A program made the position numbers and the translations under genes. From the NCBI GenBank assembly GCA_963663225.1, contig OY760142.1, positions 768,001 through 832,000 of the forward strand: a stretch of 64,000 bases of DNA, given 5' to 3'. Every line of letters starts with the position of its first letter. Position 1 is the first letter of the stretch. The notes beneath the pieces are model-generated. The model saw nothing but the letters and a program-made list of their open reading frames with translations, was not told the origin of the DNA and made no database searches. Shown here one piece after another: positions 1-64,000 of the stretch. The DNA is from Nitrospirota bacterium (GTDB lineage: Bacteria; Nitrospirota; UBA9217).

Positions 1-7
1 AATAAAA

Positions 8-36
8 TTTTATAGATTGCATGTTTATTTGTCAAG
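8..36 (-). promoter_or_regulatory. sigma70-type promoter pointing out of the window to the left
   Basis: Reverse complement reads TTGACA-17 nt-TAAAAT. Confidence 0.55.
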
Positions 37-62
37 GTTTTTAAAAAAAGGGGTTTCTTCCT

Positions 63-572
63 ATGATGAGTGCAAAGCGCTTGCGGTTTGTTGTGCATGA
101 ACACAAAGCCACACGGCTCCATTATGATTTCCGTCTCGAAATCGACGGAGTGCTGAAATCCTGGGCCATCCCCAAGGGACCGTCATTGAACCCCGCCGAC
201 AAACGGCTCGCGGTCTCGGTTCCCGACCATGAACTTTCCTATATAGATTATGAAGGAATCATTCCGGAAGGAAGCTATGGGGCCGGGCCGGTTGTCATCT
301 GGGATCAAGGCGAGTTCATTCCGCTCGAAACTCACGATCCAACGGCGTCACTTCACACCGGAAAACTCACCTTTGAGCTGAAAGGCAAAAAGTTGAACGG
401 AACCTTCACTCTTGCCCAGATGAAAAAACTTCCCAAAAATACGGGAAAAGAATGGCTCCTCATGAAGAAAAAAGATGCCCGCGCCGAACCGGATTTCATG
501 CTCAAAACAGAATTGACGCCTGCGAGGCTGTCAAAACTGAAGGAACGCACTCCTCCCTGCGACACGGATTGA
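63..572 (+). CDS. Stand-alone LigD-type 3'-phosphoesterase domain protein
   Basis: Motifs RFVVHEHKATRLHYDFRLE, LKSWAIPKGPS, YGAGPVVIWDQG and WLL are typical of the LigD PE domain. Confidence 0.9.
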   Translation: MMSAKRLRFVVHEHKATRLHYDFRLEIDGVLKSWAIPKGPSLNPADKRLAVSVPDHELSYIDYEGIIPEGSYGAGPVVIWDQGEFIPLETHDPTASLHTGKLTFELKGKKLNGTFTLAQMKKLPKNTGKEWLLMKKKDARAEPDFMLKTELTPARLSKLKERTPPCDTD

Positions 573-699
573 TGCTTAGTATTGTTATCCTTTCTTGATT
601 GCGCGAAAAAAATCTTGAGTTCCATCGGATAACATACTATAGTTGCTTCGTGGTTTGTGTCGTAATGCAAGTATGTCTTTAAACATTCAGGAGAAGCAG

Positions 700-1773
700 A
701 TGTCCAGATCCGACAGGTTTCTCAAAGCATGCAGGCGTGAGCCGGTAGATTGCACTCCGGTCTGGATGATGCGGCAGGCCGGAAGATATCTTCCGGAATA
801 TCGCGAGATACGCGCCAAACATACGTTTCTGGAAATGTGCAAAACTCCGGAACTCGCCGCGGAAATCACGATCCAGCCGCTCCGGCGTTATGAAATCGAC
901 GCCGCTATTATTTTTGCGGACATCCTGCTCCCACTCGAACCCATGGGCATCGGGCTTGAGTTTGCCAAAGGCGAAGGACCGGTGATTCATAATCCTGTCC
1001 GTACCATGGCGGACGTAAAAAACCTCAGACCCATTGACGCTGCCAAACAGATCGCATACCTGATGCAGGCCATCAAACTCGTGCTGAAAGAGCTGAATGG
1101 AATGGTGCCGCTCATCGGCTTCTCGGGTGCGCCGTTTACTCTCGCAAGCTATATTATAGAAGGCGGCGGCTCCAAAAATTATGAATATGCCAAGACGATG
1201 ATGTTTACCGACCCGAAAGCCTGGCATAGACTCATGGAGCATCTGGCCGGGGTCATTATCAATTACCTGAACGCTCAAATCGATGCCGGCGTGCAGGTGG
1301 TCCAGCTGTTCGACTCCTGGGTCGGAACTTTGGGCCCGAATGATTATCGTGAGTTTGTGCTTCCGCATCAGAAAATGGTCATTGCCGGAATCAACAAAAG
1401 CGTGCCCCTCATTCACTTCGCGAACGGTGCGGGACATCTCCTCGAGATGGTTGCCGAAGCCGGCGGCGACGTAATCGGCCTTGACTGGCGATGCAATCTT
1501 GATGACGCGTGGAAACGCGTTGGATATGATAAAGGTGTTCAGGGAAATCTGGACCCCCTCACCCTCTTCGGCACAAAAGAATTCATCCGGAAGAGAACAA
1601 AAGACATCCTTGACGCTGCCGGCAACAGAAACGGCCATATCATGAATCTGGGACACGGCATTCTGCAGCAGACGCCGCTTGAAAACGCGACAGAGTTTAT
1701 CAACGCAACGCACGAGCTGAGCAACCGGGAAGAACAGGAATCGCACAAATATCGGCGTCCCTGTTTCCCCTGA
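700..1773 (+). CDS. hemE: Uroporphyrinogen decarboxylase
   Basis: PVWMMRQAGRYLPEY, FADIL, QLFDSW and NLGHGI motifs; ATG at 700 follows a CAGGAG RBS. Confidence 0.97.
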   Translation: MSRSDRFLKACRREPVDCTPVWMMRQAGRYLPEYREIRAKHTFLEMCKTPELAAEITIQPLRRYEIDAAIIFADILLPLEPMGIGLEFAKGEGPVIHNPVRTMADVKNLRPIDAAKQIAYLMQAIKLVLKELNGMVPLIGFSGAPFTLASYIIEGGGSKNYEYAKTMMFTDPKAWHRLMEHLAGVIINYLNAQIDAGVQVVQLFDSWVGTLGPNDYREFVLPHQKMVIAGINKSVPLIHFANGAGHLLEMVAEAGGDVIGLDWRCNLDDAWKRVGYDKGVQGNLDPLTLFGTKEFIRKRTKDILDAAGNRNGHIMNLGHGILQQTPLENATEFINATHELSNREEQESHKYRRPCFP

Positions 1774-1800
1774 TTCTTACTACGTTACTTCCAATATTAT

Positions 1801-2721
1801 ATGTCCGATAAAACCGCAATCATTCTCATCGCGTTGGGCGGGCCGGGCTCCCTCAAAGAGGTCGGGCCGTTCATGGCCGCGTTTATGGGAAAGCCTGCTC
1901 CCCCTCCTGTTGTCTCCACCGTCATTGAGCGTTATAAGCTGATCGGAAACAAATCCCCTCTTCCTGAAATTGTGAGAAAGCAGGCAGAAGCACTCGAAAA
2001 AGAACTTGGCAATAACTACCAAGTGCATGAAGGGTTCAGGTACTCCCAACCGTCTATTGCGGACTCTTTTGAGAAAGCCGTCAAGAACGGCGCAACCCGG
2101 ATCATTGGCCTGTCTCTCTCGCCTTTTGAAACAGAAATCACGACAGGAGCGTACCGAAACGCATTCGAGTCTGTGGAAAGCACCGGGATCACCAAACAGT
2201 TCATCTCCAACTGGCATAATAATCAACTCTTTATCAAAGCTTGGCAGGAGAAGATTAAAGAAGGACTTAGTAAGTTTCCAGAAACAGAACGCAAGGATGC
2301 AGTCGTTCTTTTTTCAAGCCATAGTATTCCGGTGCGGTATATTAATGCGGGAGATCCCTATCAAAGACAGATTGAAGAAACAGTCAGGCTCCTTGTGGAG
2401 GGGATGAGTCTAAAACATTGGCGCATAGCCTGGCAAAGCAAGGGCGCTCGTGCAACTGAGCCGTGGCTTGAACCGGACGTAGAAACGACACTGAATCAGG
2501 TCGCGCAGGAAGGTCACAAAACTGTTCTCGAAGTGCCAATCGGCTTCACGTGCGACCATCTGGAGACCCTCTACGATATAGATATTGCACACCGGGCACA
2601 CGCTGTGAAAGTGGGGCTTGGATTTGAGCGGGCGGAGTCTTTGAATACCTCGCCTATGTTTGTTAAGGCATTGGCGGAGGTTATCTTGAAAACATTATTA
2701 CGGAATAGGATCGTTTGCTAA
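1801..2721 (+). CDS. hemH: Ferrochelatase
   Basis: SHSIP, GDPY, WQSK, WLEP and PIGFTCDHLETLYDID motifs; follows hemE. Confidence 0.95.
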   Translation: MSDKTAIILIALGGPGSLKEVGPFMAAFMGKPAPPPVVSTVIERYKLIGNKSPLPEIVRKQAEALEKELGNNYQVHEGFRYSQPSIADSFEKAVKNGATRIIGLSLSPFETEITTGAYRNAFESVESTGITKQFISNWHNNQLFIKAWQEKIKEGLSKFPETERKDAVVLFSSHSIPVRYINAGDPYQRQIEETVRLLVEGMSLKHWRIAWQSKGARATEPWLEPDVETTLNQVAQEGHKTVLEVPIGFTCDHLETLYDIDIAHRAHAVKVGLGFERAESLNTSPMFVKALAEVILKTLLRNRIVC

Positions 2722-2860
2722 CTTATTGTATTCTTTTCTTGCATCGTCGGCCCAACCTCGATAATGCACTGCGCCTTGGCCGCTGACCTAAGATCAGTTG
2801 CGGCGTTGTTTAACACGCTGGCTATTTTGTCGTTGATGTAGTTGTAGGTACACCCTTCCC

Positions 2861-2900
2861 TCCCCCGACGGCAGTCGGGGGATTCCCTGTCGCTGGGATT
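2861..2900. repeat. Palindromic dispersed repeat, copy 1 (REP/IS200-IS605-end-like)
   Basis: Hairpin TCCCCCGAC-GGCA-GTCGGGGGA; 2876-2900 matches 50552-50576 at 24 of 25 nt. Confidence 0.7.
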
Positions 2901-3996
2901 AAAATGATGTAGTCGGTCCTGAAGTTGGCGAGGGAGCTGATTTCACAGCTGGAATTTCTTTTGGGTCTTTCGCAGTCTTTGCATCTTGTGCTTTCTTTGC
3001 TGCTTTTTGTTCTGCGGCTGCCTTTGCATCGGCCGCATCTTTCACAGCTTTTGTGTCCTGTGCTTCTTTCGCTGCTTTTGCCTCGGCTGCAGCCTTCGCT
3101 TCTGCGACCGCTTTGGCATCTGCCGCGTCTTTGGCTGCTTTTGCATCTGCTGCTTCTTTAGCAGCTTTTGCTTCTGCAGCGGCCTTCGCTTCAGCCGCTT
3201 CCTTTGCCTGTTTTTCCAAAGCCGCTTTCTGCATCGCAGCAAGCTTCGCCAGGTCCCCCTGAACGTCTTTCTGACCTGCCAATTCCTGCTTCAGCTCGAT
3301 TGCCCTGTCGAAATCCTTGCGCGCCTTGTCCAGGTTTCCGAGTTCAAGATGCGCCTTGGCACGGTAGCGAAATGCCGAAGAGAGGCGGTCGTTCACGGAA
3401 ATGACGCTGTCGAACTCCTGCACGGCTTTTTCATATTGCCCCAGTTTCAGCATGGCCTTACCCGCGCAGTTGGCTGTCTCCGGAGAAGGCTGAATCTTCT
3501 TTGCCTGTGAGCATGCGTCGAGGGAACCCGCGTAGTCACCCGCATCGTACTTGAACGCGGCCAGCATCATGGTTACGGAAAGAGCGTCCTTCTGAGGGGC
3601 AAGACGGACCGCGGAAGCCATGTCCTCAATGGCTCCGGACAGATTGTTCATCTCCCGTTTGGTGACAGCCCTGCCGGCATACAGGTCGTAGCCTGAGGAA
3701 TCCAGTGCAATTCCCTTGGTAAAATCGCTGATGGACTCGTTGTATTTTTTCATCGCCCGGTATGTGATGCCGCGCAAACGGTAGGCGTCACGGCTCTTCG
3801 GGTCCCTGATCAGGGCGGCGCTAAAAGCCGTTATCGCCTGATCATATTTTTTCTGGTCAAAAAAGTTCTTGCCGCTGTTCATAAGCGGAGCGATGTCCTC
3901 GGCAGCGTTTGCTGTCATCGCTGCCACTGAGCCAAGAGTCATGAGACAGACAAGCAAAACCGAAATATTTTTCAGGAAATGATGCGCGAATGTCAT
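2899..3996 (-). CDS. Secreted TPR protein with Ala/Lys/Glu-rich repetitive C-terminal stalk
   Basis: AAAGGAGGTG RBS before ATG 3996, signal-peptide-like N-terminus, several TPR-like helix pairs, EAKAA/DAKAA repeats. Confidence 0.85.
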   Translation of the reverse strand: MTFAHHFLKNISVLLVCLMTLGSVAAMTANAAEDIAPLMNSGKNFFDQKKYDQAITAFSAALIRDPKSRDAYRLRGITYRAMKKYNESISDFTKGIALDSSGYDLYAGRAVTKREMNNLSGAIEDMASAVRLAPQKDALSVTMMLAAFKYDAGDYAGSLDACSQAKKIQPSPETANCAGKAMLKLGQYEKAVQEFDSVISVNDRLSSAFRYRAKAHLELGNLDKARKDFDRAIELKQELAGQKDVQGDLAKLAAMQKAALEKQAKEAAEAKAAAEAKAAKEAADAKAAKDAADAKAVAEAKAAAEAKAAKEAQDTKAVKDAADAKAAAEQKAAKKAQDAKTAKDPKEIPAVKSAPSPTSGPTTSF

Positions 3997-4301
3997 ACGA
4001 CACCTCCTTTTTGATCGCTGTAAGCTGATAATCAAAAGTGTATCAAAAGCGGCTTTTCTTGTAAATGCATTTAGCATAGCAATATTCACCCGAGTGAATG
4101 CAGTATAAAGCATACAGCGTCTTATGTCAGGTGAATTTTCACCTCAAGAATATCACATATGCATTAAACTTTCCGCTGTCTCAAAGGTCATACTATTCGA
4201 CGATGGTGTTCCGGAAAGGATGTGATGATAAGCACTGAGGAGCGTAAACAATCAGGGCATCATTAAGTTCAGTAAAAGACCAATCGAAAAGGAGAGTGAT
4301 C

Positions 4302-4643
4302 ATGAAATATAATATGAAAATGCTGTTAGGCACAAGCGCGGTCTGCGTTCTTATCGCATCCACGGCGTACGCAGGCCCCGCGGATGATCCGGGCATTCAG
4401 AAGCGGGAGCAACTCCAGGAAAAACGGATTGACCAGGGTGTGAAATCCGGTGAACTGACTCCGCGCGAGGCGGGAAAGCTCGAAGCGCAGCAGGCAAAAA
4501 TTAAGCAGGACGAAGCGCGCATGAAGTCGGACGGAAAACTTACAAAAAAAGAACGCAGGAAATTGGCGAAAGAACAGAACAGGGCAAGCAAAAATATCGA
4601 AAAAAAGAAGCACAATGAGCAGAAAACCACTGTATCGCAGTAA
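4302..4643 (+). CDS. Small secreted helical hypothetical protein
   Basis: AAGGAG RBS, signal peptide ending AYA, repeated GxLTxxE motif (QGVKSGELTPRE, SDGKLTKKE). Confidence 0.8.
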   Translation: MKYNMKMLLGTSAVCVLIASTAYAGPADDPGIQKREQLQEKRIDQGVKSGELTPREAGKLEAQQAKIKQDEARMKSDGKLTKKERRKLAKEQNRASKNIEKKKHNEQKTTVSQ

Positions 4644-4691
4644 CCCCCTTTCATAATACCGGGGAAGCTGCGGCAGGTAATCCATAAGCAA

Positions 4692-4723
4692 CGAGGGGAA
4701 GCGTATTGAAACGCTTCCCCTCG
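4692..4723. terminator. 13-bp stem-loop between convergent genes
   Basis: CGAGGGGAAGCGT-ATTGAA-ACGCTTCCCCTCG. Confidence 0.65.
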
Positions 4724-4767
4724 CATCATTTTACCGGTATAAGACAAGATACGGACAATGAATGTCC

Positions 4768-6294
4768 CTACTTCTTTATTTCCCCCTCTCCAAACGCCGC
4801 GTCCACCATCTCCTTCGGCAGCGGCTTGGTCATCAGGCTGACGATAGGAACAACAAACATTGGAAGGAACATGGTAATGGCCCCGGCCACCGGAATGCCG
4901 TCCTTGCCCCAGAGTATAAACAACACAAAAGCAGACAAGAGTCCGGTGATGATCCCGGCAAAAGCGCCCGCCCTGGTGGTTCTCTTCCAGAAAAGCCCAT
5001 AGATATAGGGAGCAAGAAACACGCCGGCAAGAGCGCCCCAGGACATCACCATGAGGTTCACGATGACGTCCACCTTATTCATGGCGAGAATAAGAGAAAG
5101 CGCCACAAACAGGCCGCACAGGACCCGCATCAGGAGCATGGTCTGCTTTTGATTGACGTGACGGTTGACAAACGCGCCGTAGATATCGATGGCAATCGCG
5201 GAACTTGACACCAGCACCAGCGACGACAGGCTGGACATGGACGCGGAAAATACCAGCAGCAGAATCAGCAGAACAAAACCGTATGAAAACTGCGTCGTCA
5301 GAAAATGCGGCATCAGTTGATCGAGGTTCGGCTTGCCCTGCACCATGATTTCCTGCGGCAGGCCGCCAGCATAGTACAGGTGCGTGAGCGCGCCGCTGTA
5401 ATACGCGCCGAAGGTCATAAAGAAGGCGAAAATACCGGCAATGGTCATAGCGCGGAACACGTCCGCTTTGCTCCGGATGGAATAAAATTTCTGCACCATC
5501 TGCGGCAGGGCCATGGGACCGAAGCTGGTAATCAGCACGAGTGAAAAAAGGATGATCGCTCCCGGCACCAGTATCTGGAACCCTACAGGCCCAAGCGGGA
5601 CCGCCTTGGCCAGCCCCGGTGCCATGGCCGTCGTGTTCGACAGGAGGTCTGTTGCGGTCGATAGAAAACCGCCTTTCCACTGTGCCAGCAAGTACACCAT
5701 GGCCATGACACCGACGAACTCCACCAAACCCCGGATAAAGTCACTGATGGCCACCGCAAGGTACCCCCCCATGACCAGGTACACGCCGGTCAGCACGGCC
5801 AGAAAAATCAACGCTTCATTATATTGAAGGCCGAGGGCCTTTTCAAAGAGATAGCTCAGTCCCATATAAACGGAAGCCGAATAGGGAACCAGAAAAATAA
5901 AAACCGCCAGGGCGGCAACCACCTGCAACGATTTGCTGCCGTAGCGCGCGCGCAAAAATTCCGGCATGGTAAGGGCATGCAGCCGGACGGTCATCTCACG
6001 CGTGCGTCCGGCAAGCAGTTTCCAGGCAAGGAATGTGCCGATCAGGGTATTGCCGAGCACGATCCAGAGGGTATGGATGCCGAATCCCCAGCCGAGCTTC
6101 CCGGCGTATCCGATAAAAATGACCGCGGAAAAATAGGTGGTGCCGTAGGCAAAAGCGCTCATCCAGGGGCCGAGCGTGCGCCCACCCAGAAAAAAGTCAC
6201 CCACGTCCTTTGTCCTGCGCATGGACCAATAGCCGACCCCAAGCATGATAAGGACATAGACCACGACTACGGCAATATTCAATATTTGTTTCAT
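4768..6294 (-). CDS. Sodium:solute symporter (SSS family)
   Basis: DFFLGGRTLGPW, FIGYAG and SASMSSLSS motifs; about 13 hydrophobic segments. Confidence 0.93.
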   Translation of the reverse strand: MKQILNIAVVVVYVLIMLGVGYWSMRRTKDVGDFFLGGRTLGPWMSAFAYGTTYFSAVIFIGYAGKLGWGFGIHTLWIVLGNTLIGTFLAWKLLAGRTREMTVRLHALTMPEFLRARYGSKSLQVVAALAVFIFLVPYSASVYMGLSYLFEKALGLQYNEALIFLAVLTGVYLVMGGYLAVAISDFIRGLVEFVGVMAMVYLLAQWKGGFLSTATDLLSNTTAMAPGLAKAVPLGPVGFQILVPGAIILFSLVLITSFGPMALPQMVQKFYSIRSKADVFRAMTIAGIFAFFMTFGAYYSGALTHLYYAGGLPQEIMVQGKPNLDQLMPHFLTTQFSYGFVLLILLLVFSASMSSLSSLVLVSSSAIAIDIYGAFVNRHVNQKQTMLLMRVLCGLFVALSLILAMNKVDVIVNLMVMSWGALAGVFLAPYIYGLFWKRTTRAGAFAGIITGLLSAFVLFILWGKDGIPVAGAITMFLPMFVVPIVSLMTKPLPKEMVDAAFGEGEIKK

Positions 6295-6642
6295 AGGAGA
6301 TCACTCACCTCGCAAAGCAATCAACAACAGTGCACAGGCCGCAGAGTTCCTTTCCCGGTGGTTTTGTACGATAGAAAGCAAAGCGGTTAGCAAAATACCA
6401 TACAACTCCTGAATCGTCAATCACCGTTTTTGAAAGAACGGAGCCGTTCCGGCATCATGCTGCCGGGGTGCCGCTCGAAAGCGGTTGCGTACGCCGGACG
6501 AGTGTGATAAAATCAACAGGCTTTCAGAAAATTTTTTTGCCGCGCAACCGCTTGTCCTGTTGCATGGCGGAAAGAACAAACCAGTTAGGGATGTTTCCCG
6601 CACGAAATACCCCCGACAACTCCCGATGATTAAGGCGGCAAA

Positions 6643-7965
6643 ATGAGTGCTCACGAATCCGGCAGTGCTTCCGCTTTTTGGAAAGAAGCAGAGGAGGCAG
6701 TAAATCCAAAAACACTTGCGTCCCTTCAGCTCGAACGCCTTGCGGCAACCCTTCAGCATGTGTACAAAAATGTTTCCTTTTATCGAACGCGCTGCGACGA
6801 CGCCGGTTTGAATCCGCTAAAAATGACCAGCCTCGAAGACTTGAGAAAACTCCCCTTTACCACCAGCAATGATCTCCGCCAGAATTATCCCTATGGTCTC
6901 CTCGCAATACCAAAAGAAGATGTTATCCGCGTGCATACTTCCAGCGGCACGACCGGAACGCCGAAGGCGATCTTTTTCTCGAAACCGGATATTGAACGGG
7001 CCGCCGACCTCATCGCCCGCTGCCTTGTCATGACCGGAACCGGTGCCGGCGACGTTCTTCAGAATATGATGACCTACGGACTGTTCACCGGTGCGCTGAT
7101 GATGCATTACGGAGCGGAGAAGGTCAACACGCTCGTTGTTCCCGCGGGCCCCGGCAACACCGAACGCCAGATCTCGCTTATGCGCGATTTCGGCACGACG
7201 GTCCTGCATATCACGCCCAGCTATGCACTCTACCTGGCAAGCGCGCTTCAGGAACGGGGCATCAATCCCGGCAGGGACCTAAAACTCCGCCGGGCATATC
7301 TGGGGGCGGAACCCTATTCCGAAGAAACAAGAAAAAAAGTGGAAAGCATATACGGCATCGACATTTACAACTGCTACGGTCTGACAGAGATGAACGGCCC
7401 GGGCGTCGCCTTCGAATGCCGCTTCAAAAACGGCATGCATCTCTGGGAAGACCATTTTTTGATGGAGATTATCAATCCGGAAACCGGCGAAGTGCTTCCT
7501 GAAGGCCAGGAAGGCGAACTTGTGATCACCTCCCTGACCAGGGAGGCCATGCCGCTCATCAGGTACCGGACACGGGACATCACCCGGATTATTCCCGGCG
7601 CTTGTCCGTGCGGCAGAACGCACAGAAGAATTTCCCGCATTCTGGGCCGCTCTGACGATATGTTTGTCGTACGCGGAGTGAATATATTCCCGCAGCAGAT
7701 CGAGCGGGTGCTAATGGGCATTAAAGGAGTCGCGCAGAACTACCAGATCGTCCTCGACTCATTCGACCAGCTTACCGTGAATGTTGAAATAGCCATGGGG
7801 CTTTTTGACGGAAACATCGAACAGTTGCTGAATCTGCAGACGGAAATCGCCGATAAGGTCAGGGCTGAAATACTGGTGAAGCCCAAAGTGGAACTCCACG
7901 AACCCGGTACGCTTCCGGTAAGCGAAGGCAAGGCGAAGCGGGTCATCGACAACAGGACCATCTGA
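6643..7965 (+). CDS. paaK: Phenylacetate--CoA ligase family protein
   Basis: HTSSGTTGTP, YGLTEMNGPGVA, PLIRYRTRD and GRSDDMFVVRGVNIFP motifs. Confidence 0.92.
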   Translation: MSAHESGSASAFWKEAEEAVNPKTLASLQLERLAATLQHVYKNVSFYRTRCDDAGLNPLKMTSLEDLRKLPFTTSNDLRQNYPYGLLAIPKEDVIRVHTSSGTTGTPKAIFFSKPDIERAADLIARCLVMTGTGAGDVLQNMMTYGLFTGALMMHYGAEKVNTLVVPAGPGNTERQISLMRDFGTTVLHITPSYALYLASALQERGINPGRDLKLRRAYLGAEPYSEETRKKVESIYGIDIYNCYGLTEMNGPGVAFECRFKNGMHLWEDHFLMEIINPETGEVLPEGQEGELVITSLTREAMPLIRYRTRDITRIIPGACPCGRTHRRISRILGRSDDMFVVRGVNIFPQQIERVLMGIKGVAQNYQIVLDSFDQLTVNVEIAMGLFDGNIEQLLNLQTEIADKVRAEILVKPKVELHEPGTLPVSEGKAKRVIDNRTI

Positions 7966-7996
7966 TAAAAACTAACCATATTAATAAGGAGCTGCT

Positions 7997-8431
7997 ATGG
8001 ACAAGGTGATGCAAGTTTCGGTCTTTTCGGAAAACAAACCAGGCAGAATTGAAAAAATTACGAAAATTTTTGCCCAGGAAGGCATCAATATTCTTGCCAT
8101 CTCGATCACCAGCACAAACGGCTTCGGCATTATCAAGCTCCTGGTCAACAACCCGGAGCTTGCCTATGAAAAATTGAAGGGGAATGGTTTTACCGTCACC
8201 ATGAGCGAAGTGCTTGCCATCGAAATGAAAGACAGCCCGGGGGGCCTGCACGAGGTGTCCCATATCCTGTCGGAACGGGGAGTCAATATCGAAAACGCGT
8301 ATGTGTACGTGGCTGAGTCGCGGGCACGCGCTTTTCTTCTCGTCGAGGTGAAGGATATTGAAAAAGCGAAAGAGCTTCTGGCCAAGACAGACCTGAAATT
8401 CTTTAAATGTGAAGAATTCAAACGCAATTGA
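7997..8431 (+). CDS. Double ACT domain protein
   Basis: QVSVFSENKPGR and DSPGGL..GVNIE motifs; usual neighbour of paaK. Confidence 0.9.
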   Translation: MDKVMQVSVFSENKPGRIEKITKIFAQEGINILAISITSTNGFGIIKLLVNNPELAYEKLKGNGFTVTMSEVLAIEMKDSPGGLHEVSHILSERGVNIENAYVYVAESRARAFLLVEVKDIEKAKELLAKTDLKFFKCEEFKRN

Positions 8432-8493
8432 CGTTCGAGACAATGCAGTGATTTGATTTGGAACGTTGCTGAGCTGGAGGAAGGAACCACTGA

Positions 8494-9918
8494 ATGTTGC
8501 GAGTTATTATTATCGGCGGCGGAATAGCCGGTTTGGCTGCTGCCGCTCACTTCAAAGCCGGAGCCAAGGCGCACGGAAAGAACGTAGAGGTACTGCTGCT
8601 TGAAAAAACCAACCGCATCGGCGGCAAAATTGTAACGGAGAAGCACGATCCATTCCTCATAGAAGGCGGACCGGACAGCTTCCTGCCGGAAAAAGTCTGG
8701 ACGGTAAACCTGGCAAAGCGTCTTGGTCTCGGCCCCGCCCTGCTTCCTACCAATGACCAGTTCAAGGGTACCTATATTTATTCACAGAAGCAGCTCCATC
8801 CTCTGCCGGAGGGCGTCATGCTCATGGTGCCGACCGCAATCAAACCCATGGCGAAATCCCGCCTTCTCACCTGGTCCGGCAAAATCCGCATGGGCATGGA
8901 TGTCTTTCTGCCGAAGCACAAAACGACGGAAGATGAAAGCCTTGCTTCTTTCGTTACCCGCAGGCTCGGGAAAGAATGCCTCGAAAAAATCGCCGAACCG
9001 CTTATTGCAGGCATCCACACGTCCAATCCGGACAACATGAGCGTTCTCGCCACATTTCCCCGCTTCGTCCAGATGGAGCAGAAAAGCAGAAGCCTCATCC
9101 TCGGCATGATTGCCGCCATGAAAAATCGTCCTCTTGCTTCACTGAACAGGCCCCTGCCAAAGCCCGGTGACACCCGGATGACGTACTTTATGAGCTTTAA
9201 AGACGGCATGCAGACCCTTCCGCAGGCATGCTTGGATTTTGTCGGAAACGATACGATACGGCTCGGCGCCGCCGTTTCTTCCCTGTCTCCAAAAGAAAAA
9301 GGATACGCGGTAACGCTGGAAAGCGGTGAAACGCTTGAGGCGGATCATGTCGTGATCGGTACAGCCGCATTCGATGCTGCCGAAATAGTAAAGGACATTG
9401 AAGGGGACCTTGCTGAACAGCTGCGAAAAATCGAATGGTCGTCTTCAGCGACAATCTCGGTAGCGTTCCGCAAAGAGGATGTAAGAACGCCGCTGAACGG
9501 ATTCGGGTTCATCGTTCCGCGCATTGAAGGAAGAAGAATCAACGCGGCGACCTACAGTTCCATCAAATGGTCTTACCGGGCGCCTGAGGAGCATGTTCTT
9601 ATCCGCGGCTTTGTCGGCGGAGGACATCATGAAGAGCTGGTTCAGGAGCTTGATGACGCGGACATGGTCAGGCTGGTTCTCGACGAACTGGATGCGGTCC
9701 TGGGCCTGAAGGCCGATGCGCAGCTGTCCCGGGTCTACCGGTGGTTTAAAGGAATGCCGAAGTATACGGTGGGACATCTTGACCGCGTTGCCGTGCTCGA
9801 CCGGATGCTTACCCATCATCCCGGCCTCCACCTTATCGGATGCTCGTACAAAGGAATTGGGATCGGTGATTGCATCCGCCAGGCAAAAATCACAGCGGAA
9901 AGAATTTTAAAACTCTAG
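8494..9918 (+). CDS. hemY: HemY-type FAD-dependent (proto/copro)porphyrinogen oxidase
   Basis: GGGIAGLAAA, EGGPDSF, GFGFIVP, MPKYTVGH and GIGIGDCI motifs. Confidence 0.93.
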   Translation: MLRVIIIGGGIAGLAAAAHFKAGAKAHGKNVEVLLLEKTNRIGGKIVTEKHDPFLIEGGPDSFLPEKVWTVNLAKRLGLGPALLPTNDQFKGTYIYSQKQLHPLPEGVMLMVPTAIKPMAKSRLLTWSGKIRMGMDVFLPKHKTTEDESLASFVTRRLGKECLEKIAEPLIAGIHTSNPDNMSVLATFPRFVQMEQKSRSLILGMIAAMKNRPLASLNRPLPKPGDTRMTYFMSFKDGMQTLPQACLDFVGNDTIRLGAAVSSLSPKEKGYAVTLESGETLEADHVVIGTAAFDAAEIVKDIEGDLAEQLRKIEWSSSATISVAFRKEDVRTPLNGFGFIVPRIEGRRINAATYSSIKWSYRAPEEHVLIRGFVGGGHHEELVQELDDADMVRLVLDELDAVLGLKADAQLSRVYRWFKGMPKYTVGHLDRVAVLDRMLTHHPGLHLIGCSYKGIGIGDCIRQAKITAERILKL

Positions 9919-9932
9919 CAGAGACCGCGACC

Positions 9933-10103
9933 CTACCAGCAGAAAACCTTGTCCGCGGCAAACACCTTTGCGACAAGTTCATCGTAGGACACCGGCTTTT
10001 GGCAGAGCTCGATGATCGTCACGTCATTGCCGGTTCTCATGAGTTCTATGATTTTCTTTGTGCTGGCATCTGCTTCTTCTTTTATGATATGCAGTATTTT
10101 CAC
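9933..10103 (-). CDS. Small DsrH/TusB-like protein, 56 aa, missing from the ORF track
   Basis: Hand translation from GTG: MKILHIIKEEADASTKKIIELMRTGNDVTIIELCQKPVSYDELVAKVFAADKVFCW; LH near the N-terminus and YxELV...DKVxxW C-terminus; starts 14 nt after the preceding gene. Confidence 0.75.
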   Translation of the reverse strand: MKILHIIKEEADASTKKIIELMRTGNDVTIIELCQKPVSYDELVAKVFAADKVFCW

Positions 10104-10117
10104 GCCGAATCTCTTTC

Positions 10118-10396
10118 TTAATAGGGAACAACCATATCGTACTGCGGCAATGCCTTCGCCATCTGCTCCAGAGTCACTGCCGTATAGTTATTGGCCGGAT
10201 TGTTTGAGTATATCTTCAATTCAAGCTCGGCTATCATCTCCAGCGGACTTGCGACGGCGGGATTGTCCTTGTCGAGCACGCGTTCAAGGATATAAATGTC
10301 GACCAGGTCGCCCGCAAGCATAAGCCCGCAGGCCACCCGAAGGGCCTCGTCCTGGCGGTCGCGCACAATGACTGCAAACTTTTTCGTATCGTTCAT
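10118..10396 (-). CDS. DsrF/TusC-like small protein
   Basis: EALRVACGL motif and terminal YDMVVPY; lies between DsrE-like and DsrH-like genes. Confidence 0.65.
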   Translation of the reverse strand: MNDTKKFAVIVRDRQDEALRVACGLMLAGDLVDIYILERVLDKDNPAVASPLEMIAELELKIYSNNPANNYTAVTLEQMAKALPQYDMVVPY

Positions 10397-10447
10397 TCTT
10401 CCTGTCCTTTTTTCATTTCGCCGGCGTCGGGAGCCGCTTTCCGTAAT

Positions 10448-10753
10448 TTAGAACACCAAAACCCGGGTGCTTTTGTGCATCATCAAAGCATTGTCAAATT
10501 GACTGCCGTAAAAAATTCCTTTCGCCTTTTCCTGAATGCCCTTTTGTTTGCGATTATGATCGCAGCAGGAAATTCTTACTTCAGGGAGCGCCAGCAGGTC
10601 AAGCATCTGCGGGTCCTGCGTAAACCGCACTGCTTCATCGGTAAGGAAAATCTGCACGGCATGACCAGCCGTTTGCGCGGCCTTCACAACACCGGTAATG
10701 TGATCGATATTTTTGTGCTTTGTAACCATGATGCCCAGCAACTTTTTTTCCAT
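10448..10753 (-). CDS. DsrE/TusD family protein
   Basis: GHAVQIFLTDEAV, conserved Cys region SCCDHN, terminal RVLVF. Confidence 0.8.
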   Translation of the reverse strand: MEKKLLGIMVTKHKNIDHITGVVKAAQTAGHAVQIFLTDEAVRFTQDPQMLDLLALPEVRISCCDHNRKQKGIQEKAKGIFYGSQFDNALMMHKSTRVLVF

Positions 10754-10816
10754 AGGTCTCGTTTCCGCGTCCGCTCACGCTGCTACAGCCGGTTGTATTC
10801 AATCTGCATGCACTGC

Positions 10817-12193
10817 TCATTCATAGACGATAGTGGGTGTTATAAAAACCATGATCTCGTCCTGCGTCTCCGTCTTGCTTACCTCTTTGAACAGCCAGCC
10901 GAGCACGGGAATTTTCGACAAGAATGGAACGCTGGCCTCTGACTGCGATTCGTTCTTGGTAAGAATTCCGCCGAGCACGACTGTCTCACCGTTGTTCACG
11001 ACCAGCTGCGCGTCAGCAGAGCGTTTTATTATGGTCGGGAGGCCGTCCACCGTCTGCGAATAATTTGGTTCTGATTTTTCGATTTTAATGATCATCGCAA
11101 TCCGGTCGTCGTTCGTAATCGTCGGCGTCGCCGACAGGGCAAGGTTGGCGGATATGGTCTGCACCGCCACGGTGTTCGTGCTGGTGACCGCTGTGGCACT
11201 CACGATTTTAATGGGAATATCGGTGCCGCTCGATATTTTTGCTTCCTTATTGTTCATGGTCAGCACCTTCGGGCTTGAAAGTATTTTGCCGTTGCCCGTG
11301 GTCTGCATGGCGGACAGCTGAAGGTCGAGCGCAAGTTTCCCGCCCATCAGCCTGGTGAAGGTAAGACCGAGTGCTCCGCCCGCGCCTGCCGCCACTGCGG
11401 CTGGAAGATTCACAACATAGGCATTGCCGCTTCTGCCGATATCGCCAAGCTGGGGATAGAACGTCGTGTTGCCGATTGCGGGTATCGTGGTGGTCGAGGA
11501 AGTGCCGCTGCTTGAACTGCTCGTGACGCCCGTGGCCCCTCCGGACACGATCGTATTTCCGCCCGTGTATTGCCCGCCCCATTGTACGCCGAGGTCTCTG
11601 GCATAGTTGCTGGACACTTCTACGATCTTAGCCTCGATCAGCACCTGCGGAATGCGCCTGTCGAGGTTCTTCAGGAGACGCTCCATCCGGTCAATGTTGA
11701 GCGACAGGTCCTTGACCACCAGAGAATTGGTCCGCGTGTCCACGGACACTTTTGCCTTGTCGCTCTTCACTTTTTCCGCCACCGCAAGCGCTTCTTTGCC
11801 GTTTGCGTATCCCAAAGGGAAAACGCGCAGCTCGAGGTCCTCATCGCGCGCTTCGGCGGCCGCAAGCACGCGCACGATTTTTCCTTCCCGGACATAGGTG
11901 AGGCCCTTGGTCTTGAGTATCCCCTCAAGGGCGTCCCAGATGTTCACGTCCTTGAGGCTCATGGAAACCTGTCCGATTACCGCGTCACTGACGATCAGGT
12001 TCATGTTTGCCGCCTGCCCGACGGCCCTGAGTACATCCTTGATGCTGGCGTCACGAAACTCCATGGAAAAGAGAGGCCCTGATTTTGCCGTTTCAATTGC
12101 CCCGGCATTTGCTGCGCCGTTCGCGGCGACCCAAACCAGCGCCCAGACGCAGGCAGCAATGCGGATGCTCAGTTTAAGCGAATAGGAACGCAT
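10817..12193 (-). CDS. pilQ: Type IV pilus secretin (short PilQ/MshL type)
   Basis: QVLIEAKIVEV, KILSSPKV, GETVVLGG, VPFLSKIPVLGWLF and FITPTIV secretin motifs. Confidence 0.92.
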   Translation of the reverse strand: MRSYSLKLSIRIAACVWALVWVAANGAANAGAIETAKSGPLFSMEFRDASIKDVLRAVGQAANMNLIVSDAVIGQVSMSLKDVNIWDALEGILKTKGLTYVREGKIVRVLAAAEARDEDLELRVFPLGYANGKEALAVAEKVKSDKAKVSVDTRTNSLVVKDLSLNIDRMERLLKNLDRRIPQVLIEAKIVEVSSNYARDLGVQWGGQYTGGNTIVSGGATGVTSSSSSGTSSTTTIPAIGNTTFYPQLGDIGRSGNAYVVNLPAAVAAGAGGALGLTFTRLMGGKLALDLQLSAMQTTGNGKILSSPKVLTMNNKEAKISSGTDIPIKIVSATAVTSTNTVAVQTISANLALSATPTITNDDRIAMIIKIEKSEPNYSQTVDGLPTIIKRSADAQLVVNNGETVVLGGILTKNESQSEASVPFLSKIPVLGWLFKEVSKTETQDEIMVFITPTIVYE

Positions 12194-12205
12194 CGATATT
12201 TCCTC

Positions 12206-12667
12206 CTACTTTCGGAACGAAAAATCCTCCAGAAAAACTTCTTCGCGGGTGCCCGCACGGTTCATGAGCACAATGCTTCGGCTGCGGATGCTTATTAGTT
12301 TTTGTTCGCCGATTACACTGCCCTCTTTGTACGCTTCTCCGTTGATAATGGCGAGGCGCACCGTACCGCCGGAAATGATGCCGCTCAGTCCGCCTTCTCG
12401 TCCTCGGTCTGCAGACGGTGCAGCCGACTGCGTCTTCCCGGCAAAGGGTCTGTTAAACGGGTCCCTGCCCCAGTCCGCATCCTGAGAAGCTGCTTCCTGC
12501 GCTGCCGACCTCGGACCGGCGGTAAAAAATGGATCCCGCTCCGCGTCCGCCGCTTTTGCCAAGGCTGGAAGCAAGCAGTCCAGCAGAAGCAGGGCCACCA
12601 GCACCAGCATGGTGCCTATCATGCTGGTGCTGTGGAATCGGATCCTATGGGCAAAGAATAGTTGCAT
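12206..12667 (-). CDS. MshK/PilP-like pilus assembly protein
   Basis: RDPF repeats and LSGII...LAIING motif; position before the secretin. Confidence 0.7.
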   Translation of the reverse strand: MQLFFAHRIRFHSTSMIGTMLVLVALLLLDCLLPALAKAADAERDPFFTAGPRSAAQEAASQDADWGRDPFNRPFAGKTQSAAPSADRGREGGLSGIISGGTVRLAIINGEAYKEGSVIGEQKLISIRSRSIVLMNRAGTREEVFLEDFSFRK

Positions 12668-12722
12668 TTTGTCCTGTGTTTTTGCAGGCTAAAACGGAGC
12701 CTTTTTTTCCCGTCGTGTTGTG

Positions 12723-13295
12723 CTACTTCGCCATGTACGTTACCGCTTCAAGCTGCGTAGCGCATGCGGATGATGAGTCCGGACACGCCTCAACCCGGAT
12801 TTTACGTATATTCACGATCTGCGAAAGGTTCTCAAGCTGTTTAAAGTAGTGGGCCAGGTCCCGATATCGCCCCTTCAGATCGAGGTTCATGGAAACCTCT
12901 TTATATTTTTCCTTGTCAATCTCCTGGGCGGGATGTACGGAAAGCAGATTTATCCCCTCCCGCTTCGCTTCTGCCGAAATGCCTTCAAGAAACAGGACAA
13001 CCCCTTTCTGATCAACAAGGTCCCAGCCGGCAATCCCCATCTTGGCTCCGGCCTTTATTTCAGCTTCACGGGCCTTCATATCCGCAATCTGCACGGAAAG
13101 AGCGAGTATTTCCTTGTTTGCCGTTTCGATGTTTGCTTTGAGCGTATTCGCATATTTTTCGAGAAGCAGGTACGGCACTTGATACAACAGCGCCCCGACA
13201 AGCACGAAGGCGGTTATGGTCACGATCACGTGCTCGCGCTTTGAAAGCTTCCATCGTCCAGCATCCGCAGCCGCATCTGTACGAGGCTCTGTCAT
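12723..13295 (-). CDS. pilO: PilO/MshJ-like protein
   Basis: Single TM helix, coiled coil, GRYRDLAHYFKQLENL motif. Confidence 0.82.
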   Translation of the reverse strand: MTEPRTDAAADAGRWKLSKREHVIVTITAFVLVGALLYQVPYLLLEKYANTLKANIETANKEILALSVQIADMKAREAEIKAGAKMGIAGWDLVDQKGVVLFLEGISAEAKREGINLLSVHPAQEIDKEKYKEVSMNLDLKGRYRDLAHYFKQLENLSQIVNIRKIRVEACPDSSSACATQLEAVTYMAK

Positions 13296-13867
13296 CACTG
13301 GGTCCCCTTCATTTTTTTAACGCCGCTGACTATTTCAAAACCGATGACTTCCTGCCCCTGGAGCGCGGTTTTTTGCGCGAATATCAGCTGGGGTTTTTCA
13401 AAATAAGGCGACTTCTCCATGGCCTGCATAAATTCGCTGACCGTCCGGTAGGTGAGCGCGCCGCCTCTGATCTTTATTTCAGCTTTGCCGGCGGCACTGC
13501 CTTCGAGATTGTCAAACCACAAACCTCTCGGGACGATAAGGGAAAATTGCTTGAACACTTCCGACCACAGCACCCGCTCGCTCAGAAGATTCTGAATCAG
13601 CCATGCTTTTTCTGGGCTCGTGCCTGCAGGAAGGGCAATGCCGAAATCCTGATACATGAATGCCAGCTGCTGCTGAAGCGTTTGCTTCTTTGCAGCGAGT
13701 GAGCGCTCGCTGGAGCGCAAATCCGATATGTGCTTCGCCTGCCAGCCGAATACCACGAGCCACGCCAGGATAAACAGTCCGGCACCGATGGTTATCCTGC
13801 TGAAGGTCCGCTTTGCCTTTTTCTTCTCAGGAGGCAGCAGATTAATATAATCTTTCTTTCTTTTCAT
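13295..13867 (-). CDS. pilN: PilN domain protein
   Basis: INLLP motif, TM helix, VPRGLWF, MEKSPYF; true start likely ATG 13867. Confidence 0.88.
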   Translation of the reverse strand: MKRKKDYINLLPPEKKKAKRTFSRITIGAGLFILAWLVVFGWQAKHISDLRSSERSLAAKKQTLQQQLAFMYQDFGIALPAGTSPEKAWLIQNLLSERVLWSEVFKQFSLIVPRGLWFDNLEGSAAGKAEIKIRGGALTYRTVSEFMQAMEKSPYFEKPQLIFAQKTALQGQEVIGFEIVSGVKKMKGTQ

Positions 13868-13970
13868 AATGTACCTATTGCTAAACTCCCGCCGGAAGGA
13901 ACGGCCGCTGCCCGATGACATCAGACGTATTGCTGCACGTATTTGTCCGGTCAACGGAATCGAATCTACA

Positions 13971-14996
13971 TTACACCTTCCGCAATGCCAGCCCGACGGC
14001 GGCTGAAAACCGGGGCGCCAGAGGGCCATATTCTTGCAGCAGATTTTTTCCGGCCGTCAACCCTTCAAAAGGCTGGTCGAGCTCCACTACGCCTTCGAGT
14101 GATTGATGAAAATATTCCCTAAGTCCCTGCATGAGTGAGACGCCGCCGGTAAGAAGAGTATCGTCAACGCGTTGTTCTCTGAAGGTGGTCTTGTAATAAT
14201 CCACCGATCGCCGGATCTCCATGAGCAGGCCATCGAGCACGGTCCTGACTGCTGCAGAGGCCTGATCAGGCTCCGGAAGCGTGAGCATATTCCGCGTACG
14301 CTTCATGTTTTCAGCCTCCTGCAGTCCGATGTCAAGCGCCTCTGATATTGCCTTGCTCATGGCATATCCGCCGGTTTCCAGACAGCGGCTGAACCGGAGG
14401 ACGCCGCCCCTGAAGATATCGATCTCCGTCTTGCCGGCTCCCAAATCCACCACCACCGTGTTCGCATCGGACGGTTTTTCGAGCAGGTGAAAAACATTGC
14501 GGAGCGCAAGCGCATTTGCATCCACCGCACTTACGGTAACGTTCGCTTCCTGCAAAGGAGCAAGATGCGCATGGACCTGGTTTCGTTCGGCAGCCACCAT
14601 AACGATGTCATACTTGAGGCTCGCTCCCTCCCTGCGTTCCCCGACAACCAGGTACTCGACCAGGGCGGTGTCAAGCGGATACGAAATATGCCGTTTTGCC
14701 TCCCATCGCACAGCTTCGCCTAACTCCGAAAGCGGCATCTTAGGCAGCGTGAAAGAGCGGATAGTAAGGTCTCTTCCCGGCATTTGTGTAATGACATAGT
14801 TGCTGCCGATTTTCTTTTCAGCCAGAAAACGCTTGATATGCCCGGCAATGGTTGTGCTGTCCGCCTCAACCGGGAGGTCCATAATTCCCGCGGAGATCAG
14901 CTTTGGGCGCTTGCCGCTCTGCGCCATACGCACCACCTTGATGCTTCCGGCGCCGATATCTATTCCGGTAATTTCATTCGAACTGAAAATTCCCAT
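13971..14996 (-). CDS. pilM: Type IV pilus assembly protein PilM
   Basis: GIDIGAGSIKVV, VDLGA, LTGG and AVGLALR actin-like motifs. Confidence 0.92.
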   Translation of the reverse strand: MGIFSSNEITGIDIGAGSIKVVRMAQSGKRPKLISAGIMDLPVEADSTTIAGHIKRFLAEKKIGSNYVITQMPGRDLTIRSFTLPKMPLSELGEAVRWEAKRHISYPLDTALVEYLVVGERREGASLKYDIVMVAAERNQVHAHLAPLQEANVTVSAVDANALALRNVFHLLEKPSDANTVVVDLGAGKTEIDIFRGGVLRFSRCLETGGYAMSKAISEALDIGLQEAENMKRTRNMLTLPEPDQASAAVRTVLDGLLMEIRRSVDYYKTTFREQRVDDTLLTGGVSLMQGLREYFHQSLEGVVELDQPFEGLTAGKNLLQEYGPLAPRFSAAVGLALRKV

Positions 14997-15060
14997 AAAG
15001 AAAACCACCCCTGCAGGGTTCACTGCCGACGAACAAAAGATTCAGTCAATACAACACACA

Positions 15061-15321
15061 TCAGCTTTCTGTTTGCGGTTCATTCGGCGCTTTGCCGCCT
15101 TTTTGCTCTTCTCTCGCCATGTGATAAGCAACCTTATGCTTGAAACCTTGCTGCAGGTATTTCCAAATCAGTTTCACCAGTTCAAAATCCTGTTTGCTGA
15201 ACTCACGAGACTCAAGGTCTCCCATGGGTATCCGCTTTGGCTTGACATACCCTTTTTGCTCAAGATAATAAAGTTTATGCCTCGGGATATGGAGGTTGTT
15301 TATGATTTCAGATGTTTTCAT
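15061..15321 (-). CDS. Small MerR-type HTH DNA-binding protein
   Basis: IPRHKLYYLEQKGYVKP..R.FS..D..L...QGF pattern with no effector domain. Confidence 0.75.
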   Translation of the reverse strand: MKTSEIINNLHIPRHKLYYLEQKGYVKPKRIPMGDLESREFSKQDFELVKLIWKYLQQGFKHKVAYHMAREEQKGGKAPNEPQTES

Positions 15322-15402
15322 ACTGCTTCTCCATGGATGACTAGTATAAAAATAAGGTTAAATCTAAGTTTAGGTTTATTTTTCTATAGATTATTATATT
15401 GT

Positions 15403-15431
15403 AAAATATATATTTTTTGCGCTTTTGTCAA
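15403..15431 (-). promoter_or_regulatory. Putative sigma70 promoter for the MerR-pilMNO-secretin unit
   Basis: Minus strand TTGACA-17 nt-TATTTT in an AT-rich gap. Confidence 0.5.
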
Positions 15432-15556
15432 GCTATTTTAGCGGAGCCTGATCCAGTAGTATTCAGAGAACCCAACGACAGGAAGCTCCTGACAATGCAG
15501 TGTGAAATCTCCCGGATACAGGAAAAAAAATAAACCGCATGGGTAGGGGAGGATAT

Positions 15557-17344
15557 CTACTGTCTGCTGAAAATTGATATTGAACTGTTGTTGCTCAGGT
15601 GGACAGCCACCATGTCCGTGTCTGCGCGGATCGGTTCGAGTCCTGCCGCGGAGTCAGACTGAGACTGCCAGTTGTACGTGGGATTTGCCGGAGCATTGGA
15701 ATGATAGAGCAGAAGACCGGAAGCATAATCATCATTTGTTATGGATCCCTGCAGATAGATGGGCACCACGTTGGATGAAGGCGTTATCCCTCCTCCGCCG
15801 TATACCAGGCGATCCGTCAAAACATTCCGGTTATACCAGTCATAATTCATGGTCTGCGTTGCCGAGATGACGACATTATTTCCCGCGTCAAACGTTGTCG
15901 ACAGACTGCCGAGTGTTGCAGCTGTTGCCGAAAGATCAACTGTTCCGGTTGAAAGATACGAAAACGAAAGCCCCTGCAGAACCATAATGCTCACCGATCC
16001 GTTTATCGAATTCATTCGGGAAGCCCGTCCGGTGACGGTATAGGTCTGGTTTGCTGCACCGCTGTCGGTTGCGATCAGCAGATACCCGGTCCCTCTCTTG
16101 GCATTGTCCCGGGATTCCAGATCAATATCAAAGGCGTTATAGTTCAGCGATGTTCCCGTGCCGCCGCCTTTTCTCAGAATTAAATCACCGGCATCGATAG
16201 TTCTGCTGTTTGTCGTGGTCTGGTCCAGCTGCACCGCAGCAAGCACGATATTGTTCCCGGCAGGCAGTCCGGTCGCATGGCTCGCCAGGACAGCGCCGCT
16301 GGCATTTGTTGTTAATTGAATATTGCCGTCGCTGTCGTTGCTGCTATAGGAATACGGCACGTTGTTCAAAACTACCATCTTCACCTTTGCGTAAATACGA
16401 TTACTCGCCGTTGCCTGCGCCACCAGATTGTAGGTGGGAGAAGCGGGCGCACCAGTGTGCCGGTACAGGAAAAAATGCGTTTTTTGTGCAAAGATATTGT
16501 CTGTGTCATACAGCGTACCGGCGTTGGTGCTCGGCCCGGTTACGCGTATAAGGCTTTTGGTCGAATCCAGGACCGTGGTGTCGTATCTCAACTGGAGGTT
16601 TCCCGCATTGATATCAGCAGCAGTGTTGGTAACGTTCTGAAACGTCACTATGGCAATAATCAAATTGTTCCCGGCAGCAAGCGTGGTTGCCAAACTGGCG
16701 ATGCTGGTCGTGGCCGTGCTGACTAATGTAAGCGGGCCGTCAAACGATGTTGCCGAGGACGATGGTGACGGAGGAGTTCCCTGAACAGAAGCAGCTGCCG
16801 TCCTTTGAGCCGTTCCAACGTTCCCTGCGGAAAGGATATTGCATTGGCTCTGGCTCACGGACGAGGAAACAGCATGCGTTGCTGCCGTAGTGCCGCCGGC
16901 CCCTCTTTGCACATTGACAAAATTATTGCCCGAAATGCCGCCGTACCACATAGCTTCACTCTCGATAGTGATTCTTCCCTGCGGTGCATACCCCGCTGTA
17001 GAAATCACCGGGATGGTGGCTGAAGTCGCGGTGATGTTTGCGGTAAGAACGGTTGCGGCCGGGGAATAGAGCGTGCTGGTCACGGTAAAAGACCCTCGTC
17101 CCAGAAAGACATTGCTATTTGCGAGTGCGGTGCAGACCGTCCCGCTTTTAAACTGATACAGCGCGAACTCAATCCCCCCTTCGGCCACATCCAAAGCCTG
17201 CGCAGACAGCAGATCATTCGTGGCGGTAACGCTGCTGGTTGTAACCATGGATATAAACATCATGCCCATGAATGCAAGAATGACAATGATGAATACTGCC
17301 GCGATAAGCGAGACGCCGTGCTGATCCTTTATGGTACAGCGCAT
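15557..17344 (-). CDS. Large PilX/MshP-like minor pilin, putative tip adhesin
   Basis: G|VSLIAAVFII cleavage site lacking E5, AxxxAEGG motif, long Thr/Ala/Asn-rich beta region with three repeats; AAGGAG RBS. Confidence 0.82.
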   Translation of the reverse strand: MRCTIKDQHGVSLIAAVFIIVILAFMGMMFISMVTTSSVTATNDLLSAQALDVAEGGIEFALYQFKSGTVCTALANSNVFLGRGSFTVTSTLYSPAATVLTANITATSATIPVISTAGYAPQGRITIESEAMWYGGISGNNFVNVQRGAGGTTAATHAVSSSVSQSQCNILSAGNVGTAQRTAAASVQGTPPSPSSSATSFDGPLTLVSTATTSIASLATTLAAGNNLIIAIVTFQNVTNTAADINAGNLQLRYDTTVLDSTKSLIRVTGPSTNAGTLYDTDNIFAQKTHFFLYRHTGAPASPTYNLVAQATASNRIYAKVKMVVLNNVPYSYSSNDSDGNIQLTTNASGAVLASHATGLPAGNNIVLAAVQLDQTTTNSRTIDAGDLILRKGGGTGTSLNYNAFDIDLESRDNAKRGTGYLLIATDSGAANQTYTVTGRASRMNSINGSVSIMVLQGLSFSYLSTGTVDLSATAATLGSLSTTFDAGNNVVISATQTMNYDWYNRNVLTDRLVYGGGGITPSSNVVPIYLQGSITNDDYASGLLLYHSNAPANPTYNWQSQSDSAAGLEPIRADTDMVAVHLSNNSSISIFSRQ

Positions 17345-17354
17345 TCCTGACTCC

Positions 17355-17936
17355 TTACTGCAAATTTCTCGGGTGCACCCGTGTGTGCATGGCAAGGGAC
17401 TCCGTCCCCTGCTGAACAGTCAGATCGACGGCTACAAACCAAAGTGTTGCCGCCGTCGCCGCGGTACTTCCGTCCTGCTGGAGATATGCAAATGTCAGAG
17501 AGGTCACTCCGTTTGCGAGCGGCTGCCACGTGGCTCCATTATCCTCGGTGCGTTCTATGCTGTTCCCGTTGAGACGGAAGCCCATTTGGCTTCCTTGAAG
17601 GTTTATATACTGGAAGTTGTTTGCGGTCATAATCGGAACGTCCGCGGCCGTTCTGCTTCGCAGCAGCCTGATTTCCCGCGTCATGCGCTCCATCGCGAGC
17701 CGTGATTGATAGTGCAGAGCGCTCCGCTGGTCTTCGGCAGCGTATCCCCGTACTCCCTGCAGGATTATCAGAGCGGCTATGCCTGCAATAATAGCGATAA
17801 TCACGATCACAATGACGACCTCGATAAGCGTGAAGCCTTTTGATCTCAGAGGCGTCAAACCGCGCGATAACGCGGGCCGTGGGTCGGAGACCGGAGCTCC
17901 GGACTTGCGGGATTTGCTTCTTTTTACGGTTATCAT
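17355..17936 (-). CDS. Minor pilin (MshO/PilW-like)
   Basis: G|FTLIEV methylation motif and AMERMTREIR; start codon uncertain. Confidence 0.85.
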   Translation of the reverse strand: MITVKRSKSRKSGAPVSDPRPALSRGLTPLRSKGFTLIEVVIVIVIIAIIAGIAALIILQGVRGYAAEDQRSALHYQSRLAMERMTREIRLLRSRTAADVPIMTANNFQYINLQGSQMGFRLNGNSIERTEDNGATWQPLANGVTSLTFAYLQQDGSTAATAATLWFVAVDLTVQQGTESLAMHTRVHPRNLQ

Positions 17937-17952
17937 AGGCTGATCCGTCACG

Positions 17953-18417
17953 CTAATAGTTTGCCACAATTGATTCTGAAGTAATCGTGCCAATGGCGGC
18001 ATTCGTTACCGACACTGTTATATGCGCGTACCCTGTTGTGCAGGGCGGCGAGCCTACATTCGTGTTCAAATCTCCGGAGGTGACGCAATAAATTGAGACG
18101 GAACGGCTAAATGCCGAAAAACCCGGAACCGTAATAGGATTCTCCGCTGGATAGTTCGCGGGAATTATCCAGGAGAATCCCCGCGCCGTGTTCTGCCGGT
18201 CGCCCATGATGATTTCCATCTTCTCCCTCACAAGAAGATTTGCCTGGGCCACCACGAGCGGATTCGCACCGGTTCGCATACTGTTCGAAAACACCGACAT
18301 CACGCCGATCCCGGCAATGGCAAGAACAACAATCGTGATAATAAGCTCTATGAGGGTGAAACCACCCTCGTTGCTTTCGACATTCCGCAATCTGTATCCC
18401 CTATTCAGAGAATTCAA
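17953..18417 (-). CDS. Minor pilin (MshD/PilV-like)
   Basis: GG|FTLIEL motif. Confidence 0.85.
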   Translation of the reverse strand: MNSLNRGYRLRNVESNEGGFTLIELIITIVVLAIAGIGVMSVFSNSMRTGANPLVVAQANLLVREKMEIIMGDRQNTARGFSWIIPANYPAENPITVPGFSAFSRSVSIYCVTSGDLNTNVGSPPCTTGYAHITVSVTNAAIGTITSESIVANY

Positions 18418-18983
18418 TTCACCGCTCCGGTCTGCGCTGTAACAACAATGGTGCTCACCGCAGTCCCGTTTCCATTTACCACAATGGACATTCCGGCTGC
18501 GGCAGCGGAACAGCTTCCCAGACTGCCGCCGCAGTTGAACGGTCGTCCGAGTGTATCATACTCAAGGCATGTCATAGTAGGCGCTATGGAAATGCCCGCA
18601 AAGCTTCCCGCGTTCAGAGTGACGGTCAAGTTCCCGTATGACGCGGGGTCGGTTAGTGCAGTAAAAGCACTGCAATTCCCAAGGATGCTGCTGTCCTGAA
18701 CAGCGGCATACCCCGCGGCCGGAGCGGTGCCGGTTCCATTAAAGTATACTCTGGTCCGCCTGTTTCTTGCCATGGCAACATCCTGCACGTACCGTACATC
18801 CGCGCGAAACTTATCTGCAAATGCTCCGGCATTGGTGCTGGGTATGGTTCCCAGCCTCGGTGCGGCAAAGAAAGCGATGATTCCGATCAGAACAATGACC
18901 ATGATAAGTTCGATCAGCGTAAAGCCTTCATTCGCGCGTGTATTTCCTTCTGCTTTTATCATAAGCTGGAAATTATTCTTCAC
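18414..18983 (-). CDS. Minor pilin (MshC/FimT-like)
   Basis: G|FTLIEL, DVRYVQDVAM, YDTLGRP and terminal QTG motifs. Confidence 0.85.
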   Translation of the reverse strand: MKNNFQLMIKAEGNTRANEGFTLIELIMVIVLIGIIAFFAAPRLGTIPSTNAGAFADKFRADVRYVQDVAMARNRRTRVYFNGTGTAPAAGYAAVQDSSILGNCSAFTALTDPASYGNLTVTLNAGSFAGISIAPTMTCLEYDTLGRPFNCGGSLGSCSAAAAGMSIVVNGNGTAVSTIVVTAQTGAVN

Positions 18984-18995
18984 ACGATCGGTGAT

Positions 18996-19033
18996 AAAAA
19001 AACAAAAACCGCCCCATATATTTCAGGGCGGTT
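18996..19033 (-). terminator. Intrinsic terminator after the major pilin
   Basis: Minus strand AACCGCCC...GGGCGGTT followed by a U-tract. Confidence 0.7.
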
Positions 19034-19093
19034 AAAAAACAGTTATAAGATAAGATCGTTCACCTAAATCTCTTTTACCGAGCAGCCCGGCAG

Positions 19094-19543
19094 TTATTGA
19101 CAACCCGTCGTGACGGCAACAATGGTGGGAGAAGCACCGGCCCCAGCTGGCTGCGTATAACTCACCGCGCAGTTTGCTGGAGTTGGAGAGCCATTCAAGG
19201 TAAACGATGACGGTGCACCGGAAACAAAGGTGAAGCCCGACATATTGGATATGGCGTTGTTGATTCCTCCAGTTGCTGATGCAGGGAAGCCATATACCGT
19301 ACTTATCGTTACACCGCCTACCGAGACCGTTCCGGTCGACCGGAGCTCTCCGTTGATGATGGCAGACGCGTTTACTATGGCGGCTGCGCCGTTCACTGTA
19401 CCGAGCATGCCGTTCACGGCTGAAGTGCGGGCGCTGGTCTGCAGGTCAATATACCGTGGAATAGCGACCGCTGCCAGAATGCCAAGAATCACAATGACCA
19501 TGATCAACTCAATCAACGTAAAACCTTTCTGCTTCATTAACAT
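19094..19543 (-). CDS. mshA: Major pilin, MshA-like
   Basis: KG|FTLIELIMVIVILGILAAVAIPRY, YGFP, C-terminal Cys pair (C..Y...TGC), strong RBS, own terminator. Confidence 0.88.
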   Translation of the reverse strand: MLMKQKGFTLIELIMVIVILGILAAVAIPRYIDLQTSARTSAVNGMLGTVNGAAAIVNASAIINGELRSTGTVSVGGVTISTVYGFPASATGGINNAISNMSGFTFVSGAPSSFTLNGSPTPANCAVSYTQPAGAGASPTIVAVTTGCQ

Positions 19544-19738
19544 ATCCCCTCCCCAAAAATTAGTTAAGTACCTGTCAGGTGTTCTTTCGGCAACATCGGG
19601 AATCTACAGCAACCGAAACCGAGACTTCCGACGCATAATAAATTTTTATACAAATCAAACCATCTATAACCTATACGATTGTATCATGATTCCATGATAA
19701 GACAACAAAAAAATAAAGTTTTTGTTTTCTTACCTGTG

Positions 19739-20953
19739 TTACCGTTTAAACAAATTCATCAGGTCCCACATGGGCAAAAATATCCCCAAAGCCAGAAACA
19801 GGACCATCCCGCCGATAAAGAAAAGAAGGACCGGCTCAATCATGCTCGAAAGATTTCGCAGGGTATAATCCACTTCCACATCATAATAATCGGAAACCTT
19901 GTTCAGCATATCGTCAGCTTTACCGGTCTCTTCCCCGACGGCCATCATCTGCACAACAAGCGGAGGAAACAGCCCCGATGCTTCCATCGGATCGTGAAGA
20001 TTTTTCCCTTCCCGCAGGCTGTCGCGCATTCCCGCTATCGCACGCGCAATCACGACGTTGTTCACAACCTCCGCTCCGATTTCAAGCGTGATCATCATGG
20101 AAATACCGCTCCGCTGCAATGCGGCGAATATTCGCGCGAACCGGGAGAGCGCCACTTTTTGGAAAAGTGCCCCGAATATGGGGAGCTTCAGTTTGAATGC
20201 ATCCCACTGCCACCTGCCCTGCGGCGTGCGTATATACCAGTAAATTCCGCCGGCAAGAAGGCCGATACCCAGAATAATAAGATACCAGTAATTTTGTATA
20301 CCGTGGTTGATGTTGATAAGAATGCGCGTCGGCAGAGGCAACTCAGTCTTGAACTGCGCGAAAACCGCACTGAACTTCGGGATGACAAAGGTGACCAGAA
20401 ATACAAACGCAATACAAATGGCCGCCACGACAAATAAGGGATACCGCACCGCGGTCTTGACGCGGGCGGATGTCTCCGCTTCGTGCTCCGCAAGATGTGC
20501 CAGACGGTTCAGGATATCATCCAGAATGCCCCCGGTCTCTCCGGCCTGGATCATGCTTACATACATTTTACTGAAAAGCGCCGGATGTTTGGCCAGCGCT
20601 CCGGAGAAAGAAAGACCGGCCTCCAGATCACGCGCTACATCCATAATGGTTTTTTTGAGCCGGGGGCTTTCCGTCTGTTTCTCCATCGTGAATAAACACT
20701 GAAGCAGTGGTATGCCGGCGCTCATAAGGGTCGCGAGCTGTCTGTTAAATATGATAAGGTCCTGCGGTTTGACTCGGGAAAATCTCGACAAAAAATCCGG
20801 CGTAACCAGTTTGGGGGCTTGTTCCTCGATCAGAACCGGTATAAAACCCATGGTTGAAAGCTGGTCAGCGACGGCCTCTTTGGCACGTGCCTCCATTGCC
20901 CCGGCGTGCAAACCACCTTCTTTGTCCCGTGCCTTATATCGGTACAGTGGCAT
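19739..20953 (-). CDS. pilC: Type II secretion system F family platform protein (PilC/MshG)
   Basis: YRYKARD, QAGETGG, VGEETG and IEP..LPMW motifs. Confidence 0.93.
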   Translation of the reverse strand: MPLYRYKARDKEGGLHAGAMEARAKEAVADQLSTMGFIPVLIEEQAPKLVTPDFLSRFSRVKPQDLIIFNRQLATLMSAGIPLLQCLFTMEKQTESPRLKKTIMDVARDLEAGLSFSGALAKHPALFSKMYVSMIQAGETGGILDDILNRLAHLAEHEAETSARVKTAVRYPLFVVAAICIAFVFLVTFVIPKFSAVFAQFKTELPLPTRILININHGIQNYWYLIILGIGLLAGGIYWYIRTPQGRWQWDAFKLKLPIFGALFQKVALSRFARIFAALQRSGISMMITLEIGAEVVNNVVIARAIAGMRDSLREGKNLHDPMEASGLFPPLVVQMMAVGEETGKADDMLNKVSDYYDVEVDYTLRNLSSMIEPVLLFFIGGMVLFLALGIFLPMWDLMNLFKR

Positions 20954-21103
20954 TTCAGTCCCTCGTCAAAAAAACCGTGTGATGAAAAGGCAACGTGCAA
21001 TTACAGAGCTCTTATCCGCTGAGCCGTTTTATAATTGCGCGTAACGTACCATAAAAAAAGGGGTTCTGCAACCAAACAAAAAATTGCACAAAATAAAATA
21101 ATA

Positions 21104-21132
21104 TTGACAAATACAATTTTATAGGTTAAGAT
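21104..21132 (+). promoter_or_regulatory. Putative sigma70 promoter of rho
   Basis: TTGACA-17 nt-TAAGAT, about 290 nt upstream of the ATG. Confidence 0.6.
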
Positions 21133-21428
21133 TTTACCGCATATTATCCTAGTCAACAACCCCTGTTATTACCTAGCCAAAGCTGAATAACCAGGTTAAT
21201 AAACAACCCTTTTGCAGAGGAAATAAGCTTATCCGTAACAAAATCACGAGCCATTATAATTCAACCCAAACGCCGACAGATTAACGGAATCTGCTCGCCT
21301 TTAGGACATTGCCATCGTGCATATGGTTGCGCCGCATGTACACAGGAGCACAATAATTTATCAACCCACCCCCATTATCAGGGATCAAACCTGTCTGCCC
21401 TTCAATCCCGGGCCCAAGGAGTAACACC

Positions 21429-22676
21429 ATGAATTTAGTAGAACTAAAAGGAAAAAACATTGCTGAGCTGACCGCAATGGCGGATGAGCTGAAAGTCGAG
21501 GGCGTCAGCGGAATGCGAAAGCAGGAACTGATCTTTGCAATCCTGCAGGCGCAGACCGAAAAGAACGGCATGATCTTCGGCGAAGGCGTGCTCGAAATTC
21601 TGCCGGACGGCTTCGGTTTTCTCAGAGCTCCCGATTACAACTACCTTCCCGGTCCGGACGACATCTATGTCTCCCCGTCGCAGATTCGCAGGTTCAACAT
21701 CCGCACCGGTGACACGGTTTCGGGGCAGATACGGCCTCCAAAAGAAGGCGAGCGGTATTTCGCTCTGCTGAAAGTCGACGCCATTAACTATGAAGATCCG
21801 GAAATATCCCGAACAAAAATCCTGTTTGACAACCTCACGCCGTACTATCCGGAAAAGAAAATAAAACTCGAACACTCCCCCACGGACTACACCACGCGCG
21901 CCATGGACCTTATCACGCCCATCGGCATGGGCCAGCGCGGTATGATCGTTGCTCCGCCTCGCACCGGCAAAACCATGCTGCTCCAGGCCATTGCCAAGGC
22001 GATTTTGAAAAACCATAAAGACATAAAGCTCATCGTGCTTTTGATTGACGAACGTCCGGAAGAAGTCACGGACTGGCAGCGGCAGGTGAAAGCAGAAATC
22101 ATCAGTTCCACCTTCGATGAACCTCCGCAAAGGCACGTGCAGGTCGCCGATATGGTGAGCGAACGAGCAAAGCGGCTTGTGGAGCACAAAAAAGACGTGG
22201 TCATTCTTCTCGACAGCATCACCCGGCTTGCGCGCGCCCATAATGCAATCATTCCCGCCTCGGGCAAGGTGCTGTCCGGCGGCCTTGATGCCAACGCGCT
22301 TCAGCGTCCGAAACGGTTTTTCGGCGCGGCCCGAAGCATTGAGGGAGGCGGAAGCCTTACCATCCTGGCGACAGCGCTCGTTGATACGGGCAGCCGCATG
22401 GATGATGTGATCTTCGAAGAATTCAAGGGTACGGGCAACATGGAGCTCCACCTCGACCGGAAGCTCGTGGACAAACGTGTCTTCCCGGCCATTGATATCA
22501 ATGCGTCCGGCACCCGCAAGGAAGAGCTGCTGGTTGACAAGGACGATCTGAACCGCATGTGGATTCTCCGAAAGGTGTTGAATCCGCTCACCACGGTGGA
22601 GAGCATGGAGTTTCTTCTTGAAAAACTCAAACAGGCAAAAACCAACCGCGATTTCCTGGACTCCATGAACAAGTAG
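21429..22676 (+). CDS. rho: Transcription termination factor Rho
   Basis: [23 protein letters not shown] and [11 protein letters not shown] motifs. Confidence 0.99.
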
Positions 22677-22891
22677 CAAACCGTATACAGACTGCGGTAT
22701 TTTCGGCAGGATGCCCTGTGGACCGAAATCGAAGAGGTTTTTTTATCACCGTGCCTCCTCAAGCAGAGCATCGTTGTCGTTCATTTTTTGCTTGTAAATT
22801 TAGATAGTTTGGTATATTATTACGCCCTTAACGAGAAAGCCACAGCATCCTGCTGTGGCTGTGGCTTTTATAACAGGAGGAAATGAAACAT

Positions 22892-23092
22892 ATGAAAGAG
22901 AACATTCATCCAGACTACAAACTGACCACGGTCAGTTGCGCCTGCGGAGAAACATTTCAGACCCGGTCGACAAAAAAGACATTGAAGCTCGATATCTGCT
23001 CCGTTTGCCACCCTTTTTTCACCGGCAAACAGAAGCTTATCGATACTGAAGGCCGCGTGGACAAGTTCAGAAAAAAATACAAAAAGGCGTAG
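22892..23092 (+). CDS. rpmE: 50S ribosomal protein L31 (Zn-binding type)
   Basis: IHPDY, CACG and [13 protein letters not shown] motifs. Confidence 0.97.
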
Positions 23093-23180
23093 GCCGGACG
23101 ATGGGGAGGAGGGAACTCGTTTTCTTCATTCCTTCCCACGCGAAATAGAGGCCAATTTTCACGGTTCCGAGGTTTTTGCT

Positions 23181-24086
23181 TTGTCTGAGAAACTGAACAT
23201 AGGCGGTCAGGCGGTGCTGGAAGGCGTTATGATGCGCTCTCCCCATGCTTTTACCGTGGCGGTACGCCAGGGGGGGAAACCCGACGCTGAAATCGTTGTT
23301 ATGAACCAGCACCTCAAGCCGCTCGGCGAACGATTCCCTTTTTTGAAAAAAAAATTAATCCGGGGTACGGCGGCATTATTCGAGGCTCTGTGGCTCGGCA
23401 TCCGGGCGCTTAACTTCTCGGCAAACGAAGCGTTCGAAAGCAAAGACGGAAAAAAGGAAGAAATAACCCCGCTCGCCATGGCCGGCACGTTGGCCGTAGC
23501 GCTCATTTTTTCTCTTGGCATCTTTCTGGCACTCCCTCTTCTTCTGACCAATCTGCTCGGCATGCACTATGAGACCGTCAACAAAAACGGGGTCTTGTTC
23601 AATCTGACCGACGGCGTCTTCCGGGTCGCGTTGTTTCTCGGATATGTGTCCGGCATCTCCTGCATGAAGGACATCCGCCGGGTATTTGAATACCATGGCG
23701 CTGAGCATAAATCCATCGGCGCTTACGAGGCAGGTGTGGAACTGACGGTGCAGAATGCTCGCTGGTATTCCTGCATTCATCCGCGTTGCGGGACGAGTTT
23801 TCTGCTCGCAGTGGTCGTGCTCTCGATTCTCGTGTTTTCGCTCATTCCCGGAGACTGGCCGCTCTGGGCAAAAGGGGCCGCACGGATTGCCTTGCTGCCG
23901 GTTATCGCGGGGCTTGGCTATGAATTCATCAAGTACAGCGCAAAAAAAAGCGAGAACGCTCTGATCAAATGCCTGATGCTCCCGGGTCTCTGGCTCCAGC
24001 GCCTTACCACGCGTGAACCGTCGGACGATCAGATAGAGGTGGCCATCAGGGCCCTCAATGAGGCCCTCGCGATGGAACCCCGCTAA
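23181..24086 (+). CDS. DUF1385 membrane protein
   Basis: GGQAVLEGVMM, YHGAEHK, HPRCGTSF and LQRLTTREP motifs; conserved rpmE-prfA context. Confidence 0.9.
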   Translation: MSEKLNIGGQAVLEGVMMRSPHAFTVAVRQGGKPDAEIVVMNQHLKPLGERFPFLKKKLIRGTAALFEALWLGIRALNFSANEAFESKDGKKEEITPLAMAGTLAVALIFSLGIFLALPLLLTNLLGMHYETVNKNGVLFNLTDGVFRVALFLGYVSGISCMKDIRRVFEYHGAEHKSIGAYEAGVELTVQNARWYSCIHPRCGTSFLLAVVVLSILVFSLIPGDWPLWAKGAARIALLPVIAGLGYEFIKYSAKKSENALIKCLMLPGLWLQRLTTREPSDDQIEVAIRALNEALAMEPR

Positions 24087-24099
24087 AGCGGGGTTTTTT
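24077..24099 (+). terminator. Intrinsic terminator
   Basis: AACCCCGC-TAAA-GCGGGGTT followed by a T-run. Confidence 0.75.
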
Positions 24100-24223
24100 G
24101 TTGGTGAAACAGCAGCCGCTCCCCGGAGCTTGCGGGGTGCAAATAGTTTTCTCTATTTATAGGGAATATTCAGCCTTCGGAGGCCGCTCCTGAGAGCGTC
24201 CCCCGTGTGGTGATTATAAAATC

Positions 24224-25291
24224 ATGCTGAAAAAATTGGACGCTGTAGCGGAAAAATACGACGAGTTGACGAGACTCCTTGCTGATCCTTCGGTCGCGGC
24301 AGACCATCAGCAATATCTGAAATACTCCAGGGAACGGTCTGATATTGAAGAAGTGGTGCACCATTACCGCGCATATCAGGACAGCATCAGGCAGATTCAT
24401 GACGCCGAAGAGATGCTGAACGACAAACAGGCGGACAGCGAACTCCGGGAGATGGCAGACGCCGAGCTCAAAGACCTCCGCACCAAAGTCGGGCAGATGG
24501 AGCAGGAGCTCCGCATCATGCTCGTGCCCAAGGACCCGCGAGACGATAAAAATATTTTTCTGGAAATCCGGGCTGGCGCCGGCGGCGATGAAGCAGGCCT
24601 TTTCGCGGCGGAACTCTTCCGCATGTATTCACGGTACGCGGAGAAGAAACGCTGGAAGGTAACGCTTCTTGATATGAACACTACCGGCGTCGGCGGCGCA
24701 AAGGAAGTGGTTGCACAAATCCAGGGCAAGGGCGTGTACAGCAAACTCAAATACGAGAGCGGCGTCCACCGGGTGCAGCGGGTTCCGGCAACCGAGGCAG
24801 GCGGCAGAATTCACACCTCGACGGTGACGGTGGCGGTGCTTCCCGAAGCAGAGGATGTGGACGTCCAGATTGAGCAAAAGGATCTCCGTATCGATACGTA
24901 TTGCTCTTCCGGCCCCGGCGGCCAAAGCGTGAACACCACATACTCCGCTGTCAGAATCACTCACATTCCGACGGGTGAGGTTGTAGCGTGCCAGGATGAG
25001 CGGTCGCAGCTCAAAAACCGCGAAAAAGCCATGAAGATTCTCAAATCCCGGCTCGTGGAACGGGAACGGGAGCGGCAGGAGGCAGAAACCGCCCAGGACC
25101 GCAAGTCCCAGGTGGGATCGGGCGACCGGAGCGAGAAAATCAGAACCTACAACTTCCCGCAAAGCAGGGTGACCGACCATCGCATCGGGCTTTCCCTGTA
25201 CCGCCTCGACTCGGTGCTCGACGGCGATCTGGATGAGTTTATCGACGCTCTGGCGGCGGCATCAAACGCCGAACGGTTGAAAAATTTGTGA
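24224..25291 (+). CDS. prfA: Peptide chain release factor 1
   Basis: PAT tripeptide, GGQ motif, RTYNFPQSRVTDHRI. Confidence 0.98.
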   Translation: MLKKLDAVAEKYDELTRLLADPSVAADHQQYLKYSRERSDIEEVVHHYRAYQDSIRQIHDAEEMLNDKQADSELREMADAELKDLRTKVGQMEQELRIMLVPKDPRDDKNIFLEIRAGAGGDEAGLFAAELFRMYSRYAEKKRWKVTLLDMNTTGVGGAKEVVAQIQGKGVYSKLKYESGVHRVQRVPATEAGGRIHTSTVTVAVLPEAEDVDVQIEQKDLRIDTYCSSGPGGQSVNTTYSAVRITHIPTGEVVACQDERSQLKNREKAMKILKSRLVERERERQEAETAQDRKSQVGSGDRSEKIRTYNFPQSRVTDHRIGLSLYRLDSVLDGDLDEFIDALAAASNAERLKNL

Positions 25292-25380
25292 TTGCATTTC
25301 AATTTTTGGTTGCAAAACAACGGTCTTAAAACAGCGGCAGGTACTCAGCGCCGTAATTTGCATGCCGTCGGCTGCAATCG

Positions 25381-26250
25381 TTGCCATTGACTATTAGAGA
25401 AGCGGTACATAACGCTGAAGCAAAACTGATATCAGCCGGCGTTGCCAACGCACGACTTGATGCCGAAGTCCTCATCGCGCATATCTTGAACAAAAACCGC
25501 GCATGGGTCGTCACGCATGTTTTTGATGTTCTGGATGAGGAAGCCAATCGGGAATACGAAGCCGCATGCGACCGCAGAACGCGTCGCGAACCGCTCCAGT
25601 ACATCCTCGGCATGCAGGAATTCTGGGGGCTCGAATTCAGGGTCACTCCGGATGCGCTCATCCCAAGGCCGGAAACGGAACTGGTTGTAGAATCGGCGCT
25701 CACCGTTGCAAAAAGTCTTGACCGACAGACAACCATTGTGGATCTCGGCACCGGGTCAGGCTGCATTGCAATAAGTCTTGCGAAAGAACTGCCGACCGCG
25801 CATTTTTTCGCCATTGATGCATCGGAAAAGGCGCTTGTAATAGCCCGGGATAATTCAGCCAGACACAATGTTTCAGAGCGCATCCGGTTCCTGCGGGGCG
25901 ACCTGCTGGAACCGTTGGCTGAGACAAACGTCCGCGGACAGATAGACTTACTCGTTTCAAACCCTCCCTATGTGCGCTCAGGGGATCGCTGCTCGCTGCA
26001 ACCCGAAGTTCGGGACTATGAGCCGGAAGCTGCCCTTTTTTCCGGTTCCTGCGGCACTGAAATGCATCAACGCATCATTGCAGCGGCGCCCGATTATCTC
26101 AGGCGGCATGGCGCGCTTATTATGGAGATGGGGATGGGACAGGCTGGAGTGCTGCGGGAAATGTTCTCCGCATCGGGCGAATACACGGCTCCTGTTTTCT
26201 TCAAGGACCTTGCGGGCATAGAAAGGGTCGTGACGGCGCGAAAAGCGTAA
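25381..26250 (+). CDS. prmC: Release factor glutamine methyltransferase
   Basis: [15 protein letters not shown] and NPPY motifs. Confidence 0.96.
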
Positions 26251-26285
26251 TCCGCGTTCGGACCGTTCAAATCACTTGTATTATC

Positions 26286-27533
26286 ATGAAAACCATCGTC
26301 ATTAACGGCGGGAAAAAACTGAAAGGTGAAGTCCTTGTCAGCGGTGCGAAAAACGCCGCGCTGCCGATTATCGCCGCGGGACTTCTGTGTCCGGAAAAGC
26401 ACGTTGTTTCCAACGTGCCGCTTCTGGCCGATGTGAAAACCCTCGGGAAGATACTCCAGAACATGGGAGTGTCCGTCGAGCGGCAGGACAAAGACGTCAT
26501 CATCGACGCAAGCGGGATTCTAAACCCCGAAGCGCCGTATGACCTCGTGCGCACGATGCGGGCATCGGTGCTTGTGCTCGGCCCCCTCGTGGCACGTGCT
26601 GGAAAAGCGCGGGTTTCGCTTCCCGGTGGATGCGCCATCGGAGCCCGCCCGATTAATCTGCATTTGATGGGCCTGGAGAAGCTCGGAGCGTCCGTCGAAA
26701 TCAAGCATGGGTATGTTCTGGCAAAGGCAAAGAAACTCCGGGGAGCGCGCATCTATTTCGATACCGTGACCGTGACCGGCACTGAAAACATCATGATGGC
26801 AGCCGTACTCGCCCGGGGTGAAACCATTTTGGAAAACGCCGCGCGGGAGCCCGAGGTCACGGACCTTGCGAACGCACTCGTGCAAATGGGCGCACGGATT
26901 GAAGGTGCCGGTACCGACATTATCAGGATCCAGGGCGTGGAGGAACTCGGGCCCATGAATTATACGGTGATGCCGGATCGCATCGAAACGGGAACGTTCA
27001 TCATCGCGGCGACCATAACCAATGGCTCGATCAAAATTAAAAACTGCTGCCCCGTCCACCTTGAGGCCATCCTCGCTAAAGTAGCCGAGGCCGGTGCGGA
27101 GATCAAAATCGACAAGGGAACGCTGCAGGTAACCGGCAGCCGCAAAATAAAACCCGTGGACATAAAGACGCTGGAATATCCTGGCTTCCCCACGGACATG
27201 CAGGCTCAATTCATGAGCCTCATGTGTCTGGCGGACGGCACGAGCGTAATCAACGAAACCATTTTTGAAAACCGTTTCACCCACGTTGCGGAACTGAGGC
27301 GCATGGGCGCCGACATCCAGACGGAAGGCAGAAGCGCCGTTGTGAAAGGCATGCCGAAGCTTTCCGCCGCTCCGGTCATGGCGACCGACCTTCGCGCAAG
27401 CGCCTCGCTGATCCTCGCGGGCCTCGCCGCAGAAGGGCAGACGGTCGTATCCCGCATATACCATCTGGACCGGGGATATGAAAATATTGAACAAAAGCTG
27501 TCAGCGCTCGGGGCGGACATCAAGCGAATTTAA
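26286..27533 (+). CDS. murA: UDP-N-acetylglucosamine 1-carboxyvinyltransferase
   Basis: [18 protein letters not shown] and [10 protein letters not shown] motifs. Confidence 0.98.
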
Positions 27534-27596
27534 TCCACCTGCAGCAGACAGGCTTTTCGTACCGTAACTGCATACTTAACCATCACAGAGGTTGTC

Positions 27597-28889
27597 ATGA
27601 AAATTCTTGATTCTCAACAAAACGACGTCGGCTCGGAGCTAAAACGCATCATCAACCGCGGCGAAACAGTGACTGAAGACATTGCTGCGACCGTAAAGGA
27701 AATCATCGAGCGCGTCCGCAAGGAAGGCGATCCTGCGGTCATCGAATACACCGAAAAATTCGACAAGCTCAAGCTCGGTCTCAAAGACATCAGAGTGTCA
27801 CCGGAGGAAATCAAGCAGGCGTACTCCAACGTCGAAGCAAAAAAAGTCGATTCGCTCAAGCTAGCAGCCGATAATATCCGCTCCTTTCATGAGAAGCAAA
27901 AGCACACTTCCTGGGTCTCTCAGGAGGCAGACGGCGTAATGGTAGGCAATCTGATCCGTCCAATCCGAAGCGCGGGCGTGTATGTCCCGGGCGGAAAGGC
28001 GTCGTATCCTTCCTCCGTGCTCATGAATGTCATTCCTGCGCAGGTCGCAGGCGTAGAGCACCTGCTTATGTGCTGTCCGGCCCCTGGAGGGAACCTGAAC
28101 CCCTATACGCTGGTTGCCGCAGACATTGTGGGAGTAACAGAAATCTACCGGATCGGCGGGGCTCAGGCCGTTGCCGCCATGGCGTACGGCACGGCGTCCA
28201 TTCCAAAAGTGGACAAGATCGTCGGCCCCGGAAACATCTATGTTGCTACGGCAAAACGGTTTGTTTTCGGACAGGTGGATATAGATATGATAGCAGGCCC
28301 CAGTGAAATCCTGGTTATCGCCGATCATACGGCCGATCCCGTCTATGTGGCGGCAGACCTTCTTTCGCAGGCCGAGCATGATGAGCTCGCCTCCTCCCTC
28401 CTTGTCACCAATTCACGGGAACTGGCGGAGAAAGTAAACGGGGAAATTGAGCAGCAGCTCGCAGCCCTGTCGCGAAAGGAAATTACGCGAAAATCCCTGG
28501 ACCGGTTCGGCGCTCTTATCATCACGAATAATCTGCAGGAGGCGGCTGAAATCTCCAACTCGATCGCTCCGGAGCATTTGGAACTGGCAGTGGAGAAACC
28601 TTTCGAACTGCTTGCCATGATCAAAAACGCGGGAGCAATTTTTCTCGGCCATTATACTCCGGAGTCCATTGGCGACTATATTGCCGGACCGAATCATGTG
28701 CTTCCGACCGGCGGTACCGCGAGATTTTTTTCCCCCCTGTCTACAGACAGTTTTTTGAAAAAATCGAGCCTGATTTTTTATCCCAGGGAAAGTCTGGACA
28801 AGGTTGCCGATGCCGTTCTGCAAATTGCGGAAGTGGAAGGGCTCGATGCGCATGGGAATACAATCAAGGTACGGATGTCAAAAAAATAA
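27597..28889 (+). CDS. hisD: Histidinol dehydrogenase
   Basis: [25 protein letters not shown] and GPNHVLPT motifs. Confidence 0.98.
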
Positions 28890-28950
28890 TTTTTTAAAGG
28901 CCGCCGGGAACACAACCTCTCCGGCCGCAGTTTCTTGTGAGGAGATGCAC

Positions 28951-29871
28951 ATGCCGACAAAATATAAAGCCAAACCGGTAAACAGTAAAACCCCCGCCGC
29001 TCCCAAGCTCAAACTCGGACTTCCCAAAGGCAGCCTGCAGGATGCGACTTTTAAGCTGTTCGACAAAGCAGGTTATCGCATACAGGTCAATTCGAGAAGC
29101 TACTACCCCAGCGTAGACGATCCTGATATCGAGTGCATTCTCGTACGCGCTCAGGAAATGGCCCGCTACGTTGACAACGGCATATTTGATGTAGGCCTCA
29201 CCGGCAGGGACTGGGTCCTTGAGCAGAACGCCGATGTGGTCGATGTCGCAGAGCTCAAATATGCAAAGGGAGGACTCACGCCCGTCCGATGGGTCGTGGC
29301 TGTGCCCGAGGATTCCCCTATCAAAACGCTAAAAGACCTGAAAGGAAAACGCATCGCCACCGAACTTGTCGGCTATACCAAACGGTATCTGAAATCCAAA
29401 GGGATTTCTGCAGATGTGGAGTTCTCGTGGGGCGCTACCGAGGTAAAGCCGCCGAAGCTCGCCGATGCCATCGTGGAACTTACGGAAACAGGCAATTCAC
29501 TCAGAGCGAACAAACTCAGAATCGTCGATGTCATCCTCGAATCCACCACCCGCATCATCGCAAACAAGAAAGCGTGGAAGGACCCGTGGAAAAAAAAGAA
29601 AATCGAAAACCTGACCATGCTCTTGCAGGGAGCACTTGCAGCTGAGGAAAAAGTGGGGCTCAAGATGAACGCGCCCAAGGCGAACCTCAAGGAGATCTGC
29701 GGCCTGCTTCCTTCAATGCATGCTCCGACGATCTCACACCAGACGGACCCGGCATGGGTCAGTCTCGAGGTCATCCTGGATGAAAAACAGGCCCGAAACC
29801 TGATACCCCGCCTGAAGCGGCGCGGTGCATCAGGCATCGTTGAATACCCTTTGAACAAAGTGATTCCTTAA
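28951..29871 (+). CDS. hisG: ATP phosphoribosyltransferase (long form)
   Basis: [14 protein letters not shown] and ETGNSLRAN motifs plus C-terminal regulatory domain; GAGGAG RBS. Confidence 0.96.
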
Positions 29872-29874
29872 ACC

Positions 29875-29900
29875 AAGGCGGCCGAATGGCCGCTTTTTTT
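29875..29900 (+). terminator. Intrinsic terminator after hisG
   Basis: GGCGGCC-GAAT-GGCCGCT followed by a T-run. Confidence 0.8.
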
Positions 29901-30009
29901 ATCGCATCTCAGTTTTTGCTTGCACCTCAATACAATTTCCTGTATATATTTTTCCTGGACAAAAAATATTGTTCTTTAATCCTTTAAATCTGTTAAGGGA
30001 GGTTGCATA

Positions 30010-30447
30010 ATGATGAAGGAACAAAGAGGTTTTACGCTTATTGAGCTGATTATCGTGATTGTTATCCTCGGTCTTCTGGCAGCGCTTGCCATACCAAAGT
30101 ATATTTCTGTTCAACAGCAGGCGCGTACTGCCTCGATCAATGGCCTGGCAGGCGGGCTCAGAGGCGCGGTCGCTCTGGCACGGGCACAGTATATGGCGAC
30201 CGGGAATATGACTGCTACCACAGTCACCATGGACGGCACGGCTGTTGCCTGCGCCGCACGCACCGGCATCCCAACCGGCACTGCTGCGGGAATCGGGGCT
30301 GCAATGCAGGACTTGACCGGCTTTACTGGCACATACACCACTCCGACGGCGGTAACGTTCCAGTTCACCTCAAACCCGAGTGCAACCTGCGAAGCAGTTT
30401 ATAACGGAACCACGGGAATAGTCACCACGGTGATAACAGGTTGCTAA
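30010..30447 (+). CDS. Second MshA-like major pilin
   Basis: RG|FTLIELIIVIVILGLLAALAIPKY, C-terminal C..Y...TGC, GGGAGG RBS; clear paralogue of 19094-19543. Confidence 0.9.
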   Translation: MMKEQRGFTLIELIIVIVILGLLAALAIPKYISVQQQARTASINGLAGGLRGAVALARAQYMATGNMTATTVTMDGTAVACAARTGIPTGTAAGIGAAMQDLTGFTGTYTTPTAVTFQFTSNPSATCEAVYNGTTGIVTTVITGC

Positions 30448-30521
30448 CCGAGCGTCACCCTCGATCGGCTGTAAAACCGTGGGTTTTAAAACCACGTGCA
30501 GCTCAATTACAACTAATTTAC

Positions 30522-30546
30522 AGGGCGGCCTTTTGGCCGCCTTTTT
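30522..30546 (+). terminator. Intrinsic terminator after the second pilin
   Basis: GGCGGCC-TTTT-GGCCGCC followed by a T-run. Confidence 0.8.
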
Positions 30547-30601
30547 CTTTTTATGCTAATTTCTGCTTGTGGCTGTTTCTCTTTTCTTGTATAGTTTTAC
30601 C

Positions 30602-31684
30602 ATGCGCAAAAAAATAGCAAAAATAAAAAATATCGCAAACCTTCTTAAACCGGAAATACGCAGACTCAAGGCGTATTCCGTTGATGAATCCCCCGCCCGC
30701 CTTAAGATGGACGCCATGGAAAACCCATTTCCTTTGCCGGACGAAATCCGGCAGGAATTGGCAGAGGCCCTTAAATCCGAGCAGATCAACCGGTATCCCG
30801 ATCCTTCAGCAGCTCAACTGAAAATGTCACTTGCCGACTTATGGGGCATCGGGACGCAGCGCATGGTCCTGGGCAATGGGTCGGATGAGCTTATTCAGAT
30901 GATCGTTCTCGCCTTCGGCGGACCGGTGCTCGTCCCCGTGCCGACGTTTGCCATGTACGAAATCATTTCCAAAACACTTGCTCAAAGCGTTGTTGCCGTA
31001 CCGCTCAAAAAAGATTTCTCGCTTGATGCTGACAAAATGCTTAAAAAAACCCGCGATGTACGTGCAAAAGTGATCTTCCTCGCCTGTCCCAACAATCCGA
31101 CAGGGAACCGCTTTTCGGATGAAGCAATATTGAAAATACTGAACAAAGCAAATGCAATTGTGGTCATCGATGAAGCATACTTCAGTTTCAGCGGAAAGAC
31201 CTTTCTTCCCCTGCTGAGCAGTTATCCGAATATGATCATACTGCGCACCCTCTCAAAAATCGGGTTCGCAGGACTTCGGATCGGCGCGCTGACAACTTCG
31301 TCAAAACTCATCAACGAACTTGCTAAAATCAGGCTGCCATATAACATTAGCACTCTTTCACAGGCGGCTGCGGTCGTTGCGCTCAGGCATAAGAACACAC
31401 TGAACCGCCAGATTTCCCTGTTGATTTCAGCGCGAGAAAGGCTTTATAATGCCCTGTCGCAGATACACAGTATTACTGTTTATCCTTCAGAAGCAAATTT
31501 TATCCTCTTCAAAACCGGCACTGATGCTGCATATCTGTATGAAAAACTCAGGGAATCCGGGATCCTGATCAAAAACCTGAGCAGACCAGGCATTCTGAGT
31601 AATTGCCTGCGAGTAACAGTGGGCACTCCGGAAGAAAACAATGAATTTGTGGACACGGTCAAAAAGATTCTCAAGACCGTCTGA
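30602..31684 (+). CDS. hisC: Histidinol-phosphate aminotransferase
   Basis: NRYPD, GNGSDE, PNNPTG, DEAY and RTLSKIGFAGLRIG motifs. Confidence 0.96.
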   Translation: MRKKIAKIKNIANLLKPEIRRLKAYSVDESPARLKMDAMENPFPLPDEIRQELAEALKSEQINRYPDPSAAQLKMSLADLWGIGTQRMVLGNGSDELIQMIVLAFGGPVLVPVPTFAMYEIISKTLAQSVVAVPLKKDFSLDADKMLKKTRDVRAKVIFLACPNNPTGNRFSDEAILKILNKANAIVVIDEAYFSFSGKTFLPLLSSYPNMIILRTLSKIGFAGLRIGALTTSSKLINELAKIRLPYNISTLSQAAAVVALRHKNTLNRQISLLISARERLYNALSQIHSITVYPSEANFILFKTGTDAAYLYEKLRESGILIKNLSRPGILSNCLRVTVGTPEENNEFVDTVKKILKTV

Positions 31685-32369
31685 TGCACCCGATGACGTT
31701 TCAGGAGTTCAAAAAGAAAAGACACAATCGCCAAAAATGCACCTGGTTTGGTTTGCCGTTCATACTCGTTGCAGGATGGTTTTTCCCGGTGCTGGGATAC
31801 ATTGTTCCGGCAGGTGCAGCTGCGGCGCTTCTTATTGCGCCTTATAAAGGGCGGTATTGGTGCGACTGGCTCTGCCCGATGGGCAGTTTTTACGATCTTT
31901 ACCTGAATAAAATCAGCAAAAAAGGAACAGTACCTTCCTTTTTCAGAAAAAGACTTTTTAAAACAGCAACAGGTCTCATCGTACTCGGGGCGGCAAGCCT
32001 GCTTGTCTACGGTATGTGGGGCACCGTGAATGGTGCAGGACTCGCTCTGCTCACCATGCTGGCAGCGTCTGTGCTGCTCGGCGTGGCATTGGGAATACGG
32101 TATCATGCGCGGGGATGGTGCTCTCTTTGCCCGGTAGGAACTCTGGCCAATGCATGTTCGCTCAACAGGCATCATCTGCGGATTGATATATCCTGTCGAA
32201 GCTGCGGTGTGTGCGAACTGTATGCGGGATGATGGTATGCCCCATGCAATTAAACCCCGCACAATACCGCAGGTATGGTGAAATGCGGGATGATGACTGC
32301 ATACACTGCATGTGTTGTGCCTTCGTCTGCCCGCAAAAGGCGATTGCCCCCCGCAAACAACGGAGCTGA
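31684..32369 (+). pseudogene. 4Fe-4S binding membrane protein (NapH/YccM-like), frameshifted
   Basis: GRYWCDWLCPMG and WCSLCPVG motifs; the first frame stops at 32232 after CRSCGVCEL, and the continuation VCPMQL...[12 protein letters not shown] lies in another frame at 32235-32369. Confidence 0.8.
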
Positions 32370-32419
32370 TGCTGCATTGCTCGGAACTCAAAACCTTTCT
32401 TTTTCGAAAAGGAGACCGC

Positions 32420-33010
32420 ATGCCGAGAAAGGCGAAAATCGAACGAAGAACAAAGGAAACGCAGATAAAAATCGACCTGAACCTGGATGGCACCGGCATC
32501 TACAACATAAAAACATCGGTGCCGTTCATGGACCACATGTTCTCGCATGTAGCCAAACATGGCTTTTTCGATCTCACGGTAAAGGCAACGGGTGATACCG
32601 AAATCGACGACCATCACACGGTCGAGGACCTGGGCATTGCCTTCGGCCAAACCCTTAAAAAGGCCCTGGGCGACAGTAAAGGCATCAGGCGGTATGGAGA
32701 GGCAACGGTCCCCATGGATGAAACACTGGCCCAGGTGGTGATGGATTTATCAGGCAGGCCTTTTCTCGTGTACGAGGTGGAACTGCCGAAAAAATACAAG
32801 CTCAAAGAGTTTGATCCTGGACTCGCTGAGGATTTCTTTCAGTCTGTGGTGAATCATGCCGGAATGAATCTTCACATCCGCCTCCTGTACGGACGGGACG
32901 TACACCATATGCTCGAAGGAATCTTCAAGGCCTTCGGGCGCGCTCTTGACCAGGCAACGGCTCTCGATCCCCGGATCAAGGGCATTCTCTCGACAAAAGG
33001 AAAAATTTAA
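32420..33010 (+). CDS. hisB: Imidazoleglycerol-phosphate dehydratase
   Basis: [18 protein letters not shown] and HHMLE motifs; AAGGAG RBS. Confidence 0.97.
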
Positions 33011-33104
33011 GTTCTGCTTACCACGGAGACCGTATAGGAAAGAACGGAGTGTTTTCGTTGCGCCACTCGTCTGATACGCTTTTCGTGACGGAGACGTTTA
33101 TAGC

Positions 33105-33722
33105 ATGATAGCAATTATTGATTACGGCATGGGGAATTTGCGAAGCGTGCAAAAAGGATTTGAACGCGTGGGATGCGAAGCCCTGGTGACCAGGGATGCA
33201 AAAACCATCCTGAATGCCGACAAGGTTGTGCTGCCCGGAGTGGGCGCATTTCCCGATTGCATGAGAAATCTGGAACAATATGGACTCGTCGAACCGGTCC
33301 ACAAAACCATCAGCGCCGGAAAGCCCTTTCTCGGCATCTGCCTGGGCCTTCAGCTGCTCTTTACCGAAAGCGAGGAATTCGGACTGTCAAAAGGGCTGGG
33401 CATCATCAAAGGCAGAGTGATCCGTTTTCAGGGACCGGCATTCACGGACCTTAAGGTGCCGCACATGGGATGGAATTCCCTTTCCATCAAACGAAAGGCC
33501 CCGGCGCTTCAGGATGTTCCGGACAAGAGCAACGTGTATTTCGTCCATTCCTTTTACGTAGTACCGGAGGACCCGGACATTATTGCCACAACAACAACGT
33601 ATGGCGTAGAATTTGTTTCAAGCATCTGGAAAGACAATATCTATGCAACGCAGTTTCACCCGGAGAAAAGCCAGGCGCTGGGGCTGTCTATCCTGAAACA
33701 TTTCGGACTGCAAAAAAGCTGA
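33105..33722 (+). CDS. hisH: Imidazole glycerol phosphate synthase subunit HisH
   Basis: DYGMGNL, PGVG, GICLG and QFHPEKS motifs. Confidence 0.98.
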   Translation: MIAIIDYGMGNLRSVQKGFERVGCEALVTRDAKTILNADKVVLPGVGAFPDCMRNLEQYGLVEPVHKTISAGKPFLGICLGLQLLFTESEEFGLSKGLGIIKGRVIRFQGPAFTDLKVPHMGWNSLSIKRKAPALQDVPDKSNVYFVHSFYVVPEDPDIIATTTTYGVEFVSSIWKDNIYATQFHPEKSQALGLSILKHFGLQKS

Positions 33723-33796
33723 TTCAGTCCGCAGAGGTACGGAAGGCTCTTCACTGAACCATCCTCTGCATCAACCATCATACAAAGGACAACTCT

Positions 33797-34543
33797 ATGC
33801 TGATCATTCCGGCAATCGATTTAAAAGACGGTAAATGCGTCCGCCTCCAGCAGGGGCTCATGGACAAGGCGACAATTTATTCCGATGATCCCGCCGCCAC
33901 GGCGCACCACTGGGAATCACAGGGAGCTGAACTGCTGCATGTCGTGGACCTGGACGGCGCCTTTGCGGGTGTTTCCAGGAATCTCGCAGCCATCAAGGCA
34001 ATCCGGAGCGCCGTCACAATGACAATTGAAGTCGGCGGCGGAATTCGGGACATCGCCGCGATAGACACGCTGGCATCCATCGGGATCAACCGCATCATCC
34101 TCGGGACCGCCGCAATCGAGAACCCTGCGTTCGTCCGCGAAGCATGCAAAAAGTTTCCGGGAAAGATTATCGTCGGTATCGATGCAAAGGACGGTATGGT
34201 TGCGATCAAAGGCTGGGCCGAAGTGACCAGTATGCAGGCCGTGGATCTGGCGATGCAAATGCAGGAAGCCGGGGCCACTGCCATTATCTACACGGACATA
34301 AAGCGGGACGGGATGTTGTCCGGCCCGAACATCACGGCCACGAAAACTCTGGCGGACGCCCTGCATATCCCGGTCATCGCATCGGGCGGCGTGTCGACAA
34401 TGCAGGACATTCAGGATATCCTGGCCGCACGACACTCCGGAATCAGCGGCGTGATAACCGGCAAGGCGATTTATAACGGCTCCCTCAATTTGAGGGAAGC
34501 TATTACCTTTGTCAAGCTGAACGACAACCTCTGCGCAAGGTAA
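33797..34543 (+). CDS. hisA: ProFAR isomerase
   Basis: [22 protein letters not shown] and TDIKRDG motifs. Confidence 0.97.
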
Positions 34544-34593
34544 CGATACGCTCTTTTTTCAACACTGATGTGAAAGGACAGCAGGACCTCGTT

Positions 34594-35448
34594 ATGTTAA
34601 CCAAAAGAATCATCCCGTGCCTCGACGTGAAGGCCGGACGAGTAGTCAAGGGCGTAAGCTTTCTGAATCTGCGCGACGCGGGCGATCCGGTGGAAATCGC
34701 CAAAATTTACGATGAACAAGGCGCGGATGAGCTGACGTTTCTGGACATTACCGCATCCCATGAAGAACGCGGCATTATTCTTGATGTCGTCCGCCGCACC
34801 GCGGAACAGGTCTTCATGCCACTTACGGTGGGCGGCGGCATAAAAACGATCGACGACATCAGAAATCTGCTGCTCGCCGGCTGCGATAAGGTTTCCATCA
34901 ATACCTCGGCGGTCCATGATCCGGAATTCATCAAAAACGCATCCCTGCGTTTTGGCAGCCAGTGCATTGTTGTTGCCATTGACGCGAAACGGGTGGTCGC
35001 GTATTCACAGGACTTCAAGCCTCCGCTCACCTGGGCAGGCGATCCGAAATATAAATCCCTTTTCCTCGGCCATTCCGAGCTTCCACGCCAATCCATGTTG
35101 CAATGGGAAGTCTATACTCACGGGGGCAGAAATCCGATGGGAATCGATGCGGTTGCGTGGGCAAAAAAGATGGAAGAGTACGGCGCGGGAGAAATTCTAC
35201 TCACCAGTATGGACCAGGACGGTCAGAAAACCGGCTATGATCTTGAACTGACGCGAACAATCGCTGAAGCAGTTTCCATTCCGGTCATAGCGTCCGGCGG
35301 CGTTGGGAACCTTGAACACATCTATGAAGGGTTTGCCAGGGGAAAAGCAGACGCGGCACTGGCAGCGTCCATCTTTCATTTCCGGGAATTCACCATCAGG
35401 CAGGCAAAAGAGTATTTGCAGGAGCGGGGCGTGCCGGTGAGGCTGTAA
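34594..35448 (+). CDS. hisF: Imidazole glycerol phosphate synthase subunit HisF
   Basis: [26 protein letters not shown] and ALAASIFH motifs. Confidence 0.98.
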
Positions 35449-35503
35449 GGGCAGGCTGCTGAAGCAGGGTCACGCCATCTGGGACCGTTTGCGATGGTCA
35501 GGG

Positions 35504-35893
35504 TCAGAAATACTTTTCTCCAAGAAAGTGCAGCGTTGTCTTGATAAGCTCCGCCATGTTCACCGGCTTGGTCAGATAGCCGTTCGCGCCGAGTGACAGC
35601 CCCACATTCCGATCATTGCTCTCCCCCTTCGTCGTGATAATCACAATGGGAACATCACTCTTGAGCCTAGTGCGGACCTGCCGGATCAGTTCCGCGCCAT
35701 CCATTTCAGGCATGACCATGTCCGTCAGGACCAAGTCGAACCGATTGCTTTCAAGCTTCGCAAGCGCGTCCTGTCCATTCACCGCCTCGGTAGTCTTGAC
35801 GCCGAGCATCCGTCTCAGGTTTATCACGAGGAGCATTCGCATGATCGTGGAGTCATCCACGATCAGAACAGCTTTATCGCTCAGATTAAACAT
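35504..35893 (-). CDS. Single-domain CheY-like response regulator
   Basis: LIVDDS, LTDMVMPEMDG and YLTKP receiver motifs. Confidence 0.92.
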   Translation of the reverse strand: MFNLSDKAVLIVDDSTIMRMLLVINLRRMLGVKTTEAVNGQDALAKLESNRFDLVLTDMVMPEMDGAELIRQVRTRLKSDVPIVIITTKGESNDRNVGLSLGANGYLTKPVNMAELIKTTLHFLGEKYF

Positions 35894-35924
35894 AGAAAGC
35901 CTTCGTGGGTCGGAGGATTGCGAT

Positions 35925-35959
35925 AAAAATCAGAAGGCGGGATGGCCCACCCCGCCTTC
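35925..35959 (-). terminator. Intrinsic terminator after adk
   Basis: GAAGGCGGG..CCCGCCTTC stem followed by UGAUUUUU on the minus strand. Confidence 0.65.
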
Positions 35960-36053
35960 GTGATTTTCACGCCGAAGCAAAATTAGTGCCCGTTACCGGC
36001 CGATGTACACGCATCATGGATTCCCTCACGATTACAGTCCGGCTCCGTTTTGC

Positions 36054-36707
36054 CTACTGCCTCGCGGCAACGCCGTTCTGAATCGTTTTTGCGATTGTTT
36101 CCGTGTTCGTCTCTCGCACAGCCAGCAGCATGTTTTTTTTCTCATAGTACCCGATCAAGGGGGATGTCTTCTCATTGTAGACATCCAGACGCTTTGTAAT
36201 CGCTTCTACCGTTTCATCTGCGCGCTGAATCACCGGGCTGCCGCATTTCCGGCAGGTGTCGTTCGGTCCCGGAGGATTGCTTTTTACGTTATAAATTTCC
36301 TGGCACGAAGGATTCGAACAAGTCCTGCGTGTCGTCAGCCGGTCGAGGATCACTTCGCGCGGCACGTCAAGGTTTACCGCCAGATCGAGCCTGATGTTCA
36401 GTTTTTTCAGCAGAGCATCAAGCGCCTCCGCCTGTGGAATGGTTCTGGGAAATCCATCGAGCAGAAATCCCTTCTCTACGTCCTTTTCCCGAAGCCTCTG
36501 CTCCATAATTCCCATGATAAGCGAGTCAGGAACGAGGTCTCCCCGGTCAATATAACCTTGGGCTTCCTTGCCGAGCGGGGTCCCGGCCTTTACCGCACCA
36601 CGAAGAATATCTCCGGTAGATATCTGCACGGAACCGTCCAGTCTCGTCAAAACTTTTGCCACCGTACCTTTTCCTGCGCCCGGGGCGCCTAACAAAATAA
36701 TTCTCAT
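36054..36707 (-). CDS. adk: Adenylate kinase (Zn-lid type)
   Basis: GAPGAGKGT, STGDILR and LDGFPRT motifs; Cys-containing lid. Confidence 0.97.
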   Translation of the reverse strand: MRIILLGAPGAGKGTVAKVLTRLDGSVQISTGDILRGAVKAGTPLGKEAQGYIDRGDLVPDSLIMGIMEQRLREKDVEKGFLLDGFPRTIPQAEALDALLKKLNIRLDLAVNLDVPREVILDRLTTRRTCSNPSCQEIYNVKSNPPGPNDTCRKCGSPVIQRADETVEAITKRLDVYNEKTSPLIGYYEKKNMLLAVRETNTETIAKTIQNGVAARQ

Positions 36708-36852
36708 CCAACAGCCTCCTCACCTGCAAATGCAAAATATTTTTTTTATTATCATATGAACGGGAGGGGAAATCAAGAAAAAAGTCGCTGGAGAACGGAA
36801 CAAGAATTGTAGCGCTGGGACGGTATGCATCGGAAAAGCTTTTCTTTTTGTT

Positions 36853-37866
36853 TCACAGCAGCGGAAAATGACAGGCAACCTGGTGTGCATCAGTTATGTC
36901 GCGGAGTCGCGGTTCGCTTGCGGGATCCGCGCAGATTTCAGGCCTGCCCTTAGACTCATAAACCGGGCACCGGGGCGCGAACCGGCATCCGGTGAGTGGC
37001 CGTTCAAAATCGAACACACCCCAGTTTTTTCCCTGTGCCGGCGGGAAAGCACGGGTAGCTTCTTTGCTCTGTTTTTCAACAAGAGAAGACCACAGCACAC
37101 GCGTATACGGATGGCAGGGTTTGCCTGCGACGCGGCCGGTGAGGCCCATCTCCACGATCTTTCCCAGATACATGACCCCGACTTTGTGGCTGACAAGTTC
37201 GACCACGCGCAGATCGTGCGAAATGAACAGATAGGAAAGATGCAGCTGTTTCTGAAGGTCCCGAAGCAGATTGACAACCTGCGCCTGGATCGACACATCA
37301 AGAGCGCTCGTGGGTTCGTCGGCGACGATCATCCGCGCCCCCACGGACAGGACACGCGCAACTCCTACGCGCCGTTTTTCACCGCCGGAAAGCTCGTGCG
37401 GGAAATTCGAAAGCTTGCTCTTTTTTAGATTCACCTGCTCGAGCAGTTCACTGATGCGCCTGTCCAGTTCAGCACCGCCCGCCTGGTGATGAAGCGTAAT
37501 GGCTTCTTTCAGAATGTCGCGAATGCGCATCTTGGGATTCAGCGCCGCATCCAGGTCCTGAAAGATCATCTGCATTTGTCCCCGCAGTTGACGGACTTCT
37601 TCATGCGGCATCTGGGTGATATCCCTGCCGTCAAAAATGATACGGCCCGCCGTAGCCGGTGTGAGTCTCAGAATGGTCCTGCCGATCGTGGTTTTTCCAC
37701 AGCCGGACTCTCCTACAAGCCCCATTGTTTCATTTTCCTTAAGATAAAAGCTGACCCCGTCCACAGCAGGAATGGACGGCATATTTTCTTTCAGAACAGA
37801 AAAAAAGCCTTTATGATGGGCAAAATGCTTTTTCAGGTCGATGACTTCAAGAATTGTTTTTGTCAT
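36853..37866 (-). CDS. Oligopeptide/dipeptide ABC transporter ATPase (OppF-like)
   Basis: GESGCGKT, LSGGE, ADEPTSALD, HPYT and GCRFAPRC..VACH motifs. Confidence 0.93.
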   Translation of the reverse strand: MTKTILEVIDLKKHFAHHKGFFSVLKENMPSIPAVDGVSFYLKENETMGLVGESGCGKTTIGRTILRLTPATAGRIIFDGRDITQMPHEEVRQLRGQMQMIFQDLDAALNPKMRIRDILKEAITLHHQAGGAELDRRISELLEQVNLKKSKLSNFPHELSGGEKRRVGVARVLSVGARMIVADEPTSALDVSIQAQVVNLLRDLQKQLHLSYLFISHDLRVVELVSHKVGVMYLGKIVEMGLTGRVAGKPCHPYTRVLWSSLVEKQSKEATRAFPPAQGKNWGVFDFERPLTGCRFAPRCPVYESKGRPEICADPASEPRLRDITDAHQVACHFPLL

Positions 37867-37949
37867 GATATCGTCTTCCCGGATGAACAGCGCAGCATCT
37901 CAAGGAAAGAAATCACCTCTGCCTCTGCCAGCGCACGCCCCGATGTCGC

Positions 37950-39065
37950 TCAGCACGCGACTTCTTGAAAATACAACCAGCACCGTACCCGGTGACCGGG
38001 TGAGATTTCCCGCAGTTCCGGTTCGCTCATCATGCAACGTTCTTTGACCGAAGACGTCATGCGTGCGCACCGTCCATAGAACCGGCAGCCTTGCGGGATA
38101 TTGATGGTATCAAGAACATCGCCTTCAATCGCCTGCAGCCGCCCTTGTTCGCTCATATGCTCTCCGGAGGGAACGGAAGCGAGGAGCGCCTGAGTGTACG
38201 GATGCTTTGACGAAAATGAAGGGGCAAGCACGTCTCCGGCAGGACCGGACTCGACAACCGTCCCTCCATACATGACCGCAACGCTGTCTGAAAGCCGCGC
38301 AATAACGCTGATGTCATGGCTGATGAGCATGGTCGTTATTCCTAATTCCGCTTTGAGTTCCGCCAGCAGATCAACGATCTTGGACTGGATCGTGGCGTCC
38401 AGCCCTGTCGTGGGTTCGTCAGCAATCAATAGCGCCGGTTCGCAGGCAAGCGCCATGGCAATCATGGCACGCTGGCACATGCCTCCCGAAAGGCCAAAGG
38501 GATAGTTGTCAAAGCGGAGGCAGGGAGAGTCTATCTTCACCCGTTCAAGCCAGTACAGCGTCCGTTCCTTCGCTTCTTTTCCGTTTTTCAAGGCCGTGTG
38601 CAAAAGGATAGATTCCGCGATCTGCTTTCCTACCGGTGTGAATGGATTCAGCGAGGACTTGGGGTTCTGAAAAATCATGGCGATTTCCTTGCCGCGTATC
38701 ATGTGCATGGAACGCTCAACGTTCTTGTTCCACCCTCTGTGGTCCTTGCTCACGGTCATGATTTTGTCATTATTTTTCGTGAGCGTAACGTAGCCGGCAA
38801 GGTCCTGAAGCAGGTTCTTCCGGATGTCGCGAGCTTTGAAGCCGATCTTGCCGCTGATTACCCCCGGCCCCGCGCTGATCAAGCCCATGACGGACAGCGC
38901 TGTTATGCTCTTGCCGCTGCCGCTCTCTCCCACCACGCCGAGCGTTTCACCCGGGGCAATTTCCAAACTCACACCGTCTACGGACCTGACAAATGCCCTT
39001 TTGCTGCGCGAGTAAAAATAGGTGCGCAGGTCTTCTATTTTGAGAAGCGGAGAGGCGCTCGTCAT
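37950..39065 (-). CDS. Oligopeptide/dipeptide ABC transporter ATPase (OppD-like)
   Basis: GESGSGKS, LSGGMCQR, HPYT and GCRF..RC motifs; ATG overlaps the upstream stop codon. Confidence 0.93.
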   Translation of the reverse strand: MTSASPLLKIEDLRTYFYSRSKRAFVRSVDGVSLEIAPGETLGVVGESGSGKSITALSVMGLISAGPGVISGKIGFKARDIRKNLLQDLAGYVTLTKNNDKIMTVSKDHRGWNKNVERSMHMIRGKEIAMIFQNPKSSLNPFTPVGKQIAESILLHTALKNGKEAKERTLYWLERVKIDSPCLRFDNYPFGLSGGMCQRAMIAMALACEPALLIADEPTTGLDATIQSKIVDLLAELKAELGITTMLISHDISVIARLSDSVAVMYGGTVVESGPAGDVLAPSFSSKHPYTQALLASVPSGEHMSEQGRLQAIEGDVLDTINIPQGCRFYGRCARMTSSVKERCMMSEPELREISPGHRVRCWLYFQEVAC

Positions 39066-39958
39066 GTTCCCCTCTTTTTGCCCTCGAGCATGTTGTTCAA
39101 ACCGTCGCCGAGCAGATGAAATCCGAGAATGGTGAATAAAATCGCGAGCGCGGGGGCCGTGGAGGGCCAGAACTTCCCCTGCATAAAATAATTTGCTCCG
39201 GCCTGCACCATGTTCCCCCATGACGGTGCAGGCTCCTGCACGCCGAATCCGAGATAGCTGAGGGAGGTCTCCATTAAAATCGCCTCGCCCATGCCCAGGG
39301 TCGCCTGGATAATCAAAATCGTCCGGCAGTTATGCCATAGAATGTGTTTCAGAATAATTGTCCTAAGCGGCAGCCCCAGCGCGGTGTCGGCTTCGATAAA
39401 GTTTTTTTGTTTCAGAAAAAGGATTTTGCCTTTGACAAGCGATGCAACAACCGGCACGTTCGTAAGTCCTACCACGATCATGATGTAGTAAATGTTCGGT
39501 TTGAACGCCGCAATTACCAGCAGAATCAACACGAGACGGGGAAAAGAATCCACCAGATTGATGAAGTAGGTTATGATGGTGTCGACAGCTCCACGGCGAT
39601 ATCCTGCAAGCACGCCAAACACGGTACCGAGCAGCAGCGCGATAAAAACCGCAAGCAGGCCCGGCAGAAAATACGCCTGAATGCCCACGATCATGCGCGA
39701 AAGAATGTCGCGTCCCAAAAAATCCGTGCCCAGCACATGCCCCCCGACGCCCGGCGGCGCCATCATAAGGGCAAGATCAATGTCATTCGGATCATACGGC
39801 AGAAGATGAAGAGATCCCAGAACATAAGAACCCAGGACAACGATGATGATGAACAGGCCGTACGCTACGTATGCGAGGTCAACGGGCTCCGCTCTTTTCC
39901 AGAACGGCAGGTCCGAAAATTCGCTGATTTCGCCGGATATTTGGGAATATGTTTTCAT
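39062..39958 (-). CDS. ABC transporter permease (OppC-like)
   Basis: LGTDFLGRD and ETSLSYLGFGVQEPAPSWG motifs. Confidence 0.93.
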   Translation of the reverse strand: MKTYSQISGEISEFSDLPFWKRAEPVDLAYVAYGLFIIIVVLGSYVLGSLHLLPYDPNDIDLALMMAPPGVGGHVLGTDFLGRDILSRMIVGIQAYFLPGLLAVFIALLLGTVFGVLAGYRRGAVDTIITYFINLVDSFPRLVLILLVIAAFKPNIYYIMIVVGLTNVPVVASLVKGKILFLKQKNFIEADTALGLPLRTIILKHILWHNCRTILIIQATLGMGEAILMETSLSYLGFGVQEPAPSWGNMVQAGANYFMQGKFWPSTAPALAILFTILGFHLLGDGLNNMLEGKKRGT

Positions 39959-40035
39959 ACGAGTCAATTCTAGCTATTCAAAAAAAGTGTGCACTTTTTT
40001 TTACAGCCAGGTCATTTTTACAGGTATCCGGGTCG

Positions 40036-41001
40036 TCATTCTTTCGATGCCCGCGGATTTACCGCCACATAAACCAGCCGCTGAAACAAGCCTCCCAGAC
40101 GCACGAAAATGGCTGCCAGAATCGCAATGCCCATGATGACAGGATAGTCGCGGTCCTGTGCGGCCTGCCACGCCATTCTCCCCATGCCCGGCCAGTTAAA
40201 CACCTGTTCGACGATAACGGCACCGCCGAGAATAAAAGGAATTTTGGAAGCAATGATCTCGGTGACCGGAATAAGCAGGCCTTCCTTGAAAAAATGCTTC
40301 CATACCGCCGCGCCTTTTGCCTTGGCCGTGCGGAGGTAGTCTTCTGCCAGAACCCGTTCCATCTCAGCACGTAAAAAACGGATTACTTCGCTTATCGTGC
40401 CGTTGCCGACGCCGAGAACAAAAATCGGCAGCAGCAGATAAAGCCATTTGAAATGCTGCGGCGTACTCGAAAATCCGAAGGCAAGCGGAAACAGCCCCAG
40501 TTTGTGCATGAAAAAATAGATGACGATATACCCAAGCCAGAATACCGGAATTGCGGAAACAATATAGGCAGCCATCGTGAGGGGCCAGGAAATTTTTGTT
40601 GTTCCGCGCATGGCAGAGTAAACCGCAATGGGCGCTGCGATCAAGAGCGTAACGAGCAGGGAGCCGAGAGTAAGAACAAGCGTGTTCCATCCGACGCGCA
40701 GCACCTCGGAAAGCACCGGCAGGCCTGTCCGGATGGATGTTCCGAAATTGCCGTGCAGCATTTCCATGAACCAGGAAAAATACTGCGCATACCACGATTT
40801 CGGAACTCCTAACGCTTCACGCACACCCGCGCGCGCCTCCGCTGAGTAAAGCTGTCCTTCGAGGAGAAGACTAAACGGGTCTCCCGGAGAAAGATACAGA
40901 ATGATAAAAACCACAAAACTCACCCCAAGGAGCAGGACCGCTGTAATCGCCAGCTCTTTTGACAGCACAAGGGCTATAGGCCGGACCGCTGATAGCTTCA
41001 T
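40036..41001 (-). CDS. ABC transporter permease (OppB-like)
   Basis: PGDP, GNFGTS, YLRTAKAKG, EQVFNWPGMG and RDYP motifs. Confidence 0.93.
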   Translation of the reverse strand: MKLSAVRPIALVLSKELAITAVLLLGVSFVVFIILYLSPGDPFSLLLEGQLYSAEARAGVREALGVPKSWYAQYFSWFMEMLHGNFGTSIRTGLPVLSEVLRVGWNTLVLTLGSLLVTLLIAAPIAVYSAMRGTTKISWPLTMAAYIVSAIPVFWLGYIVIYFFMHKLGLFPLAFGFSSTPQHFKWLYLLLPIFVLGVGNGTISEVIRFLRAEMERVLAEDYLRTAKAKGAAVWKHFFKEGLLIPVTEIIASKIPFILGGAVIVEQVFNWPGMGRMAWQAAQDRDYPVIMGIAILAAIFVRLGGLFQRLVYVAVNPRASKE

Positions 41002-41121
41002 GCTTTTCTATGCTCCTTACGCCTCCACTAAATCAGATCATGGTTCTTTCTCTCAAACCTGCCGAGACGGCACCGGCTAATCAGTACTGATCATCCTCCT
41101 TTGTATATGCCGGGAAAGGGT

Positions 41122-41154
41122 TGTGCCCTCTCTTCAGTGCGAAGAGAGGGCACA
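41122..41154. other. 14-bp perfect stem-loop downstream of the binding-protein gene
   Basis: TGTGCCCTCTCTTC-AGTGC-GAAGAGAGGGCACA. Confidence 0.75.
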
Positions 41155-41199
41155 GGGGGAGGGAGGATGAAGCCGTACTGCAAGTTCTCTGTATAAAAT

Positions 41200-42816
41200 C
41201 TACTTCTGGTCCTTTTCCGCAATAAACCATTCATCCGCAAAGGAGAAAAACTTGTACGGGTGTATGGCAACATGCCGCACCTTATTGTGGTACGCCGCAT
41301 AATTCGTAAGCGTCCAGAGGAAGGTATAGGTGTTTTCGTCGGCAAGAATGGAATGAAGCCGCCGGTTGATCGTCCTCCGCTTCTCATGATCGAGGGTAAG
41401 TTTGCTCTCGTTGATCAGGCCGTCAACCTCCGGATTGGAGTACCCGATGAAATTGTTTTTCCACGGGCCAATTTCTCCGGAATGGAACAGCGACGAGATG
41501 TCCGCGGAATCATCAAAAACCCAGGAAGCAAAAACAATGTCGAAGTCATGCTCCAGGAACACGTCCTCCTTCCATGCCTGCCATTCCTTGAATCCCACCT
41601 GGACATCAACGCCGATGTTTTTAAGGTAATTTCTGAAGGCAAGCACTACCCGTTTCACTGCTTCGCTCTCTTTCTCAATCGGGACTTTCAGCGTCAAGAC
41701 AAGTTTTTTCCCGTCTTTCTGCATGATCCCGTCCGGACCGGGAGCAAACCCTGCTTCCCGGAGAAGCGATTTCGCCTTTTCAGGATTGAAGGGAAACGGC
41801 TGTACTTCAAGGTTGTATGCCCAGCTGCCGGGCGCAAAGGGACCGGAAATGATTGTCCCCTGGCCGTTGAAAAATGAATCGAGCATTTCCTGCCTGTTCA
41901 CTGCATACGTAAAGGCCTGCCGGACGCGTTTGTCCGCGAGCAGTTGGTTCCGGACATTGTAGCCGAAAAACGAATACGAAAGCGCATTGTACGGTTGCAG
42001 AACAAAACGCTTATCGCCCTGTACCTCGGGAATATCGCGGGGATTCACCAGTACGATCATGTCGATGGCATTGAACATGAGGGCCTGGGTCATGATATTC
42101 TGGTCCGCAAACGGCTTTGCAATAAACTTGTCGAGGTGCGGCCGTCCCTTGAAATAATTGTCGTTCGCCACAAGTATGATTTCCCGGTCCGGCGTAATGT
42201 TCTTGAGAATATACGGCCCGGTGCCGATAGGGTGCTGGACAAAGGGGTCTTCCCTCGTGAGGAAAACAGGGTTGGCCGGTCCATGCCGGGGTATTATTTT
42301 GAAGCTGAATTTGGCAAGCGCATTCAGGATCGGCCGCTTCAGAGTAAAACGGACCGTGTAATCATCCAGCTTTTCGACGGTATCGATGAACTCATACCGG
42401 ACCTTGAGCGGCGTGATGGTCCTCGGATGCATCATGATTTTATAGGTAAAAATCACGTCGTCCGCGCTGAACGCTCTTGGCTCTTCTCCATCGCGTGCAT
42501 GCCAGGTCACTCCTTTCCGGAGAGCAAAAGTATAGGTGCGTCCGTCTTTTGACTGTTCCCACCGTTCGGCAAGCTCCGGGACAATTTCCTGTTTTTCATT
42601 GATGCCGACCAGACCGTTGAAAACCAGCTCGGTGATGCGCAAGGAAATCATTTCATTGCTCGTGACGGGATCAAGTGTGGCAGGCCGCCCGTATTCACCG
42701 TAGCTCAGCATGCCGCCATCAGGCCTGTTGTCTTTTTTACGAGCTGCGTCTGCAAATGGCGCAGCCACAAGAGACACCACAACCAGCAAAAGCACAACAA
42801 TAGGAATTCTTTTCAT
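41200..42816 (-). CDS. ABC transporter substrate-binding protein, family 5
   Basis: Signal peptide; TLDP, PELAERW, PIGTGPY and DKRVRQA motifs; AAGGAGG RBS. Confidence 0.94.
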   Translation of the reverse strand: MKRIPIVVLLLVVVSLVAAPFADAARKKDNRPDGGMLSYGEYGRPATLDPVTSNEMISLRITELVFNGLVGINEKQEIVPELAERWEQSKDGRTYTFALRKGVTWHARDGEEPRAFSADDVIFTYKIMMHPRTITPLKVRYEFIDTVEKLDDYTVRFTLKRPILNALAKFSFKIIPRHGPANPVFLTREDPFVQHPIGTGPYILKNITPDREIILVANDNYFKGRPHLDKFIAKPFADQNIMTQALMFNAIDMIVLVNPRDIPEVQGDKRFVLQPYNALSYSFFGYNVRNQLLADKRVRQAFTYAVNRQEMLDSFFNGQGTIISGPFAPGSWAYNLEVQPFPFNPEKAKSLLREAGFAPGPDGIMQKDGKKLVLTLKVPIEKESEAVKRVVLAFRNYLKNIGVDVQVGFKEWQAWKEDVFLEHDFDIVFASWVFDDSADISSLFHSGEIGPWKNNFIGYSNPEVDGLINESKLTLDHEKRRTINRRLHSILADENTYTFLWTLTNYAAYHNKVRHVAIHPYKFFSFADEWFIAEKDQK

Positions 42817-42888
42817 AGGTCCTCCTTGCCATATCCGGGTTTGCAACGCATGTGATGTGTGCGGCCGCAAACCAAAATCCGTTCTGCG

Positions 42889-44376
42889 TTAAAAAATTTT
42901 TACATCTCCTGCGCTCTGCTGTTCTATTGCATATACACCCTGCATTGCTTCCTGTATCTGCCGGACGGCGGGAAACTGTTTGCTCATCTCGAAATAAATC
43001 TCGATTGCCTCTGAAAATTTTTTGCTCCGGTAATACAGTCCGGCCAGATCCGCAAGCATCAGCGGGTCGTTCGACTCAATCTTGTTCTTGTTGCTTTTAT
43101 CCCTGCCCATTTCCATGGAGAACAAAGCCTTTCCCCGGTTTTTCTTCGCAAGAGCGTATCTGCCGAGCCCGAAGTGCAGGATGGAAAACTTTTTGCCCTG
43201 ACCGGCCGCGGCGATGGATTCCGCGCGCTTCGAAACTGCACCGCATTCTGCTTTTGCCCGCGCACAGGCAAACAGTATCTCTCCCAGAAGGTCCGGGTCT
43301 GCCGGCTGCTTCTGCGAAAGACCGGTCCATACCTTCAATGCTCCGGCCTGATTGCCTTGCAGATATTCATGCGCCGCCTGCTGTGCCCGTATCCGGTCCT
43401 TATAATGCTGCGACATGCGCGAGGTAGCGATAAAAGATGCTGCAACCTCAGCCGACTGTTCTTCGCTCCCTGCAAAAGAATACGCGGCGGCAAGATAGTA
43501 TTCAGCCGCGTCTTTTACCGCTCCGTTGGCGGCGGCTTTTTCGAGCGAAGCTATGCTTGCCTGGCCATAGAGAACCGACATGGCATCGAGAAGTCCGGGA
43601 TCGTAAAAAAAGAGGACTTTCAATTTTCCGAGCACCTCTTTGTGAGAAGGCTCCTTTCCATCAACGCGTCTGAGCAGTGCAAGCCCCTTGTCGATCAGTC
43701 CTGCTTCGTTGTAAACAGACAGACAGTTCTTCACCATCCGGACCAGCGCCGGTTTCCCGGTTTTCTTTACGTCTGCAAGGCTGCCGTCGCACAAGGCAAC
43801 GGGGTCTTTCTCTGCAAAGTTAATTCTGCTGTACGCTGCGGCAAGCTCGGACCGTACTTCCGGGGAGGCGGAATCTATGCCGTTCCAGATGCGCTCCGCT
43901 TCCTGCCCGTTGTCGTTCAGGTAATGGCAGAGGCCCAGATTCACTTCAGCGATCGAACGATGCAACTGACTGATTTTTTTGTCGGCAATGAATCGTTCCA
44001 GAAAGGACACAGCATCAGCAGGTTTTTCCGACTCGATAAGCAGCTGCCCTCTATACAGGTCCGCGAAGCGGCTTCTGGCCGACCCTTTTGACGCGGACAG
44101 TTTTTTGAGATAATCCTGCGTCGCGGCAAGCGATTCTTCGTAGAACGCCCGGTACAGTTCGGCGTTTTTCAGGTAGATCATGCCGAGGGTCAGGTTCGCC
44201 GCCCCCTGCCGGGACGGATCAAGTGAAGTAATCTCTGTTCGAAGATTCAAAGCTGCGTCTTCATAATGCCGCTGTTCATAAAGCTTCATCGCACGCGCAA
44301 CTGCGTCGTCGGCGGCGGCAGGTACGGCTGACGGAATGCTCAGAAAGAGTATGATGGAAAAAAGAATTCGCTTCAT
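42889..44376 (-). CDS. Secreted all-helical TPR-like protein
   Basis: Signal peptide ending PAA; multiple TPR-like segments (NLTLGMIY, NLGLCHY, LADLAGLYY). Confidence 0.8.
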   Translation of the reverse strand: MKRILFSIILFLSIPSAVPAAADDAVARAMKLYEQRHYEDAALNLRTEITSLDPSRQGAANLTLGMIYLKNAELYRAFYEESLAATQDYLKKLSASKGSARSRFADLYRGQLLIESEKPADAVSFLERFIADKKISQLHRSIAEVNLGLCHYLNDNGQEAERIWNGIDSASPEVRSELAAAYSRINFAEKDPVALCDGSLADVKKTGKPALVRMVKNCLSVYNEAGLIDKGLALLRRVDGKEPSHKEVLGKLKVLFFYDPGLLDAMSVLYGQASIASLEKAAANGAVKDAAEYYLAAAYSFAGSEEQSAEVAASFIATSRMSQHYKDRIRAQQAAHEYLQGNQAGALKVWTGLSQKQPADPDLLGEILFACARAKAECGAVSKRAESIAAAGQGKKFSILHFGLGRYALAKKNRGKALFSMEMGRDKSNKNKIESNDPLMLADLAGLYYRSKKFSEAIEIYFEMSKQFPAVRQIQEAMQGVYAIEQQSAGDVKIF

Positions 44377-44412
44377 CGGATGTCCTTGCCAAACGGTGCA
44401 GATTTTTCACCG

Positions 44413-45729
44413 TTATTGCTTCAGTTTCATGAGAAAAATCTGGTCCCATTGATTGACCTGGGCGCGATATGCTATCACGCCGTCTGAAGAGCAGGTGATA
44501 TCATGGTTCATTTTGGTGCCCGTTTTTACCAGACGGCTCGTCTTCTCTTTGATGTTCACGATATAGATGGGATTGAATCCGACCCGGTCGTTTTTTACGT
44601 ATACAATTTGCGCGCTGTCAGGCATCCACGCGGGCCCGCGTTCCACGTCAGGAATAATGTCCTGGGCGACCACTTTTGCGGCAAGCCCGTCTCCTGCAGG
44701 AGAATCTGACCCGTCGGCAGCAATAACCATCAGGGACCATATCTTGGGGTCTCCGGCAGGATTGACATTTGAGTAAAACGCTATCTTCTTCCCGTCAGGC
44801 GACCACATCGGCCGCAAGTCGTCGTAGGTCCACGTGGTGAGCGCTTTCAGCGTCTCAACAGGTTTGGTCACGTCGCCGATCAGATAGATGTCATGGTTTT
44901 CATTGCTGCCGTGCATCACAGCGATTCTTTTTCCGTCCGGGGACCATTGCGGGTAGAGATACGGTTTTCCTCCCCTGGTCAGCCGTGTCAGCCCGCGGGT
45001 TGCGGTATCCAGAAGATACACATCGCCCTTGCCGGTTCTGCCTGATACGAAAACGATTGAATCAGCAACCGGCGACCAGTGCGCATGGCCGTTTTTCTCC
45101 TTGTGATTGGTAAGCCGGGTTGTTGTCGCCGTCGGCATGCTGCTGATGTCCTTCAAATAAAGATCGTAATTCCCCTCGCCGCCGTTGCTCATAAAAACAA
45201 CACGGTTTCCCTGCGGAGACCACGAAAGACCTGCGTTATAACTCACTTCCTCATAGACACCTGGGAAAAAGAACTTTTCTTCCCTGCGGTTTTCGGATAG
45301 CTGGAAATAAAGGGTCTGAACTATTGATCCGTCGGGACGGGCGATAATAATCTCTTTTTTATCGCCGCTGCTCCGTTCAAACGCAATCAGGGTTCCCTGC
45401 CGGGACCATACCGGATTTGAATCATTTCTCCCTGTTTCAATCTGAACAAGCGGTTTCACAAAAAGCGGTTCAATAATTGCGTTCGTGCGTTCTTCCGTGT
45501 TATCCCCTGTCGCTGTAGGGCGGGACTCAACAGCAGAATCCGGGCCCAACCGCGCCGCATCTTCGACGTCCTGGTCTTCCGCCTCCTGCTCAGTGAATTC
45601 GGTTTCCGATGGAGCTGCCGGCAGGTCTCCGCCGGCGACCGCCCGTAAGCCTCCCAGAAGAAACATCACCGCAAACAAAAGACAATGGTATCGGGTTGCT
45701 GTTTTCACCAAAGCGTCTCCCGCAATCAA
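44413..45729 (-). CDS. TolB-like PD40/WD40 beta-propeller protein
   Basis: Seven blade motifs WSRQG, WSPQG, WSPVA, WSPDG twice, WMPDS and CSSDG; signal peptide and acidic linker. Confidence 0.88.
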   Translation of the reverse strand: MIAGDALVKTATRYHCLLFAVMFLLGGLRAVAGGDLPAAPSETEFTEQEAEDQDVEDAARLGPDSAVESRPTATGDNTEERTNAIIEPLFVKPLVQIETGRNDSNPVWSRQGTLIAFERSSGDKKEIIIARPDGSIVQTLYFQLSENRREEKFFFPGVYEEVSYNAGLSWSPQGNRVVFMSNGGEGNYDLYLKDISSMPTATTTRLTNHKEKNGHAHWSPVADSIVFVSGRTGKGDVYLLDTATRGLTRLTRGGKPYLYPQWSPDGKRIAVMHGSNENHDIYLIGDVTKPVETLKALTTWTYDDLRPMWSPDGKKIAFYSNVNPAGDPKIWSLMVIAADGSDSPAGDGLAAKVVAQDIIPDVERGPAWMPDSAQIVYVKNDRVGFNPIYIVNIKEKTSRLVKTGTKMNHDITCSSDGVIAYRAQVNQWDQIFLMKLKQ

Positions 45730-48296
45730 AGATTTTTAATCTGCTCCCAATATTTCTGCGCCGTATCCCGGCTTTGCTCGAACGTACTGTTTCCCTCCAG
45801 CTTTTTCGGGAAAAAGTCAAAGTACTCCCGCCAGGCAAGGTTAGCACTGTTCAGCAACGCCGGTTTCCGGGTCATCAGATAGAGTTTGTGGTATGACAGC
45901 GCAAGATAGTAATAGGTATCATGCACGGCCTCGTCATACTGGATATTCGGAAAAAATCTTGTGTTCTGTTTTGCCGTCTGAAGATGCTGGATCGCTTTTC
46001 CGAAGGCCTGTGCCGCTGCATCCCTATTGGTTTGAACGAGCCCGCTTCCCTTTTCATAGTACGCGTGTCCCAGGTTCGTGTAAGTCACCGCATACTGTTT
46101 ATACAGAAGTTCCCGGTTCTCGGGCAGTGAAAGCACATTTTCAAATTCACGGATCGCGCCATCGTAATCACCTTTCTGATCGAGGTAAATCTGTGCCAGG
46201 CGGCTGTGGGCCTGGGAATAATCCGGATGCCCTTTTTCCGTGCTCTGGTAAGCACGGACCGCCCCCTCCACATCACCCTTTTGTTCCGCCCGCTCGCCGA
46301 TCTTCAGGTAATCTTTTTGCAAAACAATCCGCCGGTCACCTGTCCTGTTTTCTTCTTTTTGGGCAAACTCGATGATCTCTTCCCAATCACGGTAATCACC
46401 ACCGGCAGAAATTCTGACCGTATGGAATCCGAGTCCCACAAGTTTTCCTGCGCTGAGAGGCGTGGTACCGATTTTTTCTCCGTCAATGTATACGTCCGCG
46501 GAAGACGGCTGGGACTCTACTTTGAACAGCGAATTGTTCACCTGTAGAACATATTCTTTCAAATCCTTGTTCTTTTCTATTTTGACCTGGCCCTTGATCT
46601 GCTGATAACCATGCCGGTACAGAATAATATCGTATTTTTTCCCCACGCGGATCGGGATCTCTGCTCTGCCGTCAGCACCCGTGGAGCCAACCCATTCCTC
46701 ATTCAGGTAAACGTTCACACCACCCAGAGGGGCCACATCCGGAGAAACACCGCCTTTGGCAGACAGAACAAAGTAATTCTGCGCCGCTTCCTGCTCTTCC
46801 CGGTAAATGCGCCTGACCACCCGGTCTCCAATGGCAATTTTTTCATCTTTTCTCAGGTCCTCAACTTCAACCCAGGCCCCCGAGTCTTCCGCCTTCTTTA
46901 CTCTGATCTTTCCGATATCACGATAGCTCGATATCTTGCCGCTTTCATCAAACCGGGGGGTCATGAGCGAAAATTCCATCCCCCTGCTGATCCGGTAGCC
47001 CTGTTTTCCAAGATTGATGCGATAGCGGTCTTCTTCCTTCGACAGCACAGTCCCTTCAAAGGGAAACCGCTCCATGATATTCGTTGCGATCTCTTTCGCC
47101 GCGCCATTGATATCACCGGCACCTGATGCCCTGTTCAGCTGACTCAGAATCAATTTTCCCCCGGATGTATAAAACTTCGTTTCTATGAGAAACCCTTTGT
47201 CATCCTTTGCCACACTGCCCATGATAATCATGTCAACGGTTCTGCGAAGCGGAGTGTCGCGCCATCCCTTTGTAGTCGCTTTTTCGATCCCAAGTTTTGC
47301 CTGTTTCATTTCAGTCTGCAGTGTTTTCGTCGGCACTTCTCTAAAACAGGCGTTTTTGAATATCTGATTTGCCACGGAATGCTCCGTCTGCACAAGAATA
47401 TCTTTCATATCCGCTCCGGGAGTATTGCCTACAAAGCGGTAGATCCCGGCCCTGATCGGCTTGGGCTTCGTCGGGTAGAAATAGCGCGGGAGAGCCACCT
47501 CGCCTTCGAGCGTAATGCTCCCCTTCCAAGTGGCGGGAATATATCCGGGCGCGGACATCTGAATCTGGGCTTTCTTGCCGGGTTCTCCATTATATGTATA
47601 TACAAGGACTCCCTTGGAATCCGTACTGCCTGCGGACTTGTTGTCAATGCTGACGGCAACGCCGGGGATGCCGCTCGACAGCCCATACTCCTCCATCAGC
47701 GCGCTGATGGTAACCTGAACGCGCCTGGCAAGTGCCACTTCAAGCCTCTGGCCCGGCTCTGTTCTGCTTGTTTTGCGCCAGGTGGAATATCCCGACTTCG
47801 AAACCGTGATGTCCAATCCTGCTTTCGGCATTTCCTTATACTCGTAGATGAACTCACCTTTTGCGTCCGTTTTTCCCTGTTCCTTTCCTGATGCCGCAAC
47901 GGCTGCATCCTTCACGGGCGCGCCTTTTTCCGTAACAACGATCGTAATGTATCGCGTGGCTTCGAGATCTGCGTCAAAGGAATATTTGTCTACGGTCCCT
48001 TCTTTGGGCAGTTTCATAAGAAACGTGGTTTTCCAGGGCTTGACCCGGTATCCGGGCATTTCCTTGACCACGGCTACTTCTACTTCGGCCCCCGGTTTCT
48101 TTTTTATTATTTTGGAAAAATTACCGTTCGAATCGGCAAGACCTTCTTCCTTGCCGTCGACAGTTATTCTTGCTTGCGCCGCAGGCTGGCCGTCCAGACG
48201 GGCCTTTACCTGCAGATCGAGCTTTTCCCCGGCGCAGCCGAACAGCAGAACTGACGCCATAATAATTAGGCTTGAGCAAATAATGCGTTTTGCCAT
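45726..48296 (-). CDS. Large multidomain lipoprotein (beta-sandwich repeats, CsgG/FlgT-like core, PEGA, TPR)
   Basis: Lipobox LFGC, repeated GxT/AD..G beta modules, PEGA motif VESQPSSADVYIDGEKIGTTPL, C-terminal TPRs. Confidence 0.82.
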   Translation of the reverse strand: MAKRIICSSLIIMASVLLFGCAGEKLDLQVKARLDGQPAAQARITVDGKEEGLADSNGNFSKIIKKKPGAEVEVAVVKEMPGYRVKPWKTTFLMKLPKEGTVDKYSFDADLEATRYITIVVTEKGAPVKDAAVAASGKEQGKTDAKGEFIYEYKEMPKAGLDITVSKSGYSTWRKTSRTEPGQRLEVALARRVQVTISALMEEYGLSSGIPGVAVSIDNKSAGSTDSKGVLVYTYNGEPGKKAQIQMSAPGYIPATWKGSITLEGEVALPRYFYPTKPKPIRAGIYRFVGNTPGADMKDILVQTEHSVANQIFKNACFREVPTKTLQTEMKQAKLGIEKATTKGWRDTPLRRTVDMIIMGSVAKDDKGFLIETKFYTSGGKLILSQLNRASGAGDINGAAKEIATNIMERFPFEGTVLSKEEDRYRINLGKQGYRISRGMEFSLMTPRFDESGKISSYRDIGKIRVKKAEDSGAWVEVEDLRKDEKIAIGDRVVRRIYREEQEAAQNYFVLSAKGGVSPDVAPLGGVNVYLNEEWVGSTGADGRAEIPIRVGKKYDIILYRHGYQQIKGQVKIEKNKDLKEYVLQVNNSLFKVESQPSSADVYIDGEKIGTTPLSAGKLVGLGFHTVRISAGGDYRDWEEIIEFAQKEENRTGDRRIVLQKDYLKIGERAEQKGDVEGAVRAYQSTEKGHPDYSQAHSRLAQIYLDQKGDYDGAIREFENVLSLPENRELLYKQYAVTYTNLGHAYYEKGSGLVQTNRDAAAQAFGKAIQHLQTAKQNTRFFPNIQYDEAVHDTYYYLALSYHKLYLMTRKPALLNSANLAWREYFDFFPKKLEGNSTFEQSRDTAQKYWEQIKNL

Positions 48297-48409
48297 AATC
48301 AGAGACCTCCTTGAAAACCACCGGATACGCTCGGCATTCGTCTTGCGAAAAAACTATCGCGTTCTATCAAAGTACCTGCGTTAAGCAGAAAACATGTGAA
48401 AAAGGCTGC

Positions 48410-48859
48410 TTACATCGTTGGGGGCTGGATGTTTACCTCGCCGGGATTTACAATTTTGTCTTCATCGGATTTTGAACCTTCTATGCTTTTCCGTTTCCCT
48501 TCAGCGATTTTCTTTATTTTAAATTCCACCTTCTTGCCGCCGAATCTTCCTACTTCCACGGACCGTGTTTCAGTCATATAGCCGATCCTGCTCGCTTCCA
48601 CCTTGTATACTCCCGGAATAATAAAGTCCTTCAGAGACTCAAACTTGCCTTCTGCGTCCACGACAACGGCCTGCGATGCCTTTTCGAGCGTGGTCGTGGT
48701 GTTGATCATGTTCACAACAGATCCCTGCGGACTTTCCTTGGCAGGAGGAATAGGTTGCAGGTTTGCGTCCACAAGCTCGACCGTTCCATATATTTTCGGT
48801 GCACAGGCACCCAGCGTGATCCCCAGAACCGCCAGTAAAATATACTTTGTGCATTTCAT
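48410..48859 (-). CDS. Lipoprotein with carboxypeptidase-regulatory-like beta-sandwich
   Basis: AGGAGG RBS, lipobox LGAC, DAEGKF....PGVYKVEASRIGY motif. Confidence 0.85.
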   Translation of the reverse strand: MKCTKYILLAVLGITLGACAPKIYGTVELVDANLQPIPPAKESPQGSVVNMINTTTTLEKASQAVVVDAEGKFESLKDFIIPGVYKVEASRIGYMTETRSVEVGRFGGKKVEFKIKKIAEGKRKSIEGSKSDEDKIVNPGEVNIQPPTM

Positions 48860-48936
48860 ATTCCCGCCTCCTCCTGACCCGTGCGTAAGATTCATTCTTT
48901 GATTCTAATACCGAAGCAACTTGCTGCCGCAATCGC

Positions 48937-48979
48937 AAAAAAAAAACCGCCAAAGAGAACAGATTATGTTCTTTGGCGG
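48937..48979 (-). terminator. Riboswitch expression-platform terminator
   Basis: Minus strand CCGCCAAAG...CUUUGGCGG followed by U10; its 5' arm overlaps the 3' strand of aptamer P1. Confidence 0.88.
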
Positions 48980-49106
48980 CTCGACTAGCATATAAAACAA
49001 TTACTGCGACTCTGCTGATGCTTTTGGTGTACGACAAGTCGCCGGTGTTTTAGTTAGCTTCGTGGCTCTGCGCCCTCCGGTTTCCCGGGGTTTGCTCTGA
49101 GCAAAG
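48971..49106 (-). ncRNA. GEMM-I / c-di-GMP-I family riboswitch aptamer, A20 variant
   Basis: Minus strand CUUUGCUCAG-A-GCAAA-CCCCGG-GAAA-CCGGAGG-GCGCAGAGCC..GCUAA..long stem..UAUGCUAGUCGAGCCGCCAAAG; P1 CUUUG/CAAAG, GAAA tetraloop and CUAA/AUG receptor. Confidence 0.88.
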
Positions 49107-49148
49107 ACGTATTATTTATGAATCGTGTTTCTACGTCCAATTTATTGC

Positions 49149-49177
49149 AATCTAACATGTCATCTGTCCCTTGTCAA
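49149..49177 (-). promoter_or_regulatory. sigma70 promoter for the riboswitch leader
   Basis: Minus strand TTGACA-17 nt-TAGATT with extended TG, about 40 nt before the aptamer. Confidence 0.75.
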
Positions 49178-49444
49178 GAAAATGGATAAACATTATTTTT
49201 GTTAGCCAGCCCGGTGATGCACTTTTAATTCCAAAACGTTTTCAACTGTGTGACCGGGCTCACAAAACAGACATTTTTTCTCCTCCGAAAGCAATAATTT
49301 TTTATGAGGAACCTTTTTCACCTTTGTTCCGCATCAGGCAGCTGGACCATAATAAATGTTTTTGACACAAATACAGAATCTGATAGAATAAAGCACTTTT
49401 GTTTTCCGGTGCCGCAAGGAAACAAAACACGCCACAAAAAACTT

Positions 49445-50512
49445 ATGAACCCTGTAAATCAGCTGAAAATTTCACTGGTCGTTCTCCTCGCTCTCGTCTC
49501 TCTCGGCACAGCAGGATATATGTTTATTGAGTCGTGGTATTTCCTTGACGCCCTTTACATGACGGTCATCACGCTCGCCACCGTAGGGTTTAAAGAAGTC
49601 CATGATCTGAGTGATGCGGGAAAAATCTTCACCATATTGCTGATCGTTTTCGGAGTGTCCGTCATCGGCTTCGCCTTAAGCAAGCTCGCCCAGATCATGT
49701 TTGAAGGACAGCTCCAGCGTTTTATCGGGAGGAAAAAATTGGAAAAATCCATAGACAGTCTGACCGGTCATTACATCGTTTGCGGCTACGGAAGAATCGG
49801 ATCCCTTATTTGTAAAGAGTTCGCCGCCAAACCTATTCCTTTCGTCGTTGTGGAAAACGATCCTATCGTCCTTGATAAGCTTGAAACGGACTCCCATCTT
49901 TTTCTCCGCGGCGATGCTACGGAAGATGAAGTCCTTCTCCAGGCTGGAATTAAACGTGCAAAAGGCCTGGTATCGGTGGTCAACTCAGATACGGAAAACG
50001 TTTACATTACCCTTACCGCACGCGGGCTCAATCCGGATCTTTATATTCTTGCGCGTTCCAGTGAAACAGGCTCGGACATAAAACTCAAGCGGGCGGGAGC
50101 GAGCAAAGTCATTTCACCGTATCACATCGGCGGCAACCGCATGGCCCAGGCCATTCTGAGACCAAACGTAGTTGACTTCATCGAGATAGCCACCGGCCGG
50201 GACCATATTGATCTGCAGATGGAGGAAATACTGATACCACAGCAGTCCCCGTTCGCGGGCCAAAACCTGCTGCAGGCCGGTCTCCGCAAAGAAACCGGCG
50301 TTATCATCGTCGGCATAAAAAAAGCAACCGGGAAAATGGTTTTTAATCCCGACTCAACTACCCTCCTTGAACCCGGTGATACGCTCATCGTTCTCGGTCC
50401 GCCGGCATCAATAGCAAAGCTCGAAAACCTTTTTTCCAGCAATGCTTCAAAAGAAAAGGTCCCGGCGATCAAGAAACAGCGTCAAAAAATTGAGAAACGA
50501 AAGCCCGTGTAA
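49445..50512 (+). CDS. Potassium channel protein (pore plus TrkA-N and TrkA-C)
   Basis: TLATVGF filter, VCGYGRIG, GDAT and FNP...GDTLIVLG motifs; TTGACA-16-TAGAAT promoter upstream. Confidence 0.93.
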   Translation: MNPVNQLKISLVVLLALVSLGTAGYMFIESWYFLDALYMTVITLATVGFKEVHDLSDAGKIFTILLIVFGVSVIGFALSKLAQIMFEGQLQRFIGRKKLEKSIDSLTGHYIVCGYGRIGSLICKEFAAKPIPFVVVENDPIVLDKLETDSHLFLRGDATEDEVLLQAGIKRAKGLVSVVNSDTENVYITLTARGLNPDLYILARSSETGSDIKLKRAGASKVISPYHIGGNRMAQAILRPNVVDFIEIATGRDHIDLQMEEILIPQQSPFAGQNLLQAGLRKETGVIIVGIKKATGKMVFNPDSTTLLEPGDTLIVLGPPASIAKLENLFSSNASKEKVPAIKKQRQKIEKRKPV

Positions 50513-50534
50513 AAAACGGCGTACCGTGAGTGGA

Positions 50535-50576
50535 GCCCCTCCGGCAGGAGCCGGGGGATTCCTTGTCGCTGGGATT
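50535..50576. repeat. Palindromic dispersed repeat, copy 2
   Basis: CCCTCCGGC-AGGA-GCCGGGGG hairpin plus ATTCCTTGTCGCTGGGATT tail shared with 2876-2900. Confidence 0.7.
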
Positions 50577-50679
50577 GAGTGTTCTTTATGGAAGCAAAGC
50601 AGCCCGGAAGAACAGCGGGCAGTGCCGGAAAACTTTTTTATGTAGAAATATCCCACCGCGCCTGCCGCGCCTTTTTGCC

Positions 50680-50707
50680 TTGACATTTGTCAGCCGTCCC
50701 CTATAAT
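50680..50707 (+). promoter_or_regulatory. sigma70 promoter of gmhA
   Basis: TTGACA-16 nt-TATAAT. Confidence 0.75.
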
Positions 50708-50740
50708 AACCACCGTCTCAAATTTCAGGCGGAATTCACC

Positions 50741-51322
50741 ATGAAAGATGCAATAACGAAGATCTTTGAAGAGAGCGCCCAGCTCAAAATCAAGTTCGTC
50801 CGCGAAAACGTCGATAAGATCATCGACGTTGTGCAGCTGATTGCACAGGCGTTCCGGGAAGGGAAAAAGGTCATTCTGTTCGGCAACGGTGGAAGCGCCA
50901 CTGATGCGTCACATATTGCCGCGGAATTCGTGAACCGCTTCCTGCTGGAGCGGCCGCCGCTCCCCGCAATCGCTCTGAATACGGACGTCGCCGTTCTCAC
51001 CAGCATCAGCAACGACTACGACTACTCTCAGGTATTTTCCAAACAGCTTGCGGCCCTCGGCCATGAAGGCGATGTGGTGATCGGCATCAGCACGAGCGGG
51101 AACTCCCCCAATGTCCTCAAGGCACTGGAAGTAGCGCAAAAGAACGGCCTGAAAAGCGTCGTGCTGACCGGCGGCACGGGCGGCAAGCTTGCAAACATAG
51201 CGGATTACACCTTCATCGTTCCTTCCAAAGTTACGGCGCGGATCCAGGAAACGCATATCACGCTCGGCCACGCCATCTGCCAGATGGTGGATGAAGCGCT
51301 GTTCGGCAATCTGCGGCGGTAG
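50741..51322 (+). CDS. gmhA: D-sedoheptulose 7-phosphate isomerase
   Basis: GNGGSA, SNDY, STSGNS and RIQETH motifs. Confidence 0.96.
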   Translation: MKDAITKIFEESAQLKIKFVRENVDKIIDVVQLIAQAFREGKKVILFGNGGSATDASHIAAEFVNRFLLERPPLPAIALNTDVAVLTSISNDYDYSQVFSKQLAALGHEGDVVIGISTSGNSPNVLKALEVAQKNGLKSVVLTGGTGGKLANIADYTFIVPSKVTARIQETHITLGHAICQMVDEALFGNLRR

Positions 51323-51328
51323 ACGGAC

Positions 51329-52258
51329 ATGAAAAAAATAGACCCTTCCAAAGTAAAAACCTATTCGCTGAAAGGCCGTGCCAGCAAAGTAACGATTGAT
51401 GATTTTTCCAAGCCCTATCAGAAGGGCGGCACCTTCCGCGATTTTCTCTCTTCTCTGCCGGACATCCTGGCTTCCAAACATTTCAAAGACGTTGCTGCGG
51501 CAATCGTTCAAGCCCGGAAGAACAACCGTCCGGTCATGCTCGGGATGGGCGCACATTCGATTAAAGTAGGATTGAGCCCGGTGATCATCAACCTTATGGA
51601 GCGCAATATCATTACCAGCCTCTCGCTGAACGGCGCCGGAATCATCCATGATTTCGAACTTGCGTTCATCGGCCAAACGTCCGAGGACGTTGACAAGGAA
51701 ATTCTCTCAGGCGCGTTCGGCATGGCGGAGGAAACCGGCAGCCTTCTGAACCGGGCAATCCGCTCGGCAGGCGCCGGCGAAGGAATCGGCGCGGCCATCG
51801 GCAAAATGATTCACCAGAGTGATTTCCCGCATAAGGACAAAAGCCTCCTGGCCACCGGACATCGTCTGGGCGTTCCGGTGACCGTGCATGTCGCCATCGG
51901 CACCGACATCATCCATATGCATCCGTCTTTTGACGGGAAGGCGACAGGCGAAGCGTCCCACAGGGATTTCCTCACCTTTTGTTCCCTCGTTGCGGATCTG
52001 GACGGTGGAGTTTATATCAATCTCGGGTCTGCCGTGCTTCTCCCTGAAGTTTTTCTGAAAGCGGTGACCCTTGCCAGAAATCTCGGCCATTCCCTCAGCC
52101 GTTTCACAACGGTAAACATGGATTTTATGCAGCACTACCGTCCGAACACCAATGTCGTTCGGCGCCCCACACAGGGAGGCGGCAAAGGCTATTCGCTCAC
52201 CGGTCATCACGAAATCATGCTTCCCCTGCTTGCAGCCGCAATCATCGAACAGCTGTAG
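51329..52258 (+). CDS. Conserved hypothetical protein with deoxyhypusine-synthase-like features
   Basis: GMGAH..K.GL, NGAGIIHDFE and GSAVLLPEVFLK motifs; starts 6 nt after gmhA. Confidence 0.7.
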   Translation: MKKIDPSKVKTYSLKGRASKVTIDDFSKPYQKGGTFRDFLSSLPDILASKHFKDVAAAIVQARKNNRPVMLGMGAHSIKVGLSPVIINLMERNIITSLSLNGAGIIHDFELAFIGQTSEDVDKEILSGAFGMAEETGSLLNRAIRSAGAGEGIGAAIGKMIHQSDFPHKDKSLLATGHRLGVPVTVHVAIGTDIIHMHPSFDGKATGEASHRDFLTFCSLVADLDGGVYINLGSAVLLPEVFLKAVTLARNLGHSLSRFTTVNMDFMQHYRPNTNVVRRPTQGGGKGYSLTGHHEIMLPLLAAAIIEQL

Positions 52259-52408
52259 GGTTCACCCCGCTTCTACCCGGCACAAACCCGTTCAAAACTG
52301 TCGTTTTTTTTTGCCAATAGTTTTAAAATAGTTTATAGTAACGATCATTTTCGTGACAGCCACGTGTTCCTGATACGGACACGCAGTCACTAGCATCAGG
52401 GAGGAATT

Positions 52409-53623
52409 ATGGCTGCAAAAATAAAGGTGAAACATCCCGTTGTCGAAATGGACGGAGATGAAATGACGAGGATAATCTGGCAGATGATCAAAGACAGACT
52501 TATTCTGCCGTTCCTCGATATTGACCTGAAATATTTTGACCTCGGAATAAAACACCGGGACGACACGGACGATGCCGTCACCAAAGAAGCCGCGCTCGCC
52601 ATAAAAGAATATGGCGTCGGCGTAAAATGCGCGACCATAACCCCGAACGCAGGCCGCGTGGCGGAGTATAACCTCAAAAAAATGTGGGCAAGCCCGAACG
52701 CGACCATCCGGTCCATTCTTGACGGAACAGTGTTCAGAAAACCGATTATCATGAAAAACATCCCGACCGGGGTGAAATCATGGCAGAAGCCGATCGTGAT
52801 AGGCCGTCACGCATATGGAGATATTTATAAGAGCACCGAATATGTCGTTCCCGGAGCAGGCACCGCGGAACTGGTCTTCACCCCTGCGAACGGCGGCGAA
52901 AAAAAGACCCTGACAATCCACCGGTTCGAAGGTCCCGGTGTGGTCATGGGAACGCATAACACCGAAAAATCCATCAGAAGTTTTGCGAAAGCGTGCATCC
53001 AGTATGCCGTTTCGTCAAAAGTAGATCTCTGGTTCGCCACAAAAGACACTGTTTCAAAGCTGTACCACGGCTTTTTCAGAGACATCTTCACGGAAGAAGT
53101 TGCCGGGGCAAAACACCAGTTCGAACAGGCGGGCATCGGATATCACTACTTCCTGATTGACGACGCGGTAGCGCAGATCGTAAAGTCGCAAGGCGGCATG
53201 CTCTGGGCCTGCATGAACTACGACGGCGATGTTATGTCGGATATGGTCGCAACCGGATTCGGGAGTCTCGGCCTCATGACATCGGTCCTCGTGTCTCCCG
53301 AGGGGAAATTCGAGTATGAAGCAGCGCACGGCACGGTGACGAGGCATTATTATCAGCACCTTAAGGGCAATCCGACTTCCACCAACTCTATCGCCTCAAT
53401 CTTCGCCTGGACGGGGGCTCTTGCAAAACGGGGCGAGCTCGACGCCACACCGGACGTCGTCGCCTTTGCAAATACTCTTGAACGGATCATCATTGAAACC
53501 GTCGAAGGCGGCATCATGACAAAAGACCTGACGGCAATTGCACAGCCGCCCGTGTCGCGTCCTGCCCAGACCGGCGAGTTTATCGATGTTGTTGCCGAAC
53601 GGCTTAAAAAGCACCTCAGTTGA
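52409..53623 (+). CDS. icd: NADP-dependent isocitrate dehydrogenase (type II)
   Basis: [23 protein letters not shown] and [11 protein letters not shown] motifs. Confidence 0.97.
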
Positions 53624-53635
53624 AAGGAGTAGTAC

Positions 53636-55972
53636 ATGGTAGTGCTGTTAAACAAGGGAGTTTATCTTTTACGCGGCGCCGTTGTCGTTGAACAGACGGA
53701 AAGCCTGAACATTCAGGAAATAAACAACCATTTAAAAAATGCACAATACGCTCCGCTGCCGGACCAGGCAATCAGCAGAGAGATGGCCCGAGCCGGCACG
53801 ATCGCATATCAGATTATAAGCGCCCATAACACTTCGGGCGATGGAAACAGCCTGAAGCTGCGCTTTGACGCGCTTGCATCGCATGACATTACCTATGTGG
53901 GAATAGTCCAAACGGCGCGAGCCAGCGGCCTTAAGGAATTTCCCATGCCTTACGCGCTGACAAATTGTCATAACAGCCTGTGTGCTGTGGGCGGAACCAT
54001 CAATGAAGACGACCATATATTCGGTCTTTCCGCAGCGCGGAAGTATGGCGGTATTTTCGTTCCGGCTCATCAGGCGGTCATTCATCAGTATGTCCGGGAA
54101 ATGATGACAGGCTGTGGAAACATGATCCTCGGTTCGGACAGCCATACCCGTTATGGCGCCCTCGGAACCATGGGCATCGGCGAAGGCGGCCCGGAAATCG
54201 TCAAGCAGCTCCTCAGAAAAACATACGATGTCTCGAAACCCGACGTAATCGCAGTTTACCTGGAAGGAAAACCGGCCCCCGGCGTCGGGCCCCAGGATGT
54301 TGCCCTGGCCATCATTAAAGCCGTTTTTAAAAATTCCTTCGTGAACAATAAAATTATGGAATTCGTCGGGCCTGGAATCGCCAATCTCACGGTTGATTTC
54401 AGAAACGGCATTGATGTCATGACCACGGAAACGACCTGCCTGTCATCGATCTGGATCACCGACGAAAACGTGGAAGAATATTATCGGATACATGGACGTC
54501 CCGGCGCATATCGCAAACTGTCCCCGGGCGACGTGAGCTACTATGATGGACTGATCAGACTGGACTTGAGCAAAGTGGAGCCGATGATTGCGCTGCCTTT
54601 CCATCCCAGCAATGCCTGGACCATCGCGGAAGTGAACCGCCATCCGAAGGAAATTCTTGCGGAAGTCGAAGCAGAAGGCCAAAAACAATTGGAAAGCGCC
54701 GCGCTGAAATTCCGGCTGACGGACAAAATCATCGACGGACGTCTGAAAGTCGATCAGGGCGTGGTTGCAGGCTGCGCAGGAGGTACCTTTGAAAATATTG
54801 CCGCCATGGCGGAAATGCTGCATAACAAATCCGTCGGCGCTGGAGATTTTTCCCTCAACGTCTATCCGGCAAGCCAGCCGATATACCTTGACTTGATCAG
54901 GAACGGGTCTATCGAAAAATTAATGACTGCGGGAACAGCTATAAAAACTGCCTTCTGCGGGCCGTGTTTTGGCGCGGGTGACACTCCTGCAAACCAGGGA
55001 CTCAGCATCCGCCATGTCACCAGAAACTTCCCCAACAGGGAGGGCTCCAAACCTTCCGGCGGCCAGATTGCTTCGGTTGCGCTGATGGACGCCCGGTCCA
55101 TAGCCGCAACCACCCTGAACAACGGCTTCCTGACCCCGGCCACTGAGTTTGACGCCCCCGCGGCACCGGCTTATTTTTTCAACGCGCAGGTGTATGAAAA
55201 CCGGGTATATCAGGGCGCGGGAAAGCCGATGCCTCAGGAAGAGTTGAAGTTCGGTCCGAACATTGCGGACTGGCCGAAAATGCTGCCTCTTTCTGAAAAC
55301 CTGCTGCTCAAACTGATCACGGTCATTCATGATCCGATCACCACAACTGATGAACTGATACCTTCCGGTGAGACATCCTCCTACCGGTCCAATCCGATCA
55401 AGCTTGCGGAATTCACACTGTCGCGCAAAGACCCCTCGTACGTTGCGAAAGCAAAATTCGTCCAGGAGCTGGAGTTCTCAAGACGAAAAGCGGTTGAAGG
55501 CGGCGAACTTCCGGATGCATTGAAGGCTGTCTGCACACAGGCATGCGAGGAATGCCGTACCCCCGAGGAGTTGCAGCGTTTCATTGGCAAAACCGGCCTG
55601 GGAAGCGTGATATTCGCAGTCAAACCGGGTGACGGTTCCGCCCGGGAACAGGCGGCCTCCTGCCAGAAAGTCCTCGGAGGGCAGGCGAATATTGCCATTG
55701 AATACGCCACCAAGCGGTACCGCAGCAATCTCATCAACTGGGGCATGCTGCCGTTCACGATAAAAGCGGACGCACAATCCTTACTGTTGCTCGATGCTTA
55801 TATTTACCTTCCCGGCATCCGCAAGGCTGTGCTCAATAAAGAGGATGCAATTGCAGCTTTTGTCATAAGCGGTGGAAGCAGAACTCCGATAGAACTGCAC
55901 CTGCGGAATCTCAGCCAGGATGACCGTGATATCATTTTAGCCGGATGCCTGATCAACTACTACGCCAAATAA
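53636..55972 (+). CDS. Aconitase-family hydratase (YbhJ-like)
   Basis: [39 protein letters not shown] and GSAREQA motifs. Confidence 0.92.
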
Positions 55973-56020
55973 GAAAACCTCCGGCTTCATGGCGCGGCGC
56001 AGGCATAAGGAACGCAATCC

Positions 56021-56920
56021 ATGATCCTTAAACAAGGCACTTTATGGGATCAACTTTCGAGAGTCACCGAGCGTGCTATTGCCGCGGGCGCGCTTCTGCC
56101 TGTCCCCACGGAATACTCTTTTATCGAAGACAGTGGAATCCGCTTCCTTGTCAGAGTGCTGGCAGGCCTGGCGCAGAAACATGACGCCTGGAAAAAACAG
56201 ATTGCAGCATCCGAGACGGGGAAAACCACAAACCCGTTTCTTCCGCCTGAAAAAGAGCTTACCGTCGCAGACATTTCCGATACGCACGTAGCCGTCCTGA
56301 ACAAATTCAATGTGGTGAGACACCATCTGCTGATCATCACCAGGCAGTTCGAAGATCAGGAATCACTTCTGACGCCTGCAGACTTCGAAGCCTTCTGCCT
56401 GTGCATGGCCGAATTCAACGGTCTGGGGTTCTATAACGGCGGCAGAGCGGGGGGCGCAAGCCAGCGGCACAAACATCTTCAGATAATACCGCTTCCTCTT
56501 GCTCCTGCGGGTCCGGCCATCCCTGTCGAACCGCTGTTTCCCCAAACACCGCCTTATGAACTCAGCACCGTTCCCGTCTTTTCCTTCCTGCACTCGTTTG
56601 TACGATTGGACCGGAGACTCGCGCTGTCTCCGGTTGAAGCAGCTAAAAAAATATTCTCGCTTTACAATATCATGCTGTCCAGCGTCGGCATGACAATCTC
56701 TTCAGCAGACAGTCCCGTCCGCCAATCCATGCCATACTGTTTTCTTGCAACGCGCGACTGGATGCTGCTTGTACCGCGGTCCAGGGAATCGTTTGGAGAT
56801 ATTTCTTTAAATTCGCTGGCCTATGCAGGTTCTTTGTTCGTTCAGAGTGAACACGTGCTTGAAACACTGAAAAGCTGCGGTCCCCTGAACGCGCTGCGCA
56901 GCGTTGCCATGCCAAAGTAA
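56021..56920 (+). CDS. Ap4A phosphorylase / ATP adenylyltransferase family protein
   Basis: NPFLP, LNKFNV, FYNGG..GASQRHKHLQ and LLVPR motifs. Confidence 0.88.
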   Translation: MILKQGTLWDQLSRVTERAIAAGALLPVPTEYSFIEDSGIRFLVRVLAGLAQKHDAWKKQIAASETGKTTNPFLPPEKELTVADISDTHVAVLNKFNVVRHHLLIITRQFEDQESLLTPADFEAFCLCMAEFNGLGFYNGGRAGGASQRHKHLQIIPLPLAPAGPAIPVEPLFPQTPPYELSTVPVFSFLHSFVRLDRRLALSPVEAAKKIFSLYNIMLSSVGMTISSADSPVRQSMPYCFLATRDWMLLVPRSRESFGDISLNSLAYAGSLFVQSEHVLETLKSCGPLNALRSVAMPK

Positions 56921-57097
56921 ATATTGCAATATTTCTGTTTCCGACTTCTCCAGAAATTCCGTCCGTCTCTCATTCCGTCCTCTGACGCTTCCTCCTTCAT
57001 ATGTTGTGATATCATGAAACAAGGAACTGAGGATGCCGCTGATATATTTCATCCAGCGGATGTTATTCATACTACATTCGTACCAAGGAGATTTCCC

Positions 57098-57547
57098 ATG
57101 GACACGATGAAAATTTCGAGTACCGCATTTAACCAGAAAGGGCATGTTCCCGAAAAGTACACCTGCGACGGCGCCGATATTAATCCTCCCCTGAAAATAG
57201 AAAATGTCCCCGCAGGAACAAAGTCACTGGCGCTGATCGTTGACGATCCGGACGCTCCTGCAGGCACCTGGGTGCATTGGGTTGTGTGGAACATCGACCC
57301 GTCCACCCGGGAAATCAAAGAAAATTCCGTTCCAGAAGGCGCTTCTCAGGGCATGACGGATTTTCGAAGGCAGACCTACGGCGGCCCCTGTCCTCCGTCG
57401 GGCACGCACCGCTACTTTTTCAAGCTGTACGCACTCGACTCGCTGCTCACCCCCGGCCCGTGCGCAACAAAAACTGCAGTGGAAAACGCCATGAAGGGCC
57501 GCATCCTCGCCCAGGCTGAACTGATCGGGCTGTATGCACGAAAGTAG
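57098..57547 (+). CDS. YbhB/YbcL (PEBP/Raf kinase inhibitor-like) protein
   Basis: DDPDAP..WVHW and YGGPCPPSGTHRYFF motifs; AAGGAG RBS. Confidence 0.93.
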   Translation: MDTMKISSTAFNQKGHVPEKYTCDGADINPPLKIENVPAGTKSLALIVDDPDAPAGTWVHWVVWNIDPSTREIKENSVPEGASQGMTDFRRQTYGGPCPPSGTHRYFFKLYALDSLLTPGPCATKTAVENAMKGRILAQAELIGLYARK

Positions 57548-57657
57548 CGCCCGATGCTGCAATGTTCCCGGGGGACAGGCTTCTGTTTTTCCGGTGGAAT
57601 CCGCAGCACAAAAAAATATTTTTGTGGACAAGGCGTCGGCGGTTTCCCTGTTTTTGC

Positions 57658-57686
57658 TTGACAAAAAACACACGTTCCTGTAGATT
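57658..57686 (+). promoter_or_regulatory. sigma70 promoter of atpB
   Basis: TTGACA-17 nt-TAGATT. Confidence 0.7.
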
Positions 57687-57733
57687 TTTAGAAATCTCAT
57701 CAGCTATTCCCTTCATTTTCAGGAGCGTGCATT

Positions 57734-58414
57734 ATGAAAGAAGCACCGTTACTTCTCCCCGAACTGCATAACATACCTGCATATGTGACCTATACCTGGC
57801 TGGCCATGGCCATTCTCATCGGTCTCGCGCTTATTGCTCGTTTCACCCTCAAGCGGGATGCTGCGCCGACCGGCATTCAGAACTTTTTTGAAACAATCGT
57901 CGACGGCCTCGAAAATTACGTCGTGGACAACATGGGCCCCGAAGGCAGGCCTTTTTTGTCGCTGATCGGCACCCTGTTCCTGTTCATCCTCGTGTGCAAC
58001 CTGATGGGCCTGATACCGGGATTCGAATCACCGACGGCAAATATCAACACCACGCTGCCGATGGCGATCATCGCGGTGGTCCTGACCCATGTCGTAGGCC
58101 TTAAAAAATGGAGATTTGCCTACATCAAGCATTTTCTCGGCCCCATGTGGGCAATGGCCTGGCTTATGTTTCCGATTGAGCTGATCAGCCATCTTGCCCG
58201 CATCGTTTCGCTCTCGTTCCGTCTTTTCGGCAACATGGTGGCGAAACATCTGCTGCTGCTGGTGCTTTTCTTCCTCTGCCCGTATTTGCTGCAGGTTCCC
58301 ATCCTCGGCCTCGGCTTGCTGGTCGCCTTTGTGCAGGCCGGTGTGTTTGCACTCCTTACCATGCTCTATATAGCGGGTTCTCTGGAAGAGGCTCATCTGG
58401 GAGCCCAGCACTAA
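57734..58414 (+). CDS. atpB: ATP synthase Fo subunit a
   Basis: PTANIN, SLSFRLFGNM and VQAGVFALL motifs. Confidence 0.97.
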   Translation: MKEAPLLLPELHNIPAYVTYTWLAMAILIGLALIARFTLKRDAAPTGIQNFFETIVDGLENYVVDNMGPEGRPFLSLIGTLFLFILVCNLMGLIPGFESPTANINTTLPMAIIAVVLTHVVGLKKWRFAYIKHFLGPMWAMAWLMFPIELISHLARIVSLSFRLFGNMVAKHLLLLVLFFLCPYLLQVPILGLGLLVAFVQAGVFALLTMLYIAGSLEEAHLGAQH

Positions 58415-58525
58415 GATATACTTGACCCCGGCCGGCGAACTCCCGCAAGGGACCGTCCGGGAGGTTGCACCCCGGTGATATCCGGTAAACATTGATGCAA
58501 GTTTTAAAGAAAGGAGACGGAGCGC

Positions 58526-58888
58526 ATGAAAAAAATTACCGCAATCCTCATGCTGGCCTTCATCCTGATGCTCGCCGCCACTGCAGCATTCGCAGCAGCC
58601 GAGGCAGCCCCCGAAGCGGCAAAGCCGACCGATGCATCGCACCTGCAGTTCTATGCATATGTTGAGCTTGCCTGCGCCATTGGTATCGGCATTGCTGCTG
58701 CCGGCGCCGGCGCCGGTATGGGTCATGCCGTCAGCGGTGCAGTTCAGGGTATCGCACGCAACCCGCAAACGATGGGGAAAATCATGACCACGATGATCCT
58801 GGGTCTGGCGTTGATCGAATCGCAGGTGATCTACACCCTGGTCATCATCTTCATCTTCCTCTACAACAACCCGTTCAAAGTTGTCTGA
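58526..58888 (+). CDS. atpE: ATP synthase Fo subunit c with N-terminal extension
   Basis: GxGxG glycine stripe, ARNP loop and LIES motif. Confidence 0.95.
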   Translation: MKKITAILMLAFILMLAATAAFAAAEAAPEAAKPTDASHLQFYAYVELACAIGIGIAAAGAGAGMGHAVSGAVQGIARNPQTMGKIMTTMILGLALIESQVIYTLVIIFIFLYNNPFKVV

Positions 58889-58926
58889 TTCAGCGAAAAC
58901 GGGCACCAGCTGTACAAAACGAACAG

Positions 58927-58955
58927 AAACGGGCGGCCACCTGGCCGCCCGTTTT
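58927..58955 (+). terminator. Intrinsic terminator after atpE
   Basis: AAACGGGCGGCC-ACCT-GGCCGCCCGTTT. Confidence 0.8.
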
Positions 58956-58971
58956 GTTTGGAGATGTTTCC

Positions 58972-60174
58972 ATGAGTGAAACGTTGCAGGACAGATCTTT
59001 CACGCTCTTCTGGGGTGCGCGCGCATCCACTGCCGTTGCTTTTCAGATGTTGAGCGTTGCCGTGGGCTGGCAGATATATGCTCTTACCAACAGCGCGCTC
59101 TATCTCGGACTCGTGGGACTCGCGCAGTTTCTGCCGATGTTTCTGCTGTCTCTCGTAGCGGGGCATGTGGCAGACCGCTATGACCGGCGTGCGGTCACGC
59201 GCATCTGCCAGCTGGTCCAGGGACTTGCGGCCGGAATGCTTGCCTGGGGAAGCTTCTCCAACTGGCTGACGGAAACATCCATCCTGGCATTGGTGTTTAT
59301 TATCGGTGCCTCGCGCGCCTTCGAGGGTCCCACGATGCAGGCATTGCTGCCGAAGCTGGTCCCTTCCCATCTCATACCCAAGGCTGTTGCGTGGTCCTCC
59401 TCGGCGTTTCAAACCGCCACCATCCTCGGCCCCGCGCTCGGTGGATTTCTGTATGCTGCCGGCCCCGCTACAGTCTATACCTGCGCCTGCATACTCTTTT
59501 TGACCGCCAGCACATTTGTGGCCATGATCCGCATGAAAATTCTACCGACGCCGCAGGAACCGATAAGCCTCGCATCCCTGTTTGCAGGAATCACGTTTAT
59601 TAAAAGCCGTCCCGTGGTACTCGGCGCGATATCCATGGATATGTTTGCTGTTCTTCTTGGCGGTGCAACCGCCTTGCTGCCGATTTACGCCCGCGACATT
59701 CTCATGACCGGTCCATGGGGATTGGGACTGCTGCGCTCAGCCCCGGCAATCGGCGCATTAACCATGTCCATGTTTCTGGCCCGCCATCCTCTGAAACAGC
59801 GCGTCGGGAGAACCATGTTTTTCGCGGTCGCGGTCTACGGGATCGCCACCATGATCTTTGCCGTGTCCACCTCGTTCGTCCTTTCTCTTGCTTCTCTGAT
59901 CATACTCGGTTCCGCAGACGTGATCAGCGTTGTCATCCGCCAATCGCTGGTGCAGATCGGGACTCCTGATGAGATGCGCGGAAGGGTCAGTGCGGTCAAC
60001 TCCATGTTCATCGGTACGTCAAACCAGCTCGGGGAGTTCGAATCCGGGATCACGGCAGCATGGTTCGGCGTTGTGCCGTCTGTTCTGATCGGAGGAATCG
60101 GCACCCTTCTTATCGTCATCCTCTGGATACGTTTTTTTCCTCAGCTTCTCCATACCGACACTCTCGGTCGCTGA
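58972..60174 (+). CDS. MFS transporter
   Basis: GHVADRYDRR motif A, about 12 TM segments, PDEMRGRV. Confidence 0.93.
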   Translation: MSETLQDRSFTLFWGARASTAVAFQMLSVAVGWQIYALTNSALYLGLVGLAQFLPMFLLSLVAGHVADRYDRRAVTRICQLVQGLAAGMLAWGSFSNWLTETSILALVFIIGASRAFEGPTMQALLPKLVPSHLIPKAVAWSSSAFQTATILGPALGGFLYAAGPATVYTCACILFLTASTFVAMIRMKILPTPQEPISLASLFAGITFIKSRPVVLGAISMDMFAVLLGGATALLPIYARDILMTGPWGLGLLRSAPAIGALTMSMFLARHPLKQRVGRTMFFAVAVYGIATMIFAVSTSFVLSLASLIILGSADVISVVIRQSLVQIGTPDEMRGRVSAVNSMFIGTSNQLGEFESGITAAWFGVVPSVLIGGIGTLLIVILWIRFFPQLLHTDTLGR

Positions 60175-60305
60175 AACCCGCACACAGCAGTCGGATTCAC
60201 TTCATTACTCGGAAAAAACCGGTTTTCTTTTGATTAAACGCCTGATTTGATATATAATGCCTCCCTGCTGTTAATTCGATTGTCGCACAAGGAGTATGTT
60301 GACCC

Positions 60306-61724
60306 ATGAGCACCTCAGAAAATGTCCGCGTTCGTTTTGCGCCGAGCCCCACCGGAGCCCTGCATATCGGCGGCGTAAGGACCGCCCTTTTTAACTGGCT
60401 TTTCGCGCGCCATTTCGGCGGAAAATTCATCCTCAGAATAGAAGACACGGACCAGACCCGATCTACGGATGAATCCATCAGGATCATCCTCGACGGCATG
60501 ACATGGCTCGGTCTTGACTGGGATGAAGGCCCGTTCCGCCAAACTGAACGCCGGGACATCTACCGGGCGCACGTGGACAAGCTGCTCAAAGAGAACAAGG
60601 CGTATTATTGCTACTGCACTCCGGAGGAGCTGGAAGCCAGAAGAAAGGAAGCCCTGGCCGCGGGCAGACCGCCGAAATACGATAGAAAATGCCGCGCGCT
60701 GACGGCACCCGTTCCGGGCAGGACCCCTGCGGTCCGCTTTCTGTCGTCCGATGAAGGACAGACCGTGGTGCATGATCTGATCCGCGGCGACGTGACCTTT
60801 GAAAACCAGCAGCTCGATGATCTCATCATCCAGCGCTCGGACGGGCTTCCCACGTATAACTTTGCCGTTGTGGTTGACGACGTGACCATGAACATCACGC
60901 ATGTGATCCGTGGAGACGACCACCTGAACAACACACCGCGCCAGATCCAGCTGTACCAGGCGTTCGGATATGAGCCGCCGAAATTCGCACACCTGCCCAT
61001 GATCCTGGGCTCTGACAAGACCAAACTTTCCAAGCGGCACGGGGCGACTGCGGTCACCGAATACGTGGACCTCGGATATCTGCCGGAGGCCCTGGTGAAC
61101 TATTTGGCCCGGCTTGGCTGGTCTTCCGGCGACCAGGAAATCTTTACCCGGAAGGAACTGATAGAAAAATTCACACTCGAAAGCGTGGGCAAAGCCCCCT
61201 CCGTGTTTAATCAGGAAAAATGCGTGTGGCTCAACCATCACTATATCCAGCAGGCTGATCCTGCACGGCTTGCAGAGCTCGTGCTCGACCTTCTCAAGAA
61301 AGACGGAGTGGTGTCCGGGGACAAAGAGCCGGATATCGCATGGTGGAAAAAACTTGTCGGTATTCTGACGGAACGCAGCCACACCCTCGTTGAAATGAAA
61401 CAGGCTGCGATCCCGTTCATCGCGGATGAAATTCAAATGGACGAAAAGGCAAAAGCAAAGCACCTGACCCCGGACGTGATACCGCTCCTGTCAGACCTGC
61501 TCACAAAACTCAGGTCTACGGACCCTTTTATACACGATGAACTCGAAAAAATATTCACTTCCTTTGTTGCTGAAAAAAGCATAAAGCTCGGGAAAATCGC
61601 CCAGCCGGTGCGCGTGGCCCTCACCGGCGGTACGGTCAGCCCCGGCATTTACGAAGTGCTTGAAGTGATGGGCAAGGACAAATCCATCAGAAGAATTGAG
61701 TATGCCATTCATAAAGCCGGCTGA
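60306..61724 (+). CDS. gltX: Glutamate--tRNA ligase
   Basis: RFAPSPTG.HIGG, RIEDTD and KLSKR motifs; TTGATT-17-TATAAT promoter upstream. Confidence 0.98.
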   Translation: MSTSENVRVRFAPSPTGALHIGGVRTALFNWLFARHFGGKFILRIEDTDQTRSTDESIRIILDGMTWLGLDWDEGPFRQTERRDIYRAHVDKLLKENKAYYCYCTPEELEARRKEALAAGRPPKYDRKCRALTAPVPGRTPAVRFLSSDEGQTVVHDLIRGDVTFENQQLDDLIIQRSDGLPTYNFAVVVDDVTMNITHVIRGDDHLNNTPRQIQLYQAFGYEPPKFAHLPMILGSDKTKLSKRHGATAVTEYVDLGYLPEALVNYLARLGWSSGDQEIFTRKELIEKFTLESVGKAPSVFNQEKCVWLNHHYIQQADPARLAELVLDLLKKDGVVSGDKEPDIAWWKKLVGILTERSHTLVEMKQAAIPFIADEIQMDEKAKAKHLTPDVIPLLSDLLTKLRSTDPFIHDELEKIFTSFVAEKSIKLGKIAQPVRVALTGGTVSPGIYEVLEVMGKDKSIRRIEYAIHKAG

Positions 61725-61759
61725 CGGAATGTGGCTGCTGCAAAACCGGAAAGAGAACC

Positions 61760-62230
61760 ATGCAGTTGTGTACTGAAAAAAAACTGACGCTTGCTGGTGC
61801 GGAAAAGCTGTTCGAATGCGAGCTGAAACATCTAAGCAACGGTTTCGGTGTTCTGAAGTATGTCATTCAGCGGAATAATGTCATCAGCGGCATCAAAATC
61901 AGCCCCGGCGACATCACCTACGGTCTCTATTGGACGGACAGGCCGTACACGCTGTATGTCTGGATCGTAAACAGAGGAAAAGACCGTGCATACTACTTCA
62001 ATATAGCGGATCGGGTATCCCTGCATCCCAACGAATTCATCTGGCGTGATCTGGTCATTGACATCGTAATCGATCCCGGGCAGCGGGTGCACACGCTCGA
62101 CCGGGATGAACTGCCCGCTGACCTGGACCCGGATTTGTCCCGCTATATCCAAAACACGGAAGCTCTTATCCTGCGGAATTATCCGGCCATTATCAGGGAA
62201 GCAGAAGACATCGTAAGAACCATCTCCTGA
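61760..62230 (+). CDS. DUF402-like protein, copy 1
   Basis: YYFNI and WRDLVIDI..LD.DE motifs. Confidence 0.75.
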   Translation: MQLCTEKKLTLAGAEKLFECELKHLSNGFGVLKYVIQRNNVISGIKISPGDITYGLYWTDRPYTLYVWIVNRGKDRAYYFNIADRVSLHPNEFIWRDLVIDIVIDPGQRVHTLDRDELPADLDPDLSRYIQNTEALILRNYPAIIREAEDIVRTIS

Positions 62231-62293
62231 AAATATGCACTACGGATCCGGCCGGCACCGCGGCAGTAAACGTTAAAAAGCATAGATGCCATT

Positions 62294-63235
62294 ATGAATT
62301 CGCATCCTTCAAACGAAAAGCGCACGCCCCCGAAAAAATTCACTTACCGAATTCTTGCATCCGCTGCGGTAATAAATGCACGCGTATCACAGGCCCTTTT
62401 TCGCGCCATTGCCGCGCTGGGCGATGTTTTGATCGGCGTCCTGGAAACATCGCTCGATACCCGGGAAAAAGAGCATCTGACGCTGCGCCTCTATAACACG
62501 GCGTCTGAACAGTATGCGGCTTCGGGAGGATTATTCCCATGGGAAGCGTCATGGTACAGCAGGGTTTTGCCGCCTCCGCCTGCAAGGATACTGGTCACGG
62601 CGGCAGGCAGCGGCCGCGAAGCTGCGGCACTGATACATTCAGGCTACGCTGTCGACGCTGCCGAACCTGTTGACAAATTCACCGCGGAATGTGCCGGACT
62701 GCGGGGCATCGGAGATTTTTTCAAAGCAGACCACGACGACATCGTCGAGGGTTTTCTGCACGGAACGGGACCGGCTGCCGCACTCCGGGGCCGGACATAC
62801 GATGCCGTAATCATCGGCTGGGGCAGTTTCGCCCACATCATCGATCCGGAAAAACGCAGGCAGCTTCTTGATGCCTGTCATGCCCTGGCCCCACGAGGCC
62901 CCATCCTGCTCAGCTTTTTTGCCGATACCGTCCAGATCAATCAGGAAACACGGCCGATCCGGTTTGGCCGCGCGACAGGCCGATTGCTCGCCCGCTTGAG
63001 AAAAGTTTCTCCGGCACTCAATGCCAATGATCTGTTTCTCTGGCATGCCGGGTTTCTGCACCGTTATACGGAAGAAGAGCTGGTCGGGTTTGCGAATCCT
63101 CTGGGTCGCAGCGTAACGTTTTCAGCAGACCCTTATGGCCACGCAACATTCCTGCCGAAGGAAATGACCCCGGAAGAACGCACGCAGCAAAACGCAAATT
63201 TTCTTCGCGATCTTCGGCGTCTGTGCAATCTTTAA
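62294..63235 (+). CDS. Class I SAM-dependent methyltransferase-like protein
   Basis: ILVTAAGSGREA motif I and YDAVIIGWGSFAHI. Confidence 0.75.
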   Translation: MNSHPSNEKRTPPKKFTYRILASAAVINARVSQALFRAIAALGDVLIGVLETSLDTREKEHLTLRLYNTASEQYAASGGLFPWEASWYSRVLPPPPARILVTAAGSGREAAALIHSGYAVDAAEPVDKFTAECAGLRGIGDFFKADHDDIVEGFLHGTGPAAALRGRTYDAVIIGWGSFAHIIDPEKRRQLLDACHALAPRGPILLSFFADTVQINQETRPIRFGRATGRLLARLRKVSPALNANDLFLWHAGFLHRYTEEELVGFANPLGRSVTFSADPYGHATFLPKEMTPEERTQQNANFLRDLRRLCNL

Positions 63236-63244
63236 ATACGTATC

Positions 63245-63724
63245 ATGGCTCTTTGCACTGAAAAAAAGATCCTCCTCACCGGTGAAATTCAAACCTATTC
63301 CTGCGACCTGCTTTATTGCTCAAAAAAATTCGGTATACTGAAGCATATCATCGAACGTTGTTACAATATCGACGGCCTGCAACTGAATCCCGGTGACATC
63401 ACGCATGCCCTCTATTGGACGGACAGGCCATATACACTGTACGTCTGGCAAATGGACCGGGGAAAACGTGCCTACTATTTTAATATTGCGGACAGCATAA
63501 CGTTGCATCCGGCCGAATTCATCTGGCGCGATCTGGTGATCGACATATTGATCGATCCTGACGGGCATCTGCATGTTCTTGACGAAACGGAATTACCGGC
63601 AGATCTGGGATCCGAATTGCAGCATTCGATTGCAATCGCGAAAGAGCTCATTCTCCGCAACCATGATGCTGTCGCGCGCGAGGCGGATGCACTGCTTGTG
63701 AAGTTCGCTTCTCTCGACTCTTAA
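63245..63724 (+). CDS. DUF402-like protein, copy 2
   Basis: Same motifs as 61760-62230; shared LYWTDRPYTLYVW. Confidence 0.75.
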   Translation: MALCTEKKILLTGEIQTYSCDLLYCSKKFGILKHIIERCYNIDGLQLNPGDITHALYWTDRPYTLYVWQMDRGKRAYYFNIADSITLHPAEFIWRDLVIDILIDPDGHLHVLDETELPADLGSELQHSIAIAKELILRNHDAVAREADALLVKFASLDS

Positions 63725-63815
63725 TCATCAGATTGTTCCCTACTCCGGCATCAGCGCCCCTAAATGATTCCGTTTTCCGATTGTAAAACACCCCTGTTTG
63801 CGATACAATATTTTT

Positions 63816-64000
63816 GTGCGTCTAGACCTGTTTCTGAAAATAAGCAGGCTGGTAAAGCGCCGTGCGGTTGCCAGAAGCCTGTGTGACGCAGGTCGGGTGA
63901 TCGTGAACGGCCATGAATCAAAGCCCGGCAAAGAACTCAGGCAGGGCGACGTTATCGAAATTCTGTTCAATGCAAAACGGGTGGAACTGGAAGTTCTTTC
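63816..64000 (+). CDS. RNA-binding S4 domain protein (Hsp15/RqcP-like), truncated by the window end
   Basis: Hand translation from GTG: MRLDLFLKISRLVKRRAVARSLCDAGRVIVNG..KPGKEL..GDVI. Confidence 0.88.
   Translation, partial: MRLDLFLKISRLVKRRAVARSLCDAGRVIVNGHESKPGKELRQGDVIEILFNAKRVELEVL

Follow-up and report, generated by a model that had tools for sequence, protein, structure and literature searches.

On the minus strand of a 64-kb window (i.e., the whole stretch of DNA analyzed) from an uncultured Nitrospirota bacterium, we identified an element that is, judged by its alignment to Rfam, a true riboswitch with the known c-di-GMP-I (GEMM-I) fold. The switch is predicted to turn on a cell envelope lipoprotein operon. 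The adenine at its position 20 (A20) marks cGAMP sensing in Geobacter; sequence alone does not tell which dinucleotide the aptamer reads. Given the A20/C92 pocket, the aptamer is expected to accept 3',3'-cGAMP, and we lean slightly toward a role in the cell as a cGAMP-responsive ON switch that would be either selective or bispecific with c-di-GMP.

The first-pass annotation of the window had proposed a GEMM-I riboswitch and suggested a covariance model as a check. With Infernal, positions 48971 to 49106 (minus strand) matched RF01051 (c-di-GMP-I) at 48.5 bits (gathering score, 35; E = 2e-06), which bears out the proposal. The match covered the full model (positions 1 to 87 of 87), was recovered again in a whole-genome search, and was the sole Rfam match in the window; c-di-GMP-I was also the best-scoring member of clan CL00126 for this aptamer. 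An A at the G20 position and a retained C92 equivalent, both likewise proposed, were seen in the same alignment. From 49106, the minus strand reads CUUUG-CUCAGA-GCAAA, and the A at 49096 aligns to model position 11 (consensus G), which we take to be G20 in Vc2 numbering. The motif GCCGCC-AAAG is present, with the C at 48976 aligned to the first C of the 3' "CC" of the model. Apart from position 20, the ligand-contact equivalents are canonical: of the three bases of the c-di-GMP pocket (G20, A47, and C92), A47 and C92 have invariant equivalents here, and G20 is replaced by A. Membership of the fold stands despite this replacement, and the placement of the adenine agrees with excerpts of PMC6140456, where GEMM-Ib is defined by A20 (A14 of Gs1761) together with a retained C92 (C75). 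This combination is found in the window copy and is invariant in 104 copies of the subtype. The role of the A47 equivalent (A47/A41) is to intercalate between the bases of the ligand (PMC5888326 and PMC6274999, excerpts). Directly after this adenine, at 49068, stands a G where the model consensus is A, and 28 of 30 distinct copies of the subtype likewise read GCAGAG, with G at the A48-equivalent position. The coordinates of all features are listed in the table.

Features of the riboswitch leader and the predicted operon (window coordinates)
Feature	Position	Strand	Basis
Sigma-70-like promoter (putative): TTGACA, 17-nt spacer, TG-extended TAGATT	49149..49177	-	10/12 consensus matches
GEMM-I (c-di-GMP-I) aptamer, 136 nt, A20/C92 pocket type	48971..49106	-	RF01051 match and covariation, 30 distinct copies
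P1 5' strand, CUUUG	49102..49106	-	Pairs with CAAAG at 48971-48975
J1/2, CUCAGA; last A (49096) is the G20 equivalent, the ligand-reading base	49096..49101	-	RF01051 alignment
P2 hairpin, GAAA tetraloop	49075..49090	-	RF01051 alignment and covariation
A47 equivalent in J2/3	49069	-	RF01051 alignment; column invariant in subtype
P3 with CUAA / UAUG internal loop, tetraloop-receptor-like	48978..49067	-	RF01051 alignment and covariation
P3 distal extension, 60 nt	48993..49052	-	RF01051 alignment and MFE folds
C92 equivalent, Watson-Crick partner of ligand G	48976	-	RF01051 alignment; column invariant
P1 3' strand, CAAAG, common to aptamer and terminator 5' arm	48971..48975	-	Covariation and terminator fold
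Intrinsic terminator stem-loop, CCGCCAAAGAACA / UGUUCUCUUUGGCGG, 2-nt bulge	48947..48979	-	Fold
U10 tract of terminator	48937..48946	-	Sequence
Small lipoprotein, MKCTKY..LGAC lipobox, weak CarboxypepD_reg match; predicted first regulated gene	48410..48859	-	
856-aa lipoprotein: CarboxypepD_reg, PEGA, TPR domains	45726..48296	-	
438-aa TolB-like PD40 beta-propeller protein	44413..45729	-	TIGR02800, 133 bits, below cutoff
495-aa secreted TPR protein	42889..44376	-	

The arrangement of P1, P2, and P3 around a three-way junction is backed by covariation. Across 29 pairs in 30 distinct copies of the subtype, 92.4% of the cells were paired, compared with 30 to 47.5% for controls in which the pairings were slid, and 15 pairs had changed on both sides; none of 500 shuffles reached any of these measures. 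P1 was 100% paired, with its variable pair being U-A in 26 copies, C-G in 3, and U-G in 1. Changes on both sides were found in 4 of the 6 pairs of P2 and in 4 pairs of helix 4 of P3, the latter being 91.5% paired. The GAAA loop of P2 was invariant, and CUAA and UAUG/UACG flanked P3 in the subtype alignment. We take the CUAA / UAUG internal loop to be a tetraloop receptor, and the GNRA tetraloop of P2 would dock on this receptor-like internal loop of P3. The window copy has a C-A mismatch in P2, owing to which the strict hairpin filter of our regular expression for GEMM-I cores rejected it.

In the alignments, the P3 insertion is a hypervariable extension of the helix, real but differing among copies in both length and sequence. 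The lengthening of P3 had been put at 60 to 70 nt; it is present, but it amounts to 51 nt relative to the Rfam model (the distal part of P3 measures 60 nt, versus 12 to 14 nt in a short paralogue). Both stems named for it, AAAACA/UGUUUU and GCGACU/AGUCGC, appeared in the MFE folds, the first as part of a basal 7-bp stem (UAAAACA/UGUUUUA) and the second as the inner stem. The basal stem covaries, as both sides have changed in 6 of its 7 pairs; no conservation was seen in the inner part. A conserved extra domain was considered for the insertion and rejected, as its sequence could not be aligned, its distal length ranged from 12 to 71 nt, and the distal fold of the window copy reached only z = -1.1. 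Self-pairing of the 5' end had been suggested as well. The complementarity exists, but the 1-nt loop drawn for it is impossible, and the realistic form in the MFE fold has 6 bp and a 3-nt loop. As a conserved OFF-state element, this hairpin was rejected, since it showed no covariation in the 30 copies (4 of 180 cells unpaired) and the natural substitutions that break it are compensated in P1.

The aptamer lies in a 5' untranslated region with an expression platform, comprising a promoter-like site, an overlapping terminator, and a first gene 77 nt past the U run. The sigma-70-like promoter, a consensus match only, precedes the aptamer by about 43 nt, and transcription presumably starts there. 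The 5' arm of the terminator, CCGCCAAAG, runs from the end of P3 through the C92-equivalent base to the P1 3' strand, and the hairpin folds with -19.9 kcal/mol (z = -4.7); a consensus terminator scanner missed it because of the 2-nt bulge, and the fold revealed it. The reading of the P1 3' strand as the 5' arm of a U10 terminator was thus correct for the window copy, and the arrangement is general. Each of the 30 distinct copies has, no more than 70 nt downstream, a complement of the last 9 aptamer bases (22 exact and 28 with at most one mismatch), and after it a stretch of 10 bases that includes 6 T or more; the C92 equivalent and the P1 3' strand together thus form the 5' arm of a U-tailed terminator in all 30 copies. 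Because the terminator takes these elements in all 30 copies, a transcriptional ON switch is indicated, as the first-pass annotation had held. The logic is that of the cGAMP riboswitch of pilM, an established ON switch in which C75 and the P1 3' strand are tied up in the terminator (PMC9262584, excerpts). The direction of regulation, with the ligand turning the operon ON, would follow the same scheme.

The regulated unit is predicted from the tight spacing of same-strand genes. The start codon of the small lipoprotein gene is assigned provisionally to an ATG with AGGAGGAGG 6 nt ahead of it. Homologues of the 856-aa PEGA/TPR lipoprotein were found in 78 loci; an NCBIfam search gave no name above cutoff for any of the operon proteins. 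The gene for the 495-aa TPR protein is probably the last of the unit, ahead of a gene for an ABC transporter substrate-binding protein. In the proposed mechanism, RNA polymerase would start at the sigma-70-like promoter and transcribe the 136-nt aptamer. In the absence of ligand, CCGCCAAAG would pair with the downstream CUUUGGCGG, forming a hairpin of -20 kcal/mol followed by U10, and transcription would stop 77 nt ahead of the first gene. Once a ligand occupies the three-way junction, its guanine would pair with the C at 48976 and its second base would be read by the A at 49096; P1 (CUUUG/CAAAG) would be locked, nucleation of the terminator would be prevented, and transcription would continue into the envelope operon (small lipoprotein, PEGA/TPR lipoprotein, TolB-like propeller, and TPR protein). 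The ligand could come from a Hypr-like GAF-GGDEF cyclase conserved in the family, described below; both its identity and this source are proposals.

The host of the window copy is a Nitrospirota genome, not Geobacter. Among 401 sampled genomes of the phylum, the subtype was present in 65, with A at position 20 in 104 of 104 copies; C, G, or T at this position in the subtype frame was found in none of the 401. Riboswitches of the G20 type coexist with the subtype in the family and genus of the host (18 G and 13 A among 31 loci) and within single genomes (10 G and 2 A among the 12 parsed GEMM-I copies of genome G015). Because the two types coexist in one family and genus, the lineage keeps two pocket types apart. 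One Geobacteraceae genome carries classical GEMM-Ib copies beside this A20 subtype; no more than 3 of 81 genomes in that family were found to have the subtype. A search of the host genome for further A20 aptamers, as had been suggested, returned a second A20 riboswitch (L001). The GEMM-I complement of the host therefore consists of two A20 copies; no G20 riboswitch was found there by a genome-wide Rfam search or by a loose regular expression for GEMM-I cores, which gave 10 matches, one being L001 and the other nine appearing spurious. In a full-text literature search with the 12-nt core motif, the papers listed were unrelated primer matches, and none described the subtype.

To our knowledge, cGAMP-selective riboswitches have been shown experimentally only in Geobacter and its close relatives. 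Among the closest known systems are the GEMM-Ib riboswitches of Geobacter (for example, those of pilM in G. metallireducens and Gs1761, which stands upstream of pgcA), which share with the subtype the three-helix GEMM-I fold, an adenine in place of G20 (A14 in Gs1761) alongside a retained C92 (C75) equivalent (PMC6140456 and PMC6274999, excerpts), and the transcriptional ON logic with a terminator that takes the C92 equivalent and the P1 3' strand (PMC9262584, excerpts). They likewise regulate exported or envelope proteins and coexist with G20 copies in the same genomes. In contrast, J1/2 of the subtype is CUCAGA rather than the AUAAUA of the Geobacter form and of the classical copies in the Geobacteraceae genome, a G-C pair follows position 20 in place of C-G, and J2/3 is followed by G rather than A. 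The P3 of the window copy carries a variable 51-nt extension, the host belongs to Nitrospirota, the candidate synthase has GGEEF instead of GGDEF, and cGAMP is here a candidate ligand. The A9, A11, and A12 of J1/2 in Gs1761 contact the ligand (PMC6274999, excerpts), and only the A12 equivalent is an A in the C-U-C-A-G-A of the subtype. The natural Vc2 riboswitch of Vibrio cholerae belongs to the same Rfam family; it has G20, is selective for c-di-GMP, and differs from the window copy in expression platform and P3 length. We presume that J1/2 of the subtype is closer to that of Vc2 than to that of Gs1761. The G20A mutant of Vc2 has the same A20/C92 pocket as the subtype (PMC6140456, excerpts). 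The G20-type riboswitches of the same Nitrospirota family share the fold, the Rfam family, and the genomes with the subtype, and some are also followed by a U-tailed, terminator-like sequence. They differ in having G at position 20 preceded by AAA, in many cases with a flipped C-G pair after it (G-CCAAAC ... GACGG), in lacking the long P3 extension, and in standing ahead of other genes.

An A at position 20 is not sufficient for cGAMP selectivity: the Vc2 G20A mutant accepts c-di-GMP as well as cGAMP, and bispecificity is shared by many natural A20 aptamers, whose adenine binds c-di-GMP in a stably protonated form (PMC6140456, excerpts). This raises an alternative, quite possible though short of probable, in which the same aptamer and ON switch would respond physiologically to c-di-GMP only, through the protonated A20. 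The invariant A would then give an affinity or response threshold that differs from, and is probably weaker than, that of the G20 riboswitches of the lineage. The widespread bispecificity of A20 aptamers and a J1/2 unlike the classical GEMM-Ib form are consistent with this alternative. The host genome also encodes 12 full-length, canonical GGDEF domains of the Asp type, which makes the presence of c-di-GMP certain, and with no G20 riboswitch found there, its two A20 copies would be the sole riboswitch outlet for c-di-GMP. Against it stands the invariance of the A, with no G variant in 104 copies although G would bind c-di-GMP more tightly and although G20 riboswitches are common in the same genomes.

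The repertoire of candidate synthases bears on both readings. The first-pass annotation had suggested that the organism uses a Hypr-type GGDEF enzyme, and one candidate was found, a GAF-GGDEF protein (L141:1501-2667) that is the only full-length GGDEF of the host genome with Ser at the guanine-reading Asp position. Its best solved relative was the endolysin-fused, GacA-type GGDEF 6d9m_A (115 bits), with which the NYR, GHxxGS, and RYGG-EF motifs aligned without gaps at the Tyr304, Ser348, and D374 positions. The Ser348 equivalent lies in GHLEGS (GHLVGS in 6d9m_A), and the Tyr304 equivalent, in LTGLLN-Y-R (LTGLFN-Y-R in 6d9m_A), precedes it by 44 residues. Tyr304 is the non-arginine cross-dimer residue of Hypr GGDEF enzymes (PMC6456294, excerpts). 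The suggestion therefore stands for the Ser348 and Tyr304 equivalents and falls short at the third motif, as the active site reads RYGGEEF in place of the GGDE[F/Y] (Asp374) of Hypr enzymes. In GacA, the D374E substitution, which gives this Ser348/GGEEF combination, was inactive, and in the excerpted text of PMC6456294, natural Ser/Thr348 enzymes are reported with GGDE[F/Y] exclusively; both points weigh against the cGAMP reading. With c-di-GMP as the only ligand, the GAF-GGDEF would either have no activity or act as a simple diguanylate cyclase. This is at odds with its conservation, since Tyr, Ser, and an intact GGEEF were kept in 23 of the 24 family genomes examined (the host included), down to 61% identity, which argues for a working, specialized enzyme. 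Another source of cGAMP was sought among CD-NTases, an absence of which would also favor c-di-GMP as the only ligand. A search found no SMODS domain in the host genome; the search for DncV-like proteins (PF21654) gave no match there or anywhere else and, run without a positive control, is uninformative. Ser-type GGDEF domains also occurred in 5 of 5 non-family genomes with the subtype. They are common in the phylum (13 of 17 genomes, including 8 of 12 without the subtype), so co-occurrence (5/5 versus 8/12) hardly discriminates, and we rejected it as a test that is too weak, with genomes too related. A full-text search found no real literature link between Hypr GGDEF enzymes and Nitrospirota.

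A third explanation, in which the ligand is another purine dinucleotide (a linear pApG or pGpA breakdown product or another mixed cyclic dinucleotide) or the element is a decayed relic that terminates constitutively, is improbable: variant GEMM-I classes with unknown ligands exist in Rfam clan CL00126, and the G at the A48 equivalent (28 of 30 copies) and the distinct J1/2 give the pocket surroundings unlike those of the Rfam consensus and of classical GEMM-Ib, but the canonical ligand contacts outside position 20 and the ranking of c-di-GMP-I as best clan member speak against another ligand, and strong purifying selection and covariation over 30 copies and 65 genomes exclude a relic.

Taken further, the cGAMP reading leads to a proposal that we advance tentatively and regard as doubtful in its full extent. 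This uncultured Nitrospirota family may use 3',3'-cGAMP as a core second messenger, with its own riboswitch subtype (CUCAGA, invariant A20, variable long P3) gating operons for envelope and surface proteins and a GAF-regulated Hypr-type cyclase with Ser348, Tyr304, and GGEEF supplying the signal. If so, cGAMP riboswitch signaling would reach well beyond the Geobacter lineage, and an active Ser348/GGEEF enzyme would be a natural exception to the "Goldilocks" rule for substrate recognition by GGDEF enzymes. Should c-di-GMP prove to be the ligand, what remains is an ordinary GEMM-I riboswitch whose pocket has been tuned. At stake is whether Nitrospirota of soils, groundwater, and reactors control their cell surface by cGAMP, a messenger whose distribution has been called an open question (PMC8835794 and 10.1101/600031, excerpts). 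The locus offers a clean test case outside the Geobacter lineage, with a distinct aptamer subtype of invariant A20, G20 siblings in the same genomes as internal controls, and a single candidate synthase, conserved family-wide, whose active-site motif contradicts the published GGDE[F/Y] rule. As a minor observation on the leader, a mechanically called 132-aa open reading frame (48639 to 49037) overlaps it.

The minus-strand leader upstream of the envelope lipoprotein operon is a genuine GEMM-I riboswitch with a terminator-based ON switch and, judged by its sequence, a member of a distinct, strongly conserved A20 subtype (i.e., A at Vc2 position 20 within a CUCAGA-type J1/2 core) typical of one Nitrospirota family. 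Read from position 49106 down, it comprises CUUUG-CUCAGA-GCAAA, a GAAA-capped hairpin, GGCGCAGAG, a long P3, GCCGCCAAAG, and a hairpin with ten U residues ending at position 48937. An Rfam scan of all 64 kb at gathering thresholds (35 bits for RF01051) returned the c-di-GMP-I model RF01051 as the sole match (48972 to 49106, minus strand; 48.5 bits; E = 2e-06; model positions 1 to 87 of 87), bearing out the GEMM-I identity proposed in the first-pass annotation. The A at position 20 and the retained C92 proposed there were also recovered in the Rfam alignment: the A at 49096 was aligned to model position 11, where the consensus is G and which we take to be G20 in Vc2 numbering, and the C92 and A47 equivalents were 48976 (the first C of the 3' CC) and 49069 (the first A after the second GC). 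The description in PMC6140456 agrees with this numbering.

By Rfam, the same element lay about 650 to 800 nt upstream of the gene for the 856-aa protein in 12 of 17 related loci, with an identical 5' core in all ten displayed alignments of those loci and insertions of 24 to 58 nt. Of the full set of 78 related loci, 21 had a regular-expression match to the core; many of the others lacked upstream DNA or came from Rokubacteria, Burkholderiales, or Desulfobacterales, whose operons within this set carried no such leader. Onto an alignment of 30 distinct sequences (core matches from the 21 loci and other copies from relatives) we mapped the structure from Rfam and the basal stem of the P3 extension. 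Standard pairs filled 92.4% of 851 cells, versus 30 to 47.5% when the 3' partners were slid by 1 to 3 columns, both sides had changed at 15 of 29 pairs, and the observed values were not matched on any measure in 500 shuffles. P1 covaried cleanly, reading CUUUG/CAAAG in 26 copies and CUCUG/CAGAG in 3, with U-G at the variable pair in one. The GEMM-I fold of the subtype is therefore real and under selection.

The long P3 insertion noted earlier is real, and both stems named for it were present in minimum free energy (MFE) folds, but 60 to 70 nt was somewhat too high an estimate for the 51 nt that the P3 loop region has in excess of the RF01051 model. Beyond the receptor-like loop, P3 spans 60 nt in the window versus 12 to 14 nt in the short paralogue; this distal part ranged from 12 to 71 nt across copies, and its interior could not be aligned. 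Only the basal 7-bp stem of the extension covaried (two-sided changes at 6 of its 7 pairs), and the window's distal P3 fold was little better than shuffles (z = -1.1). We read the extension as a variable helix extension without specific function. The alternative unbound fold suggested for the 5' end was recovered as a self-hairpin (6 bp, 3-nt loop) in the MFE fold, but it showed no covariation across the copies; the sole natural changes, which P1 compensates, unpair 4 of its 180 cells. The hairpin may contribute to the OFF state, though nothing supports such a role.

In all 30 copies, the final nine bases of the aptamer (CCGCCAAAG or CCGCCAGAG) have their complement 4 to 33 nt downstream (22 perfect matches, 28 with no more than one mismatch, and all 30 within two), followed each time by at least 6 T within 10 bases. 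In the window, the terminator hairpin (-19.9 kcal/mol; z = -4.7) takes the C92 equivalent and the entire P1 3' strand into its 5' arm, so that the closed aptamer and the terminator exclude each other. Ligand binding would close the aptamer and thereby prevent termination. The same logic is described in PMC9262584 for the pilM cGAMP riboswitch of Geobacter metallireducens, whose terminator captures C75, with ligand binding lost once the terminator can form. By comparison, the predicted ON switch appears well supported.

The host, which has a 3.26-Mb single-contig genome, is not a Geobacter, as judged from its protein relatives. The closest relatives of the 856-aa protein were from Nitrospirota MAGs; an "uncultured Nitrospiraceae" MAG came first at 98% identity, and many "Nitrospirota bacterium" records followed at 60 to 78%. 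A gene for an ABC transporter substrate-binding protein follows the four downstream genes, and no NCBIfam name scored above cutoffs for the operon proteins. The presence of both operon and leader in one Geobacteraceae MAG (locus L033) suggests that they were transferred together. The PEGA/TPR lipoprotein gene is kept at 47 to 65% identity far outside Nitrospirota (loci L038 to L080; Rokubacteria, Burkholderiales, Desulfobacterales, and others), there without the riboswitch core upstream.

Features flanking the riboswitch in the window
Feature	Position	Strand	Description
Promoter	49177-49149	minus	sigma-70-like, TG-extended -10; upstream of aptamer
Downstream gene 1		minus	small lipoprotein
Downstream gene 2		minus	856-aa lipoprotein; CarboxypepD_reg, PEGA, and TPR domains
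Downstream gene 3		minus	TolB-like PD40 propeller
Downstream gene 4		minus	TPR protein
Divergent gene	49304-50512	plus	potassium-channel-like; Ion_trans_2, TrkA-N, and TrkA-C; own strong promoter-like site at 49362-49389

Across 401 sampled genomes of the phylum, the frame CTYTGNTCAG-A-GCAAA ... GRCGCARAG occurred at 104 places in 65 genomes; reversed-pattern controls gave zero matches, and no genome of the 401 had the frame with another base (C, G, or T) at position 20. Leaving out the window's genome, it was present in 47 of 63 genomes of the window's family, 7 of 11 of family f8, and 0 of 76 of family f9. G20 was found in 18 and A20 in 13 of 31 GEMM-I loci from 31 genomes of the window's family (own included), and in the richest genome (G015) the 13 loci fetched yielded 12 parsed copies, 10 with G and 2 with A, while two loci went unparsed. 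The Geobacteraceae MAG with the operon carries 6 classical GEMM-Ib, 6 G-type, and 2 subtype copies; few genomes of that MAG's family contain the subtype (3 of 81, each with A). Because the A20 frame is invariant and G20 copies are common in the same family, the lineage keeps its two types of pocket separate, a pattern suggestive of two signals or of two thresholds. The invariance over 104 copies and the co-residence of both types in the same genomes are specific to this finding.

A whole-genome search found no G20-type GEMM-I in the window's own genome. Its second GEMM-I riboswitch (L001:1501-1590; G000:C1:190726-190814; 62.4 bits) shares the core of the A20 subtype; its P1 is CUCUG/CAGAG, its P3 is short, and it has an overlapping terminator of its own. 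The genes downstream of it encode a small lipoprotein of Fn3-like type and a large secreted protein. An abundant G20 type in four relatives (G006, G007, G015, and G016; loci L103, L105, L106, L108, and L197 to L208) shows a flip of the pair that follows position 20 (G-CCAAAC ... GACGGAAAG) and resembles a G20 version of the classical Geobacter A-CUAAAC form. In G015, GEMM-I matches number up to 27, and some of them stand in tandem.

According to PMC6140456, GEMM-Ib riboswitches have A in place of G20, and this A forms a pair with the cGAMP adenine; bispecificity is seen in the Vc2 G20A mutant, which accepts both ligands, and in several naturally occurring A20 aptamers, and c-di-GMP binds A20 through a stably protonated adenine. 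Because A20 pairs with the cGAMP adenine, yet A20 aptamers can be bispecific, cGAMP binding is likely here, and A20 is compatible with c-di-GMP binding too. Simple GEMM-Ib membership is argued against by J1/2, which is CUCAGA in the window's subtype but AUAAUA in the classical copies of the Geobacteraceae MAG, and by the ligand contacts A9, A11, and A12 described for Gs1761 in PMC6274999, of which the window riboswitch keeps only the A12 equivalent. On balance, a response to cGAMP in the cell, whether selective or bispecific, seems slightly favored; a riboswitch whose tuned pocket in practice senses c-di-GMP is the less likely, though credible, reading.

A candidate synthase for cGAMP was found outside the window. 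Of 17 GGDEF-family matches in the genome, 12 aligned full-length domains had the canonical Asp after GHxxG, and one full-length domain, in a 389-aa GAF-GGDEF protein (L141:1501-2667; G000:C1:1947338-1948504), had Ser. Its best solved relative was 6d9m_A, an endolysin-fused GGDEF (115 bits; next match, 101), which we infer to be the GacA construct of PMC6456294 or its re-deposit. The alignment was gap-free at LTGLxN-Y-R, GHLxG-S, and RYGG-EF, and the motif spacings in 6d9m_A (44 and 26 residues) fit the GacA structure in that source at Tyr304, Ser348, and Asp374; at the sequence level, both Hypr signature residues (Tyr304 and Ser348 equivalents) are therefore present. The Hypr-type enzyme anticipated by the first-pass annotation was thus only partly matched, since the Asp374 equivalent is Glu (i.e., GGEEF). 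Orthologues (61 to 99% identity) occurred in 23 of 24 other sampled genomes of the family, the one lacking it being 63% complete, and Tyr, Ser, and GGEEF were found together in 23 of the 24 family genomes having the protein (own included), with no regular-expression match in the remaining one. This family-wide combination is specific to the present finding. According to PMC6456294, the GacA D374E change is inactive, and natural Ser/Thr348 enzymes are exclusively GGDE[F/Y]. The usual RxxD I-site of the protein is displaced by a 2-residue insertion.

Elsewhere in the phylum, Ser-type GGDEFs with GGDEF or GGDEY were found at 16 places (L171 to L179 and L182 to L188) in 13 of 17 genomes (G025 to G041) and are widespread in Nitrospirota families other than the window's; they read NDxxGHxxGS, with Y, L, D, F, H, M, or T, not Arg, as the cross-dimer residue after LTxLxN. 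Co-occurrence with the subtype was discarded as a test of the cGAMP link, as Ser-type GGDEFs were too common (5 of 5 subtype-carrying genomes and 8 of 12 without it) and the genomes too related. They also occur in Nitrospirota genomes without any GEMM-I match. No SMODS or DncV-like domain was found in the window's genome, the DncV-like search being one without a positive control. Three further GGDEF-like proteins of this genome (L094, L095, and L097; G000:C1:2398238-2399638, 1696355-1697347, and 2082178-2083575), two HAMP-linked and one receiver-like, matched Pfam GGDEF in part; their motif is GGDDF or DGDDF, the base-reading residue is Ser, Asp, or Asn, and all three have a conserved VxDxRR tail at the C terminus.
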